Positions 1 through 30,885 of a stretch of DNA of 30,885 nucleotides are shown here, piece by piece. The stretch covers positions 1 through 30,885 of IMG/VR virus record IMGVR_UViG_3300044724_001531; one strand, given 5' to 3'. The position numbers were made by a program, and so were the translations under genes. The DNA is from a virus. Its lineage: Duplodnaviria; Caudoviricetes. The notes under the pieces were generated by a model. That model was not told the origin of the DNA. It was given only the letters and a program-made list of their open reading frames with translations, and did not search any database. Every line of letters begins with the position of its first letter. Positions within the stretch are counted from its first letter, which is position 1.

Positions 1-498
1 AAGTATCCTGTCGTATCCAAAGATGGCGCTTGGGTTCAGGTTGTTCTTGAGGATGGTCAATACGCTGGCGCAGTGACGGCAGACCAGACAGCAGCAGCCA
101 TAAACACAGCGTACGCTTTAACGTACACTTCTAGCATTGCTGAAGGCGTAACAAACGGCACGCCTGCCTCGCGCATTGTCTTTGAGGAAGCGGGTCAATA
201 CATGATTAGCTTTTCCGCGCAGATTGCATCAACATCTAGCAGCACAGTCAACTTCTGGTTTTGGCCTCGCATAAACGGTACTGACGTTACGGGGTCAACG
301 ATGAAGAACGCGCTGCACCAAAACGGCTCTGTTTTAGTTGTGTCGCGCTCCGCGATCTTTGATGTGAGTGCTAACGATTATTTAGAAGCCATGTGGGCAG
401 TAGACAGCACAAGCGGGTTTTTAGATGCGACAGTGGCAACAGCGTTTGCGCCTGCTGCGCCTGCATCAACAATCGCAATAACGAGGTTACACGGATGA
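1..498 (+). CDS. Virion/tail-associated protein, 5'-truncated by the window edge
   Basis: Frame 1 is open from base 1 (KYPVVSKDGAWVQVVLEDGQYAGAVTADQ...) to TGA at 498; beta-rich sequence; lies directly upstream of the internal virion genes. Confidence 0.7.
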   Translation, partial: KYPVVSKDGAWVQVVLEDGQYAGAVTADQTAAAINTAYALTYTSSIAEGVTNGTPASRIVFEEAGQYMISFSAQIASTSSSTVNFWFWPRINGTDVTGSTMKNALHQNGSVLVVSRSAIFDVSANDYLEAMWAVDSTSGFLDATVATAFAPAAPASTIAITRLHG

Positions 499-872
499 AT
501 GCGCATACTCAGATAGATGAGCTTGCAAGATGCCGTCCTTGGATAGAGGCTGCGCTAGAATATTCTGGCGGCACGCATGACTTTATTGACGTGGCTGAAG
601 GTTTACATAAAGGAACCATGCAGTTGTGGCCTGCACCCAAGGGGTGTATCGTTACTGAAATTGTGGTATATCCGAAGAAAAAGCTGCTTAACGTCTTTTT
701 GGGCGGGGGCGAATTGGATCAGATTTTGGATATGCATGAAGATGTGATACAGTGGGCCAAAGCGCAAGGATGTGAAGCACTTACGATGACTGGTCGCTTT
801 GGCTGGAAAAAACCATTAGAGAAGCACGGCTGGAAAACCATGCATTCCTCTTACGTTAAGGAGTTTAAATAA
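495..872 (+). CDS. Conserved podovirus protein, GNAT acetyltransferase-like fold
   Basis: ATG 495 overlaps the upstream stop (ATGA), so it is preferred over the ORF-track start at 393; motifs LWP..GCIVTEIVVYP, FLGGG and WAKAQGC...TGRFGWKK are typical of the GNAT-like gene preceding ejection proteins. Confidence 0.7.
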   Translation: MNAHTQIDELARCRPWIEAALEYSGGTHDFIDVAEGLHKGTMQLWPAPKGCIVTEIVVYPKKKLLNVFLGGGELDQILDMHEDVIQWAKAQGCEALTMTGRFGWKKPLEKHGWKTMHSSYVKEFK

Positions 873-2716
873 TGGCAGGCGGTAAAGGCGGCTCAACAAC
901 GTCAAGCGTTCAAGTCCCTGAATATATTGAAGAAGCAGCAAAGCGCAATCTGGCGCGTGCAGATGTCATCAGTCAAATTGGGTATGTGCCTTATTACGGC
1001 CCAGACGTTGCAGCATTTACGCCAACACAAGAGGCTGCGTTTCAAAACGTAGCAGGTCAGGCAGGCGCTTTCGGTTTGGCAACTCCTGCGGGTGGAGCAA
1101 TGGCAGGCATGCCAGCCCCGCAAGAGTTTGCTGGCGGCATTCGGGGGTATTCATCTGCGCCACTATATGACCAAGCACTTGGTGAGCTTACTGCAAGACG
1201 CCCAGCGCAGGTTAATCTCATGGAGAGCTTGTTCATTGACCCAGTTACAGGTCAGGTGGGCGCTAATGTTGCAGCTCCGATTGATTACTCTCAACTTGGC
1301 ACTGTTGCAGACATACGCGAGGCAGATCGTCAGCGTGATTTAGCTGTCGCTGAGATGAACATGCAGGGATCGGCCTTATCTGCGCCTGAGTACAATACAT
1401 ATGTTAATACTATTCAGGAAGCGATTGGCGATCCGACTTATAATCCTGCAACTGATGTTTTAACGCAATCTCAGATTGACGCAATCAATCAGGATCAAGA
1501 CGCGCAGCTTGCACAAGACGCAATCTACATGAACCAGCTAGGCAATGCGAATGCTACTATTGGCGATGCGCTTACAACCCTAACAGGTGGTGAGCCATCC
1601 TTTGATGACCCAAGTGGCGCTGGCAGTTATGGCGGCTCTCTTGTGACAGGTGAGTTAAGCACTGACTTACTGGGCATTCCTGGGCTTGTCGGTGAAGTTG
1701 CCGACAATATTTATCAGAAAGTTGATTTTGAAGGTGCAGTAGAAAAGCAAGGTGAGAACTTTGCAGAGGCGGCAGGTTCAACTCTACAAGATGATGGCAC
1801 ATACGACATCAGCAACTGGTTTACTGATACGTCAGCTACGCCAACAAATGCTGACCTTGCAGCAAAGACTGAAACTTTCTCTCAGATGGGAGATGATCTA
1901 ACGCCACCACCACCAACGTATGATGGATCATCTGAGAAAAATGCAGCGGTTGCTGCGATCCTTAAAGATACATATGGCTGGTCAGATGAGCAGCTAACGT
2001 CAGGCGGTTATGAGGGCTACGCTGAAAATGCGGAGGGTGTCGGTACGCCAACCCCAGCCCCAGCGCCCGCTCCAGAGCCTGCTCCATCTGACACAAGTTT
2101 CACACCTACGTTTGAGGCAGGTGTTGCTGCGGCAGACGACGATCCGTTTGGGGTTCAACTACCAACGCAGCAGCAGCAAGACTTTGCGTCTACTGTTCTT
2201 GCCGCCGATGACCTTTCCGCATTTACAGCACCAGTGGTTGACACGGGCAATGATAATGACAACTTTGTCCCCACAACCAGCTCTGGAGCAACAGTCATAC
2301 CGACAGGCACAACAATCGCTACTGGCACAGTCCTCAACAAGGCAGATGATCCAGTAGTTGAGGTGGATGGAAAACTTTATAACCAGAGCAACGCACCTGC
2401 GCCATCGGGCGGTGGCTGCGTAGTCGCAACACACGCAGTCAGCTCTGGCGCATTCACGCCAAGCATGAAGCGCGAAGCAGTCGTCTGGTGTATGAACGTT
2501 CTGCACGACAAGTGGTGGGGCGAAGCAATCCGCAGAGGCTATCGTCACTTAGGTCGCAAAAAGATTGAGCAAGGCAAAGCGCACGAACATTACCAAGAGT
2601 TCCGCGATTACATTGCCTTTGCAAATGGTAAGAAGCGCACACTTAAAGGCGCAATCAACTTCACACTCCGCACTGCGCAGTTCTTTGCAGTCGGTTTAAT
2701 CAAAAAGGAAGCGTAA
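872..2716 (+). CDS. Internal virion (ejection) protein with acidic low-complexity middle and Cys-initiated C-terminal domain
   Basis: TAATG coupling; N-terminus MAGGKGGSTTSSVQVPEY typical of podovirus DNA-transfer proteins; PAPAP linker; C-terminal GGGCVVATH... domain (2417-2716). Confidence 0.7.
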   Translation: MAGGKGGSTTSSVQVPEYIEEAAKRNLARADVISQIGYVPYYGPDVAAFTPTQEAAFQNVAGQAGAFGLATPAGGAMAGMPAPQEFAGGIRGYSSAPLYDQALGELTARRPAQVNLMESLFIDPVTGQVGANVAAPIDYSQLGTVADIREADRQRDLAVAEMNMQGSALSAPEYNTYVNTIQEAIGDPTYNPATDVLTQSQIDAINQDQDAQLAQDAIYMNQLGNANATIGDALTTLTGGEPSFDDPSGAGSYGGSLVTGELSTDLLGIPGLVGEVADNIYQKVDFEGAVEKQGENFAEAAGSTLQDDGTYDISNWFTDTSATPTNADLAAKTETFSQMGDDLTPPPPTYDGSSEKNAAVAAILKDTYGWSDEQLTSGGYEGYAENAEGVGTPTPAPAPAPEPAPSDTSFTPTFEAGVAAADDDPFGVQLPTQQQQDFASTVLAADDLSAFTAPVVDTGNDNDNFVPTTSSGATVIPTGTTIATGTVLNKADDPVVEVDGKLYNQSNAPAPSGGGCVVATHAVSSGAFTPSMKREAVVWCMNVLHDKWWGEAIRRGYRHLGRKKIEQGKAHEHYQEFRDYIAFANGKKRTLKGAINFTLRTAQFFAVGLIKKEA

Positions 2717-2717
2717 C

Positions 2718-3650
2718 ATGGGCGCAGCAGCACCAGCACCAACAGTAGCGGCGCAACCAAATGCGCAGCAAGATGCAACATACCAACCTGCCGCAATGGC
2801 ACCGCAAGCGGGGTTTAACGTAAATCAAGCAGCGGCTGGCGCATTGCAGGGAGCAATTGGCGGGACACAGCAAGCGATGAATGCGCCCTTGCAAGTCGGC
2901 GCTTACTTTAATCCATACCAGCAAGAGGTCATTGACCGCACGCAGCAAGACATTGAGCGTCAACGTCAGATGGCTATGAATACGCTAGGCGCACAGGCAA
3001 CAGCAGCGCGTGCGTTTGGCGGTTCTCGTCAGGGCGTAGCTGAAGGCGTGCTTGCAGGCGAATACGGACGCATGGCAGGCGACATTGCAGCGCAACAACG
3101 TCAGATGGGCTATACCCAAGCAATGGACGCAGCAATGCGTGATCGCGCTGCACGCGCAGGTTACGCAGGTCAACTTGGTGGCTTAGGTCGGCAAGCGTTC
3201 CAGACAGGTCAAGCAATTACTCAAGCGCAAGAGCGTCAAGGCCTAATGCAGCAGGCATTGCAGCAGTCGTTAATTGACGCAGCGCGTCAGCAATACGCAG
3301 GATATACAGGTGCGCCACAGGCATCACTTACTGCGCCACTGGCAGCGCTTGGGGTTGTTCCTAATCAATCGACAACAACGGAAACATCGCAGCCTGGCTT
3401 ATTTAGTTACTTACAAGCCGCGACGATGCTGCCAACGCTGTGTTGGGTAGCGCGTGAAGTTTACGGCGAAGACGATCCTCGCTGGATGGAGTTCCGCGAT
3501 TGGGTTGTGGGCCATTCACCTGATTGGTTCTTTAATGCATACGATAAGTACGGCGCTCAATTTGCAAAAGTTGTTCGTAAGGTTCCTGCATTGAAATACG
3601 TCATACGTCCTTTCATGGATGCAAAACGCAAGGCAATTGGGTATAAGTAA
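2718..3650 (+). CDS. Internal virion / DNA transfer (ejection) protein with C-terminal CWVAREVYG domain
   Basis: SD AAGGA upstream; Q/A/G-rich helical protein with YFNPYQQEVID and AFGGSRQGVAEG motifs characteristic of podovirus ejection proteins. Confidence 0.75.
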   Translation: MGAAAPAPTVAAQPNAQQDATYQPAAMAPQAGFNVNQAAAGALQGAIGGTQQAMNAPLQVGAYFNPYQQEVIDRTQQDIERQRQMAMNTLGAQATAARAFGGSRQGVAEGVLAGEYGRMAGDIAAQQRQMGYTQAMDAAMRDRAARAGYAGQLGGLGRQAFQTGQAITQAQERQGLMQQALQQSLIDAARQQYAGYTGAPQASLTAPLAALGVVPNQSTTTETSQPGLFSYLQAATMLPTLCWVAREVYGEDDPRWMEFRDWVVGHSPDWFFNAYDKYGAQFAKVVRKVPALKYVIRPFMDAKRKAIGYK

Positions 3651-3658
3651 GGCAAAGC

Positions 3659-5206
3659 ATGGCGGTGAATTACAACATACCTTTCCAAACGCAGCTTGAT
3701 TACATGATGCAAGAGCTGCGTGGGCCTGAGGGCGCGACAATGGACGCTTTCAAGTCTGCTGGTGCGATCACACCGCAAGACTATGCTGAGCTGTTTGAAC
3801 AAAAGTATGAACGCGCTGGCGGTCATGGCTTAGATCGGCGTAAGCAGTATGCGCTTGAGGTTTTCAAAGGCATGAACCAAGAGGTTCCAGATTTGCCTCA
3901 AAATGTCATAAAGGCTTATAAATACTTCACAGGCCAAGGTTTCACGCCTGCACAAGCGTCAGGGATTGTCGGCAACTTAATGACCGAAAGTTATGCGCAC
4001 TTAGACCCAAATGCATACAACCCTGCTGGCGGCGGCATGGGTGCATACGGCATTGCGCAGTTTCGTGGATCAAGACTAAAAGGGCTGCTAGATTTTGCTG
4101 GACAGCAAGGAGGTACGAGCATGGATGGAACAAACACAGCAGCGCAGAAAGCAGCGGCAGCAGCAAATCAGGCGCAGCCGCAAGGCAGAATGAGTAGAAT
4201 TAAAGGCTTGTTAGATTTTGCATCCGAGCGCAATCCAGAAACAGGATTATCTCGTTTTGAGCAGTTTGCGGCAGCACTTGATCCACTTATTATGCCAGAA
4301 ATGCGTGCAGGTGAAGCGATCCAGCAGCGTGGCGCACAGCGCGTTCAAAGCGCTCGTGTCAACAAAACAATTCAGTGGCTGAAAAAGAATGGCTATCCAG
4401 ATATTGCTGCGGCAGTAGAAGCCAATCCTAAATCGGCTGCGAATGTGATGAGCGCTGTTTTGGCGCAAAGAAGCAAAGGCTCTCAAGTTGGCGATACAAG
4501 TATGATTATGACTGGCGCTGAAGTTATGAAATTAGTTCCAGGCGTCAAACTTAATCCAAATGCGCCATACACTGTTAAGCGTAAAGGTGGGCAAATTGTT
4601 GATATTGACGCCGTAGGCGGCATGCAACCTGAGTTGACGCCATTTGCAGAAGAGGCACAAAAGGGCGATGTTAAGGACTTGCGTGAAATACGCAATGTTG
4701 GACGCGCGGCAGATCGGAACATGGCACAAGTTGAGCGCCTTGGCAGCTTGCTTGACCAGACAGATACTGGGATTATGGCTGGACTGGCATCACGAGCCAA
4801 TGCACTTGGCTTGGGCGACTTCAGAGGAGACGCTGCGGCAGCGGCTGAAGCGATTATTAGTCAGCTTGTTCCAGCGCAAAGACCTCCAGGTTCAGGCACA
4901 ATCTCTGACGCAGACTTGGCTCTTTATAAGGCATCACTGCCAAGTATTGCCGCGCGCCCTGGCGGCAACAAATTGATTATTGAAAGTATGATTGCGCTTC
5001 TTGAGCATGACCGAAAAGTTGGTGAGATTGCCCAGAAAGCGCTTGACCAAACAATAACTCCATCAGAAGCCTACAGTCAAATGTCTGCTCTGCCAAATCC
5101 TTTTGCTAATGTGAGAACTTTCTTTAACTCAGCTCCAACAGAAACAGCTCCACTTGATCGTGGAGGCGCAATGGACATTCTGAAGCAAGAGGGAGTAATT
5201 GACTGA
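3659..5206 (+). CDS. Internal virion protein with N-terminal, circularly permuted phage tail lysozyme domain
   Basis: Motifs GFTPAQASGIVGNLMTES, GAYGIAQF, QTQLDYMMQEL and FEQKYER match the Phage_lysozyme2 (phi29 gp13-like) family but occur in permuted order; C-terminal GSGTISDAD motif typical of ejection proteins. Confidence 0.75.
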   Translation: MAVNYNIPFQTQLDYMMQELRGPEGATMDAFKSAGAITPQDYAELFEQKYERAGGHGLDRRKQYALEVFKGMNQEVPDLPQNVIKAYKYFTGQGFTPAQASGIVGNLMTESYAHLDPNAYNPAGGGMGAYGIAQFRGSRLKGLLDFAGQQGGTSMDGTNTAAQKAAAAANQAQPQGRMSRIKGLLDFASERNPETGLSRFEQFAAALDPLIMPEMRAGEAIQQRGAQRVQSARVNKTIQWLKKNGYPDIAAAVEANPKSAANVMSAVLAQRSKGSQVGDTSMIMTGAEVMKLVPGVKLNPNAPYTVKRKGGQIVDIDAVGGMQPELTPFAEEAQKGDVKDLREIRNVGRAADRNMAQVERLGSLLDQTDTGIMAGLASRANALGLGDFRGDAAAAAEAIISQLVPAQRPPGSGTISDADLALYKASLPSIAARPGGNKLIIESMIALLEHDRKVGEIAQKALDQTITPSEAYSQMSALPNPFANVRTFFNSAPTETAPLDRGGAMDILKQEGVID

Positions 5207-7170
5207 TGGCAAATGAGACAACATACGCAGAGGCGTCACGAGTTTTAGAAGCCATCAAGGTTCTTGAAGAGTTAGAGCGCAACGGCACCATTTCTGATGC
5301 AGAACAGAAAGCCCTAAATCGCGCCAGAGCAAGCCGAAAGACAGCCGAGCAAGCAAGATTAGAAACTGCCGCTACATATGGCGGGTTTCGTTCTGGTGTG
5401 ACTATGAACCTATATGACGAAGCTCGTGGCGCGTACAATGCTGCAAACGAGCTTCTGCGGTCAGGAGATGTTGAGGCAGCGCGTGCAAAATACGCGGAAT
5501 ATCGGGACTTACAGCGTCGTATTGACGAGGCTTTGCAAGTTGCAGCGCCTGAGCAGTACGCAAAAGGTGAACTGTCTGGCGGCGTAGCAGGCGCAGTCTT
5601 GCCTGCTGGCGGTGTGGCCAAACTCACCCAAGGAATGGGAACAGTTGGCAGAATGGCAACTAGCGCAGGCACAGGCGCAGCAGTTGCATCGTTACCTGAA
5701 TTTGGTAGGGGCGAAGGCGGCTTTGTCCCTCGTGTTACAAATGTCCCACCATCTGCACCAATTATTGGCGGCTTGGCAGGTGCAGTTGCCCCAGTTGCTG
5801 GGCAGATTGCAGGCGGTGTAACTCGCGGTGTTCAAGACATTATTCGTGGTGGGCAACAGGGCTTTAGCGGGGCAGCCTTGCGCCGTATGGGTCGCGCAGT
5901 TCAGCGCCCACAGGTTGCTGGGCAAGATATTCAGCAATATCTACAGTCTCTCGGCCCAGAGGGCATGATTGCCGACATCCCAGGGTCGCCTCGCAGTGTG
6001 GCTCAAGGCTTGGCAACAATGCAGGGCGAAGGCGCAGACGTTTTAGGGCGTCGCATTGAGGAGCGTGCTGGCGGTGCTGGTGAGCGCGTAACAGAAACAA
6101 TCACTGAAGCAATGGGGCCAGAAGAGGCTGCATATGCTGCTCGACAAGCAGAGGCTGCTCGTAAATCCTCAGAGCTTGGCCCAATGTATGATGCCGCACT
6201 AGCGTCAGAAGAAAAGTTTGATGTAAGTGCGTTGCGTTCTGGCATCGTAATGATGGCAGATGAGGCAGCTAGCAACGTCAAAAGTTCACTAAACACAGTT
6301 TTGCGCAACTTAGGCCAAGAAGGCGAAATTTCAGCAACGAAGTTGCATAACGCTCGAAGCGCGTTGTCGGATGCAATTACATCTGCAAAAATAGCTGGGC
6401 AGTCTAACAAAGTGCGCCAACTAATGCCACTGATAGATGACATGGATCGTCGTCTGGACACAATACCTAACTACTCAAAAGCTCGTGCAGGCTACGCAGA
6501 AAGCTCATCAATTCAGCGTGCATTGGACGAAGGTCGAAAAACTTTCTCTGGTGGGGCAACGTCTGCAATGTCACCGCAAGACCTATCAGACATGCTGAAG
6601 AAAATGAAGCCAGTTGAGGTTGACGCTTACAAGAAGGGCGCTCGTGAGTATCTGGCAGCTCTGATGGGTACATCCCGCAGTGACGCTGCGTCAGCTTGGC
6701 AGCAGTTTGATAAGGCATGGAACCGCGAAAAGTTAGAGCTTTTGCTTGGTAAGCCTGACGCCGACGCAGTTATTCAGCGTTTGTTTGCGGAAAAAGAATT
6801 TTCTGGAACACGCAGCGATGTTCTGAAAGGTTCGCAGACAGCATTCCGCGAGGAGGCTCGTGAAAGTCTAGCAGACATTCGTGAGCCTGATAGCATGCAG
6901 GCTCCCTCACCGTTACGCAGAGCTTACCAAGGCATTATTAATGAGCCTGTCAATCGCATGATTAACGAAGTTCTATATGGCTCTCGTCGCTCAAACCTTA
7001 ACAGAGAGATTGGCGAATTGCTTACAATGCAAGGCGCAGAGCGTGACAAAATTGTGCCGATATTGTTAAATGAAGCCAAGCGACTACAAGACCCGACAAG
7101 AGCGCAGCAGATCGTGGATGCGCTTACAACAGCAGGCGTAATGACATACGGCGCAACTCGCGGAGAATAG
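5206..7170 (+). CDS. Large internal virion (ejection) protein
   Basis: TGATG coupling, SD GGGAG; 654 aa, Gly/Ala-rich hydrophobic segments followed by a helical region; last gene of the ejection cluster. Confidence 0.7.
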   Translation: MANETTYAEASRVLEAIKVLEELERNGTISDAEQKALNRARASRKTAEQARLETAATYGGFRSGVTMNLYDEARGAYNAANELLRSGDVEAARAKYAEYRDLQRRIDEALQVAAPEQYAKGELSGGVAGAVLPAGGVAKLTQGMGTVGRMATSAGTGAAVASLPEFGRGEGGFVPRVTNVPPSAPIIGGLAGAVAPVAGQIAGGVTRGVQDIIRGGQQGFSGAALRRMGRAVQRPQVAGQDIQQYLQSLGPEGMIADIPGSPRSVAQGLATMQGEGADVLGRRIEERAGGAGERVTETITEAMGPEEAAYAARQAEAARKSSELGPMYDAALASEEKFDVSALRSGIVMMADEAASNVKSSLNTVLRNLGQEGEISATKLHNARSALSDAITSAKIAGQSNKVRQLMPLIDDMDRRLDTIPNYSKARAGYAESSSIQRALDEGRKTFSGGATSAMSPQDLSDMLKKMKPVEVDAYKKGAREYLAALMGTSRSDAASAWQQFDKAWNREKLELLLGKPDADAVIQRLFAEKEFSGTRSDVLKGSQTAFREEARESLADIREPDSMQAPSPLRRAYQGIINEPVNRMINEVLYGSRRSNLNREIGELLTMQGAERDKIVPILLNEAKRLQDPTRAQQIVDALTTAGVMTYGATRGE

Positions 7171-7171
7171 A

Positions 7172-9247
7172 ATGGAACCTAAAGCAAAAAGTTTCACAGA
7201 AGTTGAAGGGATCGTTCAAGACGCGATTGCGCAGGCTGTTGATTTTGTGGAAAGCGAGATCACACATGACCGCATCAAAGCCCAGCGCTACTTTGACGGT
7301 CAGGTTGATATTGGCTACGAAGACGGACGGTCTAGCGTCGTAGCAACAAAGGTTCGCGATACAGTACGCGCAGTCAAACCCAGCTTGATGCGCGTATTCA
7401 TGTCAACTGCTCGGCCTGTTGAGTTCATCCCCAAAGGCCCAGAGGATGTGGCTTTTGCCGAGCAGGCGACAGACTATATGCACTATGTGTTCAATCAGAA
7501 TGACGGCTTTCGCGTTCTAAACGATGCATTTCATGACGCTCTGGTCAAAAAGCAAGGGATCGTGAAAGTCTATTGGGACACTCGATACCGCACAGAAACT
7601 TACAGCTACACAGACCTAACGCAAGAAGAGCGTGATTACATCCTGTCTGATATGGGCATCTCAGTCATTGAAGAAACAATGACCATGACAGTTGAGATGG
7701 ATCAGATGGGCATGGAAGTTGAGCTGCCAAGCTACTCGCTAAAAGTCAGCCGATCCATTCCAGAGGGCAAGCTGCGCATTGAGAGCGTGCCGCCAGAGGA
7801 GTTTTTCGTAAACTCACAGGCTCGGACGCTAGAAGATGCTTACGTTGTCTGTCACCGCTCTGAGGTTCGTGTAGGTGAGCTTGTAGAGATGGGCTACCCA
7901 TTTGAGGAAGTCTATGACCTAGACAGCCTGTACGGCGCGTCAGACATATCTGAGGCAGAAGACATTGAACGTCGTGGCTACTCTCAAGACGACTACGAGG
8001 ATCAGTCAGGCGATCCAGCAATGCGCAACGTGGCAATTACTGAAGCCTATATGCGTTTGGACGTAGAAGGCACAGGCGTTCCAGTTCTGCACCGCTTTAT
8101 CTGCGGTGGATCAAACTACAAGATGCTAGACTTTGAGCGTGTAGACGAAGTGCCGTTTGCTGTCTTTGAGGTCGATCCAGAGCCGCACACAATGTATGGC
8201 CGCTCACTTGCTGAGTTGATTATGGATGACCAAGATGCATCCACAGCCATCATTCGTGGCATCCTTGATAACGTAGCCATGACAAACAACCCACGCATTG
8301 GGATCGTCGACGGCGCTGTCAATATTGACGATGTACTTAACAACGAAATTGGAGCCGTTGTGCGTATGCGTCAGGCTGGGGCAGTTCAAGACCTAGCAGT
8401 GCCATTCACAGCAGGGCAGACGCTGAGCGCATTGCAGTACATGGATGGCTTGGTTGAGCAGAAAACAGGCGTGTCACAGAATGTCGCACTAAATCCAGAT
8501 GCCATGCAGTCAACCACTGCGGCAGGTGTGCAAGCAACAGTTGATGCGGCTGCTGCGCAGGTTGAGGTTATGGTTCGCAATCTGTCAGAGGGCATGCGTC
8601 GTATGTTCGGCCTACTACTGCGTCTGCATGTTAAGCACACAGACGAAGAGCAACTGATGCGCATGAATGGACAGTTCGTGCCTGTTGATCCGCGTGTCTG
8701 GAACGCAGACATGGATGTGCAGGTGAATGTTGGCTTAGGCACTGGCAGAGAGCAAGAAAAAGCTGCCGCGCTGCAAGGCGTCTTGCAAATCCAGCAACAA
8801 GTATATCAGAACTACGGCCCAATGAATGGGTTGGTTTCGCTGACAAACATTCGTAACACTCTGGCAGACGTTCTAGCCGCATCAGGTGTCCGTAATGCAG
8901 AACGCTACTTTGCACCGATCACACCTGAGATTGAACAGCAGATGTTGATGTTGCAGCAGCAACAGCAGGCGCAGATGGCACAGGGTCAGCCTGATCCGAA
9001 TGCAGCATTCTTGCAAGCTGAGCAAATCAAGGCGCAAGCTAAGATGCAGTCTGATGCAATGAAAATGCAGTTGGATGCTCAGAAAGCTGCGGCAGAAGAT
9101 GACCGCAAGCGTGACCAAATGGCCCAAGACCTTTTGGTTGATGCGGCTAAAATTTATGGTCAGTATGGCACAAACGTAGATGTTGCGCGGATCAAAGCCG
9201 AGCAAGACAAAGTGCGCCAAGTTGCAAACATTGCTAGAGGTCGGTGA
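7172..9247 (+). CDS. Portal protein (P22-like podovirus)
   Basis: 691 aa; motifs RSSVVATKVRDTV, DALVKKQGIVKVYWD, IESVPPEEF, PEPHTMYGRS and VNVGLGTG; Q-rich C-terminal barrel; precedes scaffold and capsid. Confidence 0.92.
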   Translation: MEPKAKSFTEVEGIVQDAIAQAVDFVESEITHDRIKAQRYFDGQVDIGYEDGRSSVVATKVRDTVRAVKPSLMRVFMSTARPVEFIPKGPEDVAFAEQATDYMHYVFNQNDGFRVLNDAFHDALVKKQGIVKVYWDTRYRTETYSYTDLTQEERDYILSDMGISVIEETMTMTVEMDQMGMEVELPSYSLKVSRSIPEGKLRIESVPPEEFFVNSQARTLEDAYVVCHRSEVRVGELVEMGYPFEEVYDLDSLYGASDISEAEDIERRGYSQDDYEDQSGDPAMRNVAITEAYMRLDVEGTGVPVLHRFICGGSNYKMLDFERVDEVPFAVFEVDPEPHTMYGRSLAELIMDDQDASTAIIRGILDNVAMTNNPRIGIVDGAVNIDDVLNNEIGAVVRMRQAGAVQDLAVPFTAGQTLSALQYMDGLVEQKTGVSQNVALNPDAMQSTTAAGVQATVDAAAAQVEVMVRNLSEGMRRMFGLLLRLHVKHTDEEQLMRMNGQFVPVDPRVWNADMDVQVNVGLGTGREQEKAAALQGVLQIQQQVYQNYGPMNGLVSLTNIRNTLADVLAASGVRNAERYFAPITPEIEQQMLMLQQQQQAQMAQGQPDPNAAFLQAEQIKAQAKMQSDAMKMQLDAQKAAAEDDRKRDQMAQDLLVDAAKIYGQYGTNVDVARIKAEQDKVRQVANIARGR

Positions 9248-9486
9248 GCGTGAGTACAGACATACGCATAAAGGCTGATGAGGCCAAAAGATTAAAGAAC
9301 GACACTGCTTTCGGGCAGTTCGTTCAAGAGGTTCGTGAAAGCCAGATGATGGTTTTTGCAAACAGCGCAGCTCACGAAGTTGAGCGGCGTGAAGAGGCGC
9401 ATGCAATCATTCGTGCGCTTAACTTGATCGAAGTGAACCTTGACGCCGCGATTGCGGCAGAGACACTTTTAGATCGTAAAAAATAA
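9244..9486 (+). CDS. Small conserved head-module protein
   Basis: GTGA overlap with the portal stop (alternative GTG at 9250); helical 80-aa ORF between portal and scaffold. Confidence 0.7.
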   Translation: MSVSTDIRIKADEAKRLKNDTAFGQFVQEVRESQMMVFANSAAHEVERREEAHAIIRALNLIEVNLDAAIAAETLLDRKK

Positions 9487-9498
9487 GGAAGTAGCACC

Positions 9499-10470
9499 GT
9501 GGAAAATGCGACTACTATTGAGGAAGCAGTAAGCCTAATTACTGAACCGACTGAAGCCCCAGAAGCCGAGGCACCTGTTGAGCAGGCAGCCGAAGCAGAA
9601 GAGGTTGAGGTTATTGATGAACCAACTGAAGCAGAAGAGCCAACTCAAGAGTTTGAGAGCGATGATGACGATGTTGATTTAGATGACGTTGAATTAGATA
9701 CCACTCCAGAGATTGAAGCGACTGAGGAAACCAATTTCATCCCCGTTAAAGTAAACGGCAAAGAAGAAATGTGGACACTGGATCAGTTGAAACAGTCGGC
9801 TGCGGGTCAGGGTTACATCAATCAACGCATGCAAGAAGTTGCGCAACTTGAAAAGCAAAACAAGGCACAAGCGCAACAATTAGCTGAGCAGCGACAGCAA
9901 TTCCTGCAGCTGCAACAGACGACACAACAAATTGGTATGACGCCACCAAAACCTCCATCTAAGGAAATGTTCGATAGTGACCCCATTGGTTATATGGAAG
10001 CTAAAATGAACTATGATGAGCAAGTAGGGCAGTATAACCAACGTGTTGCACAAATAAAGCAACTACAGCAGCAGCAAAATGCAGCAGCTCAACAGCAGCG
10101 GGAAACCTACCTGCAAGAGCAAGCTAAACTTTTGCAGCAGCACATCCCTGAGATTGCCGATCCTGAAAAGGGCGACAAGCTCAAGGCTGACTTGATAAAA
10201 ACTGGGTCACATTACGGATTTACTGAACAAGAAATTCAAGGTGTGACTGATGCGCGTTATGTGCGTGCATTGAACGATGCAATGAAATGGCGTCGTTTGC
10301 AGGACAAGAAGTTGCAAGCAACCAAGGGCGAAGCCCCTAAGACTGTTGTGAAGGCTGGCGCTAAGCGTCGTGCAGGAGATGGTGAAGCTGCGGCTCGCAA
10401 GAAGCAGCAAGCTAAGCTGCGTAAATCTGGTCGGATTGAGGACGCCCTCAGTCTAATGATGAAGCCTTAA
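9499..10470 (+). CDS. Capsid scaffolding protein
   Basis: GTG start with SD AAGGA; very acidic N-terminus, VKVNGKEE motif, Q-rich coiled coil, basic C-terminus ending LRKSGRIEDA; directly upstream of the major capsid gene. Confidence 0.88.
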   Translation: MENATTIEEAVSLITEPTEAPEAEAPVEQAAEAEEVEVIDEPTEAEEPTQEFESDDDDVDLDDVELDTTPEIEATEETNFIPVKVNGKEEMWTLDQLKQSAAGQGYINQRMQEVAQLEKQNKAQAQQLAEQRQQFLQLQQTTQQIGMTPPKPPSKEMFDSDPIGYMEAKMNYDEQVGQYNQRVAQIKQLQQQQNAAAQQQRETYLQEQAKLLQQHIPEIADPEKGDKLKADLIKTGSHYGFTEQEIQGVTDARYVRALNDAMKWRRLQDKKLQATKGEAPKTVVKAGAKRRAGDGEAAARKKQQAKLRKSGRIEDALSLMMKP

Positions 10471-10486
10471 ACTGGAGTAAGAAACC

Positions 10487-11443
10487 ATGGCACAACCAAC
10501 CAACACATTTGACAGCTACGATGCTGTCGGCATCCGTGAGGATTTGAGTGATATCATCACCAACATCTCACCAGAAGAAACACCGTTCTACACGAAGTGT
10601 CGCAAAACATCTGCGTCAAACACTTTGGTTGAATGGCAAACTGATGCGTTGCGTTCAAGCGCAGCAAACGCGCATATCGAAGGTGACGATACAGTTGCAG
10701 ATGCGGCGACAGCTACATCACGCCTAAACAACCGAACCCAAATTTTTAAGAATGCTGTAACTGTTCCAGATACAGATGAAGGTTTGGACAAAGCGGGTCG
10801 TGCGCAAGAAATTGCGTATCAGACACTGAAGATCGCCAAAGAGCAAAAGCTTGACATCGAGAAAGCACTTTTCGACAACAACGCAAAAGTTGCGGGTTCT
10901 GCAACTGTTGCGCGTGAGCTTGCTGGTGCGCCTGCATGGTTGACATCAAACACAGACTTTGGTGCTAACGAAGGTGCAGACCCAACTGGTGACGGCACAG
11001 ACGCTCGTACAGACGAAACAACAACATTGATCGCGTTCTCACAAGCACGCTTTGATGGTGTTATGCAGTCTATCTGGGAAAACGGTGGCAATCCTGACAC
11101 TGTATACCTATCAGCATTCCAAATGAATGTTGCGCTAGGTTTCACAGGTAACAACAACCAGCGTTCATCAGTGCAAGCTGGCGACGAGCGTGTTGTTAAG
11201 TCACTTGCAGTGTATGTAACTCCTTGGGGAACTATTGAGTTCATGCCTTCTCGTGAGAACCGTTCTCGTGACGTCTTCATCATGCAAGACGACATGTGGG
11301 AAGTTGCAACATTGCGTCCAACTAAAAACATTGAGTTGGCGAAAACTGGTGACGCAACAAAACGCCAAGTTGTCACAGAACTTACACTGTGCGCGAAGAA
11401 CGAAGCTGCAAACGGCGGCGTGTTTGATAACACAACATCATAA
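10487..11443 (+). CDS. Major capsid protein (DUF5309 / SU10-like family)
   Basis: SD GGAG; motifs GIREDLSDIITNISPEETPF, EWQTD, NRTQIFK and ELAKTGDA; followed by an intrinsic terminator. Confidence 0.92.
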   Translation: MAQPTNTFDSYDAVGIREDLSDIITNISPEETPFYTKCRKTSASNTLVEWQTDALRSSAANAHIEGDDTVADAATATSRLNNRTQIFKNAVTVPDTDEGLDKAGRAQEIAYQTLKIAKEQKLDIEKALFDNNAKVAGSATVARELAGAPAWLTSNTDFGANEGADPTGDGTDARTDETTTLIAFSQARFDGVMQSIWENGGNPDTVYLSAFQMNVALGFTGNNNQRSSVQAGDERVVKSLAVYVTPWGTIEFMPSRENRSRDVFIMQDDMWEVATLRPTKNIELAKTGDATKRQVVTELTLCAKNEAANGGVFDNTTS

Positions 11444-11458
11444 CGTCATAACGTTATT

Positions 11459-11484
11459 AGAGGGGCTTAGCGGCCCCTCTTTTT
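11459..11484 (+). terminator. Intrinsic terminator after the major capsid gene
   Basis: AGAGGGGC-ttagcg-GCCCCTCT followed by TTTT. Confidence 0.85.
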
Positions 11485-11497
11485 AAAGGAGATTGCA

Positions 11498-11791
11498 ATG
11501 AGAGTTTTAGTTAAGTACCGCAGCATGTCCACATGTGCGGGTCGTGTTAAAAACGGTGATATTGTTGATCTGCCAGAAGCAGAAATAAAACGCATTTTAA
11601 CAACTAAGCCAAATGCACTTGAAATTTTGCCAGAATTACCGACTGAAAAGCCTACGCCTAAGAAACCTGCAGCGAAGAAAGCACCAGCGAAGCGCAAGCG
11701 TGCGCGTAAGGCAGACGGTACGCTAAAGGCTGATGATCCATCCACACCAGATATCAATGAGGCATGGGAAGATGGCAAACACCTCAACTAA
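11498..11791 (+). CDS. Hypothetical basic protein
   Basis: SD AAGGAG; K/P/A-rich linker and C-terminal RARKADGTLKADDPSTPDINEAW motif. Confidence 0.75.
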   Translation: MRVLVKYRSMSTCAGRVKNGDIVDLPEAEIKRILTTKPNALEILPELPTEKPTPKKPAAKKAPAKRKRARKADGTLKADDPSTPDINEAWEDGKHLN

Positions 11792-12074
11792 AATCAAAGA
11801 AAAAATATACGTTGATGGCGATCAAATCATTGTTAAGAAGACGCATGACGCAACAGTAGCTCTAAAAGACGCCGAGTATGCTCGGCAACGCACAGAGAAC
11901 TCGTTTGCTTCCGATTACAAGCATGTCGGCAACGTGGACATGGCTATGCTAAATATTTGGCTAAAAGAGGCTGGAGTAGCATGGACAGATACACAAGCAG
12001 TAAAAGATGTGCTAAAAAGGAAGTTAATGAGTAACGAGTTCAAAAGCCTGCGCGTGTGGGAAGGTAGCTACTGA
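11772..12074 (+). CDS. Conserved hypothetical phage protein
   Basis: MANTSTKIKE... start at 11772 preferred over 11733; ends LRVWEGSY with TGATG coupling to the next gene. Confidence 0.7.
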   Translation: MANTSTKIKEKIYVDGDQIIVKKTHDATVALKDAEYARQRTENSFASDYKHVGNVDMAMLNIWLKEAGVAWTDTQAVKDVLKRKLMSNEFKSLRVWEGSY

Positions 12075-12310
12075 TGGAAGTGAACTTTGAGATGATAAAT
12101 GCTGTGATGCAGTGGATCGTTTTGCCGATTGCTGGGGTTGTTGTTTATATGTTCAATAAGCAAAATCAGCATCACACTGACATAGCAGTTCTCAAGTCAC
12201 TTCAAGAGGCCACTAAGACATCACATGATCGTGAGATGAAAGAGATGAAAACTACAATCGCTGCAATATTCACAAAGCTCGACAATATCGAGCAGGCTTT
12301 GCGCAAATAA
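12074..12310 (+). CDS. Membrane-anchored coiled-coil protein (lysis module)
   Basis: N-terminal TM segment WIVLPIAGVVVYMF followed by an amphipathic helix. Confidence 0.7.
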   Translation: MEVNFEMINAVMQWIVLPIAGVVVYMFNKQNQHHTDIAVLKSLQEATKTSHDREMKEMKTTIAAIFTKLDNIEQALRK

Positions 12311-12322
12311 ATACGCAAACAG

Positions 12323-12463
12323 ATGGATCAAAAAGCAATCATATCAGTGCTTTTTGCAGCGGTCATGGGCCTAATAGGGTGGAACATTAAGACCACTAAC
12401 GAATTACAATTATCAGTGCAAAGGCTGGAGATTATTCTGCTGAATGATGCTCTTGTGAAATGA
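12323..12463 (+). CDS. Small membrane protein, 46 aa (not in ORF track)
   Basis: Translated by hand: MDQKAIISVLFAAVMGLIGWNIKTTNELQLSVQRLEIILLNDALVK*; fills the gap and stops 1 nt before the next ATG. Confidence 0.7.
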   Translation: MDQKAIISVLFAAVMGLIGWNIKTTNELQLSVQRLEIILLNDALVK

Positions 12464-12464
12464 C

Positions 12465-12932
12465 ATGGCTATACTTGAGAGCATTGCCGCTGCGAACGCC
12501 GCTTATTCGGTTATCAAAACTGCTCTTGGTAATGGTAAAGAGACTGCGGGCCTTATCGGCGCAGTGGGTAAGTTTCTTTCTGCGGAAGAAGATGTAAAAG
12601 AAGCCGTACAGAAAAAGAAGAACAGTCCTTTCACAGCTATCGCTGGTGGCGCAGAGGGCGATTGGGAAGAGTTCCAAGCATTAGAACAAATACGCCAGAA
12701 ACGCGCTGAACTCGAAAGCTATGTAAGACTATACTGCGAGCCAGGCACATGGCAACGCTGGCAGCAGTGGCAGCTAGAAGCTCGCAAGCAAAGGCAAGCT
12801 GCAAAGAGGGCTGCGCATGAAGCCCACCAGAAAAAGATGGAAATTATCGGTTATGCTGTCGCTGGGCTAGTCGCCTTTTGTGGCGTAATTTTGGCAATTT
12901 ACTATTTAGGTGTATACATGGGGAAGTGGTAA
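12465..12932 (+). CDS. Hypothetical protein with C-terminal transmembrane helix
   Basis: 155 aa, helical; C-terminal IIGYAVAGLVAFCGVILAIYYLG. Confidence 0.75.
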   Translation: MAILESIAAANAAYSVIKTALGNGKETAGLIGAVGKFLSAEEDVKEAVQKKKNSPFTAIAGGAEGDWEEFQALEQIRQKRAELESYVRLYCEPGTWQRWQQWQLEARKQRQAAKRAAHEAHQKKMEIIGYAVAGLVAFCGVILAIYYLGVYMGKW

Positions 12933-13024
12933 ACAAATATGTGGTGTATGACAGAGATGGAAAGGTCGTCATAATCACCAGCAATAAGAGGATTGCAGAC
13001 AAATATGCCAGCAACAATAATTGA
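12926..13024 (+). CDS. Small hypothetical protein, 32 aa (not in ORF track)
   Basis: GTG start; MVNKYVVYDRDGKVVIITSNKRIADKYASNNN*; overlaps both neighbours and fills the gap; beta-hairpin-like pattern. Confidence 0.5.
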   Translation: MVNKYVVYDRDGKVVIITSNKRIADKYASNNN

Positions 13025-13205
13025 TGATTATAAAATATTCCCACGGCTGATGATGTTAGTCGTGACAATCTTAACCTACCAAAGCGTCCACTGGTACATG
13101 TCCTTGCCTGACCCTACGAATGGCCAAGCAGGGCTTGTTAGCGTCTGTATGGGCGCACTCACAGGCTGCTTTGGTATCTGGATGAACAAGGAGGCCGCAA
13201 AATGA
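13005..13205 (+). CDS. Two-TM holin-like protein
   Basis: SD GAGGA; MPATIIDDYKIFPRLMMLVV...WYMSLPDPT.GQAGLVSVCMGALTGCFGIW; two TM segments; upstream of the endolysin. Confidence 0.7.
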   Translation: MPATIIDDYKIFPRLMMLVVTILTYQSVHWYMSLPDPTNGQAGLVSVCMGALTGCFGIWMNKEAAK

Positions 13206-13591
13206 TCCAAGCATTAATAGGCCCACTGACAGAGCTGGCAGGCGGCTGGCTAAAGGGCAAAGCAGATGCGCAAGCTGCGGCTGCTAATCTGAAGCTCGTT
13301 GAGGCAGAAGCCAAGGCGACAATAATGAAGTCGGCAGCTACGTCAGAGGCCGAATGGGAAAAGATTATGGCGCAGGGCAGTCAGTCGTCATGGAAAGACG
13401 AATGGCTGACTATACTGTTCTCTGTGCCGCTTGTGCTGTGCTTTACAGGCGAGTGGGGGCGTCAGACAGTCTCAGATGGCTTTGCCGCGCTAGAAAGTAT
13501 GCCTGAGTGGTATCAGTATACGTTGGGCGTGATCGTAGCTGCCTCGTTTGGTGTACGATCAGCAACTAAGTTTTTCGGAGGGAAAAAATGA
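13202..13591 (+). CDS. Holin (3TM holin-like)
   Basis: ATGA overlap; SSWKDEWLTILFSVP and MPEWYQYTLGVIVAASFGVR motifs, basic C-terminus; adjacent to the endolysin. Confidence 0.75.
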   Translation: MIQALIGPLTELAGGWLKGKADAQAAAANLKLVEAEAKATIMKSAATSEAEWEKIMAQGSQSSWKDEWLTILFSVPLVLCFTGEWGRQTVSDGFAALESMPEWYQYTLGVIVAASFGVRSATKFFGGKK

Positions 13592-14205
13592 GCGAAGCAA
13601 TGAAAACGCTGCAAGCAAAGTGTGGAGCAACGCCAGACGGCGCATTCGGCCCCAACACTGCCAAAGCGATTATGAAGCATTATGACTTTAGCCCGCTACG
13701 AGCAGCTCACATCCTTGGGCAGTGTTCGCACGAAAGCGCAGGGTTTAAGCGTACTAAAGAAAGTCTTTATTACAGTACGCCTGAGCGTATCCAGGCTGTC
13801 TGGCCTTCTCGCTTTCCGACAGTTGAGGATGCTGCGCCATATGCAAAGAATACAGCAAAGCTGGCAGGCAAGGTCTATGCAGGTCGTATGGGCAACGAAA
13901 CAGAGGAAGAGGCTGCAAAGTTTTTAGGCCGTGGTTTTATTCAGCTCACTGGCCATAACAACTATAAATCGTTTGCCACAGACATGCGCCTTCCAGAAGT
14001 GCTGCAAGACCCATCACTGGTTGAGAACGAATACGCATTTGAAAGCGCAATCTGGTTCTTTGACAAAAACAAGCTATGGGACATTGCCGACAAAGGCACA
14101 GATGTTGGAGTGATTGAGGATTTGACCAGACGGATCAATGGCGGCAATCACGGTCTGTATGATCGGATCGAGCAGACGCAAAAGATTTACGGCTGGCTGT
14201 CTTAA
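13588..14205 (+). CDS. Endolysin, glycoside hydrolase family 19 (chitinase-like), with short N-terminal peptidoglycan-binding motif
   Basis: DGAFGPNT motif; AAHILGQCSHESAGF; GRGFIQLTGHNNY; TRRINGG.HGL.DR. Confidence 0.92.
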   Translation: MSEAMKTLQAKCGATPDGAFGPNTAKAIMKHYDFSPLRAAHILGQCSHESAGFKRTKESLYYSTPERIQAVWPSRFPTVEDAAPYAKNTAKLAGKVYAGRMGNETEEEAAKFLGRGFIQLTGHNNYKSFATDMRLPEVLQDPSLVENEYAFESAIWFFDKNKLWDIADKGTDVGVIEDLTRRINGGNHGLYDRIEQTQKIYGWLS

Positions 14206-14209
14206 TCAA

Positions 14210-14233
14210 TGGGACCTATATAATTAACTAGCC
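14210..14233 (+). repeat. 24-bp inverted repeat, left copy
   Basis: TGGGACCTATATAATTAACTAGCC; 22/24 identical to the reverse complement of 14545-14568. Confidence 0.9.
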
Positions 14234-14239
14234 GCAATC

Positions 14240-14278
14240 AAAAAAGCAAAAGCCCCCAACACTTTCGCATCAGGGGCC
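14240..14278 (-). terminator. Intrinsic terminator ending the putative sRNA
   Basis: Minus strand GGCCCCUGAUGC-GAAA-GUGUUGGGGGCU then UUUGCUUUUUU. Confidence 0.8.
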
Positions 14279-14365
14279 TCACAGCACTAGCCAGAAACTT
14301 GCTTTCGCTTCGTCAGCCAGTGGCCCTTGGTAGGGTCTTAATGCGGATGAAACCAGAGCCGCCAC
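14240..14365 (-). ncRNA. Putative ~125-nt structured small RNA
   Basis: Lies between a near-consensus sigma70 promoter (14372-14400) and a terminator hairpin plus U-tract; three stems, two rich in G-U pairs that only form on the minus strand; no SD/ATG-led ORF seen. Confidence 0.65.
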
Positions 14366-14371
14366 ACCAAT

Positions 14372-14400
14372 AATATAGATAATCATTTGCCTTATGTCAA
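14372..14400 (-). promoter_or_regulatory. Sigma70 promoter for the putative sRNA
   Basis: Minus strand TTGACA-17 nt-TATATT. Confidence 0.8.
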
Positions 14401-14504
14401 AGGTGGTAATCCCATCCCAGCTAAAACACGCGATAAATTATTGGCCGAGTTAGCGCCACCCGTAAGTCATTGGAAATAAAATCGGAATAGTTCTTAGCCG
14501 ATAT

Positions 14505-14536
14505 AAATGAGGGCAAGTTGGCGCCGCCCTCATTTT
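14505..14536. terminator. Probable bidirectional terminator hairpin
   Basis: AAATGAGGGC-11 nt-GCCCTCATTT perfect 10-bp stem with A/T flanks. Confidence 0.7.
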
Positions 14537-14544
14537 CCTTCATT

Positions 14545-14568
14545 GGCTAGTTAAATATGTAGGTCCCA
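14545..14568 (-). repeat. 24-bp inverted repeat, right copy
   Basis: Minus strand TGGGACCTACATATTTAACTAGCC. Confidence 0.9.
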
Positions 14569-14627
14569 AATTTTGCATGCTGCACTCCTTGTGTTGGCTA
14601 GGGCCAGTCTACAAGGTTTTGCAGGGA

Positions 14628-14828
14628 TTAGCTAATGTCCATTGCGTCTGATCCGCGTTGGATCATGTCGGCATGCATATTTGAGCAGATGTTTAATAAT
14701 GCAATGTAGGCACGAACAAGTGCCTCTTGCTCTTTGTCGCCTCTCATCCAACGATCTTGCGGCAAGCCGCGCTCTGCTCGTTCAACAATCTTGGCTGCGA
14801 TTGTAAAATACTCTGGTATGTCACTCAT
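14628..14828 (-). CDS. Hypothetical protein
   Basis: MSDIPEYFTIAAKIVERAERG...; ATG 14828 with SD GGGAG, overlapping the upstream stop. Confidence 0.65.
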   Translation of the reverse strand: MSDIPEYFTIAAKIVERAERGLPQDRWMRGDKEQEALVRAYIALLNICSNMHADMIQRGSDAMDIS

Positions 14829-15174
14829 CTTTTTCTCCCTCTCTTTCAGTCCAATGATAGATGCGATGGCAGTTGGCGCAAAGCGGAATGCATTTGTTGG
14901 CCTCTTCATATGCTTTCTTAATGCTCCCTCGCTGTAAAAGTTCACTAACCTTCTTATCGCCTGATGCGTCTGGGTGGTGGAAGTCTATAACTGCTGGGTG
15001 CTGTATTCCACAAAAAAAGCAGGCCAAGCCTGCTTTGTATTCTTGAAACTTATCGCGCTGTTCTTTCTTTCGCTTTTTCGTGCGCTCAAGAGTTTTCTCA
15101 CGGTTCCGCTGATACCATTCAGCGCCGTACTCTTTCGCATGTTGTGCGCGCTTATCCTTGTCCTTGTAGGGCAA
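14821..15174 (-). CDS. HNH endonuclease-like protein
   Basis: TTG start with SD GAGGAG; basic N-terminal helix, CxxC...IDFHH...KCIPLCANCHRIYH zinc-binding HNH motif. Confidence 0.85.
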   Translation of the reverse strand: MPYKDKDKRAQHAKEYGAEWYQRNREKTLERTKKRKKEQRDKFQEYKAGLACFFCGIQHPAVIDFHHPDASGDKKVSELLQRGSIKKAYEEANKCIPLCANCHRIYHWTEREGEKDE

Positions 15175-15219
15175 GGGCGGCTCCTCTTGTGTTGGCTAAT
15201 TAAGAGCATACCACAAAAG

Positions 15220-15438
15220 TCACTGGTTAGGGCGTAGCTTAGGCCGTATAGACTGCGACAATTTGTCAGTCTTAATGCACCACATATTAACGTCACCGTC
15301 TGCGTACATGTATTCCGACATGTCCTCATTGTCGCGGATCATAACCTGACACGCTTCATATGAGGGCAGCAGTATATACGACTGTATATCCATGTCGCGC
15401 ACGGTGTATTCAATGTAAAACGCGGTAAAAAATTCCAT
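15220..15438 (-). CDS. Hypothetical protein
   Basis: MEFFTAFYIEY...PSYEACQ...MWC...SIRPKLRP; SD GGGAG before ATG 15438. Confidence 0.7.
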   Translation of the reverse strand: MEFFTAFYIEYTVRDMDIQSYILLPSYEACQVMIRDNEDMSEYMYADGDVNMWCIKTDKLSQSIRPKLRPNQ

Positions 15439-15555
15439 TGTACTCACTCCCTGTTTTGCTAAATTGTCGCGGTGGGCCGTGGTGCGCAATCAATTCGGTT
15501 TTGTTGGTTGCTACCTTTCCGCTTGTATCCCGACACTACAGCACGGCCCACACGA

Positions 15556-15981
15556 TCAGTTCCTAACCTTCTGATGAAACACCAGATCGGTCACTGGGCG
15601 AGGCAGCTTGAACCGCTCGATTGTCGCGGAAACTTGCACCTCTGTGAGCTGCAACACATCCATGATCTGCTCGGCAGTCAGGCCGTAGTTCAGCATCTTG
15701 TTGATCTGAATGCCACGCGGCGTACACTTCACCTTGTCTTTCAAGGCTTTGTTTGCTCGGGCGATTGCAAGCTCTTGGCTGATCTTGCTGCGCTGCATCA
15801 AGTTTCCAGTGTTGCTCGTATTGATTTGGCGCTCTTGCTTTAGCGCCTTTAGTTTCATCATCATTGCTATTTCATCTTGCGTTGGGTCACGCTCAAATGC
15901 CTTTCTAAAGTTGTCTAGGCTTATGTCTACGTTATCCATGTTAATGCTGTTGCGTCTATTCACACTAACTGTGTTCACCAT
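15556..15981 (-). CDS. Hypothetical protein with probable C-terminal helix-turn-helix
   Basis: GLTAEQIMDVLQLTEVQVSATIERFKL resembles an HTH; TAATG coupling. Confidence 0.65.
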   Translation of the reverse strand: MVNTVSVNRRNSINMDNVDISLDNFRKAFERDPTQDEIAMMMKLKALKQERQINTSNTGNLMQRSKISQELAIARANKALKDKVKCTPRGIQINKMLNYGLTAEQIMDVLQLTEVQVSATIERFKLPRPVTDLVFHQKVRN

Positions 15982-16154
15982 TAGATCGGCGCTCCTGTCA
16001 CGTCTGCTCGTTCTCTTTTCATCGTATCAACGATATGCTCTGCGGATGCTTGTATTGCATCAATATGCACTGCTGAAGCTGTTGGGTTTACTCTTGCGGC
16101 TTTGCAGTGCTTTACGATTTGCTCCAAATACTTTGCGATTTGGTTGTCTGTCAT
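15981..16154 (-). CDS. Hypothetical protein
   Basis: MTDNQIAKYLEQIVKHC...; SD AGGAG and TAATG coupling at 16154. Confidence 0.65.
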   Translation of the reverse strand: MTDNQIAKYLEQIVKHCKAARVNPTASAVHIDAIQASAEHIVDTMKRERADVTGAPI

Positions 16155-16252
16155 TACCAAACTCCTAATACGACACCAATGATCCAACCTAATACGGCAG
16201 CGCCTGTGCCGCAAATTATAACGTAATCTTGCCAATCAGTTTTCATTTTCAT
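16154..16252 (-). CDS. Small single-TM peptide, 32 aa (not in ORF track)
   Basis: MKMKTDWQDYVIICGTGAAVLGWIIGVVLGVW*; ATGA overlap upstream and TAATG overlap downstream. Confidence 0.65.
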   Translation of the reverse strand: MKMKTDWQDYVIICGTGAAVLGWIIGVVLGVW

Positions 16253-16644
16253 TCCTTCCAAAACTTTATCGTAATTTCGTCACCGTCTTCCTCATACGAG
16301 ACTTTTTCATTTACCCAAGCGAAGTCTTCACTTGTCTCAATGCTAAAGTATTCGATTGGGAGACTGCGGCTAATGTGTGTATTCATGTCAGAGGTCAAAA
16401 CAGATGCTATAACATCCAACTTGCCATCCTTTAGATGCAGAGCAACTCGCAAATCAGTTAAAGCCTCAAGCAAGCCCAAGTGAAAAGCATCGTCATGCGA
16501 TTTTTTCAGGCAATCGTCCAAGTCATCAGAAGTGAAGTCTCTACCTGTTTCTGATATACTCTGAGCATGCTCAATCAATTTGTTATGATGGCGGTCAACA
16601 TCTACATCTTTGTCAATTACAATTTCAGCCTGCTTTACGCGCAT
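16249..16644 (-). CDS. Hypothetical acidic protein
   Basis: MRVKQAEIVID...; SD GGGAG before ATG 16644. Confidence 0.65.
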   Translation of the reverse strand: MRVKQAEIVIDKDVDVDRHHNKLIEHAQSISETGRDFTSDDLDDCLKKSHDDAFHLGLLEALTDLRVALHLKDGKLDVIASVLTSDMNTHISRSLPIEYFSIETSEDFAWVNEKVSYEEDGDEITIKFWKE

Positions 16645-16855
16645 TTTCCAACTCCCTAATTTTCTTTTCATGCTCTGCGATGCGCTCTTCGGACTTCCAG
16701 ACCGACATATCAAACGCAGCCAGATCGGCGCTGATGTTGCTCGATCTGACGCCTGCCTCTAGGTTGCGCATGCGCTGCTGGGCTGCGCGTTGCTTGTTTA
16801 TGAACGCTTGTTCAGTTGCGATTTGAAATTCTAGCTCTTCTTTTGTCATGTCCAT
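16625..16855 (-). CDS. Hypothetical coiled-coil protein, first gene of the leftward operon
   Basis: SD AAGGA; heptad-like pattern. Confidence 0.7.
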   Translation of the reverse strand: MDMTKEELEFQIATEQAFINKQRAAQQRMRNLEAGVRSSNISADLAAFDMSVWKSEERIAEHEKKIRELENARKAG

Positions 16856-16873
16856 TTCCTTTCTGATGCATCA

Positions 16874-16963
16874 TTGCTAGCAAACTTAAATCAGAATTGC
16901 TAGCAAAAAATTAACTATTGCAATAAAAAGTTGCTAGCACTATTACTAGGTAGAAGCTAGCAA
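16874..16963. promoter_or_regulatory. Divergent control region with four palindromic operators (TTGCTAGCAA consensus) and a rightward promoter
   Basis: TTGCTAGCAA at 16874 and 16897, TTGCTAGCAC at 16931, AAGCTAGCAA at 16954 (two pairs, each 23 bp apart); TTGCAA(16918)-17 nt-TATTAC. Confidence 0.8.
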
Positions 16964-16976
16964 CACTGGGGAAACC

Positions 16977-17147
16977 ATGAAAGAACAAAAAGAACAGTGG
17001 AACCATCGGATCAAGGTCGAGTTGGCTGATGGTATGCGTGAAGTCCAGCGCAAGAGAAACGAAGAAAGCACAATGCGTGAGCTAACAGAGGAAGCCATTG
17101 CGCTGTTCTGTAAGGTCAACGGCGTAAAAGTTAAGGAAGCTGCATGA
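16977..17147 (+). CDS. Ribbon-helix-helix (Arc/CopG-like) transcriptional regulator, 56 aa (not in ORF track)
   Basis: MKEQKEQWNHRIKVELADGMREVQRKRNEESTMRELTEEAIALFCKVNGVKVKEAA*: strand-helix-turn-helix pattern; first gene after the operator array; ATGA overlap with the next gene. Confidence 0.7.
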   Translation: MKEQKEQWNHRIKVELADGMREVQRKRNEESTMRELTEEAIALFCKVNGVKVKEAA

Positions 17148-17617
17148 CTGTCATCGTAGGCATAGATGTGGGATACACTGGCGCTGTCGCATTTCTCTGG
17201 CCAAACATGAAGCTAGAAATACACGACATGCCTGTGCTGAAGAACGCCAAGGGCAAGACTGAGCTTAATCTGCACATACTGCACGAGCTGCTCACGCCTG
17301 AAGGTGACGAACCGCACATGGCTTTTATTGAGCAGGTGGCAGCAATGCGCGGCCAAGGCGTGTCGTCAATGTTTCGTTTCGGTGAGACATACGGCGCAAC
17401 GCAGATGGCAGTCGCGGCTCACAAAATCCCAATACAGTACGTCACGCCTGCAAAGTGGAAAGGTCATTTCAGACTAAACCGCGATAAAGGCGTTTCACGA
17501 GGTCTAGCAACGCAGCGCTTTCCAGACTGCGCAGACCTATTTAAGCGCGTCAAAGATGACGGCAGAGCAGAGGCAGCGCTGATTGCGCTATACGGCAAGG
17601 AGGCAACAAATGGCTAA
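17144..17617 (+). CDS. ruvC: RuvC-like Holliday junction resolvase
   Basis: IVGIDVG.TGA, FIEQV, GVSSMFRFG, VTPAKWK and DGRAEAALIA catalytic motifs. Confidence 0.88.
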   Translation: MTVIVGIDVGYTGAVAFLWPNMKLEIHDMPVLKNAKGKTELNLHILHELLTPEGDEPHMAFIEQVAAMRGQGVSSMFRFGETYGATQMAVAAHKIPIQYVTPAKWKGHFRLNRDKGVSRGLATQRFPDCADLFKRVKDDGRAEAALIALYGKEATNG

Positions 17618-17780
17618 CTATAAAATTTTATGCAAACGCGAAGAAAACACTTTCGTCTTTGAATGCCCTTGGTGCGGCAAAAAGCACATCCACGGAGCGA
17701 AAGAAGGATGGCGCAGCTCGCACTGCAATCATGCAGATGCACCAAAAGAATATTTTATTAAAGAGCATGTAGAAGCATGA
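17610..17780 (+). CDS. Small zinc-binding protein
   Basis: SD AAGGAGG; CPWCGKKHIHG...HC motif. Confidence 0.7.
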   Translation: MANYKILCKREENTFVFECPWCGKKHIHGAKEGWRSSHCNHADAPKEYFIKEHVEA

Positions 17781-18526
17781 ATGGTTTCACCAAGCACGGC
17801 ATTAAGCACCTGTCAGCCTCGTCAATAAACCTCTGGACAAACGCACCTGACGTTTGGGTTGCGCAGTATCTGTTCGGCAGACGCACGCCAATGGGAGCAG
17901 CCGCAATGAGGGGCATTTGCACCGAGGATGCTGTGGTAGCCCATCTGACAGGCAAAAGCGACTGTGAGGCAGCTCTGAACGCCGCTCTGGAGAAGTTTGA
18001 CAAGACTTTTCCCATCGGTGACGAAAAGACAACCAAAGAGCGCAACATGATCGAGCCTTGCATGAACCTCGCCCTGGAAGCACTGGCAGACTACGGCACG
18101 CCAGAGTTTCCAGAGGAAGGTCAGGAAAAGATCAGCATAACAGCCAAGACAGACGACTATGAAATCCCTGTCATCGGCTTTCTAGACCTCGTGTTTCCAG
18201 AAGCTGGGCTTGTCATAGACCTCAAAACGACAGGCCGCTGCCCAAGCGTCATGTCAGCAGAGCATCAGCTCCAACGCGCAATCTACCAGAAAGCCAAAGG
18301 CAACCAGGCAGTCAAATTCCTTTACGTCACACCAAAGAAAACTGCACTCCTAGAGGACGGCGATCCGAATGAATTACTTAGCAAAGCAAAGACACAGATT
18401 ACGAGAATGGAGCGCTTCCTTAGATCGGGAACTCGACATGACATTGCAGGCGTTATCCCAGTTAATCCCAACACCTTTTACTGGAACGGAGCAGAAGCAA
18501 TCAGGGAGGAGCTTTATGGAATATAA
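17777..18526 (+). CDS. PD-(D/E)XK exonuclease (RecB/Cas4-like)
   Basis: HLSASSIN, GFLDL...VIDLKTT, and Q..IY motifs. Confidence 0.88.
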   Translation: MNGFTKHGIKHLSASSINLWTNAPDVWVAQYLFGRRTPMGAAAMRGICTEDAVVAHLTGKSDCEAALNAALEKFDKTFPIGDEKTTKERNMIEPCMNLALEALADYGTPEFPEEGQEKISITAKTDDYEIPVIGFLDLVFPEAGLVIDLKTTGRCPSVMSAEHQLQRAIYQKAKGNQAVKFLYVTPKKTALLEDGDPNELLSKAKTQITRMERFLRSGTRHDIAGVIPVNPNTFYWNGAEAIREELYGI

Positions 18527-18863
18527 TTTTTACAAATCACACGCATGGAAGTCAGACCCTGACGATCTATTCATGGAAAACGTCATAGCGTTCCGCAAGA
18601 TCGTACAGCTCTACGATTACGGCACAGAGTTTTACTTTCCCAACTACCGCGAAGCACCGTGGCATGTGCAGGCAGAGATCGGCGGCGAAAAGATCAACTT
18701 CTGGCCTCACAAGATGAAAGCGCATGTGGAGTACCGCCAAGGCGGGGCAGTAGAGGGCCGCTACGCAATTATTGACCTAATCAACGAGCAGATCGCAAAA
18801 GACGCAGACGGCGCATCCAATCCCGACTATTGGAGCGATGACGAGTTTGATCTGTTCGAGTAA
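18516..18863 (+). CDS. Hypothetical protein
   Basis: SD GGAGGAG before ATG 18516 (MEYNFYKSHAW...); acidic C-terminus. Confidence 0.7.
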   Translation: MEYNFYKSHAWKSDPDDLFMENVIAFRKIVQLYDYGTEFYFPNYREAPWHVQAEIGGEKINFWPHKMKAHVEYRQGGAVEGRYAIIDLINEQIAKDADGASNPDYWSDDEFDLFE

Positions 18864-18931
18864 TCCCTTGCTGCTTGGGTTAAAGCAGCACAACAACGTC
18901 AACAACTCAAACAAAGTGAAAGGAACACAAC

Positions 18932-19549
18932 ATGTTTGAAATCGACTTAGGCAACACAGGGTCTGACATCAACACTTTCCTCGGCTGGTCAGCACGAGGC
19001 ACGCAGGACGGTGCAATCAGAGCAAAGCAGTTCTATCTCCGCGACGGCGCGGCAAAGGACGAGTACGAAGCAGCTCAAACAACTGGCTTTGTCATTGACT
19101 TAGACACCCTTAAAACAGGATGGCAAAAGTCAGAAGGCATTGCAGGCGTTGCACCCGAATGGAAGTGGAACCCAACAGTCAACCAAATGATGGCAAAGCC
19201 TGGCGACGACTACAAGAAAGGCATCTCAGTCAAATGCGCCATCGGCGGTGGCAAGGTAGCAATGTGGGAACAAGCAGGCGCGGCAATCTGGTCTGCCCTC
19301 ACTGACCTAGCCCCAAAGCTAAAAGATCAGCCATCAAAAGGCCAAATGCCGCTCATCAAAATGAAAGAAGCCAAAGAACTCAAGTTCACGAAAGGCTCAA
19401 CATGCTACCCTGTCTTTGAAGTCGTCAAATGGGTGGACAAGCCCGACTGCCTCAAAGAAGGTGCTGCGGCAGGCATTGCAACAGACCCTACACCTGCTCC
19501 ACAGCCTGAACCTGCGCCAGCAGTCGCAGCGGATGACATGGAATTTTAA
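18932..19549 (+). CDS. Probable single-stranded DNA-binding protein
   Basis: Located between exonuclease and primase-helicase; P/A linker and acidic-aromatic tail DDMEF. Confidence 0.65.
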   Translation: MFEIDLGNTGSDINTFLGWSARGTQDGAIRAKQFYLRDGAAKDEYEAAQTTGFVIDLDTLKTGWQKSEGIAGVAPEWKWNPTVNQMMAKPGDDYKKGISVKCAIGGGKVAMWEQAGAAIWSALTDLAPKLKDQPSKGQMPLIKMKEAKELKFTKGSTCYPVFEVVKWVDKPDCLKEGAAAGIATDPTPAPQPEPAPAVAADDMEF

Positions 19550-19555
19550 GAAAAA

Positions 19556-19583
19556 TGCCGTGGCGGTATGGATCGCCACGGCA
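19556..19583. other. GC-rich hairpin upstream of the primase-helicase RBS
   Basis: TGCCGTGGCGGT-atgg-ATCGCCACGGCA; no U-tract on +, A-run on the left. Confidence 0.6.
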
Positions 19584-19605
19584 CTCACAGGGAGGGTAAT
19601 GAAAA

Positions 19606-21801
19606 ATGGAAATGGAACACAAAATGCAAATTGCTCCCAAGTCCGACATCATTAAGCAATTCATATCACAAATTACAAAGAATTGGAATGAAGTTGGTCA
19701 GCCGTTATTAGAGATACGAGCAATCTCACCATCTGGATCAACAAACGCCGCACGTTTTAGGCTCGATCAAATAGACGAAGCAGTGCAGCACGCCGAGGCA
19801 ATGAACGCAGCCAAGGCAAACATCTACATGTGCATCAATGCCATTGATCCAATCAAAGCCGAAGACATACCAGCAGGCAAAGCCGCCAAAGACACAGACA
19901 TTCTCGCAGCCTTCTACTGCTTTGCAGACGCAGACACAAAAGGCGCAATGGAAAACATTATGTCTTTTGCTGGGCCGAAATTCACCATGTCAGTCAAGAC
20001 AGGCACAACGCCATTCTCCAGAGGCCATGCATATTGGGAACTGGAAGAGCCTTGCAAAAACATGGACGCATGGAAAGAAGTGCAAAAATCCATAGCAGCC
20101 AGCCTCCAGACAGACGCGGCAGTCATAAATCCTAGCAGAATTATGCGCGTGGCAGGCACAGTCTCATGGCCTAACAAAAAGAAGCAAGACAAAGGCTACG
20201 TCCCTGAACTCGTGACAATGCGCACAGAATTTAGCACAGACAGAGACGTTCAGCCGTTTGAACGCCTCATGCGTGCATTCCCGAAAAAAGAAGTGCCTAA
20301 CAATCAAGTTGGCGGCATAGAAATAGACCTTGGACAGCAAGCAATGGATCGGCAGCTTGCAGCGCAAAGCGTCATGTCAGGCGACGATTGGCACAACAAC
20401 ATCATCAGGCTCGTCGCCTCATACGTCAGCAAAGGGCTGTCAGACGAGGAAATCCATGCCATCACGGACAGCTTCACGCTGTCAGGCTACTCGGTAGACG
20501 ACACACGCCAAGAAGTGCAGCAGGCAATCAACGGTGCAAGGGACAAAGGATGGACGCCACCGCCCGATCCAATCAAAGAACGCATGCAGCAGCAAAACCA
20601 AGCTCTAAACATACCGTCAGAGCCGTCAGAAAGCCCCACAGAGGACGCAAAAGAACAAAATTGGCCTACGCCCTATGAAATGTTTGATGCGCTTACGCTG
20701 CCGCGTAGGGAATGGGTGTACGGATACGACTACATCAAAAAGTACATCAGCGTCACAGCCTCGGCAGGGGGCATCGGTAAAACGTCCCTGATTAATGTGG
20801 AAGCCTTAGCAATCGCGACAGGCAGGCCGCTGCTCGGCGTACCTGTAAAAGAACAGACAAATGTCTGGGTCATCAACCTTGAAGACCCAATTTCCGAGAT
20901 GCAAATGCGCACAATCGCTGCCATGCAGCACTACGGCCTCACACCAGACGACATCAAAGGCCGACTGTTTATGGACGGCGAGGACACCATGCAGATCACG
21001 CTCGCGGCAGAAAACAGAGACGGCCTCATCACAAACGACGACATGCTGGCAGCCATGATCCGCGTCATCAAACAAAACAAAATCGGCGTCGTCATCCTCG
21101 ATCCGTTCGTGTCAGCCCATCTGGTCAACGAAAACAACAACGGAAGCATCCAAGCAGTCGTGGCAATGCTCAGAAAGCTCGCCAGAGACACAAACAGCTC
21201 AGTTCAGCTCGTGCATCACATCAGAAAGACAAACGGTGACGACGCAACGATTGACAGTGTCAGAGGCGCAGGATCACTCATTGGGGCAGCACGCGCAGCC
21301 AGAGTAATAAACAGAATAACACCAGACGATGCAATCGCGCTAGGCGTAGACGAACACGAAGCGCTCGGCATCTTCAGAGTTGACGACGGCAAAGCAAACC
21401 TCGCACCGCCATCAGACAAGGCAACTTACAGACGCATGCAGTCAGTAGAGATCGCAAACGGAGAACACATTGGGGTTGCCACGGAGTTTAAGCTGCCCGA
21501 TCTGTTTGACGGCGTGACAGCTAAGAACCTCTACAATGTGCAACGCACAATCGGCAAGGCAGAGGAAGCAGACGATGCCTACAGAGCAAACGCGCAGGCT
21601 GACAACTGGGTCGGTAAGGCTGTTGCGGCAGAGCTAGACCTTGATCTGGGCAAGCCAAATCATGTGGCGAAGACGAAAGCAATCATCAAGCAGTGGATCA
21701 GCTCTGGCAGCCTGCAAGTTGTCAAGCTGCCAAACAAACGAAAAGGCGGCGAAGCACCGTGTGTGATCGTCGGTGAATGGGTGAACCATGACGAAGTCTA
21801 A
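19606..21801 (+). CDS. Primase-helicase (RepB-type primase domain plus AAA_25/RepA-like helicase)
   Basis: FADAD, GHAYW and INPSRIMRVAGT primase motifs; Walker A ASAGGIGKT, Walker B VVILDP, LVHHIRK and RGAGSLIGAARA helicase motifs. Confidence 0.9.
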   Translation: MEMEHKMQIAPKSDIIKQFISQITKNWNEVGQPLLEIRAISPSGSTNAARFRLDQIDEAVQHAEAMNAAKANIYMCINAIDPIKAEDIPAGKAAKDTDILAAFYCFADADTKGAMENIMSFAGPKFTMSVKTGTTPFSRGHAYWELEEPCKNMDAWKEVQKSIAASLQTDAAVINPSRIMRVAGTVSWPNKKKQDKGYVPELVTMRTEFSTDRDVQPFERLMRAFPKKEVPNNQVGGIEIDLGQQAMDRQLAAQSVMSGDDWHNNIIRLVASYVSKGLSDEEIHAITDSFTLSGYSVDDTRQEVQQAINGARDKGWTPPPDPIKERMQQQNQALNIPSEPSESPTEDAKEQNWPTPYEMFDALTLPRREWVYGYDYIKKYISVTASAGGIGKTSLINVEALAIATGRPLLGVPVKEQTNVWVINLEDPISEMQMRTIAAMQHYGLTPDDIKGRLFMDGEDTMQITLAAENRDGLITNDDMLAAMIRVIKQNKIGVVILDPFVSAHLVNENNNGSIQAVVAMLRKLARDTNSSVQLVHHIRKTNGDDATIDSVRGAGSLIGAARAARVINRITPDDAIALGVDEHEALGIFRVDDGKANLAPPSDKATYRRMQSVEIANGEHIGVATEFKLPDLFDGVTAKNLYNVQRTIGKAEEADDAYRANAQADNWVGKAVAAELDLDLGKPNHVAKTKAIIKQWISSGSLQVVKLPNKRKGGEAPCVIVGEWVNHDEV

Positions 21802-22597
21802 TCATTACAAGCTGCCAGAGGGCAACACGCTCATCAGTTTCAGCGGCGGCAGAACGTCAGGATACATGCTGCACCAAATACTTGAAGCAAACGGCGGTCT
21901 GCCAGACACAGCAAAGGTCACATTTGCAAACACTGGCAGAGAAATGCCAGAGACGCTCGACTTTGTGCAAGAATGCGCAGACAGATGGAATGTGCCAATC
22001 ACTTGGTTGGAGTTTCGCAAAGCCATGCCGAAGTTTGAAACTGTCAGCCACAACAGCGCAGCCAGAAACGGTGAGCCATTCGAGCAGCTTCTGCAAACAA
22101 AAGGTAATTACCTGCCAAACCAAGCTCAACGCTTCTGCACGCAGCAGATGAAGGTGCTGACAATAAAACGCTACCTCGTCAGTCAAGGATGGAAACGGTG
22201 GACGAACACTGTCGGCATCCGAGCAGACGAAGCGCACAGGGTCAAGCCTTCAACAGACAACAGATGGACAAACTGGTTTCCGCTAAACGATGCGCAAGTG
22301 TCGGTGCAGGACGTAAACCAATTCTGGAAGTCACAGCCGTTTGATCTGCGCGTAATGAAAGGCGGCGGGAACTGTGACGGATGCTTTCTAAAGTCAGAAG
22401 CAACACTGGCAGCCATGTGGCGCGAGCAGCCAGATAGAATGCAATGGTGGGCAGATATGGAAGCCAAGACAGGCGGGCAGTTTCACAAGACTAGAAATTA
22501 TGAACAGCTCGGCAGTTTTGTCAGCCGCCAAGGCGACTGGATATTTGATGACGAAGCATTCCTTTGTCAGGCAGATGATGGGGAGTGTACAGGGTGA
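21788..22597 (+). CDS. PAPS reductase family (PP-loop adenylyltransferase-like, DndC-like) protein
   Basis: ISFSGGRTS PP-loop, FANTGRE..ETLDFV, RFCT..MK, VGIRADE..R and GNCDGCFLK cysteine motifs. Confidence 0.85.
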   Translation: MTKSNHYKLPEGNTLISFSGGRTSGYMLHQILEANGGLPDTAKVTFANTGREMPETLDFVQECADRWNVPITWLEFRKAMPKFETVSHNSAARNGEPFEQLLQTKGNYLPNQAQRFCTQQMKVLTIKRYLVSQGWKRWTNTVGIRADEAHRVKPSTDNRWTNWFPLNDAQVSVQDVNQFWKSQPFDLRVMKGGGNCDGCFLKSEATLAAMWREQPDRMQWWADMEAKTGGQFHKTRNYEQLGSFVSRQGDWIFDDEAFLCQADDGECTG

Positions 22598-22603
22598 TAA
22601 AAC

Positions 22604-22765
22604 TTGCTAGCCACACTTCCACACCTTGTTTTTCCGAAGTGTGGGTAAGGTGTGGAAGTGTGGAAGAAAAGCCACAAAATACCCTTCCACACCACCTGCA
22701 TATATATATGCAAGGTGTGGTGGGGTGGTGGTTTAGGTTGAAGTGGGGTGTGGAACAAGGTGTGG
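22604..22765. other. Putative replication origin (inverted repeats, CCACAC/GTGTGG units, AT palindrome)
   Basis: 17-bp perfect inverted repeat 22611-22627/22647-22663; TGCATATATATATGCA palindrome 22697-22712; coincides with a switch from A/C-rich to G/T-rich + strand. Confidence 0.6.
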
Positions 22766-22784
22766 TAAATCGGAGGGTAAACAG

Positions 22785-23351
22785 ATGAAGCAGACAAAAA
22801 GACAAAAGAAGTCGGATCGCATATTGCATGGCAATCAGAATAGAGATGCCATCATGTGCGACTACGCTCTGGCTCCAGTTGACAGGCTGGCAATCCAGAT
22901 GGACGAGAAGTGGGGGATTGATGTGCTGCCTGAACTGGTCAGTGTCTCGATGTCGCAAAAGTATGGCAGTGCGGTGGCTAAGATGAATGCGGCAGTTGAG
23001 GCAGGCGATGTAGAAGAATGTAAGGTTCGCTGTGAAGTCGTGATAAGGGGTCTGCAAGCGATGGACGCTGAGGCTGAACGTACTGGCGCACAGAGAGCCT
23101 CAACGGATGTGTGGGAGGTAGAGATAGACGGCAAGCTGTTCGGCGTTATGAGGGATGGAAGATCGTGGCGCACGATAAAGAAGCAGCGGCCTGAGTTGGA
23201 GCTGCTGACGCTGCGTGAGGTTGGGTTGGCTTACTCTTGGTTCCGCGACAACTGGGCAGGTGAATTAGAAAAGGCAGCGAAGCAATCATTCCCAGGCGCA
23301 GAGCTAATCGACATCAAAGGGAAACTGTTTGACGATCCTATTCCCTTCTGA
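22785..23351 (+). CDS. Conserved hypothetical protein
   Basis: SD GGAGG before ATG 22785; MDEKWGIDVLPELVS and FPGAE motifs; ends DDPIPF, an SSB-tail-like peptide. Confidence 0.75.
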   Translation: MKQTKRQKKSDRILHGNQNRDAIMCDYALAPVDRLAIQMDEKWGIDVLPELVSVSMSQKYGSAVAKMNAAVEAGDVEECKVRCEVVIRGLQAMDAEAERTGAQRASTDVWEVEIDGKLFGVMRDGRSWRTIKKQRPELELLTLREVGLAYSWFRDNWAGELEKAAKQSFPGAELIDIKGKLFDDPIPF

Positions 23352-23418
23352 GATAGTGACGGTACTTGATAGTGCAGAGCTTTACCCATTTCCTTCTGCA
23401 CTTTCTGCCTCACTGAAC

Positions 23419-23447
23419 TGGCTCGGCATTGCGCCGAGCCTTTTTTG
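23419..23447 (+). terminator. Intrinsic terminator
   Basis: GGCTCGGC-attgc-GCCGAGCC followed by TTTTTT. Confidence 0.85.
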
Positions 23448-23463
23448 TTTGTAACCTATCAGC

Positions 23464-23655
23464 ATGAATACTTTTGTCGTAGAATACGATCCAGACATGG
23501 ACGAGGATGAGATCGATGCAGAGGTCGCAGAGATGCTGTGGCTAATCAATGAGCGCATCCTAGGCGGTAGCTGCAAGAAGGTTATGGCAGTGGCTCTCAG
23601 CCTTGCTATGAAAGAATACTTAGAGAACAGCGAAGCATTCGGCATACATCATTAG
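23464..23655 (+). CDS. Small acidic hypothetical protein
   Basis: 63-aa ORF with protein-like composition; weak SD. Confidence 0.55.
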   Translation: MNTFVVEYDPDMDEDEIDAEVAEMLWLINERILGGSCKKVMAVALSLAMKEYLENSEAFGIHH

Positions 23656-23734
23656 CGCGTCAGAACACACAGCGACGGCAAGGCGCGGACGCACGCGCGG
23701 ATAACTGAACGCTCGTTCAATTACAAGATTGGGC

Positions 23735-23750
23735 ATACTATATGTTGTGT
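23735..23750. promoter_or_regulatory. NrdR-box-like motif
   Basis: ATACTATATGTTGTGT (reverse complement ACACAACATATAGTAT) resembles the 16-bp NrdR box consensus acaCwAtATaTwGtgt. Confidence 0.5.
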
Positions 23751-23818
23751 TTGCCTTGGCTGATGCGGCTGCTTTTACACCAATAATTACCTAAAGCATT
23801 GAAATCATTGACTATTGC

Positions 23819-23846
23819 ATTTCACATATGTGGTATTATGCGACTT
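23819..23846 (-). other. dif-like XerC/XerD recombination site
   Basis: Minus strand AAGTCGCATAA-TACCAC-ATATGTGAAAT versus E. coli dif GGTGCGCATAA-TGTATA-TTATGTTAAAT; 11-6-11 layout, XerD arm 9/11 identical. Confidence 0.65.
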
Positions 23847-23998
23847 TTCTGTTAAACGACACCGCGCAGCCCCCCCCCAACGCGACAGAAGAGGGGGGCA
23901 TGTGTGTGTAGAAAAACGCACATACGGCTGCCAAAACAACCTTGACCCCACCCCCACTACACATTAACTATTAAGCGACAGCATAGGAGAAAAATAAA

Positions 23999-24595
23999 AT
24001 GTGCAGAAATTGTGATCGGGATGATGTGATGGCAAGAGGGCTTTGTTCGGCCTGTTATATGCGTCTTCGCAGATTTGCCCAAAAGGGGTATTTGGAGGCT
24101 CGTCGCCCAAAAGGTGAGAACGAGGAGCTTGCCTTACAGACAAGAGCAGAATGGCAGTCTCGGTTTCTCAGCAAGATCGACACCTCATCAGATGGGTGCC
24201 ACGAGTGGACGGCAGGCAAGACGAAGGGCGGCTATGGTATGTTTAACGTGGCGGATCGCTCGATATTGGCGCATCGTCTTGTGTATAGATTGGCGGGGAA
24301 TGATTACCATGATGTTATTATGCACATGTGCGACAACCCGAGCTGCTGCAACATTGAGCATTTGCGCGGTGGGACGTACAGAGACAACATGCGTGACATG
24401 GATATGAAAGGTCGTCGCAGACCGTCTCGCGCGGATCATTTGCGTGACCGCAAAAACCACCCACGCGCACGCGCTGTTTTTACGCCTTTGGGTGAGTTTG
24501 CCTCGGCTGCCTTAGCATCCGAAGTCCATGGCATTTCTGCGCGTACAATTCAGCGCAAATGTAGCGACGGTGTTCAAGGGTATGGCTACATTTAG
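23999..24595 (+). CDS. HNH homing endonuclease with N-terminal zinc finger
   Basis: CxxC...ARGLCSACY finger; CHEWTAG...GYG...AHRLVY...HMCDNPSCCNIEHL..GT..DN..D HNH domain; C-terminal NUMOD1-like HTH; SD AGGAG. Confidence 0.88.
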   Translation: MCRNCDRDDVMARGLCSACYMRLRRFAQKGYLEARRPKGENEELALQTRAEWQSRFLSKIDTSSDGCHEWTAGKTKGGYGMFNVADRSILAHRLVYRLAGNDYHDVIMHMCDNPSCCNIEHLRGGTYRDNMRDMDMKGRRRPSRADHLRDRKNHPRARAVFTPLGEFASAALASEVHGISARTIQRKCSDGVQGYGYI

Positions 24596-24704
24596 CGGAT
24601 TATGCTACAATTGATCCAGACTGCCACGCAACCTCAACTGCGCGACAACTCGTCTCTCCCTACGCTATGTCAGCGCCGTGGCAGTCACCCCCCCCATACC
24701 CCTA

Positions 24705-24733
24705 TTGCCAGAACTGCTAGCATCGTCTAAAAT
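24705..24733 (+). promoter_or_regulatory. Sigma70-like promoter for terS with an operator-like site in its spacer
   Basis: TTGCCA-17 nt (contains CTGCTAGCAT, 24714-24723)-TAAAAT. Confidence 0.65.
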
Positions 24734-24759
24734 TTTAAAAATTGTGAAAGCGAGGCGAT

Positions 24760-25242
24760 ATGGCGGGAAAGCAGTTAAAAAAGACGATACTTGCTGATGT
24801 GGCTAAAAAGGGCGGTGCGGAGTATGTTCGTGAGATGGCGTCTAGCATGACGTTGAAGGCCTGGGCTGCTCAGGAATGGGAATGCAGCCGCAACTATTTG
24901 AGCGAGACGATCCGCAGTGTTCCTGAGTATGCTCGTGCATTGGAGGGTGCGCAGTCGGTTTTAGCGGATGCTATGATGGAGGAGAATGTTGAGATTGCCG
25001 ACAACATTCCAGAGACTGCATCGAGTACGCAGATTGCGAAGGTTCGTGAGCAGATGCAGGCTCGAAAGATGTTGGCTGCTGGGCTGAACAGGGATCGGTA
25101 CGGCTCTGGCCCTCGTGCTGAGATTACTTTGAACCTTGGCGATTTGCACTTAGATGCTCTGCGGAAGATCAGCGCGGATCGCCAGGCATTGATGGCAGAG
25201 GATCGTGAGCGTGAGATGAAAGTAATTGAGCATGACGACTGA
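24760..25242 (+). CDS. terS: Terminase small subunit
   Basis: Directly upstream of and overlapping terL; helical; ADAMMEENVEIAD and RKMLAAGLNRDRYG motifs. Confidence 0.8.
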   Translation: MAGKQLKKTILADVAKKGGAEYVREMASSMTLKAWAAQEWECSRNYLSETIRSVPEYARALEGAQSVLADAMMEENVEIADNIPETASSTQIAKVREQMQARKMLAAGLNRDRYGSGPRAEITLNLGDLHLDALRKISADRQALMAEDREREMKVIEHDD

Positions 25243-26635
25243 CGCCAATCCTTTTGAGGAGTTTACGTTACAGTACATGGATGACCCTGTGCTGTTCGTC
25301 AAAGAAGTGCTAGGCGCTGAGCCTTTGCCGTATCAGGCTGAGTTTTTGGAGGCTATTGCGACAGGAGAGCGTCGGATTAGCATACGAAGCGGTCACGGCA
25401 CTGGAAAGTCAACGTCTGCCTCGTGGGCGATGCTGTGGTATTTGCTGATGCGGTTTCCCAATAAGGTGGTTGTGACAGCCCCCACAAGCGGTCAGTTGTT
25501 TGACGCACTGTTTGCGGAGCTAAAAAGATGGATCGGTGAGCTGCCGAAGCCAATACAAGACTTACTGACCGTAAAAAGTGATCGAGTTGAGCTGTCGGCT
25601 GCGCCGAGTGAGATGTTTATTTCTGCCAGAACAAGTAGAGCAGAAACGCCAGAGGCTTTGGCTGGGGTACACAGTGACAATGTTTTGCTTGTTGTTGACG
25701 AAGCGTCTGGTGTGCCTGAGAAGGTATTTGAGGCGGCTGCTGGCAGTATGTCGGGTCATAATGCTACGACAATCCTTCTCAGCAACCCAACGCGCTCGAC
25801 AGGTACGTTTTATGAGAGCCAGACGCGGATGGCGAACAGTTGGTGGACGCAGCGGTGGAGTTGCGTTGACAGTCCACTTGTGAGTGATGAGTTCGTTGAC
25901 GAGATGCGTGAGCGGTATGGTGAGGAGAGCAATGCGTTTCGGATCAGGGTTCTTGGTGAGTTTCCGTTAGCTGACGATGATACGATTATACCGTTTCATT
26001 TGGTTGATGCTGCGATGAACAGGGATATTGAGGTTGATGATGAGCGTCGGCCTGTCTGGGCTGTTGACCCTGCGCGGTTTGGTAGCGATAGGACGGCGTT
26101 TTGCAAGAGGGTCGGATCAGTAATAACCGAAATAAAGTCGTGGCGTGGGCTAGACTTGATGCAGACAGTTGGTCGTGTGATGGCAGAGTATGAGGCTCTA
26201 AATCCGAGCAACAGGCCGTCAGAGATATTGGTTGACAGCATTGGCGTCGGCTCTGGCGTTGTTGATCGTTTGCGTGAGCTTGGAGCGCCTGTGAGGGGTG
26301 TGAATGTGGCTGAAAGTCCGTCTATGGGCGAAACGTACAATAATTTGAGAACTGAGCTGTGGTTTAAGACAAAGGCATGGTTGGAGGATCGTTCTTGCAA
26401 GTTGCCGCAAGATGATGAGCTTTTGGCTGATCTGACAGGCATTCGGTATTCGTTTACGTCGTCTGGCAAGATGGCGGCTGAGAGCAAGGATCAGATGAGG
26501 CGCAGAGGATTAAGATCACCTGACTTGGCAGATGCTGTTTGCTTGACAATGGCGTCAGACGCGGCGATGGCTCTGTCTGGGCCTATGAGTACATGGCGGG
26601 GCGAATTGAGAAGGAATTTGCGTGGCATAGCATAA
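25232..26635 (+). CDS. terL: Terminase large subunit
   Basis: Walker A SGHGTGKS, VVTAPT, Walker B LVVDEASGV, SNP coupling motif; nuclease AVDPARFGSD and SPDLADA. Confidence 0.95.
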   Translation: MTTDANPFEEFTLQYMDDPVLFVKEVLGAEPLPYQAEFLEAIATGERRISIRSGHGTGKSTSASWAMLWYLLMRFPNKVVVTAPTSGQLFDALFAELKRWIGELPKPIQDLLTVKSDRVELSAAPSEMFISARTSRAETPEALAGVHSDNVLLVVDEASGVPEKVFEAAAGSMSGHNATTILLSNPTRSTGTFYESQTRMANSWWTQRWSCVDSPLVSDEFVDEMRERYGEESNAFRIRVLGEFPLADDDTIIPFHLVDAAMNRDIEVDDERRPVWAVDPARFGSDRTAFCKRVGSVITEIKSWRGLDLMQTVGRVMAEYEALNPSNRPSEILVDSIGVGSGVVDRLRELGAPVRGVNVAESPSMGETYNNLRTELWFKTKAWLEDRSCKLPQDDELLADLTGIRYSFTSSGKMAAESKDQMRRRGLRSPDLADAVCLTMASDAAMALSGPMSTWRGELRRNLRGIA

Positions 26636-26669
26636 GTGTGCTATGGTCGGTGCAACATAGGAGGTTTTT

Positions 26670-26783
26670 ATGGCATATGGTAAAAAGATGGGCGCTGCGC
26701 CTAAGTTTAAGCCTTGCAAGGGCTGCCCAACGCCGATGGCGTGCGCTCGTAAGGGCAAGTGCATGGCGAAAGCGAGAAAGTAA
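26670..26783 (+). CDS. Small basic Cys4 peptide, 37 aa (not in ORF track)
   Basis: SD AGGAGG; MAYGKKMGAAPKFKPCKGCPTPMACARKGKCMAKARK*; TAATG coupling. Confidence 0.75.
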   Translation: MAYGKKMGAAPKFKPCKGCPTPMACARKGKCMAKARK

Positions 26784-26953
26784 TGCCAGGAGCTAAGAAG
26801 GGGCTTTATGCCAACATTCACGCCAAACGGAAGCGGATTAAGGCTGGTTCGGGTGAAGCGATGCGGAAGCCAGGCAGCAAGGGAGCGCCGACTTCTAAAG
26901 CATTCAAAGCGGCGGCAAAAACGGCGAAGAAGCCAGCGAAAAAGAAAAAGTGA
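26783..26953 (+). CDS. Small highly basic protein
   Basis: MPGAKKGLYANIHAKRKRIKAGSGEAMRKPGSKGAPTSKAFKAAAKTAKKPAKKKK*; coupled on both sides. Confidence 0.8.
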   Translation: MPGAKKGLYANIHAKRKRIKAGSGEAMRKPGSKGAPTSKAFKAAAKTAKKPAKKKK

Positions 26954-27081
26954 TGCCTTATAGTAAGTACAGTCCGAAACAGAAGAAACTTGCAGCAATG
27001 GCGGGAAATCGCAAGAAGATTACGGCTGCTGATCTGAAAGCTGTTTCTAAGGCTAAGGCAAAGAAGAAGAAAAAGAAGTAA
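26953..27081 (+). CDS. Small highly basic protein, 42 aa (not in ORF track)
   Basis: MPYSKYSPKQKKLAAMAGNRKKITAADLKAVSKAKAKKKKKK*; TGATG and TAATG overlaps. Confidence 0.75.
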   Translation: MPYSKYSPKQKKLAAMAGNRKKITAADLKAVSKAKAKKKKKK

Positions 27082-27341
27082 TGGCGAAAGACCCTAAACT
27101 GAGCCGTGTTGGCGTTTCTGGTTATAATAAGCCAAAGAGAACGCCAAGCCATCCGACAAAGAGCCATGTTGTCGTGGCGAAAGAGGGTGACAAGACGAAG
27201 ACGATACGGTTTGGTCAGCAGGGCAAGACGGGCGATAAGACGATGACGAAGCGTGCGAAGTCGTTCAAAGCGCGTCATGCGAAGAACATTGCCAAGGGCA
27301 AAATGTCTGCGGCGTATTGGGCGAATAAGGTTAAGTGGTAG
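27081..27341 (+). CDS. Small basic conserved phage protein
   Basis: KSHVVVAKEG..KTIRFGQQG...KSFKARH...SAAYWANKVKW motif. Confidence 0.8.
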   Translation: MAKDPKLSRVGVSGYNKPKRTPSHPTKSHVVVAKEGDKTKTIRFGQQGKTGDKTMTKRAKSFKARHAKNIAKGKMSAAYWANKVKW

Positions 27342-27776
27342 ATGGATTATCGCAGAATATATGCCGATCTGACTGGTGACTTCCGCACGCCTTATATTGT
27401 GGATGATAGTGACGCTGAGCGTTACAAGTATTCAGATGCCACTATGAAACGCGCTGTTGAGGAGCTGCAAGGCGCTGCGACAAGCGGTCAGTATGATTAT
27501 TCTCGTCGTATGATGGAGCAGCATGGCCCTCGTGCTGGCGCTTCTGCTGGTCGGTTTTATCCTGAGACATCTGAGGCAGGTGAGGAATATTTCGCAAATC
27601 AGCTTTTAGAGCCATATAGCCAGGGTGAATATGGAAAGTTGGCGTCAAATGCCATGCGTTCTCTTTTTTTGCCAGAGGGGCAAAAAGTTGGCATAATGCA
27701 GGGAGTTTTTGATTACTTCCAAGAAAAGCCAGTGCGCGAAGAGCAGCGTCGGTTTGAGAGAGGATTGCTAGACTAA
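27342..27776 (+). CDS. Hypothetical protein, possibly virion-associated
   Basis: 144-aa ORF abutting both neighbours; ends in RGLLD. Confidence 0.65.
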   Translation: MDYRRIYADLTGDFRTPYIVDDSDAERYKYSDATMKRAVEELQGAATSGQYDYSRRMMEQHGPRAGASAGRFYPETSEAGEEYFANQLLEPYSQGEYGKLASNAMRSLFLPEGQKVGIMQGVFDYFQEKPVREEQRRFERGLLD

Positions 27777-28396
27777 TGGCACTTACAACATACGCAGAAC
27801 TAAAAACGAGCATCGCGGATTTTCTGAACCGCGATGATTTAACGTCTGCCATTCCTGATTTTATTACGCTGGCTGAAGCTGACATGCAGCGCCGCGTAAA
27901 GCATTGGCGTCAGGAAAAGCGCAGCACGGCTGAGCTAGACACGCAGTACAGCGCGATCCCTGCTGATTTTCTTGAGGCAATACGTTTTTATATTACCTCA
28001 AATGACACTTCGCCGCTAGAACTGATTAGCCAAAGCGAAATGTTGGATCGTCGCTACCGCAATGCAGATACGACAGGCAAGCCGCATTACTATGCGATCA
28101 CTGCTGGCGAGATTGAGGTTTACCCCACGCCTGACGGAACGTACAACGCAGAGCTTTATTATTACTCACGGATACCTGCGCTGTCTGACAGCAATGCGTC
28201 AAATTGGGTTTTGGAGTATTTTCCTGATGCGTATCTCTATGGTGCGCTTGTGCATTCAACCTTTTATCTTAAAGACGATGCAAGGGTTCAAGGCTTTGCA
28301 GCACTTTATCAAAGTGCGCTTGATAGCATTAACGCCGATAGCGAAAGTAGCAAATTCGGCGGATCAGGAAGAAGAATGCGTATTCGCGCTTATTAG
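27776..28396 (+). CDS. Head-to-tail adaptor (tail tubular A-like) protein
   Basis: MALTTYAELKTSIADFLNRDDLT..IPDFITLAEA, GKPHYYA, YPTPD and PDAYLYGAL motifs. Confidence 0.85.
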   Translation: MALTTYAELKTSIADFLNRDDLTSAIPDFITLAEADMQRRVKHWRQEKRSTAELDTQYSAIPADFLEAIRFYITSNDTSPLELISQSEMLDRRYRNADTTGKPHYYAITAGEIEVYPTPDGTYNAELYYYSRIPALSDSNASNWVLEYFPDAYLYGALVHSTFYLKDDARVQGFAALYQSALDSINADSESSKFGGSGRRMRIRAY

Positions 28397-28406
28397 GAGA
28401 TAAATT

Positions 28407-28793
28407 ATGTCGCTATCCAATCTATTCGAAACACGCGTTTTGACGTGGCTTTTTACTGGCGATGCCGTTACGCGCCCAAGTTCATTCTATGTCGCGCTGT
28501 TTACATCTAACCCAGCAGAAGATGCGTCAGGCACTGAAGTTAGCACATCTGGCACAGCATATGCGCGTCAGAGCGTTACGTTCAGCGTATCAGGCAATAC
28601 CGCGACAAATACGGCTGCGATTGAGTTTCCTACGGCGACAGCATCGTATGGCACAGTTACGCACGTTGGGGTTTACGATGCCTCTACAGCGGGCAACTTA
28701 ATTGCCTATGCAGCGCTGACAACAAGCAAGGCGATTGACACAGGCGATGTTTTACGCCTGCCAGCGAATGACCTCGATATTACGATGGACTAA
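28407..28793 (+). CDS. Small tail/fibre-associated beta protein
   Basis: SD AGGAG; YVALFTSNP, YARQSVTF, IEFPTATASYGTVTHVGVYDA.TAGNL motifs. Confidence 0.75.
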   Translation: MSLSNLFETRVLTWLFTGDAVTRPSSFYVALFTSNPAEDASGTEVSTSGTAYARQSVTFSVSGNTATNTAAIEFPTATASYGTVTHVGVYDASTAGNLIAYAALTTSKAIDTGDVLRLPANDLDITMD

Positions 28794-28797
28794 ATAA

Positions 28798-29523
28798 ATG
28801 GCTGACGTAACGTACCGCAGCGCTTACGGCAAAGGCTTATATGGCGTTGAGGCGTATGGCGTCAGCGGTGCTTTCAAAGAAGGCGAAGCCATTGTTATCG
28901 GCGTTACCTCAACGGCATCTGCTGTTGTGCGTGTGCGCCTTGCTGCGTCTATCGTTGCGTCTAGCTCAAGCAATGCTTCTGATGCGCAGCGTGTGCGTGA
29001 AGTCAGCGCAACGTCTAGCATTGCCGCGTCTGCCACAAGTGCTGCCCAACGCGTGCGTGAGAGCGATGCTGCAGCGGCATCTAGCGCAACTGGTGCAGCA
29101 TCTGTTGAACGTGTACGCGAACAAAGCGCGGCTGTTAGCATTGCCGCAAGTAATACATGCGCTGCGACTAGAGTTAGAGAAAGCGCGGCTGCGGTAACGT
29201 CTAGTGCAAGCGTTGCAGCAAATGCTGTGACAGTCGTGAGCATTGCCCCAACTGTGGCTGTCGTTACAACAAATGTTGCAACGGTAAATCGCGTGCAGTT
29301 CAGCAGCGCTGCTATTGGTACTATTTGCAGTACGGTTTGCAATGCGATTGAGAAGTGGGAGCCGCTTGCTGGCACGGCTGAAGTTTGGACAGAGGTTGAT
29401 CCTGCAAGCGAAATATGGCAAGATGCATCAAGCGTGACCGATAGCTGGTCTGCCATTCCCCCTACATCGGAAACATGGACAGATGCTTCGGCTGCAAGCG
29501 AAACTTGGGCTGATGCCGCATAG
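28798..29523 (+). CDS. Ala/Ser-rich repeat virion protein
   Basis: YG repeats at the N-terminus, about seven 20-aa RVRE repeats, six Trp at exact 10-aa spacing at the C-terminus. Confidence 0.75.
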   Translation: MADVTYRSAYGKGLYGVEAYGVSGAFKEGEAIVIGVTSTASAVVRVRLAASIVASSSSNASDAQRVREVSATSSIAASATSAAQRVRESDAAAASSATGAASVERVREQSAAVSIAASNTCAATRVRESAAAVTSSASVAANAVTVVSIAPTVAVVTTNVATVNRVQFSSAAIGTICSTVCNAIEKWEPLAGTAEVWTEVDPASEIWQDASSVTDSWSAIPPTSETWTDASAASETWADAA

Positions 29524-29532
29524 GAGATAGAT

Positions 29533-30885
29533 ATGCCAACAACAACCACAACGTATAGCTTTAATAAACCAGTCGTCGGTGCGGACGAGGACGATTGGGG
29601 CGGCTACCTTAATGGGAACTGGGATAGCGTTGACGATCTGCTTGACGGTACTACGCCTGTCACTGGCATTGATATTAACTCAGGTACGTTGGACGGTGTA
29701 ACGATTGGCGGCACAACTGCGGGCGCTGGTACGTTTACAACGCTGACAGCCAACACAAGCATTACTGGTACGTTGGCAACTGCCGCGCAGCCTAACATTA
29801 CGTCTGTCGGCACTTTGACTGGCCTGACAGTCAGCGCCAGCGCATCTTTAGCAGGCGCAAGCACAACCGCAGACATTACCTTCGGCGACGACGACAAAGC
29901 CATCTTCGGCGCAGGGTCTGACCTAGAGATTTACCATGATGGGTCTCATAGTTATGTGCATGATAAAGGAACAGGCAACTTAATGTTGCGTGGCACCAAC
30001 ATTCAGCTTCGTGGTAATATAACTAACGAGCTATTCATGAACTGCGTCGAGAATGGAAGAATTGACCTTTATTACGACAACGCAGTTAAACTCGCCACCA
30101 CCAGCACAGGCGTAGACATCACGGGTACTTTGACCAGCGATGGGCTGACATTAGAAACTAATAACGCCAGCATTAATTTCACAGGCACAACGGGTAATAA
30201 TTTTATTAACGTAAAGCAGGGTCTGCGGATTGACATTGATAATGACGATGACCAAGGAGCCACATCTTTTGGCATCACTCATGGTGGTGGAACAGGGAAC
30301 ATATTTAACGCCTCTGAAAACGGCGACATCAGCTTTTACGAGGACACAGGCACCACGGCAAAGTTCTTCTGGGACAGTAGTGCTGAGAGTTTGGGCATTG
30401 GGACGACTTCGCCTGCTGGTGCTTTGGATATTTCAGGTGGAGATGTCATACTGGGTCAATCGTTAGACCTAAAATGGATGAACACCGCCAGAGACACAAC
30501 TTTTGGTGTCATTGAGGGTCTTGCTGCGGGGACTGTATTTAAGTTTGGCTCAACGGAGCATATGCGTATCGACAGCAGCGGTAATGTTGGCATCAACAAC
30601 ACCAACCCCAGTGGCAAATTGCACATTGGCAGTGGTTCATCTAGTGCGGCTATATCAGGTTCGGCTGACGAATTAATCTTAGATAGTGCTGGAAACGCAG
30701 GGTTAACAATTGCAACGGGGAGTTCGGCGGTTGCGTCTTTATTCTTTGCTGACGCAGGAAGTAACGCATCGGGTTATATTCAATATACGCACAGTAATGA
30801 TGCGCTTGCGTTTGCTACAAACAACGCCTCCGAAGCCATGCGCATCGACAGCAGCGGTAAGCTGTATGTTGGTAAAACCGTAAAC
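29533..30885 (+). CDS. Tail fibre protein, 3'-truncated by the window edge (not in ORF track)
   Basis: SD AGGAG; MPTTTTTYSFNKPVVGADEDDWG anchor; DITFGDDDKAIFGAGSDLEIYHDG, LGIGTTSP and repeated MRIDSSG fibre motifs; frame open to the window end. Confidence 0.9.
   Translation, partial: MPTTTTTYSFNKPVVGADEDDWGGYLNGNWDSVDDLLDGTTPVTGIDINSGTLDGVTIGGTTAGAGTFTTLTANTSITGTLATAAQPNITSVGTLTGLTVSASASLAGASTTADITFGDDDKAIFGAGSDLEIYHDGSHSYVHDKGTGNLMLRGTNIQLRGNITNELFMNCVENGRIDLYYDNAVKLATTSTGVDITGTLTSDGLTLETNNASINFTGTTGNNFINVKQGLRIDIDNDDDQGATSFGITHGGGTGNIFNASENGDISFYEDTGTTAKFFWDSSAESLGIGTTSPAGALDISGGDVILGQSLDLKWMNTARDTTFGVIEGLAAGTVFKFGSTEHMRIDSSGNVGINNTNPSGKLHIGSGSSSAAISGSADELILDSAGNAGLTIATGSSAVASLFFADAGSNASGYIQYTHSNDALAFATNNASEAMRIDSSGKLYVGKTVN

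Follow-up and report, generated by a model that had tools for sequence, protein, structure and literature searches.

What does a tailed phage with no visible integrase do with a dif-like site just upstream of its packaging genes? The locus that raises this question lies in a linear virus record of 30,885 bp, analysed over its whole length (the window), which encodes a portal, a major head protein, a primase-polymerase, a RuvC-like Holliday junction resolvase (17144–17617, plus strand; PHROGs search), and the small and large terminase subunits, terS (24760–25242, plus strand, with a promoter-like site at 24705–24733) and terL (25226–26635, plus strand). By TerL, the closest cultured relatives are Sinorhizobium phage phiM5 (54.5% identity) and phage C72C1 (46.9%), and the sequencing runs that contain window DNA are mostly estuarine or marine. 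An earlier note on this DNA had proposed a Xer site with NrdR and IHF as accessory factors and had seen neither an nrd nor a recombinase gene; indeed, none of 37 ORFs in this ~85% complete record matched such a family in PHROGs. A search for structured RNA in the window returned nothing beyond a sub-threshold match to Rfam SorX at 23390–23446 (30.4 bits, cut-off 46.6), which lies over a terminator-like hairpin.

The 11-6-11 core is present as described at 23819–23846, reading AAGTCGCATAA-TACCAC-ATATGTGAAAT on the minus strand, and consists of a XerD-arm-like half site (23819–23829), a 6-bp central region (23830–23835) and a XerC-arm-like half site (23836–23846), all in minus-strand orientation. 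An enterobacterial-type dif pattern matches nowhere else in the window at ≤3 mismatches, and 2 of 100 shuffles gave such a match; of the four motifs at this locus (core, IHF-like site, NrdR-like box and palindrome), the core alone exceeds chance within the window. On inspection, a centre of 7 or 8 bp makes for worse arms.

The XerC/XerD-type core is conserved, with fixed arms and a free spacer. A terS-selected set comprised 41 loci, 37 of which were scanned (four with almost no upstream DNA were left out); 34 of the 37 carry a dif-like site and the three misses are truncated contigs. A terL-selected set numbered 81 loci, the window among them. Of the 58 with 700 bp or more of upstream DNA, 54 have a site with ≤2 mismatches ahead of terL, versus 4 of 47 downstream control stretches; because the loci are kin and not independent, both sets of counts overstate independence. 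Three of the terL-selected misses end short of the position at which their kin carry the site, and L248, with 3 kb of upstream DNA, is a true miss. Across 55 distinct cassettes the XerD arm is near-invariant, with A at position 5 in 50 and A at position 11 in 51. The window deviates at both positions, so the non-consensus inner XerD base flagged earlier is real and belongs to the window allele. In the XerC arm, 54 of 55 cassettes share a G at core column 24, a base that the search pattern did not contain. The central region differs among relatives, taking 28 forms in the 55 cassettes (46 forms in 119 pattern-selected loci), while its edges are mostly T (50/55) and A (47/55). Two further features were observed around the core: an inverted repeat (TTGC..GCATRG on the left, YATGC..GCAA on the right) flanks it in 65 of 91 cassettes (L372, L003, L005 and others) and is missing from the window allele, and L053, L103, L129, L155 and L537 carry paired dif-like sites close together, some of them inverted.

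The linkage to the packaging genes is likewise kept in relatives, most of which carry the site 160–280 bp upstream of terS. In the window, an HNH endonuclease gene (23999–24595, plus strand) stands between the dif-like site and terS. This gene is an optional insertion that most relatives lack and one contig skips. The deviant XerD arm of the window recurs in loci whose HNH gene is at least 61% identical to this one and not in those with a 46% identical HNH gene. In the window and L238, the altered arm that accompanies the insertion creates the palindrome CACATATGTG, perhaps an immune allele of a homing target or a new binding site. A PAPS-reductase-family gene at 21788–22597 is a second optional insertion; contigs in three runs skip 21799–22600.

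The association extends well beyond this family. In IMG/VR the dif pattern matched ~2600 stretches versus ~520 for the reversed pattern, and TerL was encoded within 2.5 kb in 34 of 80 cases versus 9 of 80 for the reversed pattern (p = 1.2e-5), a contrast that may be somewhat inflated, as dif-bearing phages supplied the local TerL queries and the search took in 67 of 68 ORFs on the test side versus 97 of 137 on the control side. The orientation of the site relative to terL is mixed across viruses (20 versus 14). TerL proteins of other families lie beside the cassette in 12 of the 16 loci whose ORFs were searched. In the larger viral contigs L482, L491 and L521, dif-type sites lie beside groEL genes.

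Among cultured phages, the lytic Vequintavirinae carry a dif-type site inside terminal repeats of 459–519 bp. It occupies positions 289–316 of the annotated 519-bp repeat of Hena1 and 170–197 of the 459-bp repeat at both ends of Gotham and EdH4; the accessible text of PMC6563267 gives the repeat as 458 bp and makes no mention of Xer. Their spacers differ from the enterobacterial chromosomal spacer on both sides. The site of rV5 lies in a gene-free region; this phage is called circularly permuted in PMC3606486, whose available portion does not mention Xer, and headful packaging is described for another Vequintavirus in the available part of PMC13211470. The Seurat genome has no annotated repeat and carries its site away from terL. 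Non-coding gaps also contain dif-type cores in the cultured phages L169 and L176 (WildeMaa and Seurat), L172 (H101) and L177.

Does the window family also carry its site within a terminal redundancy, as Hena1, Gotham and EdH4 do? It may, to judge indirectly from phiM5, in which a 357-bp terminal repeat includes an IHF motif and finishes 44 bp past the point where a poly-C run begins. The window has a similar poly-C/poly-G element followed by a conserved GTGTAGAAAAACGCA (23870–23920, plus strand), and by analogy with phiM5 the right end of the repeat would fall near 23913. The sequencing runs with window DNA all proved to be assembled contigs, four of which were compared and gave no end information for this family; the available text of PMC13299392 likewise offers none on termini. 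Of 154 contigs, ten have an end no more than 150 bp from the XerC side, versus 0–6 in other bins; three of these ten ends lie 43–45 bp after the poly-C start, as in phiM5, and contigs arriving from the right start at the poly-C run. Homopolymer breaks explain this clustering equally well, and its support for a terminus is weak. No dif site occurs in the stretches read of phiM5 and three Manatee Spring relatives.

The stretch from the NrdR box to the XerC arm is exchanged between phages. In the window it is only 60–65% identical to that of three phages whose TerS is 96–98% identical and whose upstream 300 bp are 91–93% identical. Conversely, one cassette allele is 75–81% identical between close relatives and phages with a TerL 57–59% identical to that of the window. 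The cassette thus moves independently of the terminase, as expected if it is read by host proteins. These proteins may belong to Rhodobacteraceae or other Alphaproteobacteria, to which the operators and arms point as hosts; the bin that contains L255 looks mixed.

Together, these data suggest, with a probability of about 40%, that host XerC/XerD recombines the two terminal-repeat copies and thereby circularises the injected linear genome. The exchangeable non-coding cassette ahead of the terminase genes contains the dif-type core and likely lies inside a short terminal repeat, so that XerCD would join its two end copies into a circle. Because the two copies are identical, the spacer is free to vary, and a spacer unlike that of the host would avoid recombination with the chromosome. 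Phage P1 offers a precedent: loxP lies near the packaging start and is duplicated in the terminal redundancy, and Cre closes the genome into a circle. The site of the window family is proposed to share both the location and the duplication, but the recombinase would be host XerCD. A XerC-first Holliday junction might be finished by replication or by the phage RuvC-like resolvase; FtsK-independent exchange that XerC initiates and replication or a resolvase completes is known for CTX and ColE1 (PMC9226527, PMC5357621, in their accessible text).

Several observations weigh against circularisation. FtsK is normally required for recombination at dif, and synapsis driven by accessory factors, as at cer and psi, depends on supercoiled DNA (PMC9226527, 10.64898/2026.02.23.706985, available parts); supercoiling is absent from a freshly injected linear genome. 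phiM5 has a terminal repeat without dif, so the site is dispensable for that lifestyle. The innermost base of the window XerD arm is changed, and inner arm bases are described as the more constrained ones in the accessible text of PMC9226527. The reports of headful packaging in a Vequintavirus and of circular permutation in rV5, the position of the Seurat site away from terL, the mixed orientation and the lack of a site in L248 also count against it.

A phage-borne dif-like site without a phage recombinase is what integrative elements exploiting Xer (CTX, VGJ, TLC and gokushoviruses) possess, and the earlier note had considered insertion at the host dif. Several data fit an attP: most relatives lack an integrase, with no tyrosine integrase (PF00589) above cut-off in 10 near-complete relatives or in four further non-provirus records. 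Gokushovirus motifs vary in their spacers and still integrate (PMC7062461, available text), and VGJ-type integration requires homology on the XerC side only (PMC5357621, available text); 24 of 55 cassettes have ACA as the triplet on that side. The search for inserted phages nevertheless came back empty within the genomes sampled, a limited sampling: none of five loci in a genome scan for dif-flanked prophages had a dif, a TerL search of 401 Rhodobacteraceae-family genomes matched one bin contig only, and 26 alphaproteobacterial prophage-type loci with a distant TerL, 24 of them with upstream DNA, yielded one weak dif-like match. The provirus G055 encodes an integrase of its own at one end, with the cassette internal, ~110–250 bp before terL, and C72C1 has the site between terS and terL. 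Nor does the spacer match: dif-like sites in cellular genomes of the Rhodobacteraceae family share the arms, and their spacer TACTGA, recurrent in seven genomes and probably marking the chromosomal dif, differs from that of the window. Integration at dif is thus very unlikely for these tailed dsDNA phages, whose site is tied to the packaging region. The complete relative G007, one of five examined, encodes a 246-aa serine-recombinase-like protein (L300:1292–2032) alongside its dif site.

Compared with the chromosomal dif/XerC-XerD/FtsK system, the phage site has the same 11-6-11 core and conserved XerD arm, and its XerC arm resembles those of Rhodobacteraceae-family sites. It differs in its place beside the terminase, in its freely variable spacer and in its surroundings: the window contains no GGGNAGGG KOPS and hence no KOPS polarity, and the 32 cellular dif-like sites have no NrdR box and two weak IHF words.

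The IHF-like 13-mer on the minus strand at 23792–23804 is confirmed, with one mismatch to the IHF consensus WATCAANNNNTTR; its start and the outer edge of the XerD arm are 27 bp apart, and relatives have the exact consensus at the same place. Taken singly it is not significant, as the window holds 36 IHF-like words against 27 expected. Across relatives, 30 of 55 cassettes have an IHF word (≤1 mismatch) no more than 45 bp from the XerD arm, versus 1.7% of random windows, and in 25 it is undetected. Its offset from the XerD arm takes discrete values: 21, 27, 32, 36 or 37 bp in 91 distinct cassettes, and 27 in 87, 32 in 17 and 39 in 10 of the 119 loci of the pattern scan. The offset is also 27 in C72C1. 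Some alleles have the word in reverse, as do Seurat and WildeMaa, in which 3 bp separate the end of the reversed site from the XerD arm. L488 and L530 have it on the XerC side, and in rV5 and Hena1 it is not adjacent to the core. An IHF word occurs without dif in the Vibrio phages L170 and L171, and together with poly-C runs in phiM5 and an Enterovirga prophage. Because the word and poly-C occur without dif, and because side, orientation and adjacency vary, IHF looks like a terminus feature first. IHF sites act at lambda cos and P1 pac and, as here and in phiM5, lie beside terminase genes; the phage cassettes differ in their discrete distances between IHF, the Xer core and a NrdR box. The primary role of IHF is likely at the terminase, with bending of the DNA at the core as a possible second one. 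The proposal that IHF is a Xer accessory factor therefore holds as far as co-conservation with the core, far above chance, is concerned, and is weakened as regards a dedicated cofactor role.

The single NrdR-box-like 16-mer at 23735–23750, 68 bp from the core, was also correctly identified. It has all six conserved positions (C4, A6, A8, T9, T11 and G13). The window contains no second match, although a match also turns up in 28 of 100 shuffles. Of 55 cassettes, 23 have on the XerD side a box that keeps all six positions, versus 4.3% of random windows, and the other 32 have none. Near-identical boxes precede cellular RNR genes, and the cassette boxes vary at positions 5, 7, 10 and 12, which are the tolerant ones in a NrdR mutational study (10.64898/2026.05.11.724285). 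Unlike operators of RNR promoters, the phage box is single and has no RNR gene; no promoter-like site was found over it in the window. According to the accessible text of the same study, operators consist of two boxes 15–16 or 26–27 bp apart and an isolated box is not bound by NrdR in vitro, a pair being needed. A partner at canonical spacing occurs in one of 91 distinct cassettes, the other 90 having a single box. As an isolated box is unbound, it could work only with a partner on another copy or with help from other proteins. A dATP/ATP-loaded NrdR tetramer has been seen on DNA (PMC9110341, available text). In the clade of L319, L349, L351, L352 and L420, three NrdR-type boxes at 0, +18 and +48 adjoin the XerD arm and there is no clear IHF site.

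If NrdR and IHF were true accessory factors, the reaction would more likely take place on circles, because synapsis at cer and psi needs supercoiled DNA. IHF, NrdR and a TetR-type protein would then build a synapse on circular phage DNA, with one NrdR tetramer bridging the single boxes of two copies, and XerCD would resolve or control multimers. The geometry is compatible with such an assembly: the distance from the NrdR box to a forward IHF site is 46–47 or 57–58 bp, one helical turn apart, in eight allele clusters (one sequence has 43; 91 distinct cassettes in 15 clusters), and the box lies 52–82 bp from the arm in ~240 viral stretches versus 22–51 bp in seven. A half-turn ladder in the NrdR-to-XerD distances was dropped, having been chosen after the fact. 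The inverted repeat around the core in 65 of 91 cassettes would also fit, as does the weakened core of the window, which is typical of accessory-dependent sites (PMC9226527, accessible text). cer (ColE1; ArgR and PepA) and psi (pSC101; ArcA and PepA) likewise have a dif-like core served by a transcription regulator together with an architectural protein (10.64898/2026.02.23.706985, PMC5357621, available parts). The phage candidates, by comparison, are NrdR, IHF and a TetR-type protein; plasmid prophages with their own recombinases have been described (PMC8026635, available text).

Other features do not fit. In cer and psi the accessory sequences lie on the XerC side and are required in all copies. 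In the phage cassettes they lie mostly on the XerD side and are optional (NrdR in 23 and IHF in 30 of 55). The IHF-to-XerD offsets of 21, 27, 32 and 37 are not in one helical phase, NrdR does not bind isolated boxes in vitro (10.64898/2026.05.11.724285, accessible text), no ParA (PF01656) was found in five of five records, and multimer resolution would presumably oppose packaging from concatemers. A cer/psi-like synapse is accordingly a rather unlikely explanation. Of the proposal that NrdR assists XerCD, co-conservation with the core and the two IHF offsets stand; the single box in 90 of 91 cassettes and its absence from 32 of 55 speak against it.

The palindrome TGAACG-CT-CGTTCA at 23706–23719, likewise present as described, has the form TGAAC-N4-GTTCA and is likely a host operator of fatty-acid catabolism whose regulator is presumably of TetR/FadR type. 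It occurs in 28 of 37 NrdR-bearing loci, and TGACC-N4-GGTCA takes its place in seven. In 26 Rhodobacteraceae-family genomes the former gave 25 strand hits versus 1 for the control, with 8 of 18 loci next to an acyl-CoA dehydrogenase-like gene and 2 next to a fatty-acid CoA ligase-like one; the latter gave 35 hits versus 18 and adjoins a rutR-like gene in 4 of 14 loci, suggesting a RutR-type operator. These neighbour assignments come from the 42 of 56 ORFs that were searched, with matches under curated cut-offs. That two regulators with different signals fill one slot favours a role in occupancy over metabolite sensing. The single NrdR box and the TetR-type operator may thus be optional host-protein anchors, more probably structural than sensory, and control by nucleotide pools, which the earlier note considered possible, is weakened, the NrdR box being optional and single and the neighbouring slot swapping fatty-acid-catabolism and RutR-type operators.

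A string of interchangeable host-protein sites could serve binding without any strand exchange, with XerCD, IHF, NrdR and a TetR-type repressor coating the genome end as an exonuclease shield or positioning the terminase or repeat duplication. The two unrelated operators in one slot, the occurrence of IHF and poly-C without dif, and the free spacer, which fits binding as well as self-recombination, are in line with this explanation. It accounts less readily for the retention of the 6-bp spacing, both arms and the T...A spacer edges (50/55 and 47/55), as for a recombination site, although cooperative binding would keep them too. On balance, we consider pure binding improbable. More improbable still is a decoy function, in which amplified phage DNA titrates NrdR, TetR-type repressors and XerCD and derepresses host RNR and catabolic genes: no nrd gene was found among the tested ORFs and the operators match host ones exactly, but a single box is unbound by NrdR (10.64898/2026.05.11.724285, accessible text) and titration does not need a fixed spacing to IHF or the terminase.

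Circularisation by host XerCD, the reading that we prefer, might be combined with a regulatory role of NrdR in a new class of Xer site in lytic tailed-phage terminal repeats. There, IHF would bend the DNA beside XerD and a dATP-loaded NrdR tetramer would bridge boxes on two ends or copies, so that XerCD would circularise or remodel the DNA only when dATP builds up. This idea is improbable; if true, the dATP-gated site would link the switch from replication to packaging to nucleotide pools.

Searches of the open-access literature found no report of lytic tailed phages with host Xer sites at their genome ends, nor of NrdR or IHF as Xer cofactors; the related work there concerns filamentous, microviral and non-tailed phages and plasmids. 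Described uses of host XerCD by phages and plasmids are integration of filamentous and other small phages and plasmid resolution. The retention of a dif site at the genome ends of strictly lytic tailed phages, marine podoviruses and rV5-like coliphages alike, suggests a third use, the processing of the phage's own genome. It bears on how short-terminal-repeat phages without a recombinase close or concatemerise their DNA, and NrdR would gain a structural role outside transcription should its single box indeed act as a bridge.
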